In this document: piece by piece, positions 1-50,552 of the stretch | Layout: the number at the start of each line of letters is the position of its first letter | Numbering within the stretch: the stretch's first letter is position 1 | DNA from: Shigella phage SH6 | Length of the DNA stretch: 50,552 nucleotides | Sequence record: KX828710 | Direction: 5' to 3' (one strand) | Notes under the pieces: generated by a model | Seen by the model: only the letters and a program-made list of their open reading frames with translations | Told to the model about the DNA's origin: nothing | Databases searched by the model: none | Position numbers and translations under genes: made by a program

Positions 1-5
1 GACAA

Positions 6-581
6 ATGAAAACTCAGCTTAAAGAAGTAACGGAATTTGAACTCAATCTGCCGGACTACATTCGCAAGGCGATTGAGAAGCACCAATCAGGGAATCATTT
101 CGCAATCACCGGAAACCAGATGGTAGCAATCTACGTGCATGAGCAGGCCGAGATTGTAAAGGTCACTCAGAATGTTGAGCTAACCGAGGAACAGATTGAT
201 GATGCCATCGCTAACGAGTACATCTCGCGCTCAGCCTGGTTGCTTGAACGACTCACGGCGTCGTATGTGTCCAATATCATCAAGCGACACATGCTCAAGG
301 TTCACAATAAGGCCGTGTCGGTTCGAATCAATCGCGATCCAATTGAAGGTGTAATCATATCCATCACCGAACTTGAAGGAGAGGAAGCAGACAAGGTCAT
401 ATGCGAAGCAAAACAGGGCAAGAGAGGCCGGAAGCGCAAGAGCATAGCCGATGTGTTCAATGCGAAGGTTGAGGCGTTCAGAATCGATCTGAGAGAGTTT
501 GAAGGTAGCAATATCTCAGTATCGGATCTCAATAAACTGGTGGAGCAATTCCGCGCGCATTTACTGGATGAGGAGAAGTAA
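6..581 (+). CDS. hypothetical early protein (191 aa)
   Basis: ORF track; ATG at 6 with GAGG RBS at the window end (circular junction); no motif recognised. Confidence 0.55.
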   Translation: MKTQLKEVTEFELNLPDYIRKAIEKHQSGNHFAITGNQMVAIYVHEQAEIVKVTQNVELTEEQIDDAIANEYISRSAWLLERLTASYVSNIIKRHMLKVHNKAVSVRINRDPIEGVIISITELEGEEADKVICEAKQGKRGRKRKSIADVFNAKVEAFRIDLREFEGSNISVSDLNKLVEQFRAHLLDEEK

Positions 582-583
582 TT

Positions 584-823
584 ATGAGCAAGATTAAGCA
601 TGACGCCCTGAAAGGTATCTTGATGCGACTAAACCCAGGCGAAGCATTCCAGCTTAACCCCGAGACGTTTGGATTCAATGGTGATTATCGTACAACCTTC
701 GAATTTGTCCGGTATGTAAAGAAAGAGTTTGGATTCGAAGTTATTCACGCAGGTCTTATCAATGGCATTCAGACGTTCATCTTTAAGCCAAATGAGATTC
801 GCTGCTTCACGCTGATGAAATAG
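584..823 (+). CDS. hypothetical protein (79 aa)
   Basis: ORF track; starts 3 nt after previous stop; stop TAG is first triplet of cassette motif. Confidence 0.55.
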   Translation: MSKIKHDALKGILMRLNPGEAFQLNPETFGFNGDYRTTFEFVRYVKKEFGFEVIHAGLINGIQTFIFKPNEIRCFTLMK

Positions 824-863
824 CACTTTTTGTTAAAACCGGATCGGGATAACCTGGTATAGT
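821..863 (+). promoter_or_regulatory. intergenic cassette (palindrome + hairpin + TATAGT) upstream of 895..1089
   Basis: TAGCACTTTTTGTTAAAAC; TGgTATAGT 22 nt after TTGTTA inside hairpin GGGATAAC/GTTATCCC. Confidence 0.5.
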
Positions 864-894
864 TATCCCATCGACAACGAATGAGGAAACGAAG

Positions 895-1089
895 ATGGAA
901 ACGCAAATTGACGTAGTGGTTGTTCAGCGCGACTCAACTCATGAAAAGGGTCTATTCAAGAAAGGAACCGAAATTACAATCGATCTTGAGGATATGGTTG
1001 CGTATCACTCGGGTCTTACCTGGAACGTGGTGCGCGTTGGCAGCGACTACAAACTCAAAGGCTTTAACACTTACTTTGCGGAGGCTTAA
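895..1089 (+). CDS. hypothetical protein (64 aa)
   Basis: ORF track; preceded by cassette and GAGGAAACGAAG RBS. Confidence 0.55.
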   Translation: METQIDVVVVQRDSTHEKGLFKKGTEITIDLEDMVAYHSGLTWNVVRVGSDYKLKGFNTYFAEA

Positions 1090-1091
1090 TC

Positions 1092-1559
1092 ATGACGACC
1101 ATTACCGTATTTCTGGCTAAAGATGAATTGGACGGCGAAATGTCATTCTTCGCGTTCGAGCATAAAACAGGATCGCACTGGCACATGTACACTCATTACA
1201 CGGTCATCGCAATTGAGGCTTACGACGGCGATTTCACTAGCAAGCTGAGTAATTTTATTGAAGCCGTTAAGTCTAGCGAGGGCTGCGAGTGGAAAGAAGA
1301 TCATGAAGTTATGCGAATGTATGAGATGATCAATCCGGTTCGCCTTGAGTCTTTCGAGCTTGGTTCTGATGTGACCATTAAGGTGAGAAATGCGGGTGAG
1401 TTGTTGTCGGGGATGCGTGTGCTGACTGGTTACTCTGGCCGTAAAGTGTGGCGCACTGTATCTAAGATTCGCCAGCGATCGGCAACATGCTACAGCGTAT
1501 TCTTTGAAGATGGCTGGAATATGATGTCAGGAAGTGAAGTGAAGTATCTCACCAAATAG
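1092..1559 (+). CDS. hypothetical protein (155 aa)
   Basis: ORF track; ATGA overlap with upstream gene; ends at cassette motif. Confidence 0.55.
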   Translation: MTTITVFLAKDELDGEMSFFAFEHKTGSHWHMYTHYTVIAIEAYDGDFTSKLSNFIEAVKSSEGCEWKEDHEVMRMYEMINPVRLESFELGSDVTIKVRNAGELLSGMRVLTGYSGRKVWRTVSKIRQRSATCYSVFFEDGWNMMSGSEVKYLTK

Positions 1560-1599
1560 CACGAATTGTTAAAACAGGATCGGGGTATATTGCTATAGT
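1557..1599 (+). promoter_or_regulatory. intergenic cassette upstream of 1638..1868
   Basis: TAGCACGAATTGTTAAAAC; TGcTATAGT at +22; GGGG/CCCC hairpin. Confidence 0.5.
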
Positions 1600-1637
1600 T
1601 ACCCCATTGAAACGAGATACCAATCAGAGGATTCACC

Positions 1638-1868
1638 ATGTCAATCGTCAAGAACCAGCAAGCCATCGATTCAACCAATAACAACCGCTTTGCTATTTTT
1701 ATCACATCGATAGGTCGCCGCTTTGCAGTCAAAGCCGTACCGAGCGGATACAAAACATACATGGAAGATAACGGAAAGTGGGTATGGTGCGAAAACCTTG
1801 CAAACTTCCTGGTCTGGAACGCAGACCTCCAGGGCTTTGACGATATCAGCACTTTAATTGAGGAATAA
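1638..1868 (+). CDS. hypothetical protein (76 aa)
   Basis: ORF track; cassette plus CCAATCAGAGG RBS upstream. Confidence 0.55.
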   Translation: MSIVKNQQAIDSTNNNRFAIFITSIGRRFAVKAVPSGYKTYMEDNGKWVWCENLANFLVWNADLQGFDDISTLIEE

Positions 1869-1874
1869 ATAATC

Positions 1875-2102
1875 ATGCCACGTTACAGCAACCTAACTCA
1901 ACTAACCCGCGTCAACGGGCACATGATCCCGGCAAAATCCACTCACTACGCAATGGGCGCAAAACACGGAGTCTATTTCAAGTGGCGCGGTCAATGGAAC
2001 TTCACAGCTGTGAATAATTTCTACATGCGAGTTCCAGGTGATGACCCGCAATCTGTCGTAGAAAACTCAATCGGTGACAACAAGATCGAGGTACTAAAAT
2101 GA
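1875..2102 (+). CDS. hypothetical protein (75 aa)
   Basis: ORF track; RBS-like AGGAATAAATAATC upstream. Confidence 0.5.
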   Translation: MPRYSNLTQLTRVNGHMIPAKSTHYAMGAKHGVYFKWRGQWNFTAVNNFYMRVPGDDPQSVVENSIGDNKIEVLK

Positions 2103-2209
2103 ACTTTAATACAGTAGCGCTATGGTCTGCCGTCTGGTTCTTCTGCATGGGTCACGTCATGGTCGGCATCGTGGTAATGCTTCTCCTGTGTGCTGGGGCG
2201 TTCGAATGA
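2099..2209 (+). CDS. putative small hydrophobic membrane peptide (36 aa)
   Basis: Own translation MNFNTVALWSAVWFFCMGHVMVGIVVMLLLCAGAFE; ATGA overlap with upstream stop; below the ORF-track size cutoff. Confidence 0.25.
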   Translation: MNFNTVALWSAVWFFCMGHVMVGIVVMLLLCAGAFE

Positions 2210-2379
2210 TGCGCATTCTAATTTGCATGATGGCGGCAGTCGCCATAACTATCCTGGTTGTGTCCGTCTGTGGAGAGGTAAAAGAGCGATGCCATGAAAC
2301 CGGGAACCAGGTTACTACGTTCGTGATGGTCGGCAACGTATTGCTACCAATCACATCAAATGAAATCACTTGCGAATAG
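2206..2379 (+). CDS. putative small membrane protein (57 aa)
   Basis: Internal ATG of track ORF 2122..2379 (MMRILICMMAAVAITILVVSV...), one predicted TM helix; start uncertain. Confidence 0.35.
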   Translation: MMRILICMMAAVAITILVVSVCGEVKERCHETGNQVTTFVMVGNVLLPITSNEITCE

Positions 2380-2388
2380 GATTTAACA

Positions 2389-2580
2389 ATGGCTGATTTT
2401 ATGCACCAAATGATTGCAGTATTCAAAGGCAGCGATGACCATGAAGTAAAAGAGTGCTTTACTGTCAACAAGCCTTATAACGCATCGCTAACCAGCTTCG
2501 GGAATATCTCATTGCTTGATGATAACGGCGACCCCTGGGTATTCGACGAAGACACTGATTGCTTCGAAATTAAAGAATAG
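2389..2580 (+). CDS. hypothetical protein (63 aa)
   Basis: ORF track; ends at cassette motif TAG. Confidence 0.5.
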   Translation: MADFMHQMIAVFKGSDDHEVKECFTVNKPYNASLTSFGNISLLDDNGDPWVFDEDTDCFEIKE

Positions 2581-2620
2581 CACTTTTTGTTAAAACTCAA
2601 TTCCGGGGTTGCGATATAGT
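2578..2620 (+). promoter_or_regulatory. intergenic cassette upstream of 2652..3140
   Basis: TAGCACTTTTTGTTAAAAC; TATAGT at +22 inside GGGGTT/AACCCC hairpin. Confidence 0.5.
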
Positions 2621-2651
2621 AACCCCAACAACAACGAACGAGGACGATATA

Positions 2652-3140
2652 ATGAAAATCAAATTACTTTGCACTGGCGGTTACAAGGGATTTACCAGAG
2701 ATCTGGAAGCAGATCCTATCGTGGTTGACGCGGTGAAGTGTGATTCCAGTACTGGAGGATACCGTGTTAAGGTTGACGACCTGGTAAAAGCTGGCGTGTA
2801 CGATCTGGATTATGGACTTTCGGTTAGCTCGGTAGTCGGTCCGGCAGACTTCAACGAGAAGGACGGAACGATGTTCTTCTTCGAATGGGAAGTCCAGGCA
2901 AATCCTAAGCCGCGCAAGGTTCGACTTCTCAATAATGGCGGCTACCCGATGCGCTCGGGGTATGAGAACCGCACGTTCCCGGTTATCGTTGATTTTGAAG
3001 AAATCACCGCGCACTTAGCTTATATCAACGGTGAACATCTTAATGCTGTTGGATTCGTGGGAGGTATGAATCAAGAGGCGCTATGCTTCTTCCATTGTAA
3101 AGCCGAGCCGTTCGATATTGAGTGCGAGTTAGTCTACTAA
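2652..3140 (+). CDS. hypothetical protein (162 aa)
   Basis: ORF track; cassette upstream. Confidence 0.55.
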   Translation: MKIKLLCTGGYKGFTRDLEADPIVVDAVKCDSSTGGYRVKVDDLVKAGVYDLDYGLSVSSVVGPADFNEKDGTMFFFEWEVQANPKPRKVRLLNNGGYPMRSGYENRTFPVIVDFEEITAHLAYINGEHLNAVGFVGGMNQEALCFFHCKAEPFDIECELVY

Positions 3141-3181
3141 GCACGAATTGTTAAAAGGGGTTTTGGCCTGACTGGTATAAT
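3138..3181 (+). promoter_or_regulatory. intergenic cassette upstream of 3212..3718
   Basis: TAAGCACGAATTGTTAAAAG; TGgTATAAT at +22. Confidence 0.5.
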
Positions 3182-3211
3182 CCCCACATAAACCACTAAG
3201 AGGAAAGCATC

Positions 3212-3718
3212 ATGTTAAAATTAGAAGACGTAAAATTCCCGATTAAATTTATCAGCCTGGGTTGCGGTGAAATCACGTTCAACAATGAAGATAATGGTGT
3301 ATGGGCAACGGAAGAAGTATCACAACTTAAATTGGATTGGTTTATAAATCGGCACAATGAAGTAAATCCTGAAAACTCAGCTAAGAAGGATTGCCATTAC
3401 ATTATGAGTGGCAATAAGGATGTGTACGGCACGTATGATGCCTGGAAAACTGGTCGAGCCATCTTCAACGCCGCAAAGTCAGAAATTAAGCCTATGCTGC
3501 AATGCACTCAGATCGAGAACATGCCATTGAGCGCGACGCTAAAAGGTGTCCAGCTTGATGGTAAATCTTGGCTTGAAATCACCGCTACACCGAAGACGAT
3601 CGAGGTGCATGACGATATTATCACGTTGTTATTGCATTACGGCGGCTTTAAGCACAAGACGGTATCAGGTGAAATCAGCATTAAGCGCGGAACACTTGTA
3701 CGCTATGAGGTGAAATAA
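3212..3718 (+). CDS. hypothetical protein (168 aa)
   Basis: ORF track; cassette and AGAGGAAAG RBS upstream. Confidence 0.55.
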   Translation: MLKLEDVKFPIKFISLGCGEITFNNEDNGVWATEEVSQLKLDWFINRHNEVNPENSAKKDCHYIMSGNKDVYGTYDAWKTGRAIFNAAKSEIKPMLQCTQIENMPLSATLKGVQLDGKSWLEITATPKTIEVHDDIITLLLHYGGFKHKTVSGEISIKRGTLVRYEVK

Positions 3719-3867
3719 TGGCTGCATGGGTTTTGATTATCTTGATGAGTACCGGGCCGGATCACGTATACATGGAAAGTCAGCAATCATGCAATAAGGC
3801 TAGGGAAGCAATCGCAGAGAACAAGCCGTTCGGATATGAAGTAAAAACGATGTGCGTTAAACGATAG
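3718..3867 (+). CDS. putative small exported/membrane protein (49 aa)
   Basis: Own translation MAAWVLIILMSTGPDHVYMESQQSCNKAREAIAENKPFGYEVKTMCVKR; TAATG overlap; ends exactly at cassette motif. Confidence 0.35.
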   Translation: MAAWVLIILMSTGPDHVYMESQQSCNKAREAIAENKPFGYEVKTMCVKR

Positions 3868-3907
3868 CACGAATTGCTAAACCTTCCGCAAGGCCATTTG
3901 ATATAGT
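3865..3907 (+). promoter_or_regulatory. intergenic cassette upstream of 3948..4154
   Basis: TAGCACGAATTGCTAAACC; TGaTATAGT at +22 in hairpin AAGGCCA/TGGCCTT. Confidence 0.5.
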
Positions 3908-3947
3908 GGCCTTATTGAAGCAAGGCAACCAATCAGAGGAATCAGCT

Positions 3948-4154
3948 ATGGCTACACAACTCACTCAGTGGCAGATTTACGACAAGGCATCACGCCTACG
4001 CGAATCACTTCGCGGACTGACGCCGAACGACCGCATGGAGATTATCGGTCACGCATTGCACGAACTCACGCCGCCGGACGTAACCTATCATTCATGCGGC
4101 AATAAATTCTGGAACGTGACATTCGAGGTAAAGAAAGATGAGCAAAACTCATAA
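3948..4154 (+). CDS. hypothetical protein (68 aa)
   Basis: ATG at residue 15 of track ORF 3906..4154, preceded by CCAATCAGAGGAATC RBS. Confidence 0.5.
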   Translation: MATQLTQWQIYDKASRLRESLRGLTPNDRMEIIGHALHELTPPDVTYHSCGNKFWNVTFEVKKDEQNS

Positions 4155-4425
4155 GTTAAAAATCGCCCAGATACATTTCATCGGAGTAATGAATGGGACT
4201 AAAACGGCAGAGTTCCGCGTCAATGACCGAAACTTCCAGCCCGGCGATATCCTTGAGCTACGCGAGTTCGATCGTGACGAATTTACCGGGTGGGAAGTTC
4301 ACGCCAGGGTGTCCGATGTTACAGATGTGACACCATACATCAATCGCGGGTATGACGAGCAAGAATGCGACTTCACGCAATACGTGATGTTATCAATCAA
4401 ACCTTACAGGAAGGTTAGACCATGA
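4138..4425 (+). CDS. ASCH/DUF3850-like (PUA-fold) protein
   Basis: N-terminus KLKIAQIHFIGVMNGTKTAEFRVNDRNFQPGDILELREF matches the DUF3850/ASCH pattern as I recall it. Confidence 0.5.
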   Translation: MSKTHKLKIAQIHFIGVMNGTKTAEFRVNDRNFQPGDILELREFDRDEFTGWEVHARVSDVTDVTPYINRGYDEQECDFTQYVMLSIKPYRKVRP

Positions 4426-5060
4426 AATTTGAATGCGTATCAAGTATCGGATCTGGTTTTAAGTACGGCAAAATCTACGAAGGCGCTCGCGTCAATGACG
4501 ACAGCTTCGTTATAGTTGATGAGTACGGTAGTAACGTGAACGTTGTACGGCGTCACGAATATCAGGAAATTTTCCTGCCTTATGGCGGTAGCTCAAAATA
4601 TATCTTCCATCGAATCGTGGATGGTGTTAAATTTAACGACGTAATCGAAGCAATCAACCAACTGCATAATAAAGAGGTAAGATTTATGAAATTCGAATGT
4701 ATCAGTGATAACACCAAAAAATTTACCGTTGGCAAAATCTACGACGTGCCTACTGAGCACGCAAAGCACACTGTAGCGCTGACCGACGACACGGGCCGAC
4801 ACCGCATTGCAACCGTAACTCATAATGGCGAAGGCCTTCGTTGGAACAGTGGCGGCACTAAGTTCGCAACTTTCGGTAAGAAGCGCAATCGCACTTTCCG
4901 CGTCAACGGCAAGATCAACACCAGCAAGATTAGCAACGTCAAGCCTATTAATGTTGACCGCAAGCCAGCAATGAAGTTTGAAGAGAAAGCAGACTTGTCT
5001 GGCCTAGCTATCGCTCTTGTTCTCCTTGTCGCTTCGATTTCGCTGATGTTCATCATGTAA
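4422..5060 (+). CDS. membrane-anchored protein with two tandem MKFEC...GKIY repeats
   Basis: Internal duplication (MKFECVSS..FKYGKIYEG / MKFECISD..FTVGKIYDV); C-terminal hydrophobic helix LSGLAIALVLLVASISLMFIM. Confidence 0.55.
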   Translation: MKFECVSSIGSGFKYGKIYEGARVNDDSFVIVDEYGSNVNVVRRHEYQEIFLPYGGSSKYIFHRIVDGVKFNDVIEAINQLHNKEVRFMKFECISDNTKKFTVGKIYDVPTEHAKHTVALTDDTGRHRIATVTHNGEGLRWNSGGTKFATFGKKRNRTFRVNGKINTSKISNVKPINVDRKPAMKFEEKADLSGLAIALVLLVASISLMFIM

Positions 5061-5067
5061 TTTTAAC

Positions 5068-5100
5068 GGGGAATCGACTCTGAGCGGTTCCCCTTTCTTT
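5068..5100 (+). terminator. rho-independent terminator
   Basis: GGGGAA..TTCCCC hairpin followed by TTTCTTTT. Confidence 0.55.
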
Positions 5101-5113
5101 TGGAGAAAACACT

Positions 5114-5224
5114 ATGCCAGACTTTTCTAACTGGAATAACGAGCCGCCATCATTTCAGGAGTTGCTATTCTGCCTCCTAGTCCTGACATTATCTCTTAAG
5201 GGTGTTTTATGGCTACTATCATGA
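5114..5224 (+). CDS. possible small hydrophobic peptide (36 aa)
   Basis: Own translation MPDFSNWNNEPPSFQELLFCLLVLTLSLKGVLWLLS; GGAG RBS; after terminator; speculative. Confidence 0.2.
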   Translation: MPDFSNWNNEPPSFQELLFCLLVLTLSLKGVLWLLS

Positions 5225-5427
5225 CAGCAGAAGATGCAGCGCGTGACGCGGTGGAAGGAATGCGCCCAAACACCTCCAGAATCGCACACTACTACAAATC
5301 TGAGGTGTCGGCAGTGCAATTGGTCCACGAAATTTTAAGGCTCCCACAAGTCGATTCAGCGCGCGTGGTGACGTGCTTAAAAAATTATTTTTGCATCACT
5401 ATTAAAACGAATAGCACGAATTGCTAA
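5209..5427 (+). CDS. hypothetical protein (72 aa)
   Basis: ORF track; ends at cassette motif. Confidence 0.45.
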   Translation: MATIMTAEDAARDAVEGMRPNTSRIAHYYKSEVSAVQLVHEILRLPQVDSARVVTCLKNYFCITIKTNSTNC

Positions 5428-5454
5428 AACCTATCAAGGGGAACGCGCTATGAT
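5412..5454 (+). promoter_or_regulatory. intergenic cassette upstream of 5485..5931
   Basis: TAGCACGAATTGCTAAAAC; TATGAT at +22 in GGGGAA/TTCCCC hairpin. Confidence 0.5.
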
Positions 5455-5484
5455 TCCCCTACACTAAAAAACGAGGGAACACTC

Positions 5485-5931
5485 ATGAAACATTTGATTT
5501 GCATTGAAACACCTAACGACCAGTACACTCTTCATGGCCTGGGTGTGTTCAAAGGTCACTACATTACCGCAGGAATTTACGATGCTCGTCGCGGAGATGG
5601 CGATCTAATGATTACGTCAAAAGAAGTAAATCCGTACATTATGCAGAATCTTGGCAATAACGAATATATGGCCTACGGCTGCAACGCGGTGTATAAGCAT
5701 ATCAAGATCCGCAAGCGTGTTGTGCGTGCATTCAAGAAGATTGCAATGAAATACTGGAAAATGAGCAAGAAAGATGCCGGACGTTGGGCGCGCAACGTTG
5801 CAGATTCATACTTCTATCGTAACGGCGAATCCTGCTACTTTCTGATCGATGAACTTATGGAAAACTACGGTGGCGACTTCAGCCAGGATAGCTTTGATGG
5901 CTGGGCCGACTATGAGATCAGTTGCTGGTAA
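5485..5931 (+). CDS. hypothetical protein (148 aa)
   Basis: ORF track; cassette and RBS upstream. Confidence 0.55.
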   Translation: MKHLICIETPNDQYTLHGLGVFKGHYITAGIYDARRGDGDLMITSKEVNPYIMQNLGNNEYMAYGCNAVYKHIKIRKRVVRAFKKIAMKYWKMSKKDAGRWARNVADSYFYRNGESCYFLIDELMENYGGDFSQDSFDGWADYEISCW

Positions 5932-5932
5932 T

Positions 5933-5974
5933 AGCACGAATTGCTAAAACTTGCTCAAGGGCATTTGTTAGAAT
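5933..5974 (+). promoter_or_regulatory. intergenic cassette upstream of 6015..6548
   Basis: TAGCACGAATTGCTAAAAC; TGtTAGAAT at +22 in GGGCATT/AATGCCC hairpin. Confidence 0.5.
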
Positions 5975-6014
5975 GCCCTTCGTTGAGTTAAGCAACCAAT
6001 CAGAGGAATAAATC

Positions 6015-6548
6015 ATGGATAAAATTACCATTTGGGGCCAGACAATCAACCTGTTTCTCGGCACGCGCCGCGTAGCAATCTTTGACTTTGACGGAACACT
6101 TAGCGATGGATCTGGTCGACTTCACCTGCTACCTACAAAGGATTTGCACTTAACTGAAAGCTGGTCCGAGTTTAACCGCGCGGCAATATTTGACAACCCT
6201 ATCCAAAGCACGATCGATGTGATGAACTCTATGTTTGCCGCTGGATATCATGTAATAATTTTAACCGGGCGAAGTGATGAGGTGCGTTACGCATCTGAGT
6301 TATGGCTTAAGCATCACGGCGCTCGATATGATTACTTAGTCATGCGACCGCATACCGACAACCGCAAAGACACGGTAATGAAAGAAGAGGCGGTGCGCGC
6401 GATCGGCATTGATAACATTCTGGCGGCTTGGGATGACTCGCCGCAAATTATTCCATTATTCAGATCGCTTGGGATAACCACTTACGCTGTAGTTGACTAT
6501 GGCGATAACGTTCACAATCATTTAAAATCTCACGGGGTAGATGAATGA
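6015..6548 (+). CDS. HAD-superfamily phosphatase (nucleotidase / polynucleotide 3'-phosphatase-like)
   Basis: HAD motif I FDFDGTL, motif III-like ILTGRS, motif IV AAWDDSP. Confidence 0.6.
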   Translation: MDKITIWGQTINLFLGTRRVAIFDFDGTLSDGSGRLHLLPTKDLHLTESWSEFNRAAIFDNPIQSTIDVMNSMFAAGYHVIILTGRSDEVRYASELWLKHHGARYDYLVMRPHTDNRKDTVMKEEAVRAIGIDNILAAWDDSPQIIPLFRSLGITTYAVVDYGDNVHNHLKSHGVDE

Positions 6549-6656
6549 ACCTATACGAATTTATTGCAGCGCATCCGGTATTAACGGTTATCATTCTGCT
6601 AATCATCAATCACACCATCATCAATGTGGCAAAATTATTTTTAGGGAGATACTGAC

Positions 6657-7229
6657 ATGAAAACAGCTATCATTTTAAACGGTGCGCCTGGCGCGGGAAA
6701 AGACACTATAGGGTGCATCCTGGCTGACACTTACGATCATGTAGCGCTACGCAGCTTTAAAGCTCCAATGTTTGAGATTGCCCGAGCAATCTTGGGTGAG
6801 ACTAATTTCGAGTATTTCATGTTCTTGTATGAGGACCGTCGCTATAAAGAAGAGCCAGCATCAATCCTGAATGGTAAAAGCCCGCGCCAGTTTATGATCT
6901 GGATTAGCGAGGAGGTCATCAAGCCGCAGTTCGGAAATCGCTTCTTCGGTATGCGAGCGGAAAGCAAGGTGAAAGAGTCGCACTCCCTTTCGGTATTTAC
7001 TGACGGTGGATTCAAAGATGAGATCCTACAAATGATTGAGGGTGATATCCAGGTTAAGCTATGTCGAATCCATCGCAACGGTTGCAGCTTTGATAACGAC
7101 AGCCGAGACTATATCTATCTTGACGACATGATCGGGGTTAACGGTTATCAGGAATGTGACTTCTTTTCTGTCGAAGGTCATCCAGAAATTACCGCTCAGC
7201 ACATAGCCGCCACGTTCATCAATAAATAG
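6657..7229 (+). CDS. deoxynucleoside monophosphate kinase-like P-loop kinase
   Basis: Walker A GAPGAGKDT and NGKSP motif, both resembling T4 gp1-type dNMP kinase. Confidence 0.55.
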   Translation: MKTAIILNGAPGAGKDTIGCILADTYDHVALRSFKAPMFEIARAILGETNFEYFMFLYEDRRYKEEPASILNGKSPRQFMIWISEEVIKPQFGNRFFGMRAESKVKESHSLSVFTDGGFKDEILQMIEGDIQVKLCRIHRNGCSFDNDSRDYIYLDDMIGVNGYQECDFFSVEGHPEITAQHIAATFINK

Positions 7230-7269
7230 CACTAATTGCTAAAACGTCGGTGGGGTGATTTGATATAGT
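7227..7269 (+). promoter_or_regulatory. intergenic cassette upstream of 7302..7511
   Basis: TAGCACTAATTGCTAAAAC (perfect TAGCA-N5-TGCTA palindrome); TGaTATAGT at +22. Confidence 0.5.
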
Positions 7270-7301
7270 TACCTCATCGACAACGAAGAGAGAAAATCGA
7301 A

Positions 7302-7511
7302 ATGATGGTATCAACTGATAAGTTTTTCACTTGCACTAAAACTTCTGAAGTATTCGAACTGGCTCATACTGATAATGGTGACTTCATGCATGACGGTTGC
7401 GACGTTTTCATTGAAGTGAAAGAAAGCGACTATGACGACGGAGTTTATTATAACCCGGCAGTGAACACTCAGTTTTTTACCCCGATCGAAGAGGAAGGAG
7501 AAGAAGCATGA
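7302..7511 (+). CDS. hypothetical protein (69 aa)
   Basis: ORF track; cassette upstream. Confidence 0.5.
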   Translation: MMVSTDKFFTCTKTSEVFELAHTDNGDFMHDGCDVFIEVKESDYDDGVYYNPAVNTQFFTPIEEEGEEA

Positions 7512-7852
7512 TCACGATTAACCTGTCAGATAAACAAGCGCGTGAAATCCTCGACACTATCGGTGAACAACTTCACGTAAAAGGCGCTACCGCTGAGATT
7601 CTTAACCAGATCGAAAGACAGCTAACCCCGGCATCAACGAATCAATCTGAGTTTGCAGCCTGGAAGAGCGAGCGAATCCTGCCAAATATCATCAAGGCAT
7701 GGAAGCGCAAGCATAAAAAAGAAATTAACGTTGAGGATTTATTCACCGATGAATTAAGTCCTTCAAAGGTTGCTAAATATCAGTTGCGATACATGGAGTT
7801 GGTTTTCAATCAGGTTTTAGGTGTTAATTCTTCATTTGGGAGAGGTAAGTAA
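7508..7852 (+). CDS. hypothetical protein (114 aa)
   Basis: ORF track; ATGA overlap. Confidence 0.5.
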   Translation: MITINLSDKQAREILDTIGEQLHVKGATAEILNQIERQLTPASTNQSEFAAWKSERILPNIIKAWKRKHKKEINVEDLFTDELSPSKVAKYQLRYMELVFNQVLGVNSSFGRGK

Positions 7853-8082
7853 TGTTCGGTTTAAGCGAAGCGGAGTGGAATGTTGTAAAGCGTGCCGCGA
7901 AAGAATTAAACAAATTCGTCAGCGGAATGAAGAAAGAAGATCGGAAAAACGACAAGATTATGATTGACGTAATTTCGACTCACCATAAAAAGGTCGAGCT
8001 ACTCATTGACCGCTACAAATTTGTCTGGACTGCCGGGTATATTGCAGGGCGCGTAGGTAACAAAGAAGGGGATTACGAATAA
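7852..8082 (+). CDS. hypothetical protein (76 aa)
   Basis: ORF track; stop/start overlap. Confidence 0.5.
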   Translation: MFGLSEAEWNVVKRAAKELNKFVSGMKKEDRKNDKIMIDVISTHHKKVELLIDRYKFVWTAGYIAGRVGNKEGDYE

Positions 8083-8285
8083 TGGCTAATTTACCGAAGA
8101 AAGGCAATCAGGTTCGGTGTGTCACCTCACGCAATGGAGATGCTTTCTCAGCTGGGTGCGCGTACGACGTAGAAAAAGTCAGTAAGTCAAAGAGGCTTGT
8201 ATTCGTGTACGGCGACGATGGAAACCTGCATGAGATTGATTACCCACAGGATGTGACTAATGGTCAATTCGAAATTAATGATTGA
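8082..8285 (+). CDS. hypothetical protein (67 aa), possible member of KC..Y.V..DDxG small-domain family
   Basis: ORF track; VRCVTS..FSAGCAYDVEK..VFVYGDDGN resembles repeats in 4422..5060. Confidence 0.5.
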   Translation: MANLPKKGNQVRCVTSRNGDAFSAGCAYDVEKVSKSKRLVFVYGDDGNLHEIDYPQDVTNGQFEIND

Positions 8286-8449
8286 CCTAAATCCCTGAGC
8301 GGTGATAGTATTAATCCCGTAGACAGACGAGGCGCAGTTAGGCGCAACGCGTGAGACGATTCTCACACTTCCAGCTAACAAGCTCGGTTGCATAGTGGTT
8401 AAGCAACGCCGTAGACCCGTAAGCGGCAAAAATTCAAGAGGATTGCATA

Positions 8450-8611
8450 ATGCAAAACACTAAAGATGAATCAGTCAAAATTGAAATTAAAGTAACTCGC
8501 AACGGTGAAACAACTCGTTATAAAAAACGATTAAATCCTGGCGAGGCTGTTATTGGTCGCATTGCTGGCGTTATGATTAAGGCGCAGGAAGATGAAGCGA
8601 TTCAAAGTTAA
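8450..8611 (+). CDS. possible small protein (53 aa)
   Basis: Own translation MQNTKDESVKIEIKVTRNGETTRYKKRLNPGEAVIGRIAGVMIKAQEDEAIQS; AAGAGGATT RBS; below track cutoff. Confidence 0.35.
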   Translation: MQNTKDESVKIEIKVTRNGETTRYKKRLNPGEAVIGRIAGVMIKAQEDEAIQS

Positions 8612-8777
8612 ATTAATTATTCGAAAGATGGGTATGTTTTGCCAGTCGTGCAAACAATCTTTCGAAACCGAGTTATCGGCAACCAGTCAGACAGAAGCCA
8701 TCACGAAAGCGAAGAAACTTTCCGGCGCCAATCTTGACACACACAAAATAAACATTGAATTAATCAAGGAGATTTAA
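8592..8777 (+). CDS. hypothetical protein (61 aa; start uncertain)
   Basis: ORF track; overlaps end of 8450..8611 in another frame. Confidence 0.4.
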   Translation: MKRFKVKLIIRKMGMFCQSCKQSFETELSATSQTEAITKAKKLSGANLDTHKINIELIKEI

Positions 8778-8778
8778 C

Positions 8779-9006
8779 ATGACTATTTTTTTATTGATTC
8801 TTGCTGGTATCGTTATTTTTGGTGCTGGCTTGTTTGCTGGCTTCGTACTTATTGCGGCAATGATGGCGATGGAAGCGAAAGATAAAACTGGCGTATGGCT
8901 GACATACTCACCTAAGAAGGACCAATGGGAAATGATTGGCGACCTTGCGCACTGTTACTCTAAAGCACGATTGCACCACAAAGGCATTAAACGACGATTA
9001 TCGTGA
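8779..9006 (+). CDS. small membrane protein (75 aa)
   Basis: N-terminal hydrophobic stretch IFLLILAGIVIFGAGLFAGFVLIAAMMAM; followed by terminator. Confidence 0.5.
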   Translation: MTIFLLILAGIVIFGAGLFAGFVLIAAMMAMEAKDKTGVWLTYSPKKDQWEMIGDLAHCYSKARLHHKGIKRRLS

Positions 9007-9016
9007 TAAACACTAA

Positions 9017-9037
9017 CCCGCTTCGGCGGGTTTTTTT
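9017..9037 (+). terminator. rho-independent terminator ending early region
   Basis: CCCGCTTCGGCGGG hairpin + TTTTTTT. Confidence 0.7.
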
Positions 9038-9039
9038 AT

Positions 9040-9076
9040 GCCTGCAATATGGTAAAATAGCACTAAATGTTAAACG
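9040..9076 (+). promoter_or_regulatory. variant cassette / putative promoter of packaging operon
   Basis: TGgTAAAAT extended -10-like element followed by TAGCACTAAATGTTAAAC and terS RBS; just after terminator. Confidence 0.4.
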
Positions 9077-9090
9077 AAGAGGATGGATTT

Positions 9091-9615
9091 ATGAGTGAAC
9101 CTAAGAACGCTCCCGTAGTACAGGGAGGTAATTTCAAAGAGCTATACAAGAAAAAGTTTGGCACTGTACTCGCAAAAAACCGGGCGATGACGCCAGAGCA
9201 ACTATTCGATCTGTCAGTTAAGTATTTCGAATGGGCCGAGGACAACGCAATCAAGGCGTCAGAATCAGCCAGCTTTCAAGGTGGCGTTTATGAATCGCTT
9301 GTTCATAAGCCGCGCGTCTTCACCTGGACCGGATACCGACTGTTCATCGGTGCAAGCGAGGCCGCAATCATTAAGTGGAAGCGAGAGGAAGAATACAGTG
9401 AGGTTATGGAGTTTGTGGAATCGGTAATCAACGAGCAAAAATTCCAGCTTGCCGCCAACGGTGTTATTAATGCCTCCTTTATCGGTAAGGATCTCGGAAT
9501 CGATAAGCCAGCCTCAATCAATATCGAAAACTCGTCAGCTTCCGCATCGACAGTAGTCGCCACTACTGAGGATGCAATGAAGGACGCAGTAAATAGCATT
9601 CTTGACATGCTTTAA
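9091..9615 (+). CDS. terS: terminase small subunit (putative)
   Basis: Immediately upstream of large terminase; ~175 aa; ATG at residue 9 of track ORF with GAGGATGG RBS. Confidence 0.6.
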   Translation: MSEPKNAPVVQGGNFKELYKKKFGTVLAKNRAMTPEQLFDLSVKYFEWAEDNAIKASESASFQGGVYESLVHKPRVFTWTGYRLFIGASEAAIIKWKREEEYSEVMEFVESVINEQKFQLAANGVINASFIGKDLGIDKPASINIENSSASASTVVATTEDAMKDAVNSILDML

Positions 9616-9654
9616 CGTTACGGGCGCGCGAGCGCCCACATGGGAGACTTAATC

Positions 9655-11223
9655 ATGATTCAATGGGAAGACCTTAACGCAACGCAGAAGTTAGCGATCA
9701 AGAAAATGAGCGAGGCCAATTTCGAAAAAATGATTCGGATCTGGTTCCAGCTTATGCAGGCGCAGCAGTTCCAGCCTAACTGGCATCACCTTTACCTATG
9801 TCACGAAGTGGAGGAAATAATTGCAGGCCGACGCGGTAACACTATCTTTAACGTCACGCCAGGTTCCGGTAAAACTGAAGTGTTCTCAATTCACCTTCCG
9901 GTGTACGCAATGCTTAAGTGTAAAAAGGTGCGAAACCTTAACGTGTCGTTTGCCGACAGCTTGGTTAAGCGTAACAGTAAGCGTGTCCGTGAGATTATCA
10001 GCAGCAACGAATTTCAAGAGTTATGGCCTTGCAAGTTCGGTACATCGAAAGACGAGGAGATGCAGGTTCTTAACGAAGACGGAAAGGTTTGGTTTGAGTT
10101 GATATCAGCTGCGGCTGGAGGTCGTATTACAGGTTCTCGTGGTGGCTACATGATGCCGGGATTCTCCGGGATGGTAATGCTCGACGATATCGACAAGCCT
10201 GATGATATGTTCTCAAAGGTTAAGCGTGAGCGTACGCACATGCTATTGAAAAACACCATCCGTTCCCGTCGTATGCATAACGAGACTCCTATTATTGCAA
10301 TTCAGCAACGACTACATGCTCAGGATTCAACCTGGTTCATGATGAATGGCGGGATGGGTATTGAGTTTGACCAAATCTCAATACCGGCGCTGGTGACGGA
10401 AGAATACGGAAAGACACTTCCTGATTGGTTGCAGCCTTACTTTGAGCGTGATGTTTTATCGTCTGAGTATGTAGAATTGGATGGCGTTAAGCATTACTCT
10501 TTTTGGCCCAGCAAGGAAAGCGTTCACGACCTGTTAGCTCTTCGAGAAGCGGACCAGTATACCTTTGACTCTCAGTATCAGCAGAAGCCGATCGCGCTTG
10601 GTGGCTCCGTGTTCAATTCGGAGTGGTGGACTTATTACGGCAGCAGCCTTGACGCTGATGAGCCGGATCCGGGTAAATATGATTACCGTTTTATCACCGC
10701 TGATACCGCTCAGAAGACAGGTGAGCTAAACGACTACACAGTCTTTTGTTTATGGGGTAAGAAAAACGATAAGGTTTACTTTATCGACGGTATTCGCGGA
10801 AAGTGGGAAGCGCCGGATATGGAGAAGCAATTTACCGCTTTCGTCAACCAGGCATGGAGGCACAATAAATCAATGGGGGTGCTTCGTAAAATATATGTGG
10901 AAGATAAGGCGAGTGGTACGGGCTTAATCCAGAATCTAAGGAAAAAGACTCCGATATCCATCACTCCATTGCAGCGTAACAAAGACAAAGTTACCCGAGC
11001 TATGGATGCCCAGCCAGTTATTAAAGCCGGGCGCGTGGTTCTGCCAGAAGAGCACCCCATGCTTGCGGAAATTATCGCGGAACATAGCGCGTTCACTTAC
11101 GATGACACGCATCCGCACGACGATATTGTCGATAACTTCATGGACGCTGCAAACATTGAACTACTGACAATTGACGATCCTATCGAGAGAATGAAGCGAC
11201 TCGCCGGGATGGTTAAGCGGTAA
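9655..11223 (+). CDS. terL: terminase large subunit
   Basis: ~520 aa, Walker A TPGSGKTEV, directly upstream of portal. Confidence 0.8.
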   Translation: MIQWEDLNATQKLAIKKMSEANFEKMIRIWFQLMQAQQFQPNWHHLYLCHEVEEIIAGRRGNTIFNVTPGSGKTEVFSIHLPVYAMLKCKKVRNLNVSFADSLVKRNSKRVREIISSNEFQELWPCKFGTSKDEEMQVLNEDGKVWFELISAAAGGRITGSRGGYMMPGFSGMVMLDDIDKPDDMFSKVKRERTHMLLKNTIRSRRMHNETPIIAIQQRLHAQDSTWFMMNGGMGIEFDQISIPALVTEEYGKTLPDWLQPYFERDVLSSEYVELDGVKHYSFWPSKESVHDLLALREADQYTFDSQYQQKPIALGGSVFNSEWWTYYGSSLDADEPDPGKYDYRFITADTAQKTGELNDYTVFCLWGKKNDKVYFIDGIRGKWEAPDMEKQFTAFVNQAWRHNKSMGVLRKIYVEDKASGTGLIQNLRKKTPISITPLQRNKDKVTRAMDAQPVIKAGRVVLPEEHPMLAEIIAEHSAFTYDDTHPHDDIVDNFMDAANIELLTIDDPIERMKRLAGMVKR

Positions 11224-11277
11224 TAAATGAGATATAATCAGGGCTGTCAATTGACGGCCCTTTTTATTGGAGGAAAC

Positions 11278-12561
11278 ATGAAAATTGTTAAGCATGATGG
11301 ATATAACGATATTTTTAACGGCGGTGCAGACGGATCGCCTAAGCCATTCTTTATGTCTGATGCATCATATCACGTCGGTTCTTTCTACAACGACAACGCA
11401 ACCGCGAAGCGAATTGTGGATGTTATACCGGAAGAGATGGTGACGGCTGGTTTTAAAATGTCAGGCGTTAAGGATGAAAAAGAGTTCAAGTCTTTATGGG
11501 ATAGCTACAAACTTGATTCAAGTCTGGTGGATCTTCTTTGTTGGGCGCGACTTTACGGTGGCGCGGCGATGGTGGCAATCATCAAAGACAACCGGATGTT
11601 AACCAGTCAGGCAAAGCCTGGAGCCAAACTTGAAGGCGTCCGAGTTTACGATCGATTTGCTATCACTGTTGAAAAGCGAGTCACCAATGCAAGATCCCCT
11701 CGCTATGGTGAGCCTGAAATTTACAAGGTATCCCCTGGCGACAATATGCAGCCGTATCTGATTCATCACTCAAGAGTCTTTATTGCTGATGGTGAACGAG
11801 TAACGCAACAGGCAAGAAAGCAGAATCAAGGATGGGGAGCTTCGGTATTGAACAAGTCACTGATTGATGCAATCTGTGACTATGATTACTGTGAATCTCT
11901 TGCTACTCAGATCTTGCGACGTAAGCAACAGGCTGTATGGAAGGTCAAAGGTCTTGCTGAAATGTGTGATGATGATGATGCTCAGTATGCCGCGCGACTG
12001 CGACTTGCTCAGGTTGATGATAACTCCGGCGTAGGCCGTGCGATCGGTATCGATGCTGAGACTGAGGAATATGATGTTCTCAACTCTGATATCAGCGGAG
12101 TTCCTGAGTTCTTATCAAGCAAGATGGACCGCATCGTCTCCCTATCCGGGATTCATGAGATTATCATCAAGAATAAGAACGTAGGCGGCGTATCAGCGAG
12201 CCAAAACACAGCGCTTGAGACTTTCTATAAGCTAGTCGATCGCAAGCGCGAGGAAGATTACAGGCCGCTTCTTGAGTTCTTGTTGCCGTTCATTGTTGAT
12301 GAGGAAGAGTGGTCGATCGAGTTTGAGCCTTTGTCTGTTCCGAGTAAGAAAGAGGAATCAGAGATCACGAAGAATAACGTTGAGTCAGTCACGAAGGCTA
12401 TCACTGAGCAAATCATCGATCTGGAAGAAGCTCGCGACACGTTGCGATCCATTGCCCCTGAGTTCAAACTCAAGGATGGTAATAACATCAACATTCGCGA
12501 ACAGGAAGAAACAACCGAACCGGAGCCGGGATTAGGGGAGAAGTTAGAAGATGAAAATTAA
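11278..12561 (+). CDS. portal protein
   Basis: ~430 aa after terL; acidic C-terminus; GGAGGAAAC RBS before internal ATG. Confidence 0.75.
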   Translation: MKIVKHDGYNDIFNGGADGSPKPFFMSDASYHVGSFYNDNATAKRIVDVIPEEMVTAGFKMSGVKDEKEFKSLWDSYKLDSSLVDLLCWARLYGGAAMVAIIKDNRMLTSQAKPGAKLEGVRVYDRFAITVEKRVTNARSPRYGEPEIYKVSPGDNMQPYLIHHSRVFIADGERVTQQARKQNQGWGASVLNKSLIDAICDYDYCESLATQILRRKQQAVWKVKGLAEMCDDDDAQYAARLRLAQVDDNSGVGRAIGIDAETEEYDVLNSDISGVPEFLSSKMDRIVSLSGIHEIIIKNKNVGGVSASQNTALETFYKLVDRKREEDYRPLLEFLLPFIVDEEEWSIEFEPLSVPSKKEESEITKNNVESVTKAITEQIIDLEEARDTLRSIAPEFKLKDGNNINIREQEETTEPEPGLGEKLEDEN

Positions 12562-13312
12562 TGGCGTTGCAACACAGTGGCGCTATCCTGAAATGAGCGA
12601 GCGCGCAATGTCGCGCTCCCTACAGGATGTTGCAGCCAAACTAACTGAAAAAATGCGTGACGAATTAAAGCCGATGAAATTTGACGCTACCGACGAAGAG
12701 ATAGATCAGACAGAAAGGTCGTTGCTTGATTACGTCGAATCACTCATCGCTCCGATTATTGGTTCTCTATCATCCGTTGCGCTCACGATCTATAAATTCA
12801 ACTCTAAGCAGTGGCTGCGTATCGCTCGCAATGCTGGAGGTAAGAAGAATCAAGCTGTTATGCTACTTGCCCTGATTGGTCCTACCGCTGCCGAAAGCTG
12901 GTACTCGGGTCAATACAATCTGTGGCGATCGCAGGTGACTACTTCTATCAGGAAATTTGCCGCCAACATGGTTACTGATTTCACTGATAAACTTCGTGCG
13001 GCATCCGGTCAGGGTAAAAGCAAGGATTTTGTTGTTGAACTGGCTAAGGAGCGGTTTGGTATTTACCGAAGCTGGGCCAAAAACAGGGCGTCTGGAATTG
13101 TCGGAACATGGAACAGTAGACTGATGCGGCAGCGCATAAAAGACGCTGGTGTATCTTACTATTTCTGGCGCGGGGTGATGGATTTACGCGAACGTGAAAA
13201 ACATGTAAGATGGGAAGGTAAGCGCATAGCGGTAGATTCCGATCACGTATTCCCGGGTGAAGAATACAACTGCCGCTGTTGGGCTGTTCCAGACTTTTCT
13301 ACAGGAGATTAA
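12551..13312 (+). CDS. head morphogenesis protein (Mu F / SPP1 gp7-like)
   Basis: Position after portal; C-terminal PGEEYNCRCW motif. Confidence 0.65.
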   Translation: MKINGVATQWRYPEMSERAMSRSLQDVAAKLTEKMRDELKPMKFDATDEEIDQTERSLLDYVESLIAPIIGSLSSVALTIYKFNSKQWLRIARNAGGKKNQAVMLLALIGPTAAESWYSGQYNLWRSQVTTSIRKFAANMVTDFTDKLRAASGQGKSKDFVVELAKERFGIYRSWAKNRASGIVGTWNSRLMRQRIKDAGVSYYFWRGVMDLREREKHVRWEGKRIAVDSDHVFPGEEYNCRCWAVPDFSTGD

Positions 13313-13314
13313 AA

Positions 13315-14427
13315 ATGAAGGCAAAGCAAAGATTCGATTCAGTAAAAATCAAGGCGCACTTTGATGATAACGGTTTTTTAGTTGACCGCCCAATCGTGGC
13401 GCGAATCGGCGCTCAGGTTTACAAAACGCCGCACGGCGATCGAGTTGAGTTCCGTCCGGCGTCCGAAGTTTTCAAGCAAGATTCCTTGCAAAGTTTTGCA
13501 GGCAAGCCGATCACAGTCGGTCACGTAACGGTGACACCCCAAAATGCTAAGGACGTTGTTGTCGGATCGTGTGCTGGCGCTGGTATTGCTTCAGGGGTTG
13601 GCGTTGAAGTTCCTTTGAGTATTTACAGCGACTACGCGATCAGCAAAGCTAAAGCGAAGGAGGCCGGGGAATTATCTGTAGGGTATACGTCGGTAGATAT
13701 TGATAAGCCCGGCTGGGGTTCAAATGAGACTGGAGAATATATCTTCGAAGAGGATATGAAACAGGACGAAGCGCCGCCTGAAGGTTGGGTGAAATTCGAC
13801 GCGGTACAGACTAATATCAAGGTCAACCATATCGCCCTAGTTTTTAAAGGTCGTGCGGGAATTGCTAAATTAAATCTTGATGCCGAACAGGAGTTCCCGT
13901 ATGATAATAACGTTCAATTAACTAACGAGGACAAGCAAATGAAAAAAATTAAGATCGACTCAGTTGATGTGGAAGTAACCGAAGAAGTTGCAAACCATAT
14001 CGAAAAATTAACCGCGCAGATTGCCACCATTCAGGGTAAAGCTGATGGCTTTGAAGCTGAGCGCGATGCGCTTAAGGTTAAGATTGACTCTCTGCCGGAA
14101 CTTGTGAAGGCCGAGGTAGAGAAGCAAAAAGCCGATGCCGCCGCACGCGCAGAAGTTACCGCAGTAGCAGAAACCGCAGGCGTCAAACATGATGGTCTTG
14201 ATATCAAAGACGTCAAGATTGCCGTAGTTAAAGCCATGCTTGATAAAGATGTTAGTGAAAAATCAGACGCATATATCGACGCTATGTTTGATGTTGCTAA
14301 AGATTCTGATATCATGGCTATTCAGCGTAAAGCAGTAAAAGGCGACTCTATCGAAGGCGGTAAGCCGGAAGAGAAAAACGACGCCGCGCCTGTTACGCCA
14401 AATTCACGTTTAAGCAAAGTAATGTAA
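13315..14427 (+). CDS. putative prohead scaffolding protein (possibly fused protease)
   Basis: Position; Ala/Lys/Glu-rich predicted coiled-coil C-terminal half; ATG at 13315 with AGGAG RBS. Confidence 0.5.
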   Translation: MKAKQRFDSVKIKAHFDDNGFLVDRPIVARIGAQVYKTPHGDRVEFRPASEVFKQDSLQSFAGKPITVGHVTVTPQNAKDVVVGSCAGAGIASGVGVEVPLSIYSDYAISKAKAKEAGELSVGYTSVDIDKPGWGSNETGEYIFEEDMKQDEAPPEGWVKFDAVQTNIKVNHIALVFKGRAGIAKLNLDAEQEFPYDNNVQLTNEDKQMKKIKIDSVDVEVTEEVANHIEKLTAQIATIQGKADGFEAERDALKVKIDSLPELVKAEVEKQKADAAARAEVTAVAETAGVKHDGLDIKDVKIAVVKAMLDKDVSEKSDAYIDAMFDVAKDSDIMAIQRKAVKGDSIEGGKPEEKNDAAPVTPNSRLSKVM

Positions 14428-14438
14428 GGGGAAATATC

Positions 14439-14915
14439 ATGGCACAAATTAATGCATCTTATCAGCGAGATATGGCGATTGCGCTTCCGGGTATGGTTGC
14501 GGACACTTCAAAGTACAATATTGACGGCGCTTGTGTCGTTAATGAAGGTGATGTTCTTGTTGGCGCTGCCGTACAAGTTGTTCAAGCTCAGGCGGTTGAT
14601 GGTCATAAGTTGGTTAAGGCTCTTACTACCGGAACCACTCCTTACGGCGTGGCAATCCGATCTCACTGGCAGACTGTTAACGCTCAAAATCAGATGGTTT
14701 ACGAAGATGGCGGCGCTATCAACGTGATGACTTCAGGCCGAGTATGGATGCTTTCCAAATCCACCGATGCACCAACTTTCGGCTCTGCCGTTAAACTTGA
14801 TGTTGATGGTCAAGAGAAATCTGATGGCACAATCGAAACAACCTGGACCTACGCTGGTGGCTGGACTAAATACAAAGATATTCAGCTTGTTGAGGTTCAG
14901 TTGCATCAACTGTAA
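14439..14915 (+). CDS. putative head structural/decoration protein
   Basis: Paralogue of next gene (shared N-terminus ..DTSxYNIDGACV..G.AVQVV..); between scaffold and capsid genes. Confidence 0.5.
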   Translation: MAQINASYQRDMAIALPGMVADTSKYNIDGACVVNEGDVLVGAAVQVVQAQAVDGHKLVKALTTGTTPYGVAIRSHWQTVNAQNQMVYEDGGAINVMTSGRVWMLSKSTDAPTFGSAVKLDVDGQEKSDGTIETTWTYAGGWTKYKDIQLVEVQLHQL

Positions 14916-14931
14916 TTAGCGTTTAATATGG

Positions 14932-14964
14932 GGACTATCCTTTTTTTGGATAGTCCTTTTTTTA
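14932..14964 (+). terminator. rho-independent terminator
   Basis: GGACTATCC/GGATAGTCC hairpin + TTTTTTT. Confidence 0.6.
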
Positions 14965-14977
14965 TGGAGAAATCATT

Positions 14978-15745
14978 ATGGCTTACGAAAATTTGTTCTT
15001 GCGCCCCGCGTGTCCGGGAAATCTTTCTGATACTTCAACCTACAATATTGATGGCGCTTGTGTGGCTCAAGGTGACATTGATTTCGGCGCGGCGGTTCAG
15101 GTTGTCGGCATCGTTGATGGTGTAAAAGTCGTCAAAGTACTTTCAGATGGCGGGACTCCTTACGGTATCGCTTTCCGTTCTCAATATGAACACCTGAGCG
15201 GTAAAATTCTCGACGGCGAAGTTTGCAACGTCGTTTCTCACGGTCGCATGTGGGCGCTTACTTCTCTTGATGAGGCTCCCGGCTTGTTCTCAAAGTTGCA
15301 GTTTGGATCTGGTGGAGTTGTTACTGGTGGGTCTGGTTCCGCAGGATGGACCTTTGCTGGCGGCTTTGTTAAGCATGAAGATGGCTACATTATTGAGGTT
15401 CAGGTGAAACAAAATGCTTTCATCGTTCCACCGCCGCCGCCCCCTGTCGTTCTTGTTGAATCCGCTACAATCACCACTGACAAGGAAAGTCCTCAGCCAA
15501 ACAATGTTACGATCCAGTGTGTAGCTAATGTTATTCCAGCTAATGCAACTGATAAGACTGGCAAGTGGTCAATCGACGCTACCAATATCGCCACTGTCGA
15601 TCCTGACTCAGGTCTTGTAACTCCTGCTGGTGGAGAATCGGTCGGTGATTTCAATATCACCTGGACGGCTAATGATGCCAGCAAGACGACGGCAACCATT
15701 GCTTATCGCGTAGAAGCAGTGCCAACGCCAGAGGTTGATGTATAA
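14978..15745 (+). CDS. putative head structural/decoration protein with C-terminal Ig-like domain
   Basis: Paralogue of 14439..14915 plus PPPPPP linker and Big_2-like C-terminal domain. Confidence 0.5.
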   Translation: MAYENLFLRPACPGNLSDTSTYNIDGACVAQGDIDFGAAVQVVGIVDGVKVVKVLSDGGTPYGIAFRSQYEHLSGKILDGEVCNVVSHGRMWALTSLDEAPGLFSKLQFGSGGVVTGGSGSAGWTFAGGFVKHEDGYIIEVQVKQNAFIVPPPPPPVVLVESATITTDKESPQPNNVTIQCVANVIPANATDKTGKWSIDATNIATVDPDSGLVTPAGGESVGDFNITWTANDASKTTATIAYRVEAVPTPEVDV

Positions 15746-15757
15746 CATAAAAACACT

Positions 15758-15785
15758 TTGACGCTTTAACAAAAAGTGCTATTAT
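15758..15785 (+). promoter_or_regulatory. candidate sigma70 promoter upstream of major capsid gene (overlaps reverse-oriented cassette half-motif)
   Basis: TTGACG-N16-TATTAT; spacer contains TTAACAAAAAGTGCTAT, the reverse complement of the cassette motif. Confidence 0.4.
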
Positions 15786-15788
15786 TGA

Positions 15789-15817
15789 AGCCGTGAACAT
15801 AATCACGGCTTTTTTTA
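15789..15817 (+). terminator. hairpin + T-run upstream of major capsid gene (terminator or attenuator)
   Basis: GCCGTGA..TCACGGC hairpin + TTTTTTT. Confidence 0.5.
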
Positions 15818-15837
15818 TTAACTACGGAGAAGTAATC

Positions 15838-16797
15838 ATGACTACTAAAAAATTTGATGAAGCAGATAAAAGCAATGTTGAAATGTATCTGATCCAGGCT
15901 GGCGTAAAACAGGATGCAGCCGCAACGATGGGTATCTGGACCGCTCAGGAACTACACCGCATCAAAAGCCAGTCCTATGAAGAAGATTACCCAGTCGGGT
16001 CCGCTCTACGCGTATTCCCTGTTACAACCGATCTTTCTCCGACTGATAAGACGTTTGAATACATGACCTTTGACAAGGTTGGTACGGCTCAGATTATCGC
16101 AGACTACACCGACGATCTTCCGCTGGTTGACGCCCTGGGTACTTCTGAGTTTGGCAAGGTGTTCCGTCTTGGTAACGCGTATCTGATCTCAATCGACGAA
16201 ATCAAAGCAGGTCAGGCAACTGGTCGCCCACTGTCAACCCGTAAGGCAAGTGCGTGCCAGTTGGCGCATGATCAGCTTGTTAACCGCCTGGTGTTCAAAG
16301 GTTCCGCGCCGCACAAGATTGTATCCGTGTTCAATCATCCGAACATCACCAAAATTACCTCCGGTAAGTGGATGGATGGCGCAACTCAGAAACCGGAAAC
16401 GGCTGAAGCGGAATTGACTCAGGCAATCGAAACCATCGAGACGATTACTCGCGGCCAGCACCGAGCTACCAACATTCTGATCCCGCCGTCCATGCGTAAG
16501 GTGCTGGCGATTCGTATGCCTGAGACTACCATGTCTTATCTGGACTATTTCAAGTCTCAGAACTCCGGTATCGAAATCGACTCTATCGCAGAACTTGAAG
16601 ATATCGACGGCGCTGGAACTAAAGGTGTGCTGGTGTACGAAAAGAATCCGATGAACATGTCCATCGAGATCCCGGAAGCATTCAACATGCTGCCAGCGCA
16701 GCCGAAAGACTTGCACTTCAAAGTGCCTTGCACTTCCAAGTGCACTGGACTTACAATTTATCGCCCGATGACTATTGTCTTAATCACTGGCGTGTAA
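15838..16797 (+). CDS. major capsid protein
   Basis: ~320 aa, position in head module, strong ACGGAGAAG RBS; own terminator downstream. Confidence 0.7.
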   Translation: MTTKKFDEADKSNVEMYLIQAGVKQDAAATMGIWTAQELHRIKSQSYEEDYPVGSALRVFPVTTDLSPTDKTFEYMTFDKVGTAQIIADYTDDLPLVDALGTSEFGKVFRLGNAYLISIDEIKAGQATGRPLSTRKASACQLAHDQLVNRLVFKGSAPHKIVSVFNHPNITKITSGKWMDGATQKPETAEAELTQAIETIETITRGQHRATNILIPPSMRKVLAIRMPETTMSYLDYFKSQNSGIEIDSIAELEDIDGAGTKGVLVYEKNPMNMSIEIPEAFNMLPAQPKDLHFKVPCTSKCTGLTIYRPMTIVLITGV

Positions 16798-16804
16798 TAT
16801 TATA

Positions 16805-16832
16805 GGGGCTAACTTAGTTAGTCCCTTTTTTA
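16805..16832 (+). terminator. rho-independent terminator after major capsid gene
   Basis: GGGGCTAAC..GTTAGTCCC hairpin + TTTTTT. Confidence 0.6.
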
Positions 16833-16846
16833 TTGGAGAAATCAAA

Positions 16847-17134
16847 ATGGCTAAAGAAAAAACTGTTGTTATCGTAAACGTTGGTGTAGCTCTTCAGATG
16901 TTCCGTCTTGAAGATGGTTCCTTTGCTAAAGTTCTTCCAGATGAAGAGGTCACTCTTCCGGCGTCCGCTCTTGATTTACCTGGACTGCGTTGCTTAATTG
17001 CTCGCGAAGAAATCGAAGTTAAAGACGACAGTGCAACCAACCGCAAAATCCGAGATGAAATGGCTAAAATTAAAAAGCCCGATCCGTGGGATAAAATGAG
17101 CGTAAAAGAGCTTGAGGACGGCGGCGAATATTAA
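16847..17134 (+). CDS. hypothetical structural-module protein (95 aa)
   Basis: ORF track; flanked by terminators. Confidence 0.5.
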   Translation: MAKEKTVVIVNVGVALQMFRLEDGSFAKVLPDEEVTLPASALDLPGLRCLIAREEIEVKDDSATNRKIRDEMAKIKKPDPWDKMSVKELEDGGEY

Positions 17135-17139
17135 TCATC

Positions 17140-17166
17140 AAGGCGCTCATGTAGCGCCTTTTTTTA
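17140..17166 (+). terminator. rho-independent terminator
   Basis: AAGGCGCT..AGCGCCTT hairpin + TTTTTTT. Confidence 0.65.
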
Positions 17167-17178
17167 TGGGGGTAAATT

Positions 17179-17589
17179 ATGAATCAAGAAACTTTAATTG
17201 CAGTTATTGAGCAAATGCGAAAGCTGGTTCCGGCACTTCGTAAGGTTCCAGACGAAACGCTTTATTCGTGGGTAGAAATGGCTGAGCTATTTGTATGCCA
17301 GAAGACCTTTAAAGATGCATACGTCAAGGCGCTTGCTCTTTATGCATTGCACCTTGCTTTCCTTGATGGGGCGCTAAAAGGTGAAGATGAGGATCTTGAA
17401 TCGTACTCACGACGCGTTACGTCATTTTCCCTGAGCGGTGAATTTAGCCAGACTTTCGGAGAGGTGACGAAGAACCAGTCAGGAAACATGATGCTTTCGA
17501 CGCCGTGGGGTAAGATGTTCGAACAGCTTAAGGCGCGACGACGTGGTCGATTCGCATTAATGACAGGACTCCGTGGAGGATGCCACTAA
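17179..17589 (+). CDS. putative head-tail connector/adaptor
   Basis: Size and position between capsid and tail genes. Confidence 0.45.
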   Translation: MNQETLIAVIEQMRKLVPALRKVPDETLYSWVEMAELFVCQKTFKDAYVKALALYALHLAFLDGALKGEDEDLESYSRRVTSFSLSGEFSQTFGEVTKNQSGNMMLSTPWGKMFEQLKARRRGRFALMTGLRGGCH

Positions 17590-17960
17590 TGAACTACTCG
17601 CAGATTGAAAGGATGGCTCGCAAAGGCGTTGCTTTCTTCACCGATCCGTCAAGACCTATGAACCTGATAAAACAAGGTGAATACGGATATGATGAAAACG
17701 GATTTGAGATCCCACCAATGGAACAGGTTATTCCAATATCCGGCGCGACGCGAAGGCCGAACGCGCGTGAGATTGACGGTGAAACTATCCGCGCCTCAGA
17801 TATTTTGGGGATCTTCAATAATGATCATGAAATAAACGAAGGTGACTATATAGAGATTGATGGCATTCGTCATGTTGTCGTTGATGCTCGCCCGGTTCAG
17901 GCGTCACTGGAACCAGTCGCCTATCGTCCAGTATTGCGGAGGGTATCAGTCGGTGGCTAA
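17580..17960 (+). CDS. putative head-tail joining protein
   Basis: Size and position; overlapping start. Confidence 0.45.
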   Translation: MPLMNYSQIERMARKGVAFFTDPSRPMNLIKQGEYGYDENGFEIPPMEQVIPISGATRRPNAREIDGETIRASDILGIFNNDHEINEGDYIEIDGIRHVVVDARPVQASLEPVAYRPVLRRVSVGG

Positions 17961-18396
17961 TTATCAGATTCGTAGATTTCAAGGCGAGATTGATGCGTGG
18001 ATTAAGGCCGCTGAAAGCACGTTAGAACATGCCATTGAAATATTCGTAAGGGATGTTCACGACGCTCTTGTTAGCCGCTCCCCTGTTGATACAGGTCGAT
18101 TCAAGGGTAACTGGCAGATAACTTTTAACGAAATCCCTAACCACGCATTAAACCGATACGATAAAACTGGCGGCGTCGTCAGAGGTGAGGAACAGGCCAA
18201 AACTTATGGCATGTTCAGCCGTGGCGGCGCGATAACATCCGTTCACTTTTCAAACATGTTGATTTATGCAAACGCTCTTGAGTATGGTCATTCACAACAA
18301 GCGCCGAGCGGCGTTGTCGGCCTTGTGGCATTAAGGCTGAGATCATATATGGCTGACGCAATCAAGCAGGCAAGGAGACAGCAAAATGCACTATGA
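17953..18396 (+). CDS. putative neck/tail component
   Basis: GTG at 17953 with GGAGGG RBS overlapping upstream stop; track ORF 17857..18396 would otherwise overlap heavily. Confidence 0.45.
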   Translation: MANYQIRRFQGEIDAWIKAAESTLEHAIEIFVRDVHDALVSRSPVDTGRFKGNWQITFNEIPNHALNRYDKTGGVVRGEEQAKTYGMFSRGGAITSVHFSNMLIYANALEYGHSQQAPSGVVGLVALRLRSYMADAIKQARRQQNAL

Positions 18397-18784
18397 GTTA
18401 TCAGCGGCGGCGCGAGCCGCTTTTCTATCAAAGTACAGAGACTTTCCTCACTACATGGAAAACAGAAATTTCACACCGCCGAAGGATGGCGGGATGTGGC
18501 TGAGGTTCAACTACATTGAAGGGGATACGCTTTATCTATCCATTGACAGAAAGTGTAAATCTTACATCGCAATCGTTCAGATCGGCGTAGTGTTCCCGCC
18601 AGGATCAGGAGTTGATGAGGCAAGATTGAAAGCAAAAGAGATTGCTGATTTTTTCAAAGATGGTAAAATGCTTAACGTTGGTTATATTTTCGAGGGTGCA
18701 ATCGTGCATCAAATTGTTAAACATGAAAGCGGATGGATGATTCCGGTTCGCTTTACAGTACGAGTAGACACAAAGGAGACTTAA
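18386..18784 (+). CDS. putative tail completion/terminator protein
   Basis: Size and position immediately upstream of major tail protein. Confidence 0.45.
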   Translation: MHYELSAAARAAFLSKYRDFPHYMENRNFTPPKDGGMWLRFNYIEGDTLYLSIDRKCKSYIAIVQIGVVFPPGSGVDEARLKAKEIADFFKDGKMLNVGYIFEGAIVHQIVKHESGWMIPVRFTVRVDTKET

Positions 18785-18786
18785 TT

Positions 18787-19455
18787 ATGCACTTACCAAA
18801 TGGCGCACAAATTTTCGTGGAAACCTCTCGCGGGGTAGAGGTTGAGGCAACCGCTATCACTAACGCAGAAAATCCTGTTGCTACAGTTGCATCTAAGGGA
18901 GACTTGGTAAAAGGCGATTACGTTATTGTAACTCAGTCAACCTGGGCCAAGATGGTCAGTCGAGTGCTAATTGTTACTGACGCTCAGGAAACAAGCATCA
19001 CTCTAGCTGGGATTGACACCTCTGATACTCTTGTTTTCCCGGCTGGCGGTACGATGAGCTTTGCAAAAATTACTGGCTGGACTGAGATTCCTTGCGTACA
19101 GGAGATTGGTCAGGACGGCGGCGAGCAGCAGTATTACACTTATCAGTGTTTGTCCGACGATAAAGAGCAGCAGATCCCAACGTTTAAATCTGCGGTATCG
19201 CTAACGTACACTTTCGCGCACGAATTTGATAACCCGATCTACCCGATTCTGCGTAAGCTGGATTCGTCTGGTCAGGTAACAGCGGTTCGAATGTACGTGC
19301 CGAAAGCGAGCGAAATGCGTATGTGGGCTGGCATCTTGTCGTTTAACGATATCCCATCCACACAGGTTAACGAAATGGAAACGGTGGAACTCGCCGTATC
19401 CCTGAAAGGTGACTTTACTTTCATTTCCTCCACTCTGGCATCGCCTGGCGCTTAA
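18787..19455 (+). CDS. major tail protein
   Basis: ~220 aa, AAGGAGAC RBS, position upstream of G/G-T chaperone and tape measure; terminator downstream. Confidence 0.65.
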   Translation: MHLPNGAQIFVETSRGVEVEATAITNAENPVATVASKGDLVKGDYVIVTQSTWAKMVSRVLIVTDAQETSITLAGIDTSDTLVFPAGGTMSFAKITGWTEIPCVQEIGQDGGEQQYYTYQCLSDDKEQQIPTFKSAVSLTYTFAHEFDNPIYPILRKLDSSGQVTAVRMYVPKASEMRMWAGILSFNDIPSTQVNEMETVELAVSLKGDFTFISSTLASPGA

Positions 19456-19465
19456 ATACAATCCA

Positions 19466-19495
19466 TAGGGGGCTTGCGCCCCCTTATTCATTTCT
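19466..19495 (+). terminator. terminator-like hairpin after major tail gene
   Basis: GGGGGC TTGC GCCCCC hairpin; weak T-run. Confidence 0.45.
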
Positions 19496-19568
19496 GTAAA
19501 ATCATCCTATCAACTTTATTCGATTAACTTTTAACAAAAAGTGCTATCAACCAATCAGGAGAAACATC

Positions 19569-19886
19569 ATGGCTAAATTCAATTTCGTGTTGGGCCAGCT
19601 TCCAGACTTCAAACTCCCGGTGACGTTCACCATGCCAAACGGCGAGGATGCGACTATTATTTTTACAGTACGCCACCTTTCCAGTAAAGAAGTGCAAGAT
19701 ATGTATGCGAAGCAGGGCGAAATGAATGATAGCGATTTCATCACTAAGATCGCATCAGGATGGAATCTGGAAGAAGAATTTAACGAAGAGAATGCGCGTA
19801 AACTGGTACAGTATTATCCTTCCGCAGCGTACAATCTGACGGCAACTTACATCAAGGCGCTCGCCGGACACCGCGCAAAAAACTAA
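19569..19886 (+). CDS. tail assembly chaperone (lambda gpG-like)
   Basis: ~105 aa acidic protein immediately upstream of tape measure; slippery heptamer at its 3' end. Confidence 0.7.
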   Translation: MAKFNFVLGQLPDFKLPVTFTMPNGEDATIIFTVRHLSSKEVQDMYAKQGEMNDSDFITKIASGWNLEEEFNEENARKLVQYYPSAAYNLTATYIKALAGHRAKN

Positions 19887-20203
19887 AAAGGGCGGTTTAT
19901 CTGTTATATCAGAAACCGCCGACAGAAGAGCAATTGCGATCGGTTGGCCTCAGTCTTTCTGACTATGAAGATGAGGAACCGGAAACGATAATCGGCGATG
20001 CTGAAATGGTGAAGGCGTGGAATGTTTTTACGTCAATGCTCACTCAGTGGAGAAGTTCAGGCGCTGGAGCTTATGGTCTTGACTATAATGTTTTGCCTAT
20101 GTTGTTCAAAATCTATAAAATAGAAGATGAAGAACTGGCATTGCAGGACGTTAGGATCATGGAAGCGAAAGCGCTTGAAATGATTGCTAAGCAAAACAAC
20201 TAA
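19569..20203 (+). CDS. tail assembly chaperone G-T fusion (via programmed -1 frameshift at 19877-19883)
   Basis: -1 frame is open from the A_AAA_AAC heptamer to 20203 (track ORF 19934..20203); 8-bp hairpin 7 nt downstream. Confidence 0.6.
19877..19920 (+). other. programmed -1 ribosomal frameshift site (slippery heptamer A_AAA_AAC + stimulatory hairpin)
   Basis: Heptamer 19877-19883 just before G stop codon; 8-bp stem GGCGGTTT/AAACCGCC at 19891-19920. Confidence 0.6.
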
Positions 20204-20226
20204 GCCGCCGTTTGGCGGTTTTTTCG
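20204..20226 (+). terminator. rho-independent terminator after G-T
   Basis: GCCGCC GTTT GGCGGT hairpin + TTTTTT. Confidence 0.6.
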
Positions 20227-20241
20227 TATATAGGGGGTTAT

Positions 20242-23115
20242 ATGGTTGATAAGGTAGCAGGTCTGTCGCTTGACGTTGATGTGTCAACAGTGCAGCGCGC
20301 CGTCAAGTCACTGAAAGAGTTTTCAAAGGCCAACGACCAGGCCGCTGATTCTATGGGTTCTTTAATCAATGAGTCAGAGGTTGCAAAACAGAAGGCCAAA
20401 GAACACGCTGAACAACTAAAGCGCCAGAGAAAAGAGTATGAGGCCGTGGAGAAGGCAATCGATCCTACAGTATCAAAAATGGAAAGGTTGAAGATTGCAT
20501 CTCAGCAGCTTGATAAACTCTGGCAGCAGGGAGTCGTTCCAGATGAGACATTTTTCCGTTTGGGTGAAATGCTGGATCTGCAAAACGCAAAACTTGCTCG
20601 CAGCCGGGCCATGCTGACGGAAGAAGGTCAGGCAGCATTGCAGGAAGCGAAAGCAAAAGAGCAGGCGGCAGCACGCAGCAAGGCGTTCATGGATGCCCTG
20701 AATGGTCAAGTTAACGCGATCGGCAAGACTCATGCTGAATTGATGGAACTGAAAGCGGCTGAGCTTGGACTTTCGAATGAGGCAGCGCCACTGATCGCCA
20801 AACTGAAAGAGCAGGGACGAGCAATGAATGCCGCAGGTATTAGTGCAGGGCAATATAGGCAGGCAATGAGAATGCTTCCCGCACAGATTACCGACGTCGT
20901 TACATCTCTTGCGTCAGGTATGCCAGTTTGGATGGTTGCTATCCAGCAAGGTGGTCAAATAAAGGACTCGTTTGGCGGGATCGGGAATACGTTTAAGGTA
21001 TTGCTCAGCTATATTAATCCGGTCACAGTTGGTGTTGGTGTTCTTGTCGGATCTTTAGGTCTTCTGGCGAAAGCTGGTTATGACTCTTACAAGTCAATAA
21101 CTGACATTCAGAATGCGCTTATTGAGACTGGCGGTTATGCAGGTGTTACGGCTGAAGAGCTTGATTCAGTGTCTAAAAAGATCGCGCAGACAAGCAACTC
21201 AACCATTGGGAGTATTCGCGAGATTGTAACGGAGTTGGCGAGTTCTGGTAAGTACACCCGCGAGCAGATCCAGAACATCACTAAGGCTACCGCAGAGTGG
21301 TCAGCGTCAACAGGAAAATCAGCAAGTCAAATTATTTCTGAGTTCGACAAAATCGCAAGCGATCCGGTAAAAGGTCTGAAGAAGTTAAACGAGCAGTATA
21401 ATTTCCTTGAAAAAGGGCAGCTTACCTATATCGATACATTAAGCCGGACGAAAGGTGAAACTGAGGCAGTATCTGAAGCAACGAAATTATTCGCCGACGT
21501 AATGGAAAAGCGAATGAAGTTGATCGCGGATAATGCTACCCCTCTGGAAAAAATGTGGAACGATATTAAACAATGGGCTTCGGACGCGTGGGGATGGGTG
21601 GGTGATCATACACTTGGGGCGCTAAACCTGATTATCGACGTTGTTCAGGGTACAGTGATTCAGGTTAAAATGATTCTTGCGAAGGGTGATGAGTACATCT
21701 CAAACTTTATCGCCTCAGCCATAAAGGCAACTCAGTCACTGCCTGGAATGAGTGATTTCGGCGCTGATGTACTGAAGGAGCAGGAGAATATTGTAAAAAG
21801 TTCTCGCGACAACTACGATCAGTTAGCTTCAGAGCTTGACGCTATTAACGCTCGTGTAGAAAAAGGCGAGATGGGATACATTGAAGCAATGAGGCAGCGT
21901 CGCACCCTTGAAAAGCAGTACAGTGAGGAAACTAAGGAGGCAATAAGGAAAGAAGCAGAAGAGATCGAGAAGCGAAACCGAGAACGAAATAAGCAGTCGA
22001 AAATTGTACGCTCACCGACAGAGCAATTCGACAAGGAGTTAATTTCACTCAAGGCTCAACTTAAGGTATTGCAAGAGCACAAGGAGATCGGGCAAAAACT
22101 TTCCGCACAGAGAAAAGCGCTGTTTACGACCGAGGCGACGATTGCTGTTCTTCGTGAAGCCAGTTCCAAGCGTCAGTTGTCTGCGGAAGAAAAAGCATTG
22201 TTGGCAAGTCAGGAGAAGGTTGTAGAACTTGCTAAACAGAAGGCTGAGATTGGCGATCAGATTGTCAAGCAACAGCAGTTGAACGCACTTACCGACAAAT
22301 CACTGAAGTTTGTCAATGAGATGACGGCGGCGACGGAACAGCTTAACGCTTCACGAGGTCTTAGTACTCGCGAAATGGAACGACAAGCTGAACTAGCTAA
22401 AATCACCACTGATTACATCAACTCCGGCGGCAGCGAAGGAGACGAGAAGCTTCAGAACATGATTAAGGCGCAAAATGATTACTACGCTGCGGAAGATGCC
22501 AAGCGGGCTGACTGGTTGGCAGGTGCTGAAAGTGCTTTTGCTGATTACGGCGATTCTGCAATGGATATGTATGGTAACGTATATGATATCGCGTCAAGTT
22601 CACTTAACGGAATGAGTGATATGATGACTCAATTCCTGACTACAGGTAAGGCAAACTTTGAGGACTTTGCGAAAAACATCATTAGCATGATTATTAAGAT
22701 GATTGCTCAGATGGTAATATTCAATACGATCTCTGGCATGATGGGTGGTAAAACATGGAGTTTTGCAGGTGGATTGACTTCCGGCGCTTCTGCGGCATCA
22801 CAGACAACTCCTACGCCTGCCGCATCTGGTTTTAGGTCTTTATCTTCAGGTGTCGCCGTTACCTCGCTTGCTGCCGCTGCGGGTAGTGTTGCAACCTCTG
22901 GATTTAACGCATCTAAATCAGCACCGAAGGCAGTAAACCATTCAGGAGGTGGAACGGTCGTTGACGTTAGCGGAATGGAGGTGAAAGTTGACAACGGTTC
23001 AGATCCGAGGGGGATTTCTCAGGGTGTAGAAATGATGTTCAAAAAAATGATTCGTGAGTCTTGTTCGCAGGGCGGCGAGGTTTATAATTACATTCAGGAA
23101 AAAACAGGAGGTTAA
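20242..23115 (+). CDS. tail tape measure protein
   Basis: ~960 aa, coiled-coil-rich, hydrophobic/Gly-rich C-terminal segment; ATG at 20242 after terminator with AGGGGG RBS. Confidence 0.85.
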
Positions 23116-23117
23116 TA

Positions 23118-23471
23118 ATGGCGACACTTGACACTTTCGGTTGGTGTACGCAGGTTCAAGGGGGCGGCGGCTCCCTTACCACTACCAATAATGACCGCTC
23201 AATACAGTTTGGTAACGGCTACATGCAGCTTGCATCGTCTGGATTTAACACCACTCGACGCGAGTATTCAGTTGTCTATGCCGGGGAAGATTTCATGGCT
23301 GTTTACGACTTCTGTGACTCTCACCGCATTAAGCCGTTCGCATGGACGCCGCCGGACGGTAAGATCGGGATATGGGTAGTAAAGCCTAACAGTTTGGGAG
23401 CGAAGCCAGTATCGCGCGACGTGATGGAGATTAACGTAACGTTTATGGAGCAATTTACATCTATGGAGTAA
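23118..23471 (+). CDS. minor tail protein (lambda gpM-like)
   Basis: ~117 aa immediately after tape measure; conserved gene order M-L-K-I-J. Confidence 0.6.
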   Translation: MATLDTFGWCTQVQGGGGSLTTTNNDRSIQFGNGYMQLASSGFNTTRREYSVVYAGEDFMAVYDFCDSHRIKPFAWTPPDGKIGIWVVKPNSLGAKPVSRDVMEINVTFMEQFTSME

Positions 23472-23485
23472 CGCCATATAACAAA

Positions 23486-23509
23486 AGCCCGCCTTGCGCG
23501 GGTTTTTTT
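23486..23509 (+). terminator. rho-independent terminator
   Basis: CCCGCCTTGCGCGGG + TTTTTTT; identical hairpin at 25667. Confidence 0.65.
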
Positions 23510-23550
23510 GTAGCTGTAGAATGGTTGCAGACAAACAAGAGGAAAAATCA

Positions 23551-24333
23551 ATGAGCGAAAACAAAAAACTGTATGATGAAGAAAGCGGAAAGAGCCTGTT
23601 TCACAACTGCCTTCAATCACTATATCCGGGAGAGATAATCACTCTCATCGAAGTTGATGGTAGTAAGTTCGGCGCTCAGGTGTACCGATTCCACGGTGAG
23701 AATATCCAGTACACTCCAGAAGAAATCATGCAGGCCCAGCAAACTGGAACGCTACCGCCGAAGGAAATTACATTCCGTGGCGAGAAATACGGGGCGCGAC
23801 CTTTTGGTATATCCGGGATCTCGTTTGATAGTTCCGGAAAGGCAACAAAACCACAATTAACGGTGGCAAACATTGATAGTCGAGTATCTGCGATGATTCG
23901 TGCATATAACGGACTAATGCAAGCTAAGGTGACTATCTGGATAACTCAGCGTGAGCTTATTAACTCCGATGGCTCAATCGCTGATGGAGCTTACCGTAAA
24001 CTGGTATACTATATCGAGCGTCCGAACTATGTTGATAAAAGCGTTGCGCGATTCGATCTCACATCACCTTACGATATGGACGGCATCATGATCCCGTCTC
24101 GACTCACACAAAGCGTATGCTATTGGGCGCAAAGGGGGTGGTATAAAACAGGGAAAGGCTGCGGATACAACGGGCAAAATGGTTACTTCGATAAAGACAA
24201 TAATCCTGTAGACGATCCGTCGCTGGATTTTTGCCCGGGAACGGTAACGGCCTGCCGCCTGAGATTCGGCGCAAACAATGAATTGGATTTTGGCGGTTGC
24301 GCTGTCGCTTCATTACAGAGGAAAAATCAATGA
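23551..24333 (+). CDS. minor tail protein (lambda gpL-like)
   Basis: ~260 aa, position; Cys cluster near C-terminus; GAGGAAAAATCA RBS. Confidence 0.6.
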   Translation: MSENKKLYDEESGKSLFHNCLQSLYPGEIITLIEVDGSKFGAQVYRFHGENIQYTPEEIMQAQQTGTLPPKEITFRGEKYGARPFGISGISFDSSGKATKPQLTVANIDSRVSAMIRAYNGLMQAKVTIWITQRELINSDGSIADGAYRKLVYYIERPNYVDKSVARFDLTSPYDMDGIMIPSRLTQSVCYWAQRGWYKTGKGCGYNGQNGYFDKDNNPVDDPSLDFCPGTVTACRLRFGANNELDFGGCAVASLQRKNQ

Positions 24334-25064
24334 TTAGTGCAAAAATTAAACTTGAAATTATGACTCACGCTCAGGAGGAATACCCCCGCGAATGCTGCGG
24401 GGTAGTCACCCAAAAGGGCCGCGTGCAAAAATACCATCGCATTGATAATGTGCATCGTGATCCCGAGAATCATTTCATGATGGATGCTGTACAATACGCT
24501 TGCATTGAGGACGATGCGGAATCAACAACAATAGCAATTGTTCACAGCCACACAGGAGACGGGGCTACAACTCTACCAAGCGCTCACGATACGTGCATGT
24601 GCAACGAGATGGAAGTTACCTGGATTATTGTTAGCGTGCCGGAAGGGGATATGCGATTTGTGAAGCCGGAGAAATTGCCTCTGATTGGTCGTCCGTGGTC
24701 ATTAGGATCATTCGACTGTTACGGTCTTGTTATGGCGTGGCACAAAGAGCACGGCGTAGAATTGCGCGATCGCCGATTGAATTTTGAATGGTGGAAACCT
24801 GAGTACGGAATTAATCTCTATCAGGATTATTACAAGCAGGATGGCTTCGTTGAGATTCCAGATCAGAATAATCCGTCATTCGGTGATATGGTAATCATGC
24901 AGATAGGGCAAAACGTTCCGGTATGGAACCATGCAGGGATTTACCTGGGAGATAATCAGATCTTGCATCATGCCTTCGGCAAGCTATCTCGTCGTGATAT
25001 TTATTCCGGATGGTATCAGGATCATACTGTTTTAATCGTTCGCCATAAGGATCTTAAATTATGA
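24330..25064 (+). CDS. tail assembly protein K-like (MPN/JAMM + NlpC/P60)
   Basis: HSHTGDGATTLPSAHD (JAMM-like) and Cys-containing NlpC/P60-like C-terminal half; position. Confidence 0.65.
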   Translation: MISAKIKLEIMTHAQEEYPRECCGVVTQKGRVQKYHRIDNVHRDPENHFMMDAVQYACIEDDAESTTIAIVHSHTGDGATTLPSAHDTCMCNEMEVTWIIVSVPEGDMRFVKPEKLPLIGRPWSLGSFDCYGLVMAWHKEHGVELRDRRLNFEWWKPEYGINLYQDYYKQDGFVEIPDQNNPSFGDMVIMQIGQNVPVWNHAGIYLGDNQILHHAFGKLSRRDIYSGWYQDHTVLIVRHKDLKL

Positions 25065-25660
25065 ATGATGTAAAAGTAATTAAATTGTCAGGTTCACTTG
25101 GGAGACGCTTCGGCGTCTTTCACCGTTACGCTGTTGACTCTTACCCGGAAGCCATACGGGCGCTATCCAGTCAGGTGGACGGATTTAAAGAATACATGCA
25201 AAGCGAGGTAGGATCTCGTAGCAAGTTTGCAATATTTGTGGATGGCGTTAACGTGGGACACCATGAAGAGGAAAAATTCAAGTGCGCGAAAGAGATAAGA
25301 ATCGTACCGATCCCTACTGGCTCTAAGACGGGAGGTCTATTCCAGGTTGTATTGGGCGCGGCAATTATGGTTGCGGCATTCTATACTGGCGGCGCTTCTC
25401 TGGCTTTAATGGGCACAATGTCCTCGTCTCTGTTTATGATGGGCGGCGCTATGGTGCTGGGCGGTGTGATGCAGATGATTTCACCGCAGCCGGGTGGCGC
25501 AAACTTTGAAGTTCAATCAAGCAAGAATAAACCTTCGTACGCGTTCGGCGGTGCTGTCAATACGACGGCGGCGGGATACCCTCTCCCGGTCCCGTATGGA
25601 TATCGCGCCGGAGGTGGCGCAACTTTCTCAGCAGGTTCTTATGCTGAGGATATGAGTTAA
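25061..25660 (+). CDS. tail assembly protein I-like
   Basis: ~200 aa with Gly/Ala-rich hydrophobic C-terminal half; between K and J homologues. Confidence 0.55.
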   Translation: MNDVKVIKLSGSLGRRFGVFHRYAVDSYPEAIRALSSQVDGFKEYMQSEVGSRSKFAIFVDGVNVGHHEEEKFKCAKEIRIVPIPTGSKTGGLFQVVLGAAIMVAAFYTGGASLALMGTMSSSLFMMGGAMVLGGVMQMISPQPGGANFEVQSSKNKPSYAFGGAVNTTAAGYPLPVPYGYRAGGGATFSAGSYAEDMS

Positions 25661-25666
25661 AATTAA

Positions 25667-25689
25667 CCCGCCTTGCGCGGGTTTTTTTT
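25667..25689 (+). terminator. rho-independent terminator
   Basis: CCCGCCTTGCGCGGG + TTTTTTTT. Confidence 0.65.
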
Positions 25690-25693
25690 CGAC

Positions 25694-25704
25694 TGTATAA
25701 TGGG
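25694..25704 (+). promoter_or_regulatory. candidate -10 element (TGTATAATGG) downstream of terminator, upstream of J gene
   Basis: TATAAT hexamer; similar TGTAGAATGG after the identical terminator at 23511..23521. Confidence 0.3.
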
Positions 25705-25737
25705 TCCACCGATAAATAGCACAAAAAGGTAAACATC

Positions 25738-28700
25738 ATGATTCAAAAAGTGATAAGCGGATCTAAAGGTGGGTCACAGAAGCCTCATAACCCAGTTGAG
25801 ATGGAAGACAATCTAATCTCAATCAACAAAATCAAGATCCTGTTGGCTGTATCTGATGGTGAAATTGACGAAACATTCAGCCTAAAGCAGTTGATGTTTA
25901 ACTCAGTCCCGGTGCAAAACGAGGATGGATCGTTCAACTTCGAAGGGGTAAATGCTGAGTTCAGGCCGGGAACTCAGACGCAGGAATACATCAAGGGCAT
26001 GGAAGATAGCTCCAGTGAGGTAACTGTAAATCGTGAGGTTACTACCGATAACCCATACACGATCTCAGTAACCAACAAAACGCTGTCGGCAATCCGTATC
26101 AAAATGTTCATGCCTCGCGGCGTGCGAATTGAAAGTAACGGCGATAAAAACGGCGTTCGCGTTGAGTACGAAGTGCAACAAGCGGTTGATGGCGGTTCGT
26201 TTGAGACTGTTCTTACTGACGTAATCGAAGGCAAAACAATGTCAGGTTATGATCGAAGCCGTCGCGTAAACCTTCCGAACTTCAACAATCAGGTAATATT
26301 CAGAGTTGTTCGAAAGACTCCTGACTCCAGTGACTCGAATGTAGTTGATGCAATTCAGGTGAAAAGCTATGCCGAGGTGATTGATGCCAAATTCCGATAC
26401 CCTCTGACTGGTCTTCTTTTCGTAGAGTTCGATTCGAAGATGTTCCCCAACCAGTTACCTACGATCTCAATTCGTAAGCGTTGGAAGATTGTAAACGTTC
26501 CGTCGAACTACGATCCAGAATCGCGAACATACAACGGCAATTGGGATGGCACTTTCAAAAAAGCATGGACGAATAATCCGGCGTGGGTTCTTTATGACCT
26601 GATGATTAATCAGCGTTACGGCCTGGATCAGAAAGAGCTTGGTATCGCTGTCGATAAATGGGCGCTCTACGAGGCTGCGCAATATTGCGATCAGATGGTT
26701 CCTGATGGGAAGGGCGGGACGGAGCCTCGATACCTTTGCGACGTGATAATCCAGTCTCAGACTGACGCTTACAAGGTTATTCGAGATATTTGCTCAATCT
26801 TTCGAGGTATGAGTTTTTGGAATGGCGAAAGCATTTCGGTAATCATAGACAGGCCGCGCGAACCTGCGTACATCTTCACTAACGACAACGTTGTTAATGG
26901 TGACTTCTCCTACACGTTCGCAAGCGAAAAGAGCATGTACACGACGTGTAATGTGATGTTTGATGATGAACAAAACATGTATCAACAGGACGTTGAGCCA
27001 GTATTCGATCGTGAGGCTACTCTACGGTTCGGGAACAACGTAACGAGCATTACAGCGATCGGGTGCACTCGACGCAGCGAGGCTAACCGACGTGGGCGAT
27101 GGATTCTGAAAACGAACCTCCGCAGCACTACGGTAAACTTCGCTACCGGACTGGAAGGGATGATTCCGACAATCGGAGACGTGGTGGCAATATCTGATAA
27201 CTTCTGGTCAAGTAACTTGACGATGAACCTGTCAGGGCGATTGCTCGAAGTGTCAGGTAGTCAGATTTTCCTGCCGTTCCGCGTTGATGCTCGCGCAGGT
27301 GACTTTATTATCGTAAATAAGCCAGATGGCAAGCCCGTGAAGCGCACAATCTCAAGTGTTAGTGCGGATGGTAAGACCATAGAGATTAACATCGGCTTTG
27401 GCTTTCCTGTGAAGCCTAACACGGTATTCGCAATCGACCGCACCGACCTTGCGTTGCAGCAGTACGTAGTGACAAAAATCGACAAGGGCGATGATGATGA
27501 GGAATTTACCTACAAAATCACGGCGGTGGAGTACGATCCTAACAAGTACGATGAGATTGATTACGGAGTTAACATCGACGACAGACCGACGAGCATCGTT
27601 GAGCCAGATCAGATCCCTAGACCGGAAAACGTGCAAGTGTCCTCAGAGTCGAGAATCGTCCAGGGGATGAGCGTAGAAACGATGATTGTTAGCTGGGATA
27701 AAGTGCCGTACGCAGTTTTCTACGATGTCCAGTGGCGAAAGGATAACGGCAACTGGCAAAATGTACCGCAGACAGCAAACAAAGAGGTATACGTTGAAGG
27801 TATTTATGCTGGCAACTATCAGGTTCGCGTGCGCTCCGTCGCTGGTTCGGGCACGACTTCAGGATGGTCAAATATCGTCGCGGCAACGTTGACGGGTAAA
27901 CAGGGTGAACCGGGCAGACCGATTAACCTCACAGCTACGGATGATGTTGTTTTTGGTATCCGTACAAAATGGGGGTTCTCTGATGGTTCTGGAGATACAG
28001 CCTATACAGAGTTGCAACAGTCACCGGATGGAACAGTGGATAACGCAAGTTTGCTTTCTTTGATTCCGTATCCGCAGCACGAGTATTATCACTCACCGAT
28101 GCCTGGAGGGAATATTGTGTGGTATCGGGTAAGGACGGTTGACAGGATCGGTAACGTGTCTCAGTGGACTGATTTTGTCAGAGGTATGGCATCAACAAAC
28201 GTTGACGATATCATTGGGGAGATTTCTGTCGATATCGAAAACTCGCCGGGTTACGAGTGGCTTGTTGATAAAGCAACCGACAACGCGGCGCAGAACGCAG
28301 CTAACGCAGAGGCAGCAATAGAAAACGCACTCGCCAATGACAAAGACGCGATCTACATGAAGAAGGAGAACGGAAAACGAAAAGCTGAGTACACGAAATC
28401 ACTGAAACTTATTGCTGATGAGACGCAGGCACGAGTGACGGCGATCGAGCAATTGAAGGCAAGTTTTGGCGATCAGATTAGCGCTAGCAACAGCGAATTG
28501 CGTGAAGTTATCGCAACTGAGACTGGAGCGCTATCGCGTGAAATTGACCAACTCAAGGCAGAGATTGGTGATGATATCCAGGCAAGTTTGACCGATATCA
28601 GAGAGGCTATAGCAAACGAGACTGAGGCGAGAACGCAAGCTGACTTGTCGTTAAGCTCGAGGCTTGGGAATAATGAGGCGGCACTTTCTCAAAAACTTGA

Positions 28701-29187
28701 TTCGTGGAGCAATGCGGATTCGACTGGTGCAATGTACGGCGTCAAGCTCGGTCTGAAGTATAACGGCCAAGAATACAGTGCAGGCATGGCTATGTCTCTG
28801 ATTGGTTCCGGAGCTGCGGTTAAGGCGCAGATTTTGTTTGAGGCATCACGATTTGCCATCATGACTGGAATGAATGGTCAGACTCAGTACCCATTCGTTG
28901 TTGAGAATGGCCAGGTTATTCTAAGTAGCGCGATCATCAAGGATGGATTTATTACTAACGCCATGATTGGTAACGCGATTCAGTCTAACAATTGGGATGG
29001 AAATCAAGGGTGGCATATTAACAAGAATGGTGCAGCTTACTTCATGAACGCAACCGTAAGGGGTGCTTTGTATGCAGATAACGGATCGTTTGCATTCAAC
29101 GGGACAAACAATACGGTTCAGATAAACAATAACGGGATCACGGTTAACCTACCTAACGGGGGCCGAGTGGTTGTTGGTGTCTGGTAA
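25738..29187 (+). CDS. central tail fibre / host specificity protein (lambda gpJ-like)
   Basis: 1149 aa, fibronectin-III-like region (VQWRKDNGNWQ..YQVRVRSV), position after I; terminator downstream. Confidence 0.8.
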   Translation: MIQKVISGSKGGSQKPHNPVEMEDNLISINKIKILLAVSDGEIDETFSLKQLMFNSVPVQNEDGSFNFEGVNAEFRPGTQTQEYIKGMEDSSSEVTVNREVTTDNPYTISVTNKTLSAIRIKMFMPRGVRIESNGDKNGVRVEYEVQQAVDGGSFETVLTDVIEGKTMSGYDRSRRVNLPNFNNQVIFRVVRKTPDSSDSNVVDAIQVKSYAEVIDAKFRYPLTGLLFVEFDSKMFPNQLPTISIRKRWKIVNVPSNYDPESRTYNGNWDGTFKKAWTNNPAWVLYDLMINQRYGLDQKELGIAVDKWALYEAAQYCDQMVPDGKGGTEPRYLCDVIIQSQTDAYKVIRDICSIFRGMSFWNGESISVIIDRPREPAYIFTNDNVVNGDFSYTFASEKSMYTTCNVMFDDEQNMYQQDVEPVFDREATLRFGNNVTSITAIGCTRRSEANRRGRWILKTNLRSTTVNFATGLEGMIPTIGDVVAISDNFWSSNLTMNLSGRLLEVSGSQIFLPFRVDARAGDFIIVNKPDGKPVKRTISSVSADGKTIEINIGFGFPVKPNTVFAIDRTDLALQQYVVTKIDKGDDDEEFTYKITAVEYDPNKYDEIDYGVNIDDRPTSIVEPDQIPRPENVQVSSESRIVQGMSVETMIVSWDKVPYAVFYDVQWRKDNGNWQNVPQTANKEVYVEGIYAGNYQVRVRSVAGSGTTSGWSNIVAATLTGKQGEPGRPINLTATDDVVFGIRTKWGFSDGSGDTAYTELQQSPDGTVDNASLLSLIPYPQHEYYHSPMPGGNIVWYRVRTVDRIGNVSQWTDFVRGMASTNVDDIIGEISVDIENSPGYEWLVDKATDNAAQNAANAEAAIENALANDKDAIYMKKENGKRKAEYTKSLKLIADETQARVTAIEQLKASFGDQISASNSELREVIATETGALSREIDQLKAEIGDDIQASLTDIREAIANETEARTQADLSLSSRLGNNEAALSQKLDSWSNADSTGAMYGVKLGLKYNGQEYSAGMAMSLIGSGAAVKAQILFEASRFAIMTGMNGQTQYPFVVENGQVILSSAIIKDGFITNAMIGNAIQSNNWDGNQGWHINKNGAAYFMNATVRGALYADNGSFAFNGTNNTVQINNNGITVNLPNGGRVVVGVW

Positions 29188-29189
29188 CA

Positions 29190-29217
29190 GAAAGGGGCCG
29201 ATTGGCCCCTTTTTTTA
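29190..29217. terminator. bidirectional terminator between J (+) and RBP (-)
   Basis: AGGGGCC GATT GGCCCCT hairpin flanked by A-run and T-run. Confidence 0.65.
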
Positions 29218-30171
29218 ATACATGTTCGGAGTGAAAGGGATTGGCATTGAAATGTTTATATTGAAGGGGAATCGCGCTCCGCTTTTGGTGGAATAGTTAC
29301 CAACTCTTGTTCCGGGGGCGCTTCTCACGTTACCGCCGCTCATACACACGCCCTTGTATCGAATGTTATTATATCCACCTGTAACTCTGCATATTGTACC
29401 CGTTCTAAGTATTGGGAAAAATCCACCACACCACTGCCACCCGTCATTTATCGCCATAGTCCCACCGAGAACAAAAGGACGTCGAACGCTTGAGAAAACG
29501 ATCTGACCAGCAGGATTGCTCATAGTGATTCCCGGTCCGGGAGGTGGTGGGGTGTTATTAAATATTACGAGTTGAACGTATACGCTCGCGCCAACGTCAT
29601 CAATACCGTTATAGTTTGCGTCTCTGCACCATATTGTATTCCCGTCAGATTCCAGTGTTACATTTGGGTTATCCCACATACCGAAAGGAACACCCTGGAC
29701 TGGCAACTGAGCCTGACCGTTAACTTGGATACCTCCAACAAATGCCGCGCTCATCAACCTGGCGTTATTCGGTATCGCCGCGAAGTTCGTTGAATCGCTA
29801 ACAAGTATCCCCTGATTTCCAGACTGAGCGGGGAGAATTTCGTAACAGTTGCCATAAAACCTCATCCTTCTTCCACCATGACCGTTAAAATTACCTACCG
29901 TTATTCTCCCGGTTGAATCATTAACCTTCTGAAAGCTGGTTAAATAATACACCTCCGGGATGTAATCCATATCGTCTATGTAGATAGCCTGAGACGGAAG
30001 GCAAAAAGCGGTAGACCCTGGACTCATTTGCAGACCAAAATCAAAAACCGATCCAGATGAATCAACCCCGTCCGCTTGTATTGGTCCGCACCATGACGGG
30101 GCGCGAAGTCCCGAGGTTATCTCCATTGCCGGACGACCGTCATTTAGATTTATGTATATTCCTTGTCCCAT
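29215..30171 (-). CDS. putative receptor-binding protein
   Basis: Leftward gene just downstream of J locus, co-transcribed with lipoprotein gene; Gly/Asn-rich; assignment by synteny only. Confidence 0.45.
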   Translation of the reverse strand: MGQGIYINLNDGRPAMEITSGLRAPSWCGPIQADGVDSSGSVFDFGLQMSPGSTAFCLPSQAIYIDDMDYIPEVYYLTSFQKVNDSTGRITVGNFNGHGGRRMRFYGNCYEILPAQSGNQGILVSDSTNFAAIPNNARLMSAAFVGGIQVNGQAQLPVQGVPFGMWDNPNVTLESDGNTIWCRDANYNGIDDVGASVYVQLVIFNNTPPPPGPGITMSNPAGQIVFSSVRRPFVLGGTMAINDGWQWCGGFFPILRTGTICRVTGGYNNIRYKGVCMSGGNVRSAPGTRVGNYSTKSGARFPFNINISMPIPFTPNMY

Positions 30172-30173
30172 AA

Positions 30174-30404
30174 TTACCACTCTTTAGTTTTGATTGATAC
30201 TTTTCCGCTGAAGTTACCCTGATCGTCGTCGGATGACAGACCTTTGAATCGCATATCGATTTCGCCAGCCGGAACCTTCTTACCGTCAACGAATCGCATC
30301 ATGCAAGATCCGTAAGCGTAAGTAACGCAGTCTCCATTTTTAAGATTCTGAGCGCAACCAGTCAGGATAAATGCAGCAGCGATAATGGTGATTAACTTTT
30401 TCAT
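30174..30404 (-). CDS. lipoprotein, putative superinfection-exclusion protein (Cor/Llp-like)
   Basis: Signal peptide MKKLITIIAAAFILTGC with lipobox; 76 aa; immediately upstream of putative RBP. Confidence 0.6.
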   Translation of the reverse strand: MKKLITIIAAAFILTGCAQNLKNGDCVTYAYGSCMMRFVDGKKVPAGEIDMRFKGLSSDDDQGNFSGKVSIKTKEW

Positions 30405-30433
30405 TTGTATGTCCTCGTCGTTAGTGTGATTGC

Positions 30434-30462
30434 ATTGTATGTCGCATTTACTTTTATTGCAA
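30434..30462 (-). promoter_or_regulatory. sigma70-type promoter for lipoprotein/RBP operon
   Basis: Minus strand TTGCAA-N17-TACAAT about 25 nt upstream of lipoprotein start. Confidence 0.5.
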
Positions 30463-30514
30463 TAGCACGATTACAATTTTTCGTGTAACGGGTGTCTATT
30501 TTTGTAACCGGAGC

Positions 30515-30625
30515 GGGTGTTACAAAATCCACCCCATACGACCGCAGAAGGATATGATAAAAACTCTATATAATATATATAGATAGATAATATTTAATTT
30601 TAGCTTTATATATATAATTATTGTT
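30515..30625. repeat. AT-rich repeat element copy A (GGGTGTTACAAAAT ... AGATAGATAATAT) with GTTACA/TGTAAC iterons nearby
   Basis: Same two core blocks 66 nt apart as in copy B; lies in divergent intergenic region 30405..30929. Confidence 0.6.
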
Positions 30626-30929
30626 GTGTAACAGTTGTCTATCGTGTAACTGGTGATTTGATTGATTCGTCAAATTTCTATCATATATGTTCAAAATTTA
30701 ATCAATATGGATTCTACTTGTAGCTATCTCTGTATTTCTAAGAAAAATCGGTTACAAGTATTACACAGTAGACATCACATAAAAATAGACTTAAGTCATT
30801 GATTCCGTTAATGCTGGTTGTAACTTGAGCGATATAGACACGCTATTACACACCAATTACATGTATCCGATTGACTAAACGCTGTTAATGGCTATAATGG
30901 ATTCATCGTAAACGAAGGAGATAAACGCA

Positions 30930-31994
30930 ATGTTCCAAGTATTCACATCAAGTCAGCTTTCTAATGACGAGTATCATAGCAACGAAGGTTGGGCGGCAGA
31001 GTATGTAAGCGGTTCTAGCCTTGCAGAAATTTATCAGACTTGCCCGGCTAACTGGCGATTCAAGAAGAACGAGACGACTAAAGCGCTGGAGTTTGGTACT
31101 CAGTCGCACACCAACTTTGAGAGCCGAGATCTGTTTACTGCATCGTATGCTCGTTGTCCGGCTCAGGCAGAGTTTAAAGATCTCATTACTTCGCAGGCGG
31201 CGCTGGCAGCAAAATTAAAATCTTTTGGCCTGAAAGGTACATCCGGTAAGCAGTACCCGGACCTCATCAAAATGATGGTTGATTGTGGCGAAGACCTTAA
31301 CGTTCAATACCTGATTGAACTGATCGCAGAGGCTGAGGCGCGCGCTGAAGGAAAGAAACTCGTCGACGCTGATAAATACGACGCCTGCATGAAGATGAGA
31401 GCTATACTTGAACAGAACCCCGATCATGAAGCGTGCATCAACAGCGAAACAGCGCAGCGTGAAATCTCAATCTTCGGTGAAATATCCGGCGTCAAGGTTA
31501 AGGTTCGACTAGATCATCTTGACTACAAAGAGAATGTACCAGGTCGTGTCCTGACTGGTTATGATGAGAATGGAGATCCGGTATTCGAAGATGTTATTTT
31601 CCCTGAAGCACTGATTATCACTGACTTCAAAACAACAATGAGCGCCAACCCGTTAGAGTTCCCGAGACTGGCATACAATCACGGCTATTACCTGAAGATG
31701 GCATTGCAGCATGACCTGCTACGACGCGCAATCCAGGCTGGAGCCTTTGAAGGTAACTTCCCGGAAGATATTCCGATCGTGGTTCGATTGCTTGCGCAGG
31801 AGAAAAAAGAGCCTTATATCGCACTGGCTTACCGTATGACCATGGAGCAAATCAGGATCGGTCGCAACCAGTACATTAGCGTAGTACACACTTACAAGGC
31901 TTGTTCTGAAATGGATGTTTGGCCTGGGTACGCTGGCGACGCAAGCGAGATCGAACTTGAAACGCCATCATGGGTGCGTTACCAAAATAAGTAA
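30930..31994 (+). CDS. PD-(D/E)xK recombination exonuclease (YqaJ/RecE-like)
   Basis: RLDHLD ... IITDFKTT nuclease motifs; upstream of Erf and SSB. Confidence 0.6.
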   Translation: MFQVFTSSQLSNDEYHSNEGWAAEYVSGSSLAEIYQTCPANWRFKKNETTKALEFGTQSHTNFESRDLFTASYARCPAQAEFKDLITSQAALAAKLKSFGLKGTSGKQYPDLIKMMVDCGEDLNVQYLIELIAEAEARAEGKKLVDADKYDACMKMRAILEQNPDHEACINSETAQREISIFGEISGVKVKVRLDHLDYKENVPGRVLTGYDENGDPVFEDVIFPEALIITDFKTTMSANPLEFPRLAYNHGYYLKMALQHDLLRRAIQAGAFEGNFPEDIPIVVRLLAQEKKEPYIALAYRMTMEQIRIGRNQYISVVHTYKACSEMDVWPGYAGDASEIELETPSWVRYQNK

Positions 31995-32068
31995 ACGGCA
32001 CAAATAGCTAAACAAATAATTAATGAGGTGTTATAATGCACCTCATACACCAATCAGGAGAAGCTAAG

Positions 32069-32716
32069 ATGCAATTATCACCAGAAACAAACGAAATCCT
32101 TCCGGCACTGTTCAATGCTCGAAATAAATTCGCAAAAGCAAAGAAAGACGCAAAAAACAATCACCTGAAAAATTCATACGCAACTCTTGATGCAATGATG
32201 GCAGCTGTTAGCCCGGCGCTAACCGACAACGATATTATGATCCTGCAATCAATGCTTGATACAAGCACGGAAACGACCTTCCATCTTGAGACAATGTTGA
32301 TTCATAAATCCGGGCAGTGGGCCAAATTCTTCATGATGATGCCGATTGCAAAACGCGATCCGCAAGGCGTAGGTTCCGCAATGACGTATGCTCGACGTTA
32401 CTCACTCGCTGCGGCGCTGGGGATTAGCCAGAGTGATGACGATGCTCAGCTTGCAGTGAAATCTGTCAAGGACTGGAAAAAAGAACTTGATGCGTGTGAA
32501 GATATCGAATCACTGAAAGAGGTATGGGCTAACGCTTACCGCCAGACGGATACGGCAAGCAAGTCAATAATTCAGGATCACTACAACGCACTTAAGGCTA
32601 AGTTTGAGATCGGTAAAGCTCGTGGTATTCGCCCGGCGCAACCGGAACAGAAAAAACAGGTTGAAGCAACGAGCGCGAAGCCTGTACAATCTCAATCAAT
32701 CACCAACTTCGAATAA
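32069..32716 (+). CDS. erf: Erf-family single-strand annealing protein
   Basis: GSAMTYARRYSLAAALGI core typical of Erf; ATG with AGGAGAAGC RBS. Confidence 0.7.
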   Translation: MQLSPETNEILPALFNARNKFAKAKKDAKNNHLKNSYATLDAMMAAVSPALTDNDIMILQSMLDTSTETTFHLETMLIHKSGQWAKFFMMMPIAKRDPQGVGSAMTYARRYSLAAALGISQSDDDAQLAVKSVKDWKKELDACEDIESLKEVWANAYRQTDTASKSIIQDHYNALKAKFEIGKARGIRPAQPEQKKQVEATSAKPVQSQSITNFE

Positions 32717-32762
32717 TCATCAGGGCGGCTTCGGTCGCCCATAAAATTTAGGAGAGAAAAAC

Positions 32763-33188
32763 ATGCATATTATCACTGGCGAGATCCGTAAAGAACCAAA
32801 GATTCTGGAACGTAACGGAGGAAATACTTATATCATCGAACTGGCAGAAAGCTACAAACCGCGTGATGGCGATCGAGAATACACCAACTACACATTCTTT
32901 TTTAGCGATGGTGGAAAGCCTGGTCTTGCTGACTGGTATCGTGAGGCTTTTCAAGTTGGGCGAGTCGTGTCGGTATCATGCGAAACATTGAAGATCTCAT
33001 CCCGCGAGCATAACGGAACGGTTTACAATTCATTGCAGGCAGCTGACTTCCCTAGACTGGTATTCAGTCAACGTGGTCAAAGTAACCAGCAACAACTAGC
33101 GCATCAGCAACAAAATCAACGATCTCAACATCAACCACAACCGCAACCAAATCCACAATCAACATTTGACGACGATATCCCATTCTAA
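32763..33188 (+). CDS. ssb: single-stranded DNA-binding protein
   Basis: OB-fold-sized N-terminus, Gln/Pro-rich linker and canonical acidic tip FDDDIPF. Confidence 0.75.
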   Translation: MHIITGEIRKEPKILERNGGNTYIIELAESYKPRDGDREYTNYTFFFSDGGKPGLADWYREAFQVGRVVSVSCETLKISSREHNGTVYNSLQAADFPRLVFSQRGQSNQQQLAHQQQNQRSQHQPQPQPNPQSTFDDDIPF

Positions 33189-33193
33189 TTTTC

Positions 33194-33224
33194 AAAAATA
33201 AGGAGCCTTGCGGCTCCTTTTTTA
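33194..33224. terminator. bidirectional terminator between ssb (+) and tail fibre (-)
   Basis: GGAGCC TTGC GGCTCC hairpin flanked by A-run and T-run. Confidence 0.65.
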
Positions 33225-34901
33225 TTTGCTAATCAATTCTGAAACGATAGTTTTAAGCTCCTCCACTTCCTTTTCAAGAGCTGATACCTTATTTGATTTG
33301 TAAACGAATGCGGCGCATAGGTCCATCAACAGTACGTTACTATCAAGAGAAAGTACATCGTCTGTATACCCGATTTCCTTTCGGTCGACTACAACTTCGT
33401 TCCCTTCCTCGTCCACCCCCTTGATGTCCTCATAAATGGCATGACCAGGCAGCAAGTGCACATATTCTGGGTCAATCATCGCAAGATCCTGTGCAATAAG
33501 GCCGTATCGCTGCACGTCAGAATCTTTATACTTAAACATTGCTGGAAGCCATTGACGAACGCGGTTGTAGCTTTCCTCGCCGTCAGTGTATTGGATTTCT
33601 TTCTTAAGGTCGCGGTCAGATAGCGGCGCTTTCTGGAACTCGTTAACCGAAGGGTTGCCGCTGTTACCGCTAATCAGCCTGCCGTCCGGCAGGAAGCGGA
33701 ATAGCGATTCAGTCATACCATTTTTCCACACGTGGATGCGGTAGTCTGACAAGTGGGTGTCCCCTGCACGAACAATTCCTGCGCGGGTCCAGTCTGCATA
33801 CCACCGATGCATTGTCATCCCCACCCAGTTATCTATCCCATACAGCGCGTTTGACAGACTGGTAGAGTTAGCCTCTAAGGCATTTAACACTACTGACTCG
33901 CCGCCATTCAGGTGCAGCGCACCCAACTTAACCAAACTATCATCACCAACTCCAAGATTAGCGCGCGCCGCCGCTGCCGTTGTTGCTGCCGTGCCGCCTT
34001 TTTCGATGGGTACGGTGTTCTCCGTAGATACAGATCCCAGATCAAGATTAGCACGTGCCTCCGATTTATTTTCCAGCCCTGCAAGATTACCATCCTTAGT
34101 TAAAAGATTATCGGCATTAATGCTATTTGCTGCGTCTTTCGCTTCCTGAGCACTTACCGCCGCCGCATCTTTTGAGCTAACCGCATCATTACGCGCCAAC
34201 TGAGCATCGTTTTTTGCAGAGGTTGCTGTTTGCGCTGCCGCTTGAGCGTCGTTAACGTAAACCGACAAATCTCCCTTTGCGTCATTAATTGCCTGAATAG
34301 CCGACGCCTCTTCCGTGTCGATGTGAGAGATGACAGATGATTCCTTAGAGCCGATATCAGTGATAGCCTGATCTTTTGCGGCATTAATGCCACCGATAGC
34401 CCCGTCAACAATATTCTGTGTCTGATTCTTGATTGAGTTAGTTTCATCGCGTGCAGCGTTGGCGGCGTCACGCGCTAATTCAGCCTGATTTTGCGCAGCT
34501 TGAGAATCAGATTTCGCCTGGTTCACATCAGCAACTATTTGCTCAAGTTTATTCATATCAAGCTGATTTATCAGGTCTATAGCTGCCGCGATCTCAGTCT
34601 CTTTGCTTTGATAGTATCGAAGCGTCTCAGCAACGTTTTGCGCAAGCCCGTTAACGGTTAGTGAATCGCTAAGCAAGATCACATACTTTCCGTCAGCTGC
34701 GGTCTGACCATCCGTAGAGATAGCCTTCATTTCCGTATCGCTCACAATATCGCTGATTACCGCCAGCTTAATCGGTTGCTCCAGGAATACGATAGTTGCA
34801 CCGACTCGAATCAAAGCAAGCTGATCTTTCCATTTTGTGTCTGTTCCGTGAACCGTGCCGTCTGCATCCATTGATGCTGTACCGCGTCTATATAAAGCCA
34901 T
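33222..34901 (-). CDS. tail fibre with C-terminal intramolecular chaperone (S74-like) domain
   Basis: Ala/Asp/Asn-rich shaft; C-terminal SDRDLKKEI..GLIAQD.. chaperone-type domain. Confidence 0.7.
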   Translation of the reverse strand: MALYRRGTASMDADGTVHGTDTKWKDQLALIRVGATIVFLEQPIKLAVISDIVSDTEMKAISTDGQTAADGKYVILLSDSLTVNGLAQNVAETLRYYQSKETEIAAAIDLINQLDMNKLEQIVADVNQAKSDSQAAQNQAELARDAANAARDETNSIKNQTQNIVDGAIGGINAAKDQAITDIGSKESSVISHIDTEEASAIQAINDAKGDLSVYVNDAQAAAQTATSAKNDAQLARNDAVSSKDAAAVSAQEAKDAANSINADNLLTKDGNLAGLENKSEARANLDLGSVSTENTVPIEKGGTAATTAAAARANLGVGDDSLVKLGALHLNGGESVVLNALEANSTSLSNALYGIDNWVGMTMHRWYADWTRAGIVRAGDTHLSDYRIHVWKNGMTESLFRFLPDGRLISGNSGNPSVNEFQKAPLSDRDLKKEIQYTDGEESYNRVRQWLPAMFKYKDSDVQRYGLIAQDLAMIDPEYVHLLPGHAIYEDIKGVDEEGNEVVVDRKEIGYTDDVLSLDSNVLLMDLCAAFVYKSNKVSALEKEVEELKTIVSELISK

Positions 34902-34914
34902 AGTATAAACTCCT

Positions 34915-34966
34915 TAAGTAAATAGCACTAATTGCTAAGCACTGATTTTATCATTGTGCTATGAGT
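34915..34966 (-). promoter_or_regulatory. variant cassette upstream of tail fibre gene
   Basis: Minus strand TAGCACAATGATAAAATC then palindrome GTGCTTAGCAATTAGTGCTA; TAAGGAG RBS. Confidence 0.4.
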
Positions 34967-34979
34967 CTTGCAATGGTCA

Positions 34980-35003
34980 ATAAAAAACCGCCCGAAGGCG
35001 GTT
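34980..35003 (-). terminator. rho-independent terminator after primase gene (minus strand)
   Basis: ACCGCC CGAA GGCGGT hairpin preceded on plus strand by A-run. Confidence 0.55.
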
Positions 35004-35937
35004 AGAGTAGGTCGCTTGCTGAGAATAATTTGGCTTGCATTCCTGAGCGGTATCCTCCGGGGTTCGGTATGATTATTTTTAATTGTCTGTCGTCTGCCAT
35101 GTACAAGGTATCCTTGTCTGAAGGTTCGCACGCTACCCTTACCTCTCGATCACCTTTATACCTGTATGCAACAATTTCGAGGTTTTCAGGGGTGAAGCAG
35201 GCCCATACCTCTTGCTTTGTGTGAAATGCAATATGCTGAGCATCAATCCAGTTAAGGCATAAGTAGATCGCCTTTTCAGTTTTACCAGTCACGGCAACCG
35301 AGCAACTCGTGTATTTCTTCGCATAAAATGACTCTCTTCCTTCTTCATCAATAATCAAAATATTGCAAAACTCATCATCAAGCCCATCCTCGTGCACAAG
35401 TTGACACGGTATAGTGTGAAATACACTCTCTCTTCCATCCTCGCTACGCTTTATACCGACATCGAATGATTCGGTGGGTAGTGACTCAAACACGCTCAAC
35501 GGCGTATTTATACGTTTCTCTGTACGCTCCATAACCTTCATCACCGCCTCATGTTCAGCCATCATGACATTGACACCTGACACCGGAGTCCGGCGCGCTT
35601 TCTTGTTTGCCTTGACGATGTATTCCTGCGGAACCTTTCCGAGAAATCTTCCCAAGATGTTTACGCATTCGCTGTACGGCATACCAGTCAACTTCATCAG
35701 CCAGCCAATACCAGAGTCGTTACCGCATGAGTTGCAGATCGCGCCGCCGTCGCCCGGAGTGTTCAGGTTATCAGTCCAGCGAAAACGGTCTTTACCTCCG
35801 CAGTTGGGGCAAGGTTGGTGCTTCTTATTAAAAACATCATTCGGCAATCCGCAGATTGATTGGAAAGCCTCGCGCCATAACCCCTTCATGTACGGTAAAA
35901 CGTCCTCTTTCTGAAACATCATAAATTCTTCGTTCAC
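35002..35937 (-). CDS. DNA primase (zinc-ribbon type, putative)
   Basis: CPNCGG...CNSCG zinc ribbon near N-terminus; replication module context; GTG start. Confidence 0.55.
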   Translation of the reverse strand: MNEEFMMFQKEDVLPYMKGLWREAFQSICGLPNDVFNKKHQPCPNCGGKDRFRWTDNLNTPGDGGAICNSCGNDSGIGWLMKLTGMPYSECVNILGRFLGKVPQEYIVKANKKARRTPVSGVNVMMAEHEAVMKVMERTEKRINTPLSVFESLPTESFDVGIKRSEDGRESVFHTIPCQLVHEDGLDDEFCNILIIDEEGRESFYAKKYTSCSVAVTGKTEKAIYLCLNWIDAQHIAFHTKQEVWACFTPENLEIVAYRYKGDREVRVACEPSDKDTLYMADDRQLKIIIPNPGGYRSGMQAKLFSASDLL

Positions 35938-35949
35938 TTCCAGATCTCC

Positions 35950-35990
35950 AAAATAAAAAACGCGTAGAAGGATGTTAACCCGCTACGCGT
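35950..35990 (-). terminator. terminator-like hairpin after Cro-like gene (minus strand)
   Basis: ACGCGTAG...CTACGCGT inverted repeat with A-run on plus strand. Confidence 0.45.
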
Positions 35991-35998
35991 CGTTTGTT

Positions 35999-36451
35999 TT
36001 AACTAAAAATGCTATTGGTCGTTCCGATATCTTCCTTCTTCACGACGCGCATAAATTTCTTGTTCTTGCATCGCTTCTCAAGGCACTTGCCGTTACCGTC
36101 AAACTTCAGGTCGAATCGCAACCATGCGGCGCGAAATCCTTTGCACCCCTGTCGGCGGTAAGCACGATGCGCAGCTTCAGCACCTTGCCATGAAATCATA
36201 TTGCGTTCTTTCCAGCCCTGCACCGTCTGATTGCTAACCTTCAGAGCCTTTGCGCAGGCCGCCGGGCCGCCGTAATATTCGATAAGGGCATCAAGTCGCG
36301 CTCGCAGTCCGGCGCGCGTTTCTTCTTTATGAATATAGAAGCCGCAGCGCTGTCGTGGCTTTTTGTCTTTACCGCGTCGTGTTCCGTTGTTACCATTGAT
36401 GTGACGTTTATCGATTTCACCAGTTGACTCCGCGATACGTTGAATACTCAT
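35999..36451 (-). CDS. Cro/YdaS-like HTH DNA-binding protein
   Basis: ACAKALKVSNQTVQGWKERNMISWQGAEAAHRA..LRFD matches YdaS/Cro-type HTH; divergent from helicase gene. Confidence 0.55.
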   Translation of the reverse strand: MSIQRIAESTGEIDKRHINGNNGTRRGKDKKPRQRCGFYIHKEETRAGLRARLDALIEYYGGPAACAKALKVSNQTVQGWKERNMISWQGAEAAHRAYRRQGCKGFRAAWLRFDLKFDGNGKCLEKRCKNKKFMRVVKKEDIGTTNSIFS

Positions 36452-36464
36452 CTTGATTCTCCTA

Positions 36465-36507
36465 TAGCACTTTTTGCTAAAAACGTTTACTGTATGCCGT
36501 GTATTAT
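36465..36507 (+). promoter_or_regulatory. intergenic cassette upstream of helicase gene
   Basis: TAGCACTTTTTGCTAAAAAC; TATTAT at +22 in hairpin CGTTTAC/GTAAACG. Confidence 0.5.
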
Positions 36508-36516
36508 AGCGTAAAC
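36484..36516. promoter_or_regulatory. divergent overlapping -10 elements in hairpin between Cro-like gene and helicase gene
   Basis: Inverted repeat CGTTTAC..GTAAACG with central TATTATA: TATTAT on plus, TATAAT on minus. Confidence 0.45.
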
Positions 36517-36544
36517 GTTACAACGATTCAAAGGATTAATAGAC

Positions 36545-38563
36545 GTGACAATGAACATTAAAAAGCAGATTGCATTACTTGGCGAGGACTACATAAAGCG
36601 AACTCAGGAGCGATTTACTGTTGGTGAGGTTATTCCTTATCCGTACCAGGTTGTTGCTTATGCTGAGATCGCGAAACGCCTATCAAATTACGAGCATCCA
36701 TTCTTTGTTAAAGCGTCGGTGTCTGCGGGTAAGACCATCATTTTTGCTATGGTTGCAAAGCAGTGTCAGAAAATGGGCTTAAAAATGCTTGTGCTGGCCC
36801 GTCAGGGTGAGATTGTCGATCAGGATAGCGAAGAGATCGACAACTTCGGCGTTACTAACTCAATATTCTCAGCCTCATTAGGTATTAAGTCCTGCTATTT
36901 TCCGATCGTGGTAGGCTCCGAGGGTACGGTTGCAAATGGCCTCGACAATGAGCTTGCTGATTTCGTCCCGCATGTAATTGGGATCGACGAATGTCACCAG
37001 GTGGATTGGGAAGACCTTGCGCAAGCCATTGAGGGCAAGGAAACAATGGAACAAATGAGGGGCGAGAAGGGAAAAATCATCATGGATGGAGATATTCCCA
37101 TGATTGGTAATGATGGAAAACCTTTGTTTGGGACTAAGCGCAGTCAGTACACGATCGTAATCATGGAAATGATGCGGCGCTGTAAAAAGGTTCACGGTCA
37201 CGATCTCAGAATATTTGGTATGACTGGATCTGAATTTCGTGGCGTAGTTCCTATTCTGGTAGAGAATCCGAAAGCATTGGGATTCTGGCGTGAGCGAGTA
37301 ACTGATATCGACACAAACTATCTGATTGAGTTCGGTTCTGTTGTGCCGACAATATTCGGTTCAACAGACGGAGTTCATTACGATCTGGATAAGTTCAAGG
37401 CGTCGAGCGAGGACGGAGTGCAGGACTTTACAGAGAAAGACATGAAGGCTATGGAAGATGAGATCCTTCATGATAAATCTCTTACTCAGCGAATCATGCA
37501 AATGGTTGCCAAAAAGGCTGAAGAGCGTAACGCGGTACTGATTACATGTGCTGGTGTGCGCCACTGCAAAGAGGCAGCGGCAGCACTTCCTCCGGGAAGC
37601 ACCTATGCAATTATTACTGGCGACACAGACAACAAAACGCGCAAGAAGATTCTTGACGATGTAAGGGCCGGAAAAATTAAATACACCTTTCAGGTAATGG
37701 CGCTCACTACTGGCGTTAACGTTCCAAATTGGGATTTCAGTGTCATACTCCGCAAGATAGGGTCGCTCACGCTGTTGATTCAACTCTTGGGTAGGGGTAT
37801 GCGTCTGCTTAAATCCTGGCAGGTTGCTGAGGGAATGGTTAAGCAGGACCATCTGGTATGGGATTTCGCAGGTACGATGGATGAGTTGGGTCAGCTTTAT
37901 TTCGATCCGATACTTGAGCAGGCGCAATTCCAAAAGCGTTTCGAAAACGGCAAAGATCCGAAAACATGTCCGAAATGCGGTTGCGTAAATAGCTTCTATG
38001 CTCGACGATGCGTTAATGTCATTGATGGTGAGCGTTGCGATCATTTCTGGACTTCTCAGATTTGTGAGGACCAGGTTGACGAGCGCACCGGAAAAATCCT
38101 TGTTAAAGGATGCGGCGCAGAGAATGACGTTGTGGCCCGAGTCTGTCGTTGCTGTGATGTTTCGCTTGTCGATCCTAACCTGAAGTTATCCGGTAAGGCG
38201 TACACTAAGAATGACTGGTATGAAGTAAAGAATTTTGAGGTTACGCTAACCAAAAACCAGAAAGGCATAATATACAAATACACTCTTATTAACGATGATG
38301 GTGATGAGTTCAAGGCGTATGAAAAATTCTTCCCCGAGTCTGACTCTAAGATTTGCGGTACGCTATGGAAAACTAAAGGTGTATTGCCACACGTATCAGA
38401 TCCTAAAATGCGCCGATACTTTATCGGAATGAAGAGCGCCATCAAGATTTTGCAATACTCACATCATATTGCTCACCCGGTGCGCGTAACTCATCGTCGC
38501 AACCAGAAGAAAGAAGATATTATCTCACGAAAAGACTTTGGTATGGAGGATATCCCGGAATGA
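36545..38563 (+). CDS. ATP-dependent DNA helicase (DEAD/DEAH-box superfamily 2) with C-terminal zinc ribbons
   Basis: Walker A SAGKTIIF, DECH box, CPKCGC..C..C and CGAEN..CRCC clusters. Confidence 0.75.
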   Translation: MTMNIKKQIALLGEDYIKRTQERFTVGEVIPYPYQVVAYAEIAKRLSNYEHPFFVKASVSAGKTIIFAMVAKQCQKMGLKMLVLARQGEIVDQDSEEIDNFGVTNSIFSASLGIKSCYFPIVVGSEGTVANGLDNELADFVPHVIGIDECHQVDWEDLAQAIEGKETMEQMRGEKGKIIMDGDIPMIGNDGKPLFGTKRSQYTIVIMEMMRRCKKVHGHDLRIFGMTGSEFRGVVPILVENPKALGFWRERVTDIDTNYLIEFGSVVPTIFGSTDGVHYDLDKFKASSEDGVQDFTEKDMKAMEDEILHDKSLTQRIMQMVAKKAEERNAVLITCAGVRHCKEAAAALPPGSTYAIITGDTDNKTRKKILDDVRAGKIKYTFQVMALTTGVNVPNWDFSVILRKIGSLTLLIQLLGRGMRLLKSWQVAEGMVKQDHLVWDFAGTMDELGQLYFDPILEQAQFQKRFENGKDPKTCPKCGCVNSFYARRCVNVIDGERCDHFWTSQICEDQVDERTGKILVKGCGAENDVVARVCRCCDVSLVDPNLKLSGKAYTKNDWYEVKNFEVTLTKNQKGIIYKYTLINDDGDEFKAYEKFFPESDSKICGTLWKTKGVLPHVSDPKMRRYFIGMKSAIKILQYSHHIAHPVRVTHRRNQKKEDIISRKDFGMEDIPE

Positions 38564-38976
38564 TTACAGACAAAGGTGATTATTTAGAATTTTACGAGAG
38601 AGATCCGAGCGACACTCGAAAGGAGGACGCTCATCAGGTGGATTGTGTATCTTGGCTGAAATACAATTTTCCTCACCTTCTATTTTGGCACACCGTCAAT
38701 GAGGGTGAAAAAACAATCACATCGGCGCTCAGGGATGAGCAGTCCGGATTACTTAAAGGTGTGTCAGACTTCGTTATCCTGATTGGTATTAACTCACGCT
38801 ACCCGTTCGCAGCTATCGAACTCAAGCGGGTTAATAAGTCAGGCAAAGGAAAGGCGTCACCAGTCAGTGATAAGCAGAAGGAGTTTCTCCGAAAGGTCCG
38901 AGAACGTGGCGGCTTCCCTGCTGTCGCATACGGATTCGAACAGTTCAAAGTCGCAATTTACGAATTGATGAAATAG
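38560..38976 (+). CDS. VRR-NUC domain nuclease
   Basis: VSDFVILI..AAIELKR..S..Q pattern of VRR-NUC (PD-(D/E)xK). Confidence 0.65.
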   Translation: MITDKGDYLEFYERDPSDTRKEDAHQVDCVSWLKYNFPHLLFWHTVNEGEKTITSALRDEQSGLLKGVSDFVILIGINSRYPFAAIELKRVNKSGKGKASPVSDKQKEFLRKVRERGGFPAVAYGFEQFKVAIYELMK

Positions 38977-39016
38977 CACTTTTTGTTAAAACTGCCGGAA
39001 TGGAATCTGGCATTAT
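38974..39016 (+). promoter_or_regulatory. intergenic cassette upstream of dam
   Basis: TAGCACTTTTTGTTAAAAC; TGgCATTAT at +22; near-identical inverted copy at 48640..48711. Confidence 0.5.
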
Positions 39017-39043
39017 TACCTCACCGAAACGAGAGGACTAAAG

Positions 39044-39757
39044 ATGAAAGACTTTAATGATATTGAAACCATCGACTTTGCAGAGACTGGGTGCTCATTC
39101 ACTCGCGAAGCAATAGCATCAGGCGGTTATTATCAGGCGTTAAAAACGCCAACATGCAAAGAGATTTCAGGTCGTCGATATAAGGGTACAAACACACCTG
39201 ACGCAGTTCGTGATTTATGGTCAACTCCACGAGAGGTTATTGCATACCTTGAGGGTCGGTACGGAAAATACGATCTCGACGCTGCGGCAAGCGAAGAAAA
39301 TAAAGTTTGCGATAAGTTCTACTCCCAAGAAACAAACTGCTTAAAACGTTGGTGGGGTAAGAATAAGCACGTTTGGTTAAACCCTCCTTATAGCCGACCT
39401 GATATATTCGTCAAGAAGGCTATTGAGCAAATGGAGCACAACAACCAGATCGATATACTGTTACCAGCCGATAACTCTACGGCGTGGTTTACTGAGGCGC
39501 GGCAGAACGCAGCTGAAATCATCTGGATTGAAGCGGACTTGACTGAGGATGTTGACGGAAATGAATACGCACGATCCGGTCGTCTGGCCTTCATATCCGG
39601 TGAAACTGGAAAGGCCGTAGATGGCAATAACAAAGGTTCGGTAATTTTTATTATGCGCGAACTTAAAGAAGGTGAGGTGCAACAGACTCACTACATCCCA
39701 ATCACAAGCATTTGCCCTTCGGTGAAAAACAAACGAGCAAAGGTGAGAAAAGTATGA
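39044..39757 (+). CDS. dam: DNA N6-adenine methyltransferase (phage Dam type)
   Basis: DLDAAAS and WLNPPYS motifs. Confidence 0.8.
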   Translation: MKDFNDIETIDFAETGCSFTREAIASGGYYQALKTPTCKEISGRRYKGTNTPDAVRDLWSTPREVIAYLEGRYGKYDLDAAASEENKVCDKFYSQETNCLKRWWGKNKHVWLNPPYSRPDIFVKKAIEQMEHNNQIDILLPADNSTAWFTEARQNAAEIIWIEADLTEDVDGNEYARSGRLAFISGETGKAVDGNNKGSVIFIMRELKEGEVQQTHYIPITSICPSVKNKRAKVRKV

Positions 39758-40005
39758 TGAGCGAAAAAATTGTTCCTGTTAAATTAACTGAGCAAGGTTT
39801 ATGGCTTCTTTATCGCGCTACGTGCTGCGAGATTATGGAGCGAAACGGATTGACTCAGGATGTTATTGGTTGCGATCTGTGGGAGTTCACTAGCTCTCTT
39901 GATATGTCTTTCGAAGAGATAAAGAATGAATACATTGAGAATTGGCCCTCAATCATCCAAAAAGACGTAGAAGAACTTTCTTCTGAGATAATCACACAGC
40001 ACTAA
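39754..40005 (+). CDS. hypothetical protein (83 aa)
   Basis: ATG at residue 15 of track ORF 39712..40005; ATGA overlap with dam. Confidence 0.5.
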   Translation: MMSEKIVPVKLTEQGLWLLYRATCCEIMERNGLTQDVIGCDLWEFTSSLDMSFEEIKNEYIENWPSIIQKDVEELSSEIITQH

Positions 40006-40039
40006 TTGCTAAAACTACCCGGCGAAAGTCGGGTATAGT
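39996..40039 (+). promoter_or_regulatory. intergenic cassette upstream of 40072..40281
   Basis: AGCACTAATTGCTAAAAC; TATAGT at +22 in hairpin. Confidence 0.5.
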
Positions 40040-40071
40040 TATTTCATAGAAACAAAATGAGGAATCAGAAG

Positions 40072-40281
40072 ATGGCACGCATTAACGCAAACTTTTTCAA
40101 TATCGCTCAACAGTCCGCAAAAATGGCTGTTCATATCACTGACAAGAAAGGCGGCAACTTTGATTGGGATATTGCTATGAACTTCCTTAAAATGGCTTAT
40201 TACCTCTGCTCAGTCAAAGATGTTGAATGTTTTATTGAAAGCGTGGAGAAATTAACTAATGCTGATAAAAAAACAAGGTAA
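40072..40281 (+). CDS. hypothetical protein (69 aa)
   Basis: Internal ATG of track ORF 40057..40281 with GAGGAATCAGAAG RBS; cassette upstream. Confidence 0.5.
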   Translation: MARINANFFNIAQQSAKMAVHITDKKGGNFDWDIAMNFLKMAYYLCSVKDVECFIESVEKLTNADKKTR

Positions 40282-40531
40282 GCGCGAGGTTTGGGAGCAC
40301 GCAAAGGAATGCGGCATCTCAGACGATATAGCATTAATTGCTAAATACTTTGATATAAAGGATGTTAGCATTATCTCAAACGGCAAGATTTCATTTATGG
40401 AAGATATGCCGAGAAAAATGCACAGAGTTCCAGCAACTCCATCACTTGAGTTTTATCGTGAAGAAGGAAAGAGAATTGAACGAGAACGAAAGGCAACAAA
40501 AAACAGTAAGTCTTCCTGGCTTAAACATTAA
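40259..40531 (+). CDS. hypothetical protein (90 aa)
   Basis: ORF track; overlaps next frame. Confidence 0.45.
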   Translation: MLIKKQGKREVWEHAKECGISDDIALIAKYFDIKDVSIISNGKISFMEDMPRKMHRVPATPSLEFYREEGKRIERERKATKNSKSSWLKH

Positions 40532-40763
40532 CTCAGATAACTACCAGACCATATGGATCGGAAAGAAGCAGGTTAAGAAAATCCCTTTCTCTGATTGGTT
40601 GCCTCCTGACTTCGTTAACGTGCTTTGCACTATTGGGATCGAGCAAGAGTTGCATATAGGTTATTACTCACCAGGTAGAAACAGTATGATGCTTGAGGTT
40701 GATGGAAAACTGGTTGAGTTTAAATCTTCAGATCTAGGATTCTGGTTAAAGGCTGTGGCATGA
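40362..40763 (+). CDS. hypothetical reading frame (protein-like only from ~40540); possible continuation of 40259..40531 by +1 frameshift or sequencing indel
   Basis: Track ORF; no canonical start codon after 40531 in this frame. Confidence 0.3.
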   Translation: MLALSQTARFHLWKICREKCTEFQQLHHLSFIVKKERELNENERQQKTVSLPGLNINSDNYQTIWIGKKQVKKIPFSDWLPPDFVNVLCTIGIEQELHIGYYSPGRNSMMLEVDGKLVEFKSSDLGFWLKAVA

Positions 40764-40841
40764 TACTTTATTTTGCTGTAGTATTAACACCGCTAATTTC
40801 ATTTTCAGTAATGTATTTCATTATCATGTAAGGATTAAAAT

Positions 40842-41993
40842 ATGTCACAAGCTAAAATCACTACCGAGCAACTTATCGAAGAACGTATGAACGGACTTAC
40901 ACTTCGCGAGATCGCGGAAAAGTACGGTATGCACATTCGCACTGTCGAGGCGCGTCACGCAAAACTTGCAAAAGAAGGCCACTTCCACGGTAACGAGCAT
41001 GTTGCTAAAAACGTGCCGGAAGGCTTCATGGTAAAAGGCACTTCTACGATGATTCGCGGCGATGGGACTGAGGTAGTTCGCTGGGTTAAGACCGATCAGG
41101 ACCGTGAGAAGATTGCGGCAATGATGGAAGCTGCGCGTATTGCATTCTGTGAAGACCTGCCGCGAGCAAAGCCAACCGAGCTACTAACCTCGCAAGGGCT
41201 TACGACAGCGATGGGTAAGCTGGCACTCTATCCGGTATTCGATCTCCATATTGGCGCGCTTGCTCATAAGCATGAATGCGGTGAGAACTATTCCACCGAC
41301 GTAGCGGAAAAAGTGCTTAGCGACTTCTTTAATTACGCGATCGATATTGCGCCGAACGCAGAGAAGGCTGTTCTGTTAATCGGCGGCGACTTCCTTCACT
41401 CTGACGGCCTTGACGCTGTTACCCCGGCAAGTGGTCACGTTCTAGATCAGGATTCACGATATGCGAAATTGGTGCATGTAGCGATTCGTTCGGTGCGTCG
41501 CGCCATCGACAAAATGCTTATGAAACACAAAGAAGTCGAGGTCCAAGTTATCGAAGGGAACCACGATCAGTCTGGGATGATTTGGCTGCGAGCTGCAATG
41601 TCGGCATATTATGAAGACGAGCCGCGAGTATTCGTTGACGTTAGTCCTATGATTCTGCATAAGACTCGTTGGGGAAATACCTTGTTGGGATACACTCACG
41701 GGCACACTATGAAAAAGGCAGACACGCGACTTGCAGCAATGGCGGCAGATTTCCGATCAGACTTCGGCGAGAGCAAGTATGTGTATACTCATAGTGGTCA
41801 CTGGCATCACCAGACAATCACTGAGCACTCGCTTGGTATTGATGAAGTACACGGTCAGTTAGGCGCGAAAGACGCATACGCAGCACGCGGAGGGTGGCGC
41901 TCATATCGCCAGGCGGCTGTAATTGTTTACGATAAGCAGTTTGGGGAAATCGGTCGATTCATCTACCGTCCAGAAATGACAGGATCGCACTAA
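40842..41993 (+). CDS. calcineurin-like metallophosphoesterase (Mre11/SbcD-like motifs) with N-terminal HTH
   Basis: Motifs DLHIG, GGDFLH, GNHD, plus His-rich C-terminus; N-terminal LTLREIAEKYGMHIRTVEARHAKL HTH. Confidence 0.6.
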   Translation: MSQAKITTEQLIEERMNGLTLREIAEKYGMHIRTVEARHAKLAKEGHFHGNEHVAKNVPEGFMVKGTSTMIRGDGTEVVRWVKTDQDREKIAAMMEAARIAFCEDLPRAKPTELLTSQGLTTAMGKLALYPVFDLHIGALAHKHECGENYSTDVAEKVLSDFFNYAIDIAPNAEKAVLLIGGDFLHSDGLDAVTPASGHVLDQDSRYAKLVHVAIRSVRRAIDKMLMKHKEVEVQVIEGNHDQSGMIWLRAAMSAYYEDEPRVFVDVSPMILHKTRWGNTLLGYTHGHTMKKADTRLAAMAADFRSDFGESKYVYTHSGHWHHQTITEHSLGIDEVHGQLGAKDAYAARGGWRSYRQAAVIVYDKQFGEIGRFIYRPEMTGSH

Positions 41994-42027
41994 TTGATAA
42001 AAATGCCCGAAGGGATTCGGGTATAGT
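41985..42027 (+). promoter_or_regulatory. intergenic cassette (variant) upstream of 42057..42233
   Basis: GCACTAATTGATAAAAA variant; TATAGT at +22 in CCCGAA/TTCGGG hairpin. Confidence 0.45.
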
Positions 42028-42056
42028 AACCACATCGAAAACAAAGAGGCTATATC

Positions 42057-42233
42057 ATGAAGCTAGTTAAGTGCATCCGAAATGACTCCAAAACACTTCC
42101 ATTCCGTGTAAATCAGATCTATAGTGTTGGTTATGATTTCGGTGGGGGATTATTTGAGATTTACGACGGGAGAGGTTCAGCAATCCAGACTCCTCTGAAC
42201 GGTAGCTATCTGGAATTTATTGCGATAGATTAA
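42057..42233 (+). CDS. small protein (58 aa), member of KC..F.V..IY..DG domain family
   Basis: Own translation MKLVKCIRNDSKTLPFRVNQIYSVGYDFGGGLFEIYDGRGS...; cassette and AAGAGG RBS upstream. Confidence 0.45.
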   Translation: MKLVKCIRNDSKTLPFRVNQIYSVGYDFGGGLFEIYDGRGSAIQTPLNGSYLEFIAID

Positions 42234-42255
42234 CAATATCATTCATCACCTTACA

Positions 42256-42286
42256 GGCTGGCATGGTTTACATGCTGGCCTTTTTG
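42256..42286 (+). terminator. terminator-like hairpin before lysis cassette
   Basis: Imperfect GGCTGGCATG..CATGCTGGCC hairpin + TTTTT. Confidence 0.4.
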
Positions 42287-42351
42287 CGTTGTATCAAGTA
42301 AATTTGAAGGTTAAAATCGACTCACTTGTTCAAAAAATATATGGTGAGATT

Positions 42352-42567
42352 ATGAAAGAGTTTTTAACGGCTGCCACGTCAAGCACTGGCGGTGCTTCGT
42401 TGGTAGGGGCGGCGACAGGGCAACTTTATATTGCTGGCGCTACATTCATTTGCTTTCTGCTTTTTGGTGCCTGGGGAGCGTACTGGAAGTATCGTGATAG
42501 TAAGGCAATTCAGGAAGCGTTAAACGATGGCGATCTAAATAAGGCGCTTAAGATCAGGGGGAGATAA
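42352..42567 (+). CDS. holin
   Basis: 71 aa with hydrophobic TM segment and charged C-terminus; directly upstream of endolysin; ATG at residue 22 of track ORF. Confidence 0.65.
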
Positions 42568-43055
42568 TGAGTTTAAAAAATAACGTTATAGGCGCATCGA
42601 TCGGGGCCGCTTTGACGTTGACACCTACCCTACTGGAACGAATCGAAGGTATAGAATACGAGGTTTATTACGATATCGCCGGAGTCCCTACCGTATGCAG
42701 CGGAATAACCGGGCCGGACGTAATACCCGGTAAGAAATACACTAAGCGAGAATGCGATGCATTGCTGATAAAACATATCGGCGTCGCTCAGCGATACGTC
42801 GACAAGAAGGTAAAGGTTGACATCCCGGTAACTATGCGAGCATCACTGTATAGCTTCACTTTCAACGTCGGGACTGGCGCGTTCGGATCTTCTACAATGC
42901 TTAAGCTAATAAATCAGAGTAAGCACAAGGAAGCGTGCAATCAGTTATGGCGATGGGTGTACTACTACAACCCAAAAACCAAAAAGCGCGAAGTGTCTAG
43001 AGGACTCAAGAACCGACGCGCTGAAGAATACGCGTATTGCGTTAAGGAATTATGA
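42567..43055 (+). CDS. endolysin (phage lysozyme, GH24-like)
   Basis: N-terminal [22 protein letters not shown] lysozyme signature; 162 aa. Confidence 0.8.
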
Positions 43056-43456
43056 TGAAACTGGAGAAAACGTGCATTGCGATTGCAGTGGCTGTTGGTG
43101 TTATTTCCCTATCAGGTTGCTCGACGGCATCTGCCCTGAGCGGTTTAATCGGATCTAAACCTGAAGTTACAGCGCAAATCGGAGAGGAGAACACAAAGCA
43201 ATTAGCAGGAGTAACCGCAAAATCCGAAGATAAACGAGATGTTAAAGTTGAAAAGTCCAATGTAGGAAAGGTTGACTCTTCCGTGAAGAAGTCAATTGAA
43301 GTGTCAACCATTCAGGCCAACACGGTTAACGCTGAAAGCATCACAGTAACAAAACCGGAAAGCTGGTACGATACTATCGTTGGCTGGACTCTCGTTTTTA
43401 TTGGTCTATTGCTTGTTTGTTTTTCACTTCGTAAGTACGAAAAAAAGGAGGCGTAA
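43052..43456 (+). CDS. unimolecular spanin (T1 gp11-type)
   Basis: Lipoprotein signal with lipobox LSGC and C-terminal TM helix [13 protein letters not shown] in one polypeptide. Confidence 0.7.
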
Positions 43457-43470
43457 GCCTCCTTTCTTTT
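43439..43470. terminator. bidirectional terminator between spanin (+) and leftward gene block (-)
   Basis: AGGAGGC GTAA GCCTCCT hairpin flanked by AAAAAA and TTTCTTTT. Confidence 0.65.
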
Positions 43471-43684
43471 ATGCATCAGCCCACATGTAACTTTCGTTCG
43501 TGAGTTTTGCGTATTCGCGAACTTCAATCTCGCAGGTGTCGCCGTACATCTCAGCGACCTTCTTCTCGTTCGCTACCGCCGTTTCTTCATTCCATCCATC
43601 AGCCTTGTTGTAAAGGGTAGGAATCTCACTGCTAGTGCCGTTAGAGTGGTTGTAAACGCGAACTACTAAAAATTTGTTAGCCAT
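43469..43684 (-). CDS. hypothetical protein (71 aa)
   Basis: Internal ATG of track ORF 43469..43810 with GAAGGAAAGC RBS and cassette upstream. Confidence 0.5.
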   Translation of the reverse strand: MANKFLVVRVYNHSNGTSSEIPTLYNKADGWNEETAVANEKKVAEMYGDTCEIEVREYAKLTNESYMWADA

Positions 43685-43721
43685 GATGCTTTCCTTCAGG
43701 TCGTTTCGTTTCGATGAAACA

Positions 43722-43765
43722 AATATACCCGATACGAGATCGGGTGTTTTAACAAAAAGTGCTAT
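43722..43765 (-). promoter_or_regulatory. intergenic cassette (minus orientation) upstream of 43469..43684
   Basis: Minus strand ATAGCACTTTTTGTTAAAAC; TATATT at +22; CATCGAAACGA leader. Confidence 0.5.
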
Positions 43766-43873
43766 TTGTATCTTTTGACATGGAGAAGCAACTCCCCCTC
43801 CTGGTCGCAAAGATTATGCTCACTGTCGCCGCTGGCCCTCATTGAAGTGAGCAGCAGGCTCAACAATCCTTGT

Positions 43874-44281
43874 TCAAATTCTTCTTTCGTAAGCTGGAGT
43901 CTTGCGCACAATTCGACGTTCCGATCTATCAACGTTTCTACGTTCGCCAAACAAGTCTTCATCACTCATTTCTCCAATGTGCATCATTTCCCACGTATAT
44001 CGATTGTTGTAGCCATCAATACACATCAGCTTCATCATTACCGGGCGCTTGATCTTTCCCTTGCACCAGTAAAACCCATCCCTGCAATCAAGATAACCCT
44101 CAGTTACACAGCGTGAGCAAAACTCCTTAGATAGCGCGCTTGTAAATTCACGGCGAGTCATTCCGGCGGCCTTAGCAAATCGCTCACTTTCCTTGTGGGC
44201 GTATATAAATTTCGCTATGTGCTGTCGCGTGTATTTGTCGTAACCTTCGCAGAACCTGAAAAGATCTAAAAGAAGAAGCAT
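43874..44281 (-). CDS. hypothetical Cys-rich protein (135 aa)
   Basis: ORF track; CSRCVTEGYLDCRDGFYWC cluster; coupled to upstream gene. Confidence 0.5.
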   Translation of the reverse strand: MLLLLDLFRFCEGYDKYTRQHIAKFIYAHKESERFAKAAGMTRREFTSALSKEFCSRCVTEGYLDCRDGFYWCKGKIKRPVMMKLMCIDGYNNRYTWEMMHIGEMSDEDLFGERRNVDRSERRIVRKTPAYERRI

Positions 44282-44285
44282 ATCA

Positions 44286-45857
44286 TTAACCCATCAGTCG
44301 AGGATTGATGAAAACAATATCATCAATACGGCAAGTGTAGTTCATCTCTTCGAGCGTGATCAGCAGGCTGTCGATTCGCTCAGATACTTTCTGCTGACCG
44401 TTGAACGGCGTAACGTTCCGGCACTTTGCAACAATACTATGAATAGGTGCGCGGCCTTTGTTCTTCTTCGCGATCTCAGTGATAACATCAATCAGCTTAC
44501 GAGATTCAGCCTCATCACCAGCATACCCGGCAGCGCTGGCAGACGACAGATAAGTCCTGGAAAGCTCATTGAAAATCATGATTGCTTCCTGCATTGTTTC
44601 AAGGTCAATCTCACGGTTGGAACGGTTCGGTGATTCACCCTCCCAATTCTTGATCGTGTGGAGAACTGAAGCAATACGCAAGGCATGCTTATCGAACTTG
44701 CCTAGATGACCGCGTAGCATTGAGTGAGAGTATTTTCCCCCGGCTGCGAAATCCGGCTCCATCGCCTGACGCGCAAGGTTTAATTCACGCATAGCATTGC
44801 GGCTTACAGAGAGAACAATGTTATCCTCCTTCATAATGTTGTGCACGAGTCGATAATATTTACTCACCAACCCTCGATCGACTTCCTTATACAGCGCATC
44901 ACCATTTTCATCGCAAAGAATACGAGTACCTAAAAGCGGTTCCTCGCGAACCAGGAGGAAACGCTCAGATACACCGATGCCGCGCTGGCCTGCGTCCATG
45001 ATACCCTTGATTGTTTCATCCTGCGCAATGACGCAGATCGAACCGACTGGGCAAAGAGATAAGTTGTTGTCCTGATTTGAACGCGCAACCTCCATATGGT
45101 TTTTATCCCACGCCTTGAGGATAAGCTCGCTGTTTGATTTCTTATCAGAGCCGCCATAAGTCAGGCCAAGCAATGTATTTATTGCCGTTGCCTCATCAGA
45201 GATTACTGAGAAATGACCTTGAACAGCGGCTACTTTCGCAAGACCTTCCGGTGTAGGATCTGATACCGCAAAAACAATATCAGCCATCTTCTTGATCTTC
45301 TCTTCAAGTTTTTCCTTGTCCTCGTAGAGCGCCGCCGTCGTGTTACCCTTCGGATCGTTTTTGATTTCCTTCTCGACCTGACGTAGCTGACTGGTTAAAC
45401 GGATGCGCTCCTTTTTTCGCTCTTCATTCAGCCGCTGAATCTCCGCACGCATAGGTGTAATCGCCGCTGAGTTAATCGCCGATTTACCTGTTGAAGGTGG
45501 CTGGCTAATCACCATATAAAGAGCGGTCGGCTGCTCTTCTCCGTGATATTGCACCCAAAACTTCCCGAGCATCGCGGCTGAGATGCACCCAATGAAATGA
45601 GCGTACGCAGACGAAACAGGGAACTGTACAGACTCAGCCTTTGCTTTTGCATATTCGAATACCAGGTTATCGCCACCTAACGAAATCAGCGGGAACTTAT
45701 CGTTTCCACTGTTGATATCGATCGGATCTTGCCAAAACGAAACTGAATCCCCATAGCTGTTTTCACGAATTGCGATCGCCACCGGATTAACTCCAGTGCT
45801 ATTTGCGATCTCAATAATCTGTTGGTAATTCAGTTTTGGCTTAATATTAAACATCAC
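44286..45857 (-). CDS. P-loop NTPase, putative replication-associated protein
   Basis: Walker A-like QPPSTGKSA; 523 aa; cassette upstream. Confidence 0.5.
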   Translation of the reverse strand: MMFNIKPKLNYQQIIEIANSTGVNPVAIAIRENSYGDSVSFWQDPIDINSGNDKFPLISLGGDNLVFEYAKAKAESVQFPVSSAYAHFIGCISAAMLGKFWVQYHGEEQPTALYMVISQPPSTGKSAINSAAITPMRAEIQRLNEERKKERIRLTSQLRQVEKEIKNDPKGNTTAALYEDKEKLEEKIKKMADIVFAVSDPTPEGLAKVAAVQGHFSVISDEATAINTLLGLTYGGSDKKSNSELILKAWDKNHMEVARSNQDNNLSLCPVGSICVIAQDETIKGIMDAGQRGIGVSERFLLVREEPLLGTRILCDENGDALYKEVDRGLVSKYYRLVHNIMKEDNIVLSVSRNAMRELNLARQAMEPDFAAGGKYSHSMLRGHLGKFDKHALRIASVLHTIKNWEGESPNRSNREIDLETMQEAIMIFNELSRTYLSSASAAGYAGDEAESRKLIDVITEIAKKNKGRAPIHSIVAKCRNVTPFNGQQKVSERIDSLLITLEEMNYTCRIDDIVFINPRLMG

Positions 45858-45884
45858 AATAAACTCCTTAGTTGACGGTGTGAA

Positions 45885-45927
45885 TGATACACCGCCAATG
45901 GTACACGCGTTTTACAAAAAGTGCTAT
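45885..45927 (-). promoter_or_regulatory. intergenic cassette (minus) upstream of 44286..45857
   Basis: Minus strand ATAGCACTTTTTGTAAAAC; TATCAT at +22; AAGGAG RBS. Confidence 0.5.
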
Positions 45928-45930
45928 TGG

Positions 45931-46356
45931 TTATAAGTATTTGGCCTCAAAGGTTGTGCCGTCTGCGATACTAAAACCCACCTCTTCGCGGAATAAGGTC
46001 CAGCGGCATCCGTCCTCATCAAAGATGTAACCAGCTACGCCGCCAAGAGCGCGACCGCTTTCTACCTGGTAACGCTTTCCAACCTTGAATGATTTTTTCA
46101 TCGGGTTGCGATGGTCAAGTCCGGTGCACTTGAGCGTCTTTGTTTTCAACTCGGTGAACTTCGCGAAGAAGATTTCATCAGATCCGTGAATATGTAATTC
46201 ATCATGCTTTTCAAGTTTTAAATACTTCCCGCACTTTAACTTTACTTCGCGAGTACCATCATAGCGCTCACGACCTTTATACAGATTGTTTACTTCGAAT
46301 CCTGTGATTTTGTCTGCGGAAGTGCATTTCAGTTTGATTGATTTCATTGCATTCAC
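45931..46356 (-). CDS. hypothetical protein with two KC..F.V..Y repeats
   Basis: IKLKCTSADKITGFEVNNLY and KTLKCTGL..FKVGKRYQV repeats. Confidence 0.5.
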   Translation of the reverse strand: MNAMKSIKLKCTSADKITGFEVNNLYKGRERYDGTREVKLKCGKYLKLEKHDELHIHGSDEIFFAKFTELKTKTLKCTGLDHRNPMKKSFKVGKRYQVESGRALGGVAGYIFDEDGCRWTLFREEVGFSIADGTTFEAKYL

Positions 46357-46383
46357 TCCTGATTGGTTATCTTGAATAAGGCC

Positions 46384-46427
46384 ACTTTATCAAATGACCT
46401 TACGGCAATATTAACAAATCGTGCTAT
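46384..46427 (-). promoter_or_regulatory. intergenic cassette (minus) upstream of 45931..46356
   Basis: Minus strand ATAGCACGATTTGTTAA; TGaTAAAGT at +22; CCAATCAGGAG RBS. Confidence 0.5.
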
Positions 46428-46637
46428 TTACCAGGGAATGTAATCGTCGTCATTATCATCAATATCATCGCCGGGCATCTCAAAGTTAGGATCGTACTCG
46501 CTTTCAGTATCCATATCCATATCACCAAGAGCCTCATCAAGTGTTATTTCTTTATATGCGACCTTGATGCACCACTCGGCACTAAGCCCGGCATCAAGTG
46601 CTGCAAAATAACGAGTCCAGAAATTATCTTGTTCCAT
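46428..46637 (-). CDS. small highly acidic protein with SSB-tail-like C-terminus
   Basis: 69 aa, C-terminus ..DDIDDNDDDYIPW resembling SSB tip DDDIPF. Confidence 0.5.
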   Translation of the reverse strand: MEQDNFWTRYFAALDAGLSAEWCIKVAYKEITLDEALGDMDMDTESEYDPNFEMPGDDIDDNDDDYIPW

Positions 46638-46640
46638 TAA

Positions 46641-46865
46641 TTAGCTCCACGAATTAATGTAAATCGAGTTAGCCTCAAGCGTTGCACGAACATCCGCATC
46701 TGTTGCATTTATCAGTAGAGAGCCTGGCACGCTTCCGATAACACTATTTCCGTTACGTGTCTTAGTTACCGTCATTGAAATAAAGCCTGAAGACTTATCC
46801 ATCTTGATAACGACGCGGCCTTTCGCGTTCAGGTGCTTGATGATATTCTCAACTTTAATGCTCAT
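46641..46865 (-). CDS. hypothetical protein (74 aa)
   Basis: Internal ATG of track ORF 46641..46910; cassette upstream. Confidence 0.5.
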   Translation of the reverse strand: MSIKVENIIKHLNAKGRVVIKMDKSSGFISMTVTKTRNGNSVIGSVPGSLLINATDADVRATLEANSIYINSWS

Positions 46866-46899
46866 TTTTAATTCCTTTATTTCGTTTGGTGTGGGAGTA

Positions 46900-46946
46900 A
46901 TATATATCACTCCCGATCGTATGTCTTTAGCAATTCGTGCTATTAG
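46900..46946 (-). promoter_or_regulatory. intergenic cassette (minus) upstream of 46641..46865
   Basis: Minus strand TAGCACGAATTGCTAAAG; A/T-rich -10-like TATATA at about +22. Confidence 0.45.
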
Positions 46947-47086
46947 TACTCAGAAATTACCTTGCACTCCTTGATAGTGCCGCCGAGAACTACCTTTTGC
47001 ATCATTGCTTTTTGATGGCTATCGTAAACACGAACATTTTTTACACTGTTAAATTTACCCGTATAGAAAGTGTGAATATAAATCAT
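46943..47086 (-). CDS. possible small protein (47 aa)
   Basis: Own translation MIYIHTFYTGKFNSVKNVRVYDSHQKAMMQKVVLGGTIKECKVISEY; ATGA overlap with upstream gene. Confidence 0.3.
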   Translation of the reverse strand: MIYIHTFYTGKFNSVKNVRVYDSHQKAMMQKVVLGGTIKECKVISEY

Positions 47087-47403
47087 TTTTTGCCGTCCCA
47101 AGTTTGATACGCCGTCACCAGGTTAATACTATGATTGAACTCATCAATGCTAAGAGATCCGATTCGAACCAGTTCTTTGTTATGCTTGATATCAATCATC
47201 CGGCTATATGGATGGCCTGGCAAATACTTGAACAGTCGCTTGCTGTCGGCAATATCTGCGTTGATTCCGTAGAATCGACCCACCGCCGCCTTAACGCGCT
47301 CCATGATGTTTTTTTCGTGGATTGCTGCCGCGTTATTCAGTGCCACAACCGTGCTTCCGTTAATCTTCGGTGACTTCGTTGTGATTTTGTAAGTGTGGTT
47401 CAT
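47083..47403 (-). CDS. hypothetical protein (106 aa)
   Basis: ORF track; GGAGGA RBS. Confidence 0.5.
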   Translation of the reverse strand: MNHTYKITTKSPKINGSTVVALNNAAAIHEKNIMERVKAAVGRFYGINADIADSKRLFKYLPGHPYSRMIDIKHNKELVRIGSLSIDEFNHSINLVTAYQTWDGKK

Positions 47404-47418
47404 TATTCCTCCAACCAG

Positions 47419-47619
47419 TCAGGATAGCTTTCTCGCTTCATCAATGATAACAGGCTCGAGACGCTCAAGTCGAACGCGGAATGTGTTCATAAATCCCTCG
47501 TTGTTCTTAAGTAGTTCGAATGCGTCTGTAGCTTCAATGGCGCTACCACCCATATAGGCAATTACTTTTTTCTGAGTCTTACGTGAGATCGCCACTACGC
47601 GGTAAATATTATCACTCAT
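47419..47619 (-). CDS. hypothetical protein (66 aa)
   Basis: Internal ATG of track ORF 47419..47637 with AGAGG RBS. Confidence 0.5.
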   Translation of the reverse strand: MSDNIYRVVAISRKTQKKVIAYMGGSAIEATDAFELLKNNEGFMNTFRVRLERLEPVIIDEARKLS

Positions 47620-47983
47620 ACAATGCCTCTTTAACACGATCCGCTACACATGAGTTAACGGTGATTGAATAGTTAGCCACGCCCCATAATGCAATATTGC
47701 CAAGCTCGGTACGCATTGATGGATTGTTTAGCTGAATGATTGTCTCGCCAGTATCTTTATCGACGAAGCGAGACACGCCAGAATGGTCAACCACGCGCGT
47801 TACGCGGTTAACACACTCCATTGCATCACTTACACCGTAATAAGCGCTTAGGGCGGCTCTCACAGCCTTCTCTTGCTTGTTGTAAATCTTGCGCGCGATG
47901 CTCTCGATCGCAACGTGCTCTTTCTCGTCAGTCTGAATTGCAGTGCTGGCTGAGAAGTCCAGGTCAGTGAACTGATTAAGCAT
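47612..47983 (-). CDS. hypothetical protein (123 aa)
   Basis: Internal ATG of track ORF 47612..48007 with GAGGG RBS. Confidence 0.5.
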   Translation of the reverse strand: MLNQFTDLDFSASTAIQTDEKEHVAIESIARKIYNKQEKAVRAALSAYYGVSDAMECVNRVTRVVDHSGVSRFVDKDTGETIIQLNNPSMRTELGNIALWGVANYSITVNSCVADRVKEALYE

Positions 47984-47987
47984 ATAA

Positions 47988-48218
47988 TTACCCTCTGAAA
48001 CTATCAATAGTGTCGTTGATGTATTTCACTTGCGCCTCTACGTCAGACGTGGCGATGTACTGGAATGTATCGTAATCCTCCCGCAAGTCCACAAGCTCGA
48101 CCTTAGTATGATGCTCTTTAAGCCCTCCCATGTGACCGTAATGTGTGCGGTAGACAATGAATCCCTCGTCATTGGCGCGCTGGATTGCTTTCTTTAATCC
48201 AGGGTGTTTGATTGCCAT
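47988..48218 (-). CDS. hypothetical protein (76 aa)
   Basis: ORF track; cassette and CAGGAG RBS upstream. Confidence 0.5.
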   Translation of the reverse strand: MAIKHPGLKKAIQRANDEGFIVYRTHYGHMGGLKEHHTKVELVDLREDYDTFQYIATSDVEAQVKYINDTIDSFRG

Positions 48219-48250
48219 ATGGTGATTCTCCTGATTGGTTGATGTTGTTT

Positions 48251-48296
48251 ACTATACCCCGATTCCCTTCGGGGCGTTTAGCAATTCGTGCTATTA
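48251..48296 (-). promoter_or_regulatory. intergenic cassette (minus) upstream of 47988..48218
   Basis: Minus strand TAGCACGAATTGCTAAAC; TATAGT at +22 in CCCCGAAGGG hairpin. Confidence 0.5.
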
Positions 48297-48629
48297 ATCG
48301 ATATCGAACTCAGCGGCATATGCTTTCTTGAAGCCAGCTTCACGCATGGTGCGCTTGCTGATTTTTCGCGGGAATTTGTAATGACTGTTAGGTTTAACCC
48401 ACCAGAAGCAGGCAGTCTCGCGAACAATTTCATATTTACCGTAACGGGTGAAGATGTCACGTTCATCGTCAGGCTGGTTAACACAGGTAAGGAATTTAGC
48501 TGCTTTGTCTTCAGTTTTGATTTCTTCCCATACGAAAGAATCCATACCGTTAACCTTGCAAGCTACCATGATGTACTCAACGCCGTTTTCGATTTTGATG
48601 ATTTCGTTACCGCGATTTTCGTATTTCAT
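48294..48629 (-). CDS. hypothetical protein (111 aa)
   Basis: Internal ATG of track ORF 48294..48701 with CAGGAG RBS; cassette upstream. Confidence 0.5.
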   Translation of the reverse strand: MKYENRGNEIIKIENGVEYIMVACKVNGMDSFVWEEIKTEDKAAKFLTCVNQPDDERDIFTRYGKYEIVRETACFWWVKPNSHYKFPRKISKRTMREAGFKKAYAAEFDID

Positions 48630-48667
48630 TTCCCTACTCCTGATGTGTATCTCGTTTCGATGAAGTA

Positions 48668-48711
48668 ATAATGCCAGATTCCATTCCGGCAGTTTTAACA
48701 AAAAGTGCTAT
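48668..48711 (-). promoter_or_regulatory. intergenic cassette (minus) upstream of 48294..48629
   Basis: ~60 nt near-identical to plus-strand cassette at 38974..39035. Confidence 0.5.
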
Positions 48712-48897
48712 TTAGAATTTTACTTCCTCAACAAGCTCAACCTTTTTGCACCCCAGGCGATAGGAGTCGCCGAACAACAATAACCCCATAAATTCATCTT
48801 TGGTTATTGACTCCTTACCAACTGTTCTAAGCTCTCCGTTGTGAACTACAGTATCGCCGATCTTGATTTCTGATTTATGCACTAATTTCGTTTTCAT
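48712..48897 (-). CDS. hypothetical protein (61 aa)
   Basis: ORF track; coupled to upstream gene. Confidence 0.45.
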   Translation of the reverse strand: MKTKLVHKSEIKIGDTVVHNGELRTVGKESITKDEFMGLLLFGDSYRLGCKKVELVEEVKF

Positions 48898-48912
48898 TTG
48901 CTAGCCCGTTAA

Positions 48913-49098
48913 TTAAAAGAATGCTACATAGTTTGCAATGCCTTTGGCGTCGTCGTTAGGCATTGCTTTGACAGCAAGGTCGTAACCCGCTTCTACCTTT
49001 TGCTTTGCTGATTCTTCGTTGTACCCACAAATAACCAGAATTTTAACTACGTTTTCTTTGTTCAGAACTTTAAGGTCTTTAGTGATGCGACGTGCCAT
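48913..49098 (-). CDS. hypothetical protein (61 aa)
   Basis: Internal ATG of track ORF 48913..49113; cassette upstream. Confidence 0.45.
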   Translation of the reverse strand: MARRITKDLKVLNKENVVKILVICGYNEESAKQKVEAGYDLAVKAMPNDDAKGIANYVAFF

Positions 49099-49131
49099 TT
49101 TGTTTTTCCTCAATCTCGTTTCGATGAGGTA

Positions 49132-49175
49132 ATTATGCCAAATCGCACCGATCTGGTTTTAACAAAAAGTGCTAT
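49132..49175 (-). promoter_or_regulatory. intergenic cassette (minus) upstream of 48913..49098
   Basis: Minus strand ATAGCACTTTTTGTTAAAAC; CATAAT at +22; CATCGAAACGAGA leader. Confidence 0.5.
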
Positions 49176-49863
49176 TTGCGATCGCTTTGAAAAATCCACG
49201 CGGCGACAGGGATCGTATCAGCTTCGTTTTGGCAGACTTGCCGCCTAACTTGCTGTGCTGCGCAGAGTACCCGTCAGGCAGGTTTACAGGTTTTCTTTCC
49301 GGCATAACGAAGTCGTCAGAGGTCCACAGACAAGTTTTCTTAGGGTAAGCATCGCGCGGCGCAATATACATCGGGAACCAGGGATGAGCGTCATTCTCCG
49401 GAAGATAGCCGCCATACTCCCAGGGATTGAAGGAGTGATTTGGTTTTCTCCATGCAGACGACAGGACGCTCACCGGATTCTCAATGATGTAAGTCACGCC
49501 CAGTGCGTCGCCAATGTTCGCAGCAATCCTTGCGGTGGCAACAGCCTTCTCCTGGAATAACGGATCGCGCTCACGCTTACTTGCAAAGTGACTAGCACCA
49601 CTAACAGCCAGGTCAGTGCATGGAGGAAAGGCCATGATGAAATCCGGCTTGCCATACACACCAGCGATAGCATCACGTTCGAACTTCTCATCAATGAAGA
49701 CGTTCACATACTCAATGTTCGGATGCTCTACCCTGGCGTTATACTTCGCATAATCTCCGTGATCGGCTCCGTCAAAGTTGAAGCACATCACCTTATGACC
49801 TTGCCTTGCCAGTTCATGACCAGCAAGACCGGAACCGTCGAATAGCGACCAAATTAATTTCAT
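49159..49863 (-). CDS. compact DNA (cytosine-5)-methyltransferase-like protein
   Basis: Motif I LFDGSG, motif IV FPPCTD, motif VI IIENPV in canonical order; only 234 aa. Confidence 0.5.
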   Translation of the reverse strand: MKLIWSLFDGSGLAGHELARQGHKVMCFNFDGADHGDYAKYNARVEHPNIEYVNVFIDEKFERDAIAGVYGKPDFIMAFPPCTDLAVSGASHFASKRERDPLFQEKAVATARIAANIGDALGVTYIIENPVSVLSSAWRKPNHSFNPWEYGGYLPENDAHPWFPMYIAPRDAYPKKTCLWTSDDFVMPERKPVNLPDGYSAQHSKLGGKSAKTKLIRSLSPRGFFKAIANSTFC

Positions 49864-49897
49864 CGTGACTCCCTCTTCTGATTGGTTTATGGCCCGA

Positions 49898-49941
49898 ACT
49901 ATACCCTGACAACTTGGTCAAGTCGTTAGCAAAAAATGCTA
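49898..49941 (-). promoter_or_regulatory. intergenic cassette (minus) upstream of C5-MTase-like gene
   Basis: Minus strand TAGCATTTTTTGCTAACGAC (perfect palindrome); TATAGT ~23 nt downstream. Confidence 0.5.
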
Positions 49942-50192
49942 TTCCAATAATTGCTCATTATTCCATCAATAATGGAATAGGTGGAATAATTTTGATTGCG
50001 ATTGATTGCAAATGATGAAACGTGATTATTGCATGATGTGCAACGGTTGGTTGATTTGTTGCTGAGAATGCAATGATTGCGAGAGGGGGGATCTAGTGTT
50101 ACCCGGTTCGCCTGGTGGTCATCTCCATTCTTAGCAAAACGTGCTATTCGTCTATGCGGTAGTTGTAATTGTCGTAATAGTTGTATACCATC

Positions 50193-50300
50193 AGGGGTGT
50201 TACAAAATGGCCCGAGAATCGATAGGCCTATAGATAATAAAATATCTATATATAATAATAAGATAGATAATATATATTTATTTATTTATTATATTATATA
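50193..50300. repeat. AT-rich repeat element copy B (GGGTGTTACAAAAT ... AGATAGATAATAT)
   Basis: Direct repeat of copy A; lies in divergent region between leftward block and early region. Confidence 0.6.
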
Positions 50301-50552
50301 TTGGCATGTAATCGGCGTAATAGGTGCAACCGCATTTTTGGAGGGTGGCATATATTTCAGGGTGCATAGTATAGAAAACATACTATTCCGCGCGCAAAAA
50401 TAGATGTGCGTACTTTTTTAGAAAAAGTCGGTTGCATCGGTTGCACTGGTTACAAAAATAAAAAATGCAGCTATAGACATTGACAGCTCTAGCCTGGTAG
50501 CTGTAACATGTTTTTCGAGGTGGCAAGTTACGCCCATAGACAACGAGGTATA

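Follow-up and report, generated by a model that had tools for sequence, protein, structure and literature searches.

The gene at 40842..41993 (plus strand) of the DNA analyzed here raises the question of what a T1-like phage does with a phosphoesterase that resembles Mre11/SbcD, has no evident Rad50 partner and is fused to an N-terminal helix-turn-helix (HTH) domain. This DNA (the window, all 50,552 nucleotides of Shigella phage SH6, record KX828710) was found to be the complete genome of a Tunavirus (T1-like, Drexlerviridae), with 92-95% DNA identity to phages CLB_P3, Eco_BIFF, ISF002 and ADB-2 across long stretches. Based on the ORF list and a profile match, the gene is a whole coding sequence of 383 aa with an ATG start, orthologous to T1 gene 16 and a member of PHROG 704. 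Inspection of the sequence revealed a Shine-Dalgarno-like AAGGA that lies 7 nt ahead of the ATG (40830..40834, plus strand). The initial annotation placed the gene between modification genes and the lysis cassette, and this location was borne out by a Dam-type methyltransferase gene upstream (39044-39757) and by holin, endolysin and spanin genes downstream (42289-43456). A terminator scan revealed a GC-rich hairpin right after the stop codon (42006..42021), at the position where the T1 record annotates a rho-independent terminator 3' of gene 16. Between the phosphoesterase and holin genes lies a gene for a 58-aa SH3-like protein (DUF7244, PHROG 4788; 42057-42233), which a recent paper assigned to the lysis cassette. 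A strong terminator-like hairpin (42255-42281), formed by an 11-bp stem ahead of a T-run, separates the SH3-like gene from the holin gene, which begins at 42289; thus, the SH3-like gene may share a transcript with the phosphoesterase gene rather than with the lysis cassette.

The interval between the phosphoesterase and SH3-like genes (41994-42056) is without the HNH homing-endonuclease gene that is inserted at this site in T1 (12029-12511 of locus L156) and Bas01 (4204-4689 of locus L157). Further upstream, a VRR-NUC-type nuclease gene (38560-38976; PHROG 824, weak endonuclease match) overlaps the stop codon of the gene for a 672-aa helicase; it represents another nuclease in the rightward block of the phosphoesterase gene and a further candidate for a host-DNA-degrading activity. 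The mechanically called ORF of 133 aa at 40362-40763 overlaps the ORF at 40259-40531 and is probably overlong, as its PHROG matches span residues 50-133 only and reference genomes annotate a gene of 95 aa.

The catalytic domain was examined by use of an alignment of 83 relatives that share 31-67% identity. A calcineurin-like metallophosphoesterase domain with an Mre11/DP1-like core was assigned to aa 123-375 (41208..41966, plus strand, as are all motifs listed here), and all five superfamily motifs (DxH, GDxx(D/H), GNH(D/E), H and GHxH) were present in order. These correspond to motif I DLHIG (aa 134-138; 41241..41255), motif II GGDFLH (aa 181-186; 41382..41399), motif III GNHD (aa 239-242; 41556..41567), motif IV THGH (aa 285-288; 41694..41705) and motif V GHWHH (aa 319-323; 41796..41810). 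Thus, the DLHIG, GGDFLH and GNHD motifs that were originally proposed do occur in the order claimed. The histidines of the C-terminal region, described at that time as a His-rich feature, are likewise present but do not form a separate element; they are the metal ligands of motifs IV and V. Residues D134, H136, G182, D183, N240, H241, H286, G319 and H322 were invariant among the 83 relatives, as was motif III, and the Mre11-type H186 of motif II, G287 and H320 were at least 90% conserved. This level of conservation reveals that the motifs are not due to chance and that selection acts on a binuclear metal site which is still intact. The two-layer beta-sandwich phosphoesterase fold was also found, and motif II aligned with GDLLH of Thermotoga maritima Mre11. 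By contrast to this conservation, the protein scored only 16.0 bits against Pfam PF00149, below the gathering cut-off of 21.5, and 22 of the 83 relatives matched this model at an E value of 0.01 or lower; the threshold is missed because the family has diverged too far to be captured by this model. A loop that is specific to the family, TPASGHVLDQDSR (aa 194-206; 41421..41459), follows motif II and has T194, L201, D202, D204 and R206 conserved at 90% or above; judged from this pattern, the loop is probably part of the substrate site.

The region that precedes the catalytic domain was analyzed by structure prediction and by family-wide profile searches. AlphaFold was unusable from the single sequence (pLDDT 40); with the 83-sequence alignment, AlphaFold2 returned a model of pLDDT 93 and pTM 0.82 that consists of an HTH, a long beta-hairpin plus helix and a phosphoesterase sandwich that ends about 60 residues past motif V. 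The N-terminal three-helix HTH DNA-binding domain (aa 8-44; 40863..40973, plus strand) has helices at residues 8-16, 21-27 and 32-44 with pLDDT values of 94-96. In this protein alone the HTH was below threshold (Pfam E values of 0.01-0.016), whereas across the family Pfam matches were detected to HTH_1 in 17 members, HTH_8 in 16, Sigma70_r4_2 in 11 (best E value 1.5e-9) and GerE in 5 (best E value 2.4e-8); the family profile also matched the GerE structure 1fse with an E value of 0.042. The HTH-like segment first noted at aa 19-42 is therefore upheld by the family matches and the predicted three-helix bundle, in spite of its subthreshold score in the single protein. The HTH is joined to the catalytic domain by a conserved beta-hairpin (aa 62-86) and helix (aa 88-104), placed from the secondary structure of the AlphaFold2 model (41025..41153, plus strand), in which G75 and W81 are at least 90% conserved. 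In most of the distant relatives the conserved core of the family starts near residue 57, with this hairpin. HTH or winged-HTH modules of other kinds, or tandem ones, are present in longer relatives, and a few shorter relatives (311-320 aa) are without an HTH. The recurrence of several HTH types, some in tandem, argues that DNA binding is required.

The family that shares this architecture proved to be large and already annotated. Residues 4-380 of the protein matched PHROG 704, labeled "DNA repair exonuclease", over profile positions 2-389 of 390 (E value 1.1e-157). A search of 1.84 billion representative proteins returned 4,653 clusters of relatives at an E value of 1e-3 or lower, 964 of which were at 1e-30 or lower, and nearly all matched clusters were of 360-450 aa. 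By tblastn, the family was detected in 2,017 phage records with hosts that include Escherichia, Klebsiella, Salmonella, Vibrio and Rhodobacter, and it is present in many prophages of proteobacteria as well. Thus, the fusion of an HTH to a phosphoesterase is not unusual but is a widespread family with existing labels, and these labels vary from "DNA repair exonuclease" and "phosphoesterase" to "DNA binding protein" and "hypothetical protein". The label "DNA repair exonuclease" derives from fold similarity alone. The re-annotation of phage TLS includes a "proof-reading exonuclease (gp66)", which is probably the PHROG 704 ortholog of that phage, and a 2026 study of 42 Tunavirus genomes described the order exonuclease-SH3-holin-endolysin-spanin as persistent (39 of 42). 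Literature searches on a phosphoesterase of Drexlerviridae or Tunavirus yielded nothing but genome announcements. The closest known proteins belong to the same family and occupy the same genomic position, with nothing essential different: identity was 72% to T1 gp16 and 66% to Bas01_0050, the latter assigned as the ortholog on the basis of synteny as well as this identity. Compared with T1 gene 16 (10823-11956 of locus L156), residues 1-70, which comprise the HTH and the first part of the hairpin, were almost identical and the remainder about 66% identical; this difference indicates that the gene is mosaic and suggests, at the level of sequence comparison, a recombination junction near the domain boundary. 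The ortholog from Escherichia coli Drexlerviridae shares 96-97% identity with proteins encoded in two phage records attributed to other hosts, MG065688 (Campylobacter phage A110b) and PP134917 (Pseudomonas phage PsgS01F). The PsgS01F record, attributed to a Pseudomonas syringae phage, is 44,679 bp, exactly the length of one E. coli phage record, and contamination by T1-like phages in the laboratory, or wrong assignment of the host, may account for these records.

We compared the predicted structure with those of known phosphoesterases. Based on the model, the catalytic core is of the nuclease (Mre11/DP1) type by a modest margin over other phosphoesterases, as MJ0936, Rv0805, GpdQ and YfcE scored just behind the nucleases; a PDB sequence search with the single protein gave only noise. 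The protein shares with Mre11/SbcD the nuclease-type phosphoesterase core and the motif II histidine. Unlike Mre11/SbcD, including T4 gp47 and T5 D13, it has no capping domain and no Rad50-binding region and instead begins with the HTH; the modeled chain of 383 residues lacks any helical C-terminal extension that could represent the Rad50/SbcC-binding helices. SbcD/Mre11 models in NCBIfam and Pfam gave no match (the best nuclease-related match was PdeM, E value 0.095), and in a search of viral structures phage SbcD-type proteins fell far below the family members (rank 49, E value 2.6e-7). The absence of an SbcC/Rad50-like partner was confirmed for the ORFs of the window, where the 672-aa helicase is the only large ORF to display a classical Walker A motif, and for the annotated T1-type reference genomes. 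No such gene was found adjoining the family gene in Jerseyvirus, Casjensviridae, Vibrio or N4-like phages. Canonical Mre11/SbcD was accordingly ruled out by the missing capping domain, Rad50-binding C-terminus, partner gene and curated-model match, so that the proposed fusion of an HTH with an Mre11/SbcD-like enzyme holds for the HTH and for an Mre11/DP1-like core but not for a canonical Mre11/SbcD. That the protein is nevertheless a true SbcD/Mre11 subunit which borrows host SbcC as its ATPase would agree with Mre11 and SbcD being among its closest folds and with the motif II histidine they have in common, but is very improbable given that the roughly 60 residues past motif V are beta-strands only, with neither the capping domain nor the SbcC-binding helices, and given its lack of SbcD/Mre11 sequence-model matches and the rank of the phage SbcD-type proteins.

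The small subunit DP1 of archaeal PolD is a 3'-5' proofreading exonuclease. The phosphodiesterase domain of DP1 is similar to that of the window protein; by contrast to DP1, the latter has no evident complete OB fold or elements for interaction with DP2, but just a two-strand hairpin before the catalytic domain. No DNA polymerase gene was annotated in the T1-type reference genomes inspected, and thus a polymerase partner for proofreading is not evident. Lambda NinI and PPP-type Ser/Thr phosphatases were considered as a further candidate class and rejected, as the GDxxDRG and GNHE motifs and the PPP fold were not found.

Phage proteins of comparable design were next considered. The pre-early protein A1 of T5 (PHROG 1745) is a predicted metallophosphatase that has been likened both to polymerase proofreaders and to nucleases of double-strand-break repair. 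The protein is toxic and interacts with RNA polymerase, and it is both required and sufficient for the breakdown of host DNA. Phages that escape retron Eco2 carry mutations that map to the nuclease and N-terminal DNA-binding domains of A1. We found that A1 relatives carry N-terminal HTH Pfam domains and that the DxH, NHD, HGH and GHxH positions are invariant in the A1 family. The window protein shares with A1 an N-terminal DNA-binding region, a C-terminal phosphoesterase and the lack of a Rad50 partner. A1 differs in being of 556 aa, essential, pre-early and required for second-step DNA transfer, and in having SNHD as motif III, a distinct motif II and membership in PHROG 1745 rather than 704. 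When the two were compared by hhalign, a probability of 19-34% was obtained (E values of 1e-3 to 4e-4), with motifs III-V in register and motif I out of register. Mycobacteriophage Bxb1 gp47 and A10ZJ24 Gp48 are likewise stand-alone phage phosphoesterases and have the same nearest folds as the window protein (Mre11, DP1 and LpxH). They have been reported to show phosphodiesterase or weak exonuclease activity and to act in the replication of phage DNA and in host-DNA breakage; Gp48 disrupts host genomic DNA, and gp47 is required for replication and doubles as an integrase directionality factor. Bxb1 gp47 differs from the window protein in its size (about 255 aa) and its lack of an HTH, and the gp47/Gp48 family is a separate one (PHROG 221 versus 704; hhalign E value 0.005, probability 7%). 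Profile-profile alignment supported links to gp47 and A1 at the level of the superfamily only, and we regard both as analogues rather than relatives. The window protein thus belongs with the stand-alone Mre11/DP1-like phosphoesterases of phages, a kind that is already known.

Genetic evidence for the family comes from a 2026 preprint on the defense system DRT7/UG10, in which Bas1 escapers were found to carry missense or frameshift mutations in Bas01_0050, termed there "a putative nucleic acid-targeting phosphoesterase". Both kinds of escaper are viable, and the frameshift mutants form plaques. Co-expression of Bas01_0050 with DRT7 was impossible, as the protein is toxic in E. coli when expressed from pBAD. 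Taken together, these reports indicate that the gene is dispensable in the laboratory, that it is harmful when expressed alone, and that its activity sensitizes the phage to DRT7. Lambda escapes DRT7 in another way, through loss of Gam. T1 and TLS are known to break down the host genome and reuse its nucleotides, with no responsible gene named in the literature as of 2024. According to Roberts & Drexler (1981), as cited in a later study, T1 mutants that fail to degrade host DNA are viable and transduce at high frequency, and their viability is consistent with a dispensable gene. Escape from defense through loss of a nuclease that degrades host DNA has precedents in denA, denB and A1, and one Tunavirinae phage has been found sensitive to a defense that senses host-DNA breakdown products. 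The papers on Metis, PUA-Cal-HAD, anthracyclines and "conserved folds" held nothing specific to the PHROG 704 family.

This evidence bears on whether the enzyme might act on small molecules or RNA ends, with the HTH serving only for autoregulation. Such an enzyme could hydrolyze immune signals made of cyclic (oligo)nucleotides, or nucleotides, or else 2',3'-cyclic or 3'-phosphate ends processed together with the phage PNK. The superfamily does include cyclic-nucleotide phosphodiesterases and nucleotide hydrolases, and the near-nuclease scores of MJ0936, Rv0805, GpdQ and YfcE fit such an enzyme, as do a PNK-like gene next door in Webervirus-type genomes and a dispensable gene tied to a defense phenotype. 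Loss of the gene, however, aids the phage against DRT7, which is the opposite of what is expected of a counter-defense enzyme, and the protein is toxic by itself. Moreover, the gene is a persistent core gene and not a variable accessory, its DNA-binding N-terminal modules recur in varied forms, and the protein matched none of the PADLOC defense-system models. We consider a small-molecule or RNA-end enzyme improbable.

The genomic context of the family was examined by gathering 148 related loci with a 12-sequence alignment as query, calling their ORFs and clustering the encoded proteins. Among the 68 loci from bacterial genomes, 27 were on contigs of more than 100 kb, which indicates that the family is common in prophages. 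Loci outside of Drexlerviridae displayed a consistent polarity, with NinB, NinG, DnaB or endolysin genes upstream and TerS, TerL and portal genes downstream; a recognizable TerL was present within 10 genes downstream in at least 24 of 106 loci and upstream in none. Within Webervirus-type Drexlerviridae, a PNK-like gene (PHROG 415) occupied position +1 (16 loci) and a dNMP kinase gene (PHROG 139) position +2 (18 loci). In the window the corresponding PNK-like (6015-6548) and dNMP kinase (6657-7229) genes are adjacent to each other. The SH3-like gene (DUF7244) was considered as a conserved two-gene partner and rejected, as HMM searches placed it downstream in 16 loci, all of them closest relatives. 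In Jerseyvirus (Salmonella phage SETP13, 3759-5588 of locus L002) the family gene was found in a small opposite-strand island inside the tail-gene block. Its neighbors there are two short unknown ORFs and a gene for a 59-aa "immunity to superinfection" protein (PHROG 1039); such a location is odd for a gene of DNA metabolism.

The gene immediately precedes the lysis cassette in the window and, in prophage-type loci, occupies the junction of early and late genes where lambda Q is found; such positions could also be those of a regulator. Such a protein would be mainly a transcription factor, an activator of late or lysis genes or a binder of RNA polymerase with an HTH like sigma-70 region 4, to which the phosphoesterase would be accessory. 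The Sigma70_r4_2 and GerE-type HTH matches agree with this, and T5 A1 also interacts with RNA polymerase. Against it, the catalytic residues are invariant in very divergent relatives, which argues that catalysis is the selected function, and relatives of 311-320 aa dispense with the HTH altogether. Terminator-like hairpins stand between the phosphoesterase gene and the holin gene, and lysis and plaque formation persist in the frameshift mutants. A role mainly in transcription is quite improbable, even more so than action on small molecules.

The Nin and terminase neighborhood and the prophage distribution fit a nuclease of phage replication or recombination, which would process ends, hairpins or branched intermediates alongside RecE/Erf, the helicase and the VRR-NUC protein. 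Such an enzyme would resemble T4 gp46/47 without the Rad50 component, or follow the precedent of Bxb1 gp47. Nevertheless, Bas01_0050 frameshift mutants form plaques whereas gp47 is required for replication, and the two proteins have no PHROG in common. Strong toxicity in the absence of other phage proteins suggests that host DNA is attacked, although toxicity might likewise arise from an end-processing nuclease that has escaped regulation. A replication or recombination nuclease is the main rival to degradation of host DNA, and we regard it as unlikely, if less so than the other alternatives.

Of the activities that were initially put forward for this protein (a DNA-targeted nuclease or phosphatase, or a regulator with enzymatic activity), a DNA-directed nuclease of some kind is thus favored as likely, while the small-molecule and mainly regulatory readings lose ground. 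That the protein degrades host DNA during infection by phages of the T1/TLS type is a narrower proposal, which we rate at somewhat less than an even chance. According to this proposal, the protein would be a stand-alone nuclease with a binuclear metal site and a core like those of Mre11 and PolD-DP1 that does not need Rad50, with the HTH and the conserved beta-hairpin keeping the enzyme on DNA in lieu of a capping domain and Rad50. The enzyme would cut DNA in the infected cell, most likely the host chromosome; the products could feed the phage PNK-like phosphatase and dNMP kinase, and the cleavage may generate the DNA damage or free ends to which DRT7 responds. The host chromosome is favored as target for several reasons: the host genome is broken down and its nucleotides are recycled in T1 and TLS infection, with the gene for this unnamed; the Bas01 ortholog is toxic yet dispensable, similarly to the viable T1 host-degradation mutants; genes of nucleotide salvage adjoin the family gene in some lineages; and phages have repeatedly escaped defenses by losing a nuclease that degrades host DNA. 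We tentatively propose, with less confidence than for host-DNA degradation by itself, that PHROG 704 is the host-chromosome nuclease of T1 and TLS, that it represents a widespread Rad50-independent class of Mre11-like enzymes with exchangeable HTH targeting, and that DRT7 detects its activity and not the protein.

The PHROG 704 family is thus a concrete and easily tested candidate for the gene of host-genome degradation in T1-type phages. It is a core gene in about 2,000 sequenced phages and in many prophages, and has a genetic link to DRT7. If the protein is an Mre11-like DNase that acts without Rad50, a function would be given to the very common label "DNA repair exonuclease", the means by which DRT7 senses Drexlerviridae would be explained, and sensitivity or escape could be predicted for defenses that sense host-DNA breakdown, such as Metis and PUA-Cal-HAD. 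The high-frequency transduction by T1 host-degradation mutants, as cited from the 1981 report, would also give the gene practical import for the safety of therapeutic Drexlerviridae.

Follow-up and report, generated by a model that had tools for sequence, protein, structure and literature searches.

The C-terminal tip of the single-strand DNA binding protein SSB (SSB-Ct, ...DFDDDIPF) is a hub motif recruiting about 20 genome-maintenance proteins; it is essential, it is the central site at which bacterial enzymes of replication restart, recombination and repair are recruited, and it is pursued as an antibiotic target. Recognition of this tip involves a hydrophobic pocket that holds the C-terminal Phe, a basic lip that anchors the alpha-carboxyl of the same residue and a basic ridge that takes up the Asp residues; the Pro before the last residue is the ssb-113 position (PMC10164576). 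Binding follows a model with two hot spots, DFDD and DIPF; the Ile can be replaced by Leu, and a bulkier para-substituted Phe at the last position increases the affinity for exonuclease I about tenfold (PMC10143822). In phages, the acidic tail of the T7 gp4 helicase-primase (...DTDF) shares a site on the T7 DNA polymerase with the tail of the gp2.5 SSB (PMC12339929), and phage annealing proteins depend on the SSB tail (PMC13490951).

The 69-aa protein of a T1-like phage described here can be compared with several of these systems. Like T7 gp4, it is a phage protein that is not an SSB and that bears an acidic tail of the SSB kind with a terminal aromatic residue; unlike gp4, which is a large enzyme having the phage polymerase as its target, it is a very small protein whose main feature is the motif itself, copying the host-type I-P-F. 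As for the synthetic SSB-Ct peptide mimetics and small-molecule blockers, its predicted action would be occupancy of the SSB-Ct pocket, with the terminal Trp as a putative natural equivalent of the larger aromatics used in them (PMC10143822). Those mimetics, however, are laboratory compounds, whereas this protein is natural and phage-encoded, and none of this kind was found in the literature searched. T7 Ocr, T7 gp5.9 and ArdA are also small, very acidic, host-directed phage proteins, but they are folded and carry fixed carboxylates, while in the present case the acidic region is predicted to be disordered and evolves fast, and no similarity in sequence or fold to any of them was found. What appears to be new, as far as the sequence allows us to judge, is the presence of an SSB-type acidic tail and tip on a small non-SSB protein, T7 offering a precedent for the principle.

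The gene, its neighbours and its distribution

The window, that is, the whole stretch of DNA analysed (50,552 nt, Shigella phage SH6, KX828710), comes from a T1-like phage (Tunavirus, Drexlerviridae), and its region 45800-47500 shares about 93.6% identity with phage T1. The features considered are reported in Table 1. The minus-strand ORF under study translates to MEQDNFWTRYFAALDAGLSAEWCIKVAYKEITLDEALGDMDMDTESEYDPNFEMPGDDIDDNDDDYIPW, and its T1 counterpart is Orf6 (AAP49993.1, 'hypothetical protein'), with 90% identity. Its residues 1-69 align with positions 1-69 of the phrog_9085 profile (E=3.5e-46), which places it in that family. The GGAG ribosome-binding site falls within the final codons of the upstream gene, which terminates 3 nt before the ORF begins, an operon arrangement. 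The ORF is a real gene. As regards the upstream gene itself, a start at the ATG at 46865 is likely, rather than at the GTG at 46910, the match to the phrog_4344 profile beginning at residue 16.

Table 1. Coordinates of the features discussed, counted from the first letter of the window
Feature	Coordinates	Strand	Remarks
PDDEXK exonuclease	30930..31994		near SSB and ERF
ERF-family recombinase	32036..32716		adjoins SSB
Phage SSB	32763..33188	+	phrog_44 'single strand DNA binding protein', E=1.4e-23; without Pfam match
SSB tip FDDDIPF	33165..33185	+	identical to host-type SSB-Ct; ORF end ...QSTFDDDIPF
Primase	35002..35937		
DUF3987 / phrog_2373 replicative-type DNA helicase	44286..45857	-	end of orf5-orf6-orf7-helicase order
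Downstream syntenic gene, 141 aa	45931..46356	-	T1 Orf7 homologue, phrog_2684
CDS of the acidic 69-aa protein, stop codon included	46428..46637	-	T1 Orf6 homologue, phrog_9085
Residues 66-69, YIPW	46431..46442	-	C-terminal SSB-tip-like short linear motif
Residues 53-65, linker	46443..46481	-	variable, strongly acidic, predicted disordered
Residues 47-52, EYDPNF	46482..46499	-	second conserved tail motif, [FY]-D-P-x-[FL]
Residues 37-46, LGDMDMDTES	46500..46529	-	most invariant motif of the family, long forms included
Residues 1-46, helical module	46500..46637	-	conserved; from alignments, AF2 helices and allele variation
Upstream syntenic gene	46641..46865	-	T1 Orf5 homologue, phrog_4344
GGAG ribosome-binding site	46646..46649	-	7 nt before the ATG of the 69-aa CDS; direct sequence reading

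Across Drexlerviridae genera the gene order is orf5 (phrog_4344), orf6, from 0 to 3 inserted genes, orf7 (phrog_2684) and the DUF3987 helicase; since this order is kept from genus to genus, orf6 belongs to the conserved backbone of a leftward operon terminated by the helicase. The inserted genes often include a DNA methyltransferase. In the source annotations all homologues are called 'hypothetical protein', with the exception of a few labelled 'putative cytosine DNA methylase' (a 79-aa homologue), probably because the methyltransferase gene comes next. SH6 encodes ERF, the PDDEXK exonuclease, a primase, the DUF3987 helicase and Dam, and has no DNA polymerase gene.

Homologues were searched for at several depths. 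A word-indexed search returned 63 close homologues and a profile search 261, and a HMMER scan of 1.84 billion cluster representatives gave 39 clusters at 50% identity. By tblastn the gene is present in 460-501 phage records, corresponding to about 500 Drexlerviridae genomes, and the hosts of the positive phages are Escherichia, Shigella, Klebsiella, Salmonella, Citrobacter, Enterobacter and Cronobacter; the DUF3987 family helicase was found in 899 records, against about 460-500 with orf6 by this method. Among the 185,579 bacterial and archaeal genomes scanned, none yielded a relative.

Concerning known domains, Pfam gave only sub-threshold matches for the 69-aa protein (SbcC_Walker_B, 15.2 bits, and SgrT, 12.7 bits), which we consider noise, both being below the cut-offs of 27. 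None of 32 family members matched Pfam at E<=0.01, the family had no match in NCBIfam, and a profile search of PDB sequences returned nothing at E<=10. The full-text literature searched contains no description of the family, nor of a phage protein with an SSB tip and without an OB fold, and a 2026 paper on a T1-like genome does not mention the protein; the remark in the initial annotation that its author was aware of no described family of this kind agrees with these results. In the PHROG library, phrog_9085, phrog_9323 and phrog_4823 are all labelled 'unknown function' and carry no motif description; the link among the three and their conserved tip, which emerged from the present comparison, is absent from that library.

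Helical module and tail types

All short forms of the family share an N-terminal module, which is also found in phage proteins of 155-309 aa that lack the tip. Its consensus in the family alignments is FW.R...A.DAGL..E..IKVAY....L..ALGxMDMDxES, with invariant columns at L37, G38, M40, M42 and E45, and an MDMD-type motif is present in the Ackermannviridae long forms as well. AlphaFold2, run with the family alignments, places helices at residues 6-15, 20-27 and 33-37, with no strands and no OB fold (pLDDT 63.6), and nothing structured past residue 38, the linker having a pLDDT of 53-58; for a Cys-type homologue one further (fourth) helix is predicted and again a tail without structure. These models are of low-to-moderate confidence (pLDDT ~64), and a Foldseek comparison of this low-confidence model with the PDB gave no match below E=5. 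With 69 residues the protein does not belong to the SSB family, whose OB-fold ssDNA-binding core takes about 100 residues. The absence of an OB fold had been proposed on the basis of length, and the three short predicted helices, the lack of strands and the lack of Pfam, NCBIfam and PDB matches support it. The initial annotation had overlooked the conserved N-terminal module, and the tip on which it concentrated is only half of the story.

The module of the 69-aa protein matches phrog_9323, which comprises the Cys-type short forms, and also the middle of phrog_4823, that is, the 175-185-aa Ackermannviridae forms. The long forms without tip include 155-226-aa Ackermannviridae proteins (phrog_4823) that end ...MAGGQAAWEWQNEKNAWLDSRL, proteins encoded on other contigs, and proteins of 217-309 aa that carry a zinc ribbon at the C-terminus. 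In phage T765 a DNA polymerase gene lies near the long form; the neighbourhoods of the long forms on contigs of Ackermannviridae size were otherwise uninformative. Since the module is shared with longer proteins that have no tip, we consider it an autonomous unit, for docking or self-association, to which the tip is one of several attachments.

Behind the module, five types of tail can be distinguished among the short forms. The tail of Tunavirus, to which SH6 belongs, is acidic, contains ESE[FY]DPNF and ends ...DDDYIPW, while in Nouzillyvirus the tail is ...GDDFDYRLKFDDGIPF. The commonest type, [DY]-C-x-C-x5-6-C-x-[DE/R]-C-[IF]-P-F, occurs in Tlsvirus, Warwickvirus, Vilniusvirus and many metagenomic lineages, and the arrangement of its cysteines looks like a four-cysteine zinc knuckle placed directly before the tip. 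Webervirus (Klebsiella phages) has the same type plus one residue, giving IPFW, VPFW or VPFL, although IPF occurs there occasionally. A last group without cysteines ends ...TFDFDQLPF, ...DFDNNHLPF, ...SLMEHVPF or ...DPNSVEPF. The EYDPNF motif has counterparts in NFDPSC of the Cys-type tails and in GFDPDL of the long forms. Two proteins are chimeric: P0069 joins a Webervirus-type module to a T1-type tail, and P0100 a DPNF segment to a Cys knuckle, from which it follows that modules have been swapped between lineages.

The protein had been described as strongly acidic and as ending in DDDYIPW, and the translation agrees on both points. It contains 21 D/E and 3 K/R, with a net charge of about -18 and a computed pI of 4.05; its last 32 residues include 14 acidic and no basic ones, and DDNDDD precedes YIPW. 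We compared nine Tunavirus alleles of equal length, and the gene proved to be under constraint. In the module (residues 1-46) there are 34 synonymous and 19 amino-acid variants, in the linker (residues 47-64) 16 and 23, and in the tip (residues 65-69) 3 and 1, respectively. YIPW is unchanged in all nine, although its Y and P codons vary synonymously; in the conserved tail motif, P50 is encoded by four synonymous codons and F52 by two. Two sequenced phages carry disrupted alleles, DELF2 with a +1 frameshift and SsoS_008 with a premature stop following MDMD. Unless sequencing errors account for them, orf6 may therefore be dispensable in the laboratory, a property that would fit a host-directed accessory role better than an essential part of the replisome.

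The C-terminal tip compared with that of SSB

Among close homologues IPW is nearly invariant (>=90%). Taking 200 distinct short forms, 194 end in [ILVMFE]-P-[FW] with an optional extra W or L: 183 terminate directly in P-F or P-W and 11, from Webervirus, have one W or L added. The six exceptions are two disrupted or truncated genes, one P-to-Q change, one ISF ending and two Cys-rich endings that lack the tip. Across the tail types the endings include IPW, IPF, FPF, LPF, VPF and MPF. In a divergent set of 25 tip-bearing representatives (<60% similarity), Pro at -2 is invariant, Ile occupies -3 in 80%, the last residue is F in 21 and W in 4, and D/E is found at -5 in 20 (80%), while positions -6 and -8 to -10 have an entropy of 3.1-3.5 bits. 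Position -4 is Cys, Tyr, Gly, Glu or His across the family and is never constrained to Asp. The tails of all 25 representatives are net-acidic, from -3 to -13, with lengths of 29-61 residues, and among relatives less than 50% identical a hydrophobic residue followed by P-F or P-W (Φ-P-F/W) is the sole constant of this variable, net-acidic tail. Read from the alignments, this is the signature of a short linear motif at the C-terminus, held by a flexible acidic tether.

We also evaluated how often such an ending occurs in other ORFs. Of the 321 ORFs in SH6 with a length of 40 aa or more, only two, the 69-aa protein and SSB, end in [ILVFM]P[FWY], and in about 580 kb of related loci [ILVMF]P[FW] ends 1 of about 3100 non-family ORFs. 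The Φ-P-F/W ending is not due to chance.

The phage SSB had been reported to end in FDDDIPF, which the ORF and its phrog_44 match bear out (Table 1). Its tip was collected from 34 related genomes of several genera, where it is FDDDIPF in 29, FDADIPF in 2 and truncated or read-through in 3. That the phage SSBs keep a host-type tip suggests that host SSB partners matter, or are used, during infection. In these 34 genomes the tip of the small protein does not co-vary with that of SSB, which is constant.

The family consensus [DE]-x-I-P-F corresponds to D-D-I-P-F of SSB at four of the five positions, and judging from the alignments the positions conserved in the tip are those that define SSB-Ct recognition (PMC10164576). 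In the 69-aa protein the motif lies at the extreme C-terminus, with a terminal aromatic residue and a free alpha-carboxyl (YIPW-stop), a penultimate Pro preceded by Ile, and acidic residues before it on a tail predicted to be disordered. The Nouzillyvirus homologues end KFDDGIPF, with a Phe at -7 as in DFDDDIPF of SSB, a spacing that fits the two-hot-spot model of SSB-Ct binding (PMC10143822). As to whether the Nouzillyvirus tail was copied from an ssb gene, a comparison over 24 nt of DNA shows it to be no closer than the shared amino acids explain.

Differences from SSB should also be considered. The 69-aa protein has no OB fold or sign of ssDNA binding, and has the helical module of about 46 residues instead; it carries Trp at -1 and Tyr, not Asp, at -4. 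Most relatives have the Cys4 knuckle (CxC..CxxC) directly before the tip, a group ending in FPF has Arg or Lys at -5/-6, and the Webervirus homologues add W or L past PF. We know of no natural SSB ending in Trp. From the published data on the last position and on Leu (PMC10143822) it is nevertheless plausible that the terminal Trp and the L, V and F variants are pocket ligands. The additional residue of Webervirus is in conflict with a basic lip that anchors the alpha-carboxyl of the Phe (PMC10164576).

Possible roles of the protein

The explanation that we prefer, at a little less than an even chance, is that the tip occupies SSB-tip pockets on host or phage proteins of DNA metabolism and, being carried by a protein without an OB fold, competes there with the tails of SSB. 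The operon-encoded protein has two parts, a helical module of about 46 residues and an acidic tail, predicted to be disordered, whose end would be a copy of the SSB tip. The terminal aromatic side chain and the Pro would enter the hydrophobic pocket and basic lip of an SSB-interacting protein, and the acidic residues of the tail would rest on its basic ridge. The module may offer a second contact that gives specificity, or may self-associate and thus present several tips per particle, comparable to the SSB tetramer. In this way the protein would compete with SSB tails for one or few partners, the candidate targets being exonuclease I, RecQ/RecJ, RecG and PriA, and its most plausible purpose would be to keep host enzymes recruited by SSB off the recombination and replication intermediates driven by the phage ERF and exonuclease. 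Binding to the pockets, the choice of partner and an inhibitory outcome are all to be read as predictions.

Several observations argue for competition at SSB-tip pockets. The tip is near-invariant while the linker varies, against a background of about 1 in 3100; an acidic, predicted-unstructured tail with this tip reproduces the linker-plus-tip architecture of SSB; the phage has no DNA polymerase and the phage SSBs keep the host-type tip; the orf5-orf6-orf7-helicase order is conserved across genera; and the gp4 tail of T7 gives a precedent for a second protein sharing the motif of the SSB tail. The same interpretation is weakened by the Trp at the last position, the Tyr at -4, the Webervirus extension, the Cys knuckle and the Arg/Lys of the FPF group, by tips that do not co-vary with the constant tip of the phage SSB, and by the two phages with disrupted orf6 alleles. 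Furthermore, a general decoy would compete with the phage's own SSB tip too, and, since the module is more conserved than the tail and is present in long proteins without a tip, the core function may lie in the module. Of the proposal in the initial annotation that the protein mimics the SSB C-terminus, the likeness of the tip has gained ground, the motif being conserved family-wide as [DE]-x-I-P-F and as KFDDGIPF in one lineage; some homologues depart from it (IPFW/VPFL, the Cys4 knuckle, Arg/Lys at -5/-6), and a decoy role toward SSB partners would be its putative consequence.

If the function lies in the MDMD module, the tip could dock on a phage or host partner outside the SSB interactome, its likeness to SSB-Ct being convergent or coincidental, which we regard as possible but rather unlikely. 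The tolerance of Klebsiella phages for a residue past PF, the Cys4 knuckle and the basic residues that precede the tip in many members, a position -4 that is never constrained to Asp, the absence of co-variation with SSB, and a module that is better conserved than any other part and also occurs where there is no tip would all be in line with such a partner. However, what the family conserves, namely the aromatic last residue, Pro at -2, Ile/Leu at -3, acidity at -5 and a net-acidic disordered tail, is what defines SSB-Ct (PMC10164576), one lineage has FDDGIPF at the SSB spacing, and the tails without cysteines are repeatedly rich in D and F before the tip, as in TFDFDQLPF and DFDNNHLPF. Other C-terminal or metal-binding motifs were also considered: a look-alike of the C-terminal peptide of FtsZ (DIPAFL), a SecA-type zinc motif and a C-degron do not fit the conserved positions. 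The beta-clamp-binding motif (QL[SD]LF type) has Gln at position 1, Leu/Phe at its hydrophobic positions and no requirement for Pro; in the family none of the 8 C-terminal positions has a conserved Gln and the Pro at -2 never changes, so this motif was discarded. To our knowledge, a C-terminal I-P-F is not read by any other bacterial system. It would also be conceivable, at a still lower probability, that SSB pockets are the target and the protein is an adaptor instead of an inhibitor, the module binding a phage replication protein (e.g. the DUF3987 helicase or Orf7) and the tip recruiting an SSB partner (e.g. the clamp-loader chi of Pol III, or the phage ERF recombinase). The conserved orf5-orf6-orf7-helicase order speaks for it, as do the need for Pol III of a phage that encodes no DNA polymerase, the reuse of the module with other C-terminal parts in the long forms, expected of a docking domain, the SSB-like tail with which the T7 helicase-primase contacts the polymerase (PMC12339929) and the dependence of phage annealing proteins on the C-terminal tail of SSB (PMC13490951). 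But the phage SSB, with its own perfect FDDDIPF tip, is already able to recruit host partners, apparent loss-of-function alleles in viable isolates are unexpected for an essential replisome tether, tblastn finds orf6 in only about 460-500 of the 899 helicase-bearing records, and the link between module and helicase is gene order alone.

The charge of the protein and its hydrophobic end suggest two further readings. The acidic tails of E. coli SSB and T7 gp2.5 compete with ssDNA for their own OB fold. With a net charge of about -18, a pI of about 4 and acidity in all family members, the protein could in principle be a nucleic-acid mimic, either folded and imitating a double strand (Ocr, ArdA, T7 gp5.9) or imitating a single strand in the ssDNA groove of an OB-fold protein, e.g. 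host SSB, as the SSB and gp2.5 tails likewise occupy the groove of their own core. Folded DNA mimics, however, depend on a rigid carboxylate array, and here neither a stable fold nor a conserved array was found: the acidic positions vary among Tunavirus alleles and are replaced by other tails in relatives. Their spacing evolves fast too, in a region predicted to be disordered, no mimic gave a fold match, and what is conserved is the hydrophobic tip and the helical module, not the charge pattern. Mimicry of nucleic acid is thus very improbable, and the DNA-mimic inhibitor considered as a second option in the initial annotation is unlikely in its rigid form, because the acidic part is predicted to be disordered and changes quickly while the hydrophobic tip is kept. 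Bacterial proteases such as ClpXP and the tail-specific protease read hydrophobic C-termini, and orf6 is located among small genes in a leftward operon, as is typical of early regions, so the end could be imagined as a turnover signal limiting the protein to early infection, or as functionless. This we consider hardly credible: the invariant Pro at -2, Ile at -3 and acidic residue at -5 are far more specific than known degrons, the tip is kept over tails that share nothing else, and the known cytoplasmic C-degrons (LAA-type) look different.

Returning to competition for SSB-tip pockets, a wider and more tentative proposal can be made, which we hold with somewhat less confidence: T1 Orf6 and its roughly 500 relatives would be natural proteins without an OB fold that antagonise or re-route the hub of bacterial SSB interactions, a module (possibly self-associating) displaying an SSB-tail look-alike tuned, through the Trp tip or the Zn knuckle, to outcompete SSB for a chosen partner. 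Should the tip bind something else, the family would still define a conserved module (ALGxMDMDxES) together with a docking motif shared by hundreds of phages of Enterobacteriaceae, therapeutic Klebsiella phages included. If the proposal is true, this would be, as far as the literature searched shows, the first case of a virus mimicking the short linear motif of SSB-Ct, and it would show how a virus edits the host SSB interactome by means of a tip copy that does not bind DNA. The evolved high-affinity variants of the tip (I-P-W, Zn-knuckle-I-P-F) could then serve as templates for inhibitors, and the partner that matters most in infection by the classical phage T1 would be named. It would also mean that virulent siphophages control which of the host's enzymes for repair and restart gain access to phage DNA.

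Tail motifs and proteins that share the module

In most members of the family, a C-x-C-x5-6-C-x-x-C pattern is located immediately ahead of the I/F-P-F tip and suggests a putative four-cysteine zinc knuckle; the AF2 model of this region is of low confidence. Acidic tails free of Cys, such as that of the window protein, are in the minority in the family. Unrelated tail types repeatedly contain a second short motif, [FY]-D-P-x-[FL]. It reads EYDPNF in the T1 types and GFDPDL in the long forms, and within the Cys knuckle it takes the form NFDPSC or DFDPGC.

These long forms, proteins of 155-226 aa, come from Ackermannviridae (Taipeivirus and 157-159-kb contigs) and from one 69-kb contig. The central module (AKDAGLDD..AE.IA.G..TLEAALGDMDMDAE) is the only part that they have in common with the family; they possess an N-terminal domain of their own, an acidic EDDPEDDGFDPDLHGGEDD stretch and an end of the type ...MAGGQAAWEWQNEKNAWLDSRL, and they lack the PF tip. 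In Klebsiella phage T765 the long-form gene and the DNA polymerase gene are about 1 kb apart.

Coordinates and records of the features discussed (L, related phage loci; P, homologues)
Feature	Location	Strand	Detail
Cys-type tails	homologues P0097-P0154; L026:3121-3354; L049:4001-4225		
[FY]-D-P-x-[FL] motif	window 46482..46499	-	also in the tails of P0116, P0099 and L082
Long forms	L082:3773-4300; L083-L086; L080:3827-4333; L121:1273-1800 (Klebsiella phage T765)		central module match
Disrupted allele, phage DELF2	L025:4001-4215		1-nt insertion following codon 25
Disrupted allele, phage vB_SsoS_008	L012:812-1190		stop codon immediately past MDMD
Upstream ORF, mechanical call	window 46641..46910	-	GTG start at 46910, 89 aa
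Odd-host records	MG065665, MG065680, MG065657, OR786094		

Disrupted alleles and labelling of records

The alleles of DELF2 and vB_SsoS_008 are both disrupted and, since the tail sequence 3' of each lesion is intact, they represent either recent losses or sequencing errors. Concerning annotation, several GenBank records, among them that of Klebsiella phage Domnhall (gp48, L006:1483-1722), name the 79-aa homologue 'putative cytosine DNA methylase', a label almost certainly transferred from the methyltransferase gene next downstream. The T1-like gene is also carried by records of 47-50 kb entered as 'Campylobacter phage' (about 20) or 'Streptococcus phage' (one); these probably represent Drexlerviridae genomes that were mislabelled or are contaminants.

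Neighbouring genes, the phage SSB and genome mosaicism

The true start of the upstream gene is probably the ATG at 46865, because the PHROG match begins only at residue 16 of the called ORF and T1 Orf5 is 74 aa long. On the other side, an HNH endonuclease gene separates Orf7 from the helicase in T1 (L001:2555-3094, that is T1 46085..46624), whereas the window has just a 73-nt spacer (45858..45930) at this position; the difference is a mobile HNH insertion polymorphism.

The window SSB (32763..33188, plus strand) combines a Q/P-rich linker with a perfect host-type tip. Neither Pfam SSB models (E<=0.001) nor PDB sequences match it, and since PHROG 44 alone recognises it, it is a divergent OB-fold SSB. 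Finally, the window helicase shares 99.8% identity with its counterpart in phage CLB_P3, whereas the Orf6 homologue reaches only 71% identity to that of Shigella phage vB_SflS-ISF001 and 86% to that of one IMG/VR contig; from these values the window is a mosaic T1-like genome.

Follow-up and report, generated by a model that had tools for sequence, protein, structure and literature searches.

The window that we analyzed is the entire 50,552-nucleotide sequence of Shigella phage SH6 (sequence record KX828710). It is a complete T1-like genome (Tunavirus, Drexlerviridae) whose nearest relatives in GenBank are approximately 93-94% identical, and its end joins its own start, since the alignment to phage AV106 runs through without a break. 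The leftward block of this genome includes a gene, hereafter dcm, for a compact Dcm-like DNA C5-cytosine methyltransferase. The features of the gene, its product and its surroundings are as follows:

49159..49863, minus strand: coding sequence of the Dcm-like methyltransferase, 234 aa plus stop, with an ATG start (ORF list)
49869..49873, minus strand: Shine-Dalgarno sequence GGGAG, 5 nt upstream of the dcm ATG (read from the sequence)
49828..49845, minus strand: motif I (LFDGSG; residues 7-12), the SAM-binding FxGxG loop that follows strand beta1 (sequence, and hhalign to FAGIGG of Dcm)
49612..49629, minus strand: motif IV, FPPCTD, residues 79-84 (hhalign to FPCQ of E. coli Dcm)
49618-49620, minus strand: C82, the predicted catalytic nucleophile, in P81-C82 (conservation, and numbering shared with K42 Dcm)
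49471..49488, minus strand: motif VI, IIENPV, residues 126-131, containing E128 (hhalign to ENV of E. coli Dcm)
49321..49470, minus strand: family-specific conserved segment, residues 132-181, WRKP..F.P.EYGGYLP..D.HP..P..I..RDAY.KKTCLW (conservation, and secondary structure of the model)
49336-49341, minus strand: K175/K176, within segment 132-181 (substrate-binding residues named for K42 Dcm)
49246..49320, minus strand: residues 182-206, a short variable stretch where the target-recognition domain would sit (alignment)
49156..49177, minus strand: one copy of the 22-mer AAATAGCACTTTTTGTTAAAAC, spanning the last 6 codons and the stop of dcm (pattern search)
49864..50552, no strand assigned: repeat-rich divergent intergenic region between the leftward block, in which dcm is first, and the rightward block (ORF lists)
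47985..49900, minus strand: accessory block absent from T1, with four small ORFs (one DUF7421) plus dcm (blastn and tblastn against the complete T1 genome)
39044..39757, plus strand: Dam, an N6-adenine methyltransferase of the T1 type and the phage's second methyltransferase (PF05869, phrog_111)

The first-pass annotation, made from the letters alone, had called dcm the first gene of the leftward block, and the layout agrees: a divergent gap of about 694 bp (49864-50552 plus 1-5) lies on its 5' side, followed by the first rightward ORF at 6..581. The operon that dcm leads is presumably expressed early. Scanning the minus strand upstream of dcm for a consensus sigma-70 promoter returned no match, and inspection by eye gave imperfect promoter candidates only. 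Immediately downstream of dcm is the DUF7421 ORF (48913..49113, minus strand, 66 aa, E=9.8e-41), the one match in a Pfam scan of the five ORFs downstream of the gene; the other four had none.

Several repeats can be found in the divergent region. A 19-mer, TTAGCAAAA(AA/CG)TGCTATTC, has two copies, at 49926 and 50131, and a weaker third at 50375; it resembles the 22-mer AAATAGCACTTTTTGTTAAAAC. TCGGTTGCA stands in tandem at 50428-50445, as does TTGATTGC(G/A)A at 49992-50011 with a further copy at 50073, and an AT-rich block at 50220-50300 holds ATAGATAATA twice. The region from 49864 to 50552 may be a regulatory or origin region.

A pattern search of the genome allowing up to 3 mismatches gave 11 matches to the 22-mer AAATAGCACTTTTTGTTAAAAC, with 0 expected:

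818-839, plus strand
1554-1575, plus strand
2575-2596, plus strand
7224-7245, plus strand
15763-15784, minus strand
19528-19549, minus strand
35996-36017, minus strand
38971-38992, plus strand, just upstream of Dam
43746-43767, minus strand
48692-48713, minus strand
49156-49177, minus strand, at the end of dcm

Most copies are oriented with local transcription, a hairpin comes next, and the T1 record has rho-independent terminators annotated at the equivalent places. In T1-like phages the 22-mer probably represents a conserved box, whether a terminator, a processing site or a promoter.

The protein matches phrog_757, "DNA methyltransferase", over residues 1-231 (E=1.7e-84). The match to PF00145 (DNA_methylase) is 11.2 bits (E=0.24), below the gathering cut-off of 22, and with that profile an E-value under 0.01 is obtained for just 2 of 45 family members. 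An NCBIfam search with the protein returned no match. Pfam and NCBIfam miss the family. HMMER searches of PDB sequences, whether with the single protein or with a profile of the 45 members, found no methyltransferase, and the link to solved C5-methyltransferases came from fold comparison alone rather than from sequence search. The family is nonetheless large. Scanning 1.84 billion representatives with HMMER at E<=0.001 gave 942 clusters at 50% identity, a word-indexed search gave 4825 clusters at 90% identity, and tblastn placed a dcm homologue in 1518 of 50,697 phage records. Carriers include Drexlerviridae, rV5-like and other large myoviruses, phages of Klebsiella, Salmonella, Campylobacter and Vibrio, and one cyanophage. 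Homologues are annotated as "DNA methyltransferase" or "putative DNA cytosine methyltransferase", and many merely as "hypothetical protein". The SH6 protein is no oddity: it is typical of its phage family, which is large, already known and annotated, and in part characterized. In some uncultured phages, the compact methyltransferase module can also be seen fused into much larger proteins, such as BFVD A0A6J5SE15 (1397 aa) and A0A6J5NPY6 (1126 aa), P0260 (414 aa) and P0143 (334 aa); one of the fused proteins is annotated "Helicase/UvrB, N-terminal".

Motifs I, IV and VI had been noted in canonical order, and both the sequence and an in-register hhalign comparison with E. coli Dcm confirm this. 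The comparison holds motifs I-VI in register but is weak (E=0.022, low probability); its register, taken together with the predicted fold, puts the co-occurrence of the three motifs beyond chance. Motif I reads F8-D-G10-S-G12, with the middle glycine not kept in distant family members, while motif VI is an ENPV variant (E128-N129-P130-V131) in which the family conserves E128, N129 and P130. C82 is invariant in one family alignment and at least 90% conserved in a second, C82, E128 and K175 are each at least 90% conserved in the family, and C82, E128, N129 and K175 are kept across hundreds of clusters. At the positions of motif VIII and of motifs IX-X, the model has RDAYPKKTCLW and IRSLSPRGF, and the canonical QxRxR and GNxV consensus sequences are absent. 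We also considered an amino-methyltransferase (N6A/N4C) reading of "FPPC" and rejected it, since the motif misfits (D/N/S)PP(Y/F/W) and all top fold matches are C5 enzymes.

The predicted structure has a full seven-stranded core, the N-terminal part of which carries motifs I to VI, and its fold matches C5-methyltransferases (18 C5-methyltransferase-fold matches). The catalytic domains of DNMT3A and DNMT3B are the best structural relatives by fold comparison, at 13-16% identity. Identification of the protein as a C5-cytosine methyltransferase is upheld by the phrog_757 match, the motifs and the predicted fold. In this analysis we established the motifs and family membership directly, and the C5-methyltransferase fold as it appears in a predicted structure.

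The first-pass annotation described the protein as unusually compact, shorter than typical C5-methyltransferases and without room for a full target-recognition domain. The latter two statements are correct: the PF00145 profile has 324 positions, E. coli Dcm 472 aa and M.HhaI 327 aa, and about 25 residues stand at the position of the target-recognition domain. In classical C5-methyltransferases this domain has about 80 or more residues. "Unusually compact" does not stand, because 234 aa is normal for the family, whose median length is 233 aa in the best 150 of the 942 clusters, and lies inside the single-domain range of about 210-260 aa by which we judged membership. The small size arises because a very short segment replaces the usual target-recognition domain. 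In SH6 this segment has 25 aa; in a set of 45 diverse family members its length is 16-41 aa, with a median of 26, and no other part of the C-terminal half is prone to indels. Before it come residues 132-181, which together with one further stretch are the best conserved in the family (mean column conservation 0.64) and in which a strand at 177-181 occupies the motif VIII position in the model. The C-terminal end of the protein consists of conserved helices with IRSL(S/T)PRGF.

Two homologues have been studied in other phages. KarlJaspers (Bas06) gp55 (QXV82308.1) shares 56% identity with the SH6 protein over residues 3-228 (BLASTP, E=4e-88), matches the same PHROG 757 (E=6.2e-86), and is annotated "Dcm-like C5 cytosine methyltransferase" in the BASEL collection. 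We used this Bas06 sequence as a stand-in for the Dcm of K42, a KarlJaspers strain that is 95.4% identical to KarlJaspers at the genome level (bioRxiv 10.1101/2023.08.16.553469; later published as Wang et al., Cell Rep 2024;43:114857). In that study of retron Ec86, four of four K42 escape mutants were hit in or just upstream of the 711-bp dcm gene, expression of K42 Dcm was toxic to cells only if they carried Ec86, and a C82A/E128A/K175A/K176A mutant was inert. K42 Dcm raised 5-methylcytosine on the retron msDNA as measured by LC-MS, the msDNA of dcm+ MG1655 had little 5-methylcytosine when the phage gene was missing, and retron defence was lost when either C of the CCTGG in the msDNA hairpin was mutated. 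The CCWGG specificity of K42 Dcm was assumed from E. coli Dcm, its only support being the mutation of the msDNA site. A Dcm of this type is encoded by 34 of 35 Ec86-sensitive phages (bioRxiv 10.1101/2023.08.16.553469).

The second homologue, gp52 of Pantoea phage AAS23 (Sauletekiovirus, Drexlerviridae), is 51% identical over its full length (E=2e-79). It also lacks conserved-domain matches, and its link to methyltransferases was found by HHpred (PMC8004638). AAS23 virion DNA was judged to be Dam- and Dcm-methylated by restriction-digest patterns only, to which the host Dcm may have contributed (PMC8004638). Our literature search found nothing on 5-methylcytosine in Tunavirus. Two further papers were set aside as evidence on this family: a PLoS Biol 2025 retron paper, the subject of which is an N6-adenine methyltransferase of another family, and a BF23/T5 paper, the subject of which is avoidance of host methylation.

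On this basis we consider it reasonably probable that the PHROG 757 protein encoded by the first leftward gene of SH6 is an active DNA cytosine-C5 methyltransferase that uses SAM and most likely produces 5-methylcytosine at CCWGG. For SH6, enzymatic activity, the 5-methylcytosine product and retron triggering would follow by analogy with the homologues described in the literature, and CCWGG specificity and a benefit against restriction are inferred. The protein would fold as a class-I methyltransferase Rossmann core in which motif I holds SAM. C82 of motif IV would act as the nucleophile on cytosine C6, following the classical covalent mechanism, and E128 of motif VI would act on N3. The large target-recognition domain appears to be replaced by the loop of roughly 25 residues plus the family-specific segment 132-181. 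By analogy, the enzyme would most likely place 5-methylcytosine in CCWGG, the Dcm-type site, both in the phage genome and in whatever other cellular DNA it can reach. With its Dam (GATC), the phage would then itself encode both of the host's housekeeping methylation specificities. The phage DNA could thereby be methylated completely even when replication is rapid or the host has no Dcm, and so be protected from mark-sensitive restriction enzymes, for example those of the EcoRII type. It could also make the phage detectable by retron Eco1/Ec86, which fires on methylation of the msDNA hairpin.

The same class of enzyme could have a target other than CCWGG, such as a shorter or relaxed motif, or single-stranded or hairpin DNA (replication intermediates, msDNA), and we regard this as possible although rather unlikely. 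In its favour, the segment at the position of the target-recognition domain is just 16-41 aa across the family, which extends to Campylobacter phages and cyanophages, and the closest structural relatives are DNMT3A and DNMT3B. These two enzymes recognize a 2-bp site. Furthermore, the msDNA of a dcm+ host carried little methylation before expression of the phage enzyme, with the site itself inferred; the low 5-methylcytosine on MG1655 msDNA suggests that the phage enzyme may differ from the host Dcm in site or substrate preference. Against this, the loss of retron defence when either C of the msDNA CCTGG was changed points to a Dcm-type site, AAS23 DNA digests as Dcm-methylated, and the high conservation of the candidate recognition segment 132-181 is consistent with a specificity common to the family. 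We also put forward, tentatively and as a doubtful proposition, that the family reads DNA through a module of its own (residues 132-181 plus the loop of about 25 aa) with a specificity or substrate unlike those of the host Dcm. Such a module may, for example, favour a shorter motif or hairpin or single-stranded DNA, or have a DNMT3-like need to dimerize. If true, it would account for msDNA being methylated by the phage enzyme yet hardly by the Dcm of an MG1655 host.

Three other readings, a different C5 chemistry, an RNA substrate and a dead enzyme, each find little support. The first-pass annotation had raised a different pyrimidine-C5 chemistry, of which we saw no sign: the 56%-identical K42/KarlJaspers enzyme gives 5-methylcytosine by LC-MS. 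Transfer of a carboxymethyl group from Cx-SAM, hydroxymethylation or a free-nucleotide substrate is accordingly judged highly improbable, because 8yf3 is merely one of the 18 C5-methyltransferase-fold matches and not the best, and the fold is that of a class-I SAM methyltransferase and not of a thymidylate synthase or dCMP-hydroxymethylase. An RNA (tRNA) m5C methyltransferase of the DNMT2 type seems extremely improbable. It is very unlikely, too, that the protein is a catalytically dead or decaying methyltransferase relic or a DNA-binding protein that does not methylate. The absence of dcm from T1, the stops and frameshifts in 4 of 12 close relatives and the score under the Pfam threshold would fit such a relic, but the ORF is intact in SH6, C82, E128, N129 and K175 are conserved over hundreds of clusters, and the 56%-identical homologue is active in a manner that depends on C82/E128/K175/K176.

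Our comparisons with related genomes show that dcm, presumed active in SH6, is a dispensable accessory gene, being absent from T1 and damaged in four of the 12 close Tunavirus relatives compared. It lies at the promoter-proximal end of the leftward operon, within an accessory block of about 1.9 kb relative to T1, and tblastn of the complete T1 genome found no dcm-like gene. Among the relatives, the DELF2 gene has a nonsense codon at position 62; we rejected a frameshift as the cause of its split, since there is a single nonsense codon and no indel. The genes of IME18 and ADB-2 have 701 nt instead of 702, a 1-nt length change, and that of a relative (contig L023) has 667 nt and is 35 nt shorter. 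JMPW2 has lost only the last 6 residues. The isolation host of IME18 is BL21(DE3), which carries the native Ec86 operon (bioRxiv 10.1101/2023.08.16.553469). The disrupted alleles could be natural retron-escape alleles, produced by retron counter-selection, or they could be sequencing errors.

The Dam gene that the first-pass annotation had placed at 39044..39757, and had named in addition to the C5 enzyme, is genuine: PF05869 matches with 232.8 bits (cut-off of 28.1; E=2.4e-69) and phrog_111 with E=5e-85. A VRR-NUC nuclease gene (38560-38976, plus strand) follows the helicase and lies directly upstream of Dam. Drexlerviridae abundantly encode N6-adenine and C5-cytosine methyltransferases, and in the BASEL collection the methyltransferase genes show no simple relation to restriction resistance (PMC8594841). 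Restriction evasion through dual DNA modification, as the first-pass annotation suggested, would be a plausible role for dcm. In the SH6 genome, the observed/expected ratios are 0.86 for CCWGG and 0.76 for GATC, site statistics that cannot settle specificity. GAATTC, CTGCAG, GCCGGC, CCGCGG, ACCGGT, CGGCCG, GAGCTC, GGTACC, GGGCCC, ACTAGT and CCTAGG have zero copies genome-wide, AAGCTT occurs once where 16 are expected, TCCGGA occurs 5 times where 20.5 are expected, and CTAG has an observed/expected ratio of 0.44. Given this strong avoidance of six-base palindromes, site avoidance appears to be a major anti-restriction strategy beside methylation.

We view dcm as an ordinary accessory gene of T1-like phages, which GenBank already annotates as a methyltransferase. 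Its sole demonstrated consequence, in the K42 homologue, is a cost to the phage, namely the triggering of retron Ec86. By analogy, we predict that phages with an intact dcm, as in SH6, are sensitive to retron Eco1/Ec86, a natural constituent of E. coli B/BL21 strains. SH6 DNA likely carries both 6mA and 5mC, as the homologues suggest, which would affect cloning, restriction mapping and nanopore base-calling.

Compared with classical PF00145 enzymes such as E. coli Dcm, M.HhaI and M.HaeIII, the phage protein is about 100-240 residues shorter, its target-recognition domain is cut to roughly 25 aa, and KKTCLW and IRSL(S/T)PRGF stand in place of QxRxR and GNAV. DNMT3A and DNMT3B are likewise members of the C5-methyltransferase superfamily with a small target-recognition domain, although common descent with the phage enzyme is unsupported beyond the superfamily level and DNMT3 forms a dimer or tetramer with regulatory domains. 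AAS23 shares with SH6 the gene order of helicase, VRR-NUC and Dam, whereas its host is Pantoea. The nearest studied system is that of K42/KarlJaspers, in which the data on retron triggering and on the 5-methylcytosine product come from K42 Dcm only. The C82, E128, K175 and K176 of K42 Dcm are all present in SH6 with identical numbering, and KarlJaspers gp55 has 236 aa against 234 aa here. Both KarlJaspers and SH6 are Drexlerviridae with a Dam-type enzyme and with dcm in the leftward early block; KarlJaspers belongs to Tempevirinae (Hanrivervirus) and has dcm in mid-operon, while SH6 belongs to Tunavirinae (Tunavirus) and has it as the first gene.

Follow-up and report, generated by a model that had tools for sequence, protein, structure and literature searches.

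The database record of Shigella phage SH6 (KX828710) is written as a line, and both of its ends fall close to the start of the same gene, which raises the question of what these ends are. The stretch of DNA analysed here, its full 50,552 nt referred to as the window, begins with GACAAATG, in which the ATG of the first gene occupies positions 6-8, and ends in ACAACGAGGTATA, with CGAGGTATA at 50544-50552. A preliminary description of this sequence had taken the window for a whole genome opened at an arbitrary point. The ends might be those of the virion DNA, the edges of an incomplete assembly, the start of packaging or a cut made on paper, and the evidence taken as a whole makes us highly confident of the last of these, that is, of a unit-length genome of a T1-like headful phage, linearised by its depositors just before ORF1.

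That the window is the SH6 record as published (KX828710), with unchanged coordinates, follows from its matching length, GC content, ORF sizes and tabulated ORF positions. It comprises 50,552 bp at 45.83% GC and contains ORFs of 1149 aa and 559 aa; the SH6 paper (Hamdi et al. 2017, Sci Rep 7:40349, PMC5238451) gives 50,552 bp and 45.8% GC and describes a 1149-aa tail fibre and an unusual second fibre of 559 aa. ORF1 (6..581, 191 aa), ORF2 (584..823) and TerL (9640..11223) are the same in the window and in Table S1 of that paper, and in the comparison with this table no difference in length, GC content or any ORF coordinate was detected. The genome had been assembled with Ray from a Nextera/MiSeq library as a single contig, and terminus mapping was not reported (PMC5238451). 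Genome-wide similarity and collinearity with T1, the type member of Tunavirus, place this siphovirus in the same genus: the best matches in the phage collection were all T1-like (Tunavirus, Drexlerviridae) at ~85-95% identity, and T1 is collinear with SH6 over 84% of the window in the same orientation (83-96% identity), from window position 1555 (T1 1449) through 47984 (T1 48675). T1 is without ~2 kb of SH6 (window 47985-50027), including the second methyltransferase gene, and ORF78-82 are missing from T1 according to the SH6 paper (PMC5238451). PHROG matches were obtained for the packaging, head and tail functions (TerS, TerL, portal, head protease, major head and tail proteins, tape measure, central fibre J and side fibre) and for primase, helicase, RecE-like exonuclease, Erf, two DNA methyltransferases, holin, endolysin and spanin. 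This spread of functions and the collinearity with T1 bear out the earlier view that the gene content for packaging, morphogenesis, replication and lysis is complete. In the whole window, ARAGORN found no tRNA genes, and no Rfam family reached the gathering threshold.

We then asked how the two ends of the record relate to each other. No exact overlap of 8-400 nt exists between the end and the start of the record, and a blastn comparison of the first with the last 6 kb returned inverted matches only, which correspond to a 21-nt repeat dispersed among the intergenic regions; as had been stated before, there is no direct repeat common to both ends. When the ends are joined, the last 20 bases (50533..50552, plus strand) and the first 20 (1..20, plus strand, of which bases 1-5 complete the 5′ UTR of gene 1) form an artificial junction, CCCATAGACAACGAGGTATA followed by GACAAATGAAAACTCAGCTT, whose two halves are contiguous in nature. 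This 40-mer occurs exactly in two independent metagenome contigs (L010 and L011) and differs by a single substitution in four relatives from GenBank, the phages Chapo, DELF2, phiL and AV106. A synthetic junction made of the last 1200 and the first 1200 bases aligned to DELF2 in a single HSP of 2424 nt at 88.7% identity, and a junction query of 1153 nt was covered to 97-100% in all four relatives. The records of DELF2, AV106 and phiL are opened elsewhere, so that the junction lies at 16541/16542, 40069/40070 and 2188/2189, respectively, and the Chapo record starts at the start of T1, with the SH6 junction internal. Seven independent ENA/Logan contigs, reached through gene-1 homologues from a large protein collection, all cross the junction in one alignment (90-96.6% identity), two of them deep in the interior of contigs of 48-50 kb. 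In independent contigs the gene for the 234-aa methyltransferase is found upstream of the gene-1 homologue and in opposite orientation, just as it is once the ends of the window are joined. None of the alignments with relatives and contigs has an indel at the junction point, and the exact 40-mer in two contigs means that no base is missing or duplicated between the ends of the record, which thus represents a circle of exactly unit length, opened at a single point. The ORFs running across the joined ends are chance ORFs only, of 17 aa and 36 aa.

A circle of this kind is what the packaging machinery leads one to expect. TerL is identical to its T1 counterpart at 525 of 527 positions and TerS at 173 of 174, so the terminase is of the type of an experimentally characterised headful packager, and the record closes into a circle with adjacent ends, as seen in the 40-mer, the seven contigs and the four genomes. 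In T1 and its relatives, packaging begins at a pac site and continues headful by headful, which yields three or four classes of virion DNA that are partially circularly permuted and differ in terminal redundancy (German et al. 2024, PMC11447400); for T1-like phages, PMC5238451, PMC7718038 and PMC13164509 likewise describe headful packaging from a pac site and virion DNA with terminal redundancy and partial permutation. From the near-identical machinery we infer that SH6 itself packages by a pac-initiated headful mechanism. The genome would then replicate as a concatemer, the terminase would start at the pac site and go on to cut by headful, and the virion DNAs would be terminally redundant and partly circularly permuted; shotgun reads from such DNA assemble into a circle. 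The depositors would have written this circle as a line starting 5 nt before ORF1, and the cut would thus have fallen into the 5′ UTR of gene 1, between Shine-Dalgarno sequence and ATG, leaving the promoter at the opposite end of the record. The practice in related records is similar. Authors of related genomes state that these have no fixed ends and that records are oriented by T1 (PMC13164509), related "complete" records begin at dozens of different positions and on either strand, and a conserved block near the junction appears at scattered coordinates and on both strands in ~60 of them. The records of phiL, ADB-2 and pSf-2 are flagged as circular.

Where packaging would begin can be judged from this conserved block, a non-coding segment at 49992..50147 that is ~90% conserved in ~60 T1-like records and has variable flanks on both sides. 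T1 nt 2-120 align to window 50029-50147 with 90.8% identity, which puts T1 nt 1 at window ~50028, ~525 bp to the left of the cut. The block contains the palindrome ATTGCATGATGTGCAAC at 50028-50044, at the equivalent of T1 nt 1, and T1 has its counterpart GTTGCATGGTGTGCAAC where its own nucleotide 1 falls. The T1 RefSeq record (NC_005833) annotates a repeat_region at 1..2800, and this annotation and secondary literature are the basis for regarding T1 nt 1 as the pac cut. The records of T1, JMPW1, JMPW2, phi2457T, FCWL1 and Chapo all start at the equivalent of window ~50028, and those of Shfl1, SH2, IME167 and Henu5_2 end or start at the equivalents of ~50080-50115. The record ends of the relatives are thus seen to cluster at the equivalents of 50028, ~50080, 50095 and 50115, a clustering that would fit imprecise cuts of a pac series or the copying of T1's convention. 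Our search of the literature returned no relevant published terminus data for IME167, Henu5_2, SH2 and Shfl1, whose records end inside the block, and nothing on T1-like termini in the BASEL paper. Judged from the sequence comparisons, packaging series are probably initiated at a pac site within 49992-50147, ~525 bp left of the cut. With T1-type packaging and T1 nt 1 at ~50028, the cut of the window has no physical meaning. A random cut would fall within 10 nt of the ORF1 ATG with a chance of only ~2 in 10,000, so that the opening was most likely picked by the annotators to begin with the first gene in T1 order and is physically arbitrary, not random. The earlier reading of the window as a genome opened at an arbitrary point accordingly stands as regards the whole genome, the adjacent ends and a physically arbitrary cut, and it needs correction where it implied a random opening, which a position 5 nt before ORF1 makes improbable.

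That the boundaries of the window are real ends of the virion DNA, whether cohesive, blunt and unique, or left by the collapse of exact direct terminal repeats, seems to us extremely improbable. The record is indeed written as a linear molecule, and a direct terminal repeat would be reduced to one copy by the assembler, so that the lack of such a repeat does not by itself speak against this last case; against all three, the cut separates a conserved Shine-Dalgarno sequence from its start codon, the junction is internal, uninterrupted DNA in the four relatives and the seven independent contigs, and the annotated left end of T1 maps 525 bp away. Furthermore, the terminase shares ~99% identity with its counterpart in the headful packager T1, and in published work no cohesive ends were seen when the T1-like phages Sfin-1 and SU57 were examined by restriction analysis (including PMC7718038). 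SH6 does not show the features expected of a phage whose ends are unique, be they cos sites or exact direct terminal repeats: it has neither repeat nor overlap at the ends, a cut between ribosome-binding site and ATG, and a junction that is internal in relatives. We give just as little credence to an incomplete assembly in which sequence is missing between the end and the start of the record: without an end overlap, closure cannot be proven from the sequence of the record alone, but the exact 40-mer spans the joined ends in two independent contigs with no inserted bases, the alignments over the junction show no indel at the joined point, and the genes form a complete set that is collinear with T1. 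Slightly less remote, and still very improbable, is that the opening point is the packaging start and base 1 the left end of the first headful. The orientation is T1-like and the start lies in the same intergenic region as the start of T1's numbering, which would agree with such an origin; T1 nt 1, however, corresponds to window ~50028 and not to 1, records that appear to follow T1's start or mark termini are clustered in the range 50028-50115, the position used in the window is not the end of any record, and the SH6 paper contains no terminus determination (PMC5238451). A circle linearised by its depositors remains our explanation for the record, and the elements on either side of the cut can be read as one region.

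Once the ends are joined, the intergenic region measures 694 bp (49864-50552 plus 1-5) and separates a leftward methyltransferase gene from the rightward gene 1. The window does end inside the 5′ control region of its first gene, the cut running between the Shine-Dalgarno core GAGG (50545..50548, plus strand) and the ATG at 6-8. In the joined sequence, GAGG stands 9 nt before this ATG, and the ribosome-binding site assigned to it previously, at 50544-50552, was exact in its coordinates. The surrounding stretch ACGAGGTATAG is kept in five of five close relatives, and AAGGAG occupies the corresponding position in T1. Table S1 of the SH6 paper gives "GACAA" as the Shine-Dalgarno sequence of ORF1 (PMC5238451), a listing explained by the fact that only five upstream bases are present in the file at this point, the conserved GAGG having been cut off to the other end.

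The candidate promoter TTGACA-N18-TAACAT, proposed earlier at 50480-50509, was found at precisely these coordinates and is also reported by a promoter scanner. Its -35 element TTGACA (50480..50485, plus strand) reads TTGAC[A/G] in five close relatives, and its -10 element TAACAT (50504..50509, plus strand), 18 nt further on, is invariant in them. The hexamers are thus of the sigma-70 type with a spacing in the range of 16-18 nt. From the position of the promoter, transcription would start at ~50516-50518, and the 5′ UTR of gene 1 is predicted to span 50517..50552 plus bases 1-5 (plus strand, ~41 nt). The score of the site, 10 of 12, does not distinguish it from chance: three sites were found in a region of 753 bp against 3.3 expected, and sites of at least 10/12 number seven genome-wide compared with 11.7 ± 3.4 in random sequences, if anything fewer. 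Support for the promoter comes from its position and conservation instead of its score. Hexamers, spacing and position are all conserved, and the spacer (50486-50503) keeps its length among the five relatives while about half of its 18 positions vary. The promoter lies 448-453 nt from the equivalent of T1 nt 1 in the window, T1 and ADB-2, which represent two cassette types; the T1/ADB-2 region is otherwise unalignable, yet it carries TTGAC[AG]-N16-18-(T)AACA[CT] at the same distance. A similar site, TTGACA-N17-CACAAT, was read by eye in pSf-2, and in the window, T1, ADB-2 and pSf-2 alike the promoter site is followed by a ribosome-binding site and the first gene. Unlike ~26 other transcription units in the genome, gene 1 has a promoter that lacks the 21-nt repeat and possesses a full TTGACA, which fits an immediate-early promoter that would be read by the unmodified host polymerase.

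On these sequence comparisons TTGACA-N18-TAACAT is quite likely to function as a promoter. The alternative, that it does not work as one and that gene 1 is transcribed from sites in the A/T tract or from a phage-specific element, we consider unlikely. It could draw on a consensus score within chance expectation, on the sub-optimal 18-nt spacer and TAACAT -10 element, and on two further promoter-like sites at 50231-50259 and 50264-50292, but it would leave unexplained why hexamers and spacer length are kept while the spacer sequence varies and why a TTGAC[AG]...(T)AACA[CT] or CACAAT site is present in the T1/ADB-2- and pSf-2-type regions (the comparison of offsets being taken from T1/ADB-2 only). 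A terminator-like hairpin between the A/T tract and TTGACA-N18-TAACAT also argues against transcription of gene 1 from the tract. Beside these findings, we observed that the spacer is far more variable than the surrounding DNA, which is 90-94% identical. An inverted repeat within it (ACAGCT...AGCTGT) was considered as a functional hairpin and rejected as a chance occurrence, since it is absent from DELF2, AV106 and Chapo.

Several further elements lie between the methyltransferase gene and the candidate promoter. A copy of the 21-nt T1-family repeat precedes the methyltransferase gene (~49923-49942, minus strand), and a second T1-like copy, AATAGCACGTTTTGCTAAGAA, is situated at 50130..50150 (minus strand), pointing leftward. 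An A/T-only, (TA)n-rich tract at 50220..50301 is kept in close relatives and has an equivalent in T1, ADB-2 and pSf-2. It is followed by the terminator-like hairpin with a T run (50390..50421, plus strand; one found, 0.4 expected), upstream of the gene-1 promoter, and by three tandem 9-bp units, GGTTGCATC, GGTTGCACT and GGTTACAAA (50429..50455, plus strand), ~25 nt upstream of the -35 element. Tandem Repeats Finder reported these units with a period of 9 and 2.6 copies, and T1 and ADB-2 have three copies of CGATTAACA in their place. Three of the five genome-wide GGTTGCAY sites fall within 50324-50446; the motif is not enriched in the genome as a whole (five sites, 3.35 expected) and shows local clustering only. 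In the variants of this region found in other phages, we noticed that short tandem repeats recur, as three 9-mers in T1/ADB-2 and less clearly in pSf-2. A TTG-initiated ORF of 108 codons also runs through the A/T-rich tract (50077-50403, plus strand), and in the phiL record the corresponding region carries an annotated CDS of 119 aa; the ORF is probably a spurious gene call.

T1 resembles SH6 in having the conserved block, the (TA)n tract, three 9-bp repeats, a TTGACA promoter, a ribosome-binding site and a first gene of 191 aa, and it differs in that gene 1 and most of its upstream region form a diverged cassette, with 28% identity at the protein level. DELF2, phiL, AV106 and Chapo (Tunavirus) have the same gene-1 cassette and control region as SH6, at 88-94% identity. 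Gene 1 itself (SH6 ORF1, 6..581, plus strand, 191 aa) is a homologue of T1 gp77 (ST77) by position and distant sequence similarity: the two proteins have the same length and share 28% identity over 118 aa (E 2e-12). It matched phrog_11083, a family without assigned function, and no Pfam family at threshold, with DUF7174 and others appearing below threshold only. The start codon is ATG in SH6, phiL and two metagenome contigs and GTG in Chapo, DELF2 and AV106. On the other side of the intergenic region, the gene of the 234-aa DNA methyltransferase (49159..49863, minus strand) matched phrog_757 (E 1.7e-84) and no Pfam family at E ≤ 0.1. As a separate observation, gene 1 and the right-hand portion of the DNA upstream of it (50148-50552 plus 1-586) appear as a mosaic-like cassette, shared with the four GenBank phages only and with some uncultured relatives; T1/ADB-2 and pSf-2 carry versions that cannot be aligned with it but are broadly similar in layout, with a first gene of 154-191 aa.

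One reading of this layout would be that the 694-bp region is a composite cis-acting hub combining a pac region (the block with the palindrome, 49992-50147), a possible replication origin in the (TA)n tract with its flanking short repeats, and an immediate-early promoter, and that its right half is swapped among T1-like phages together with gene 1 as a cassette. The reading draws on architectural conservation and linkage only, and we think it rather improbable as a whole. If it were true, the 9-bp repeats (GGTTGCAYY in SH6, CGATTAACA in T1) would be binding sites for the cassette's own gene-1 protein.

The dispersed 21-nt repeat, met twice in this region, deserves a description of its own. It follows the pattern ATAGCAC-N3-TTGnTAAA and was seen at ~26 intergenic sites, always oriented with transcription, for example on the plus strand at 820, 1556, 2577, 3138, 3864, 5411, 5931, 7226, 36464, 38973, 39996 and 41984, and on the minus strand at 43765, 45927, 46427, 46943, 48294, 48711, 49175, 49942 and 50147. 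At ~10 of the intergenic copies a -10-like hexamer (TATAGT, TATAAT or TATATT) occurs at or near +38, and a start codon usually follows at +71 to +87. The gap from TTGnTA to the -10 element is 22 nt, too long for a standard sigma-70 promoter. Many copies, as judged by eye, also have their own G+C-rich inverted repeat, either between the repeat and the -10 element or around the latter, whose sequence differs from copy to copy while complementarity is kept; the T1 record annotates some of the hairpins beside the 21-nt repeats as terminators. The repeat family has been described before, and its function was listed as an open question (German et al. 2024, PMC11447400).

The window is the complete published genome of SH6, and writing it as a line is a routine database convention for such phages. 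The whole finding agrees with what is established for T1-like phages and with common database practice; it holds no new biology, and its practical value is mostly curatorial. The opening points of T1-like records are not comparable with one another, T1's convention lying 525 bp further to the left than that of SH6, and records should therefore be re-oriented before comparative or terminus analyses. Records of headful phages should be annotated as circular, as otherwise the first gene is cut off from its promoter and ribosome-binding site, and ORFs or motifs spanning the junction go unnoticed.
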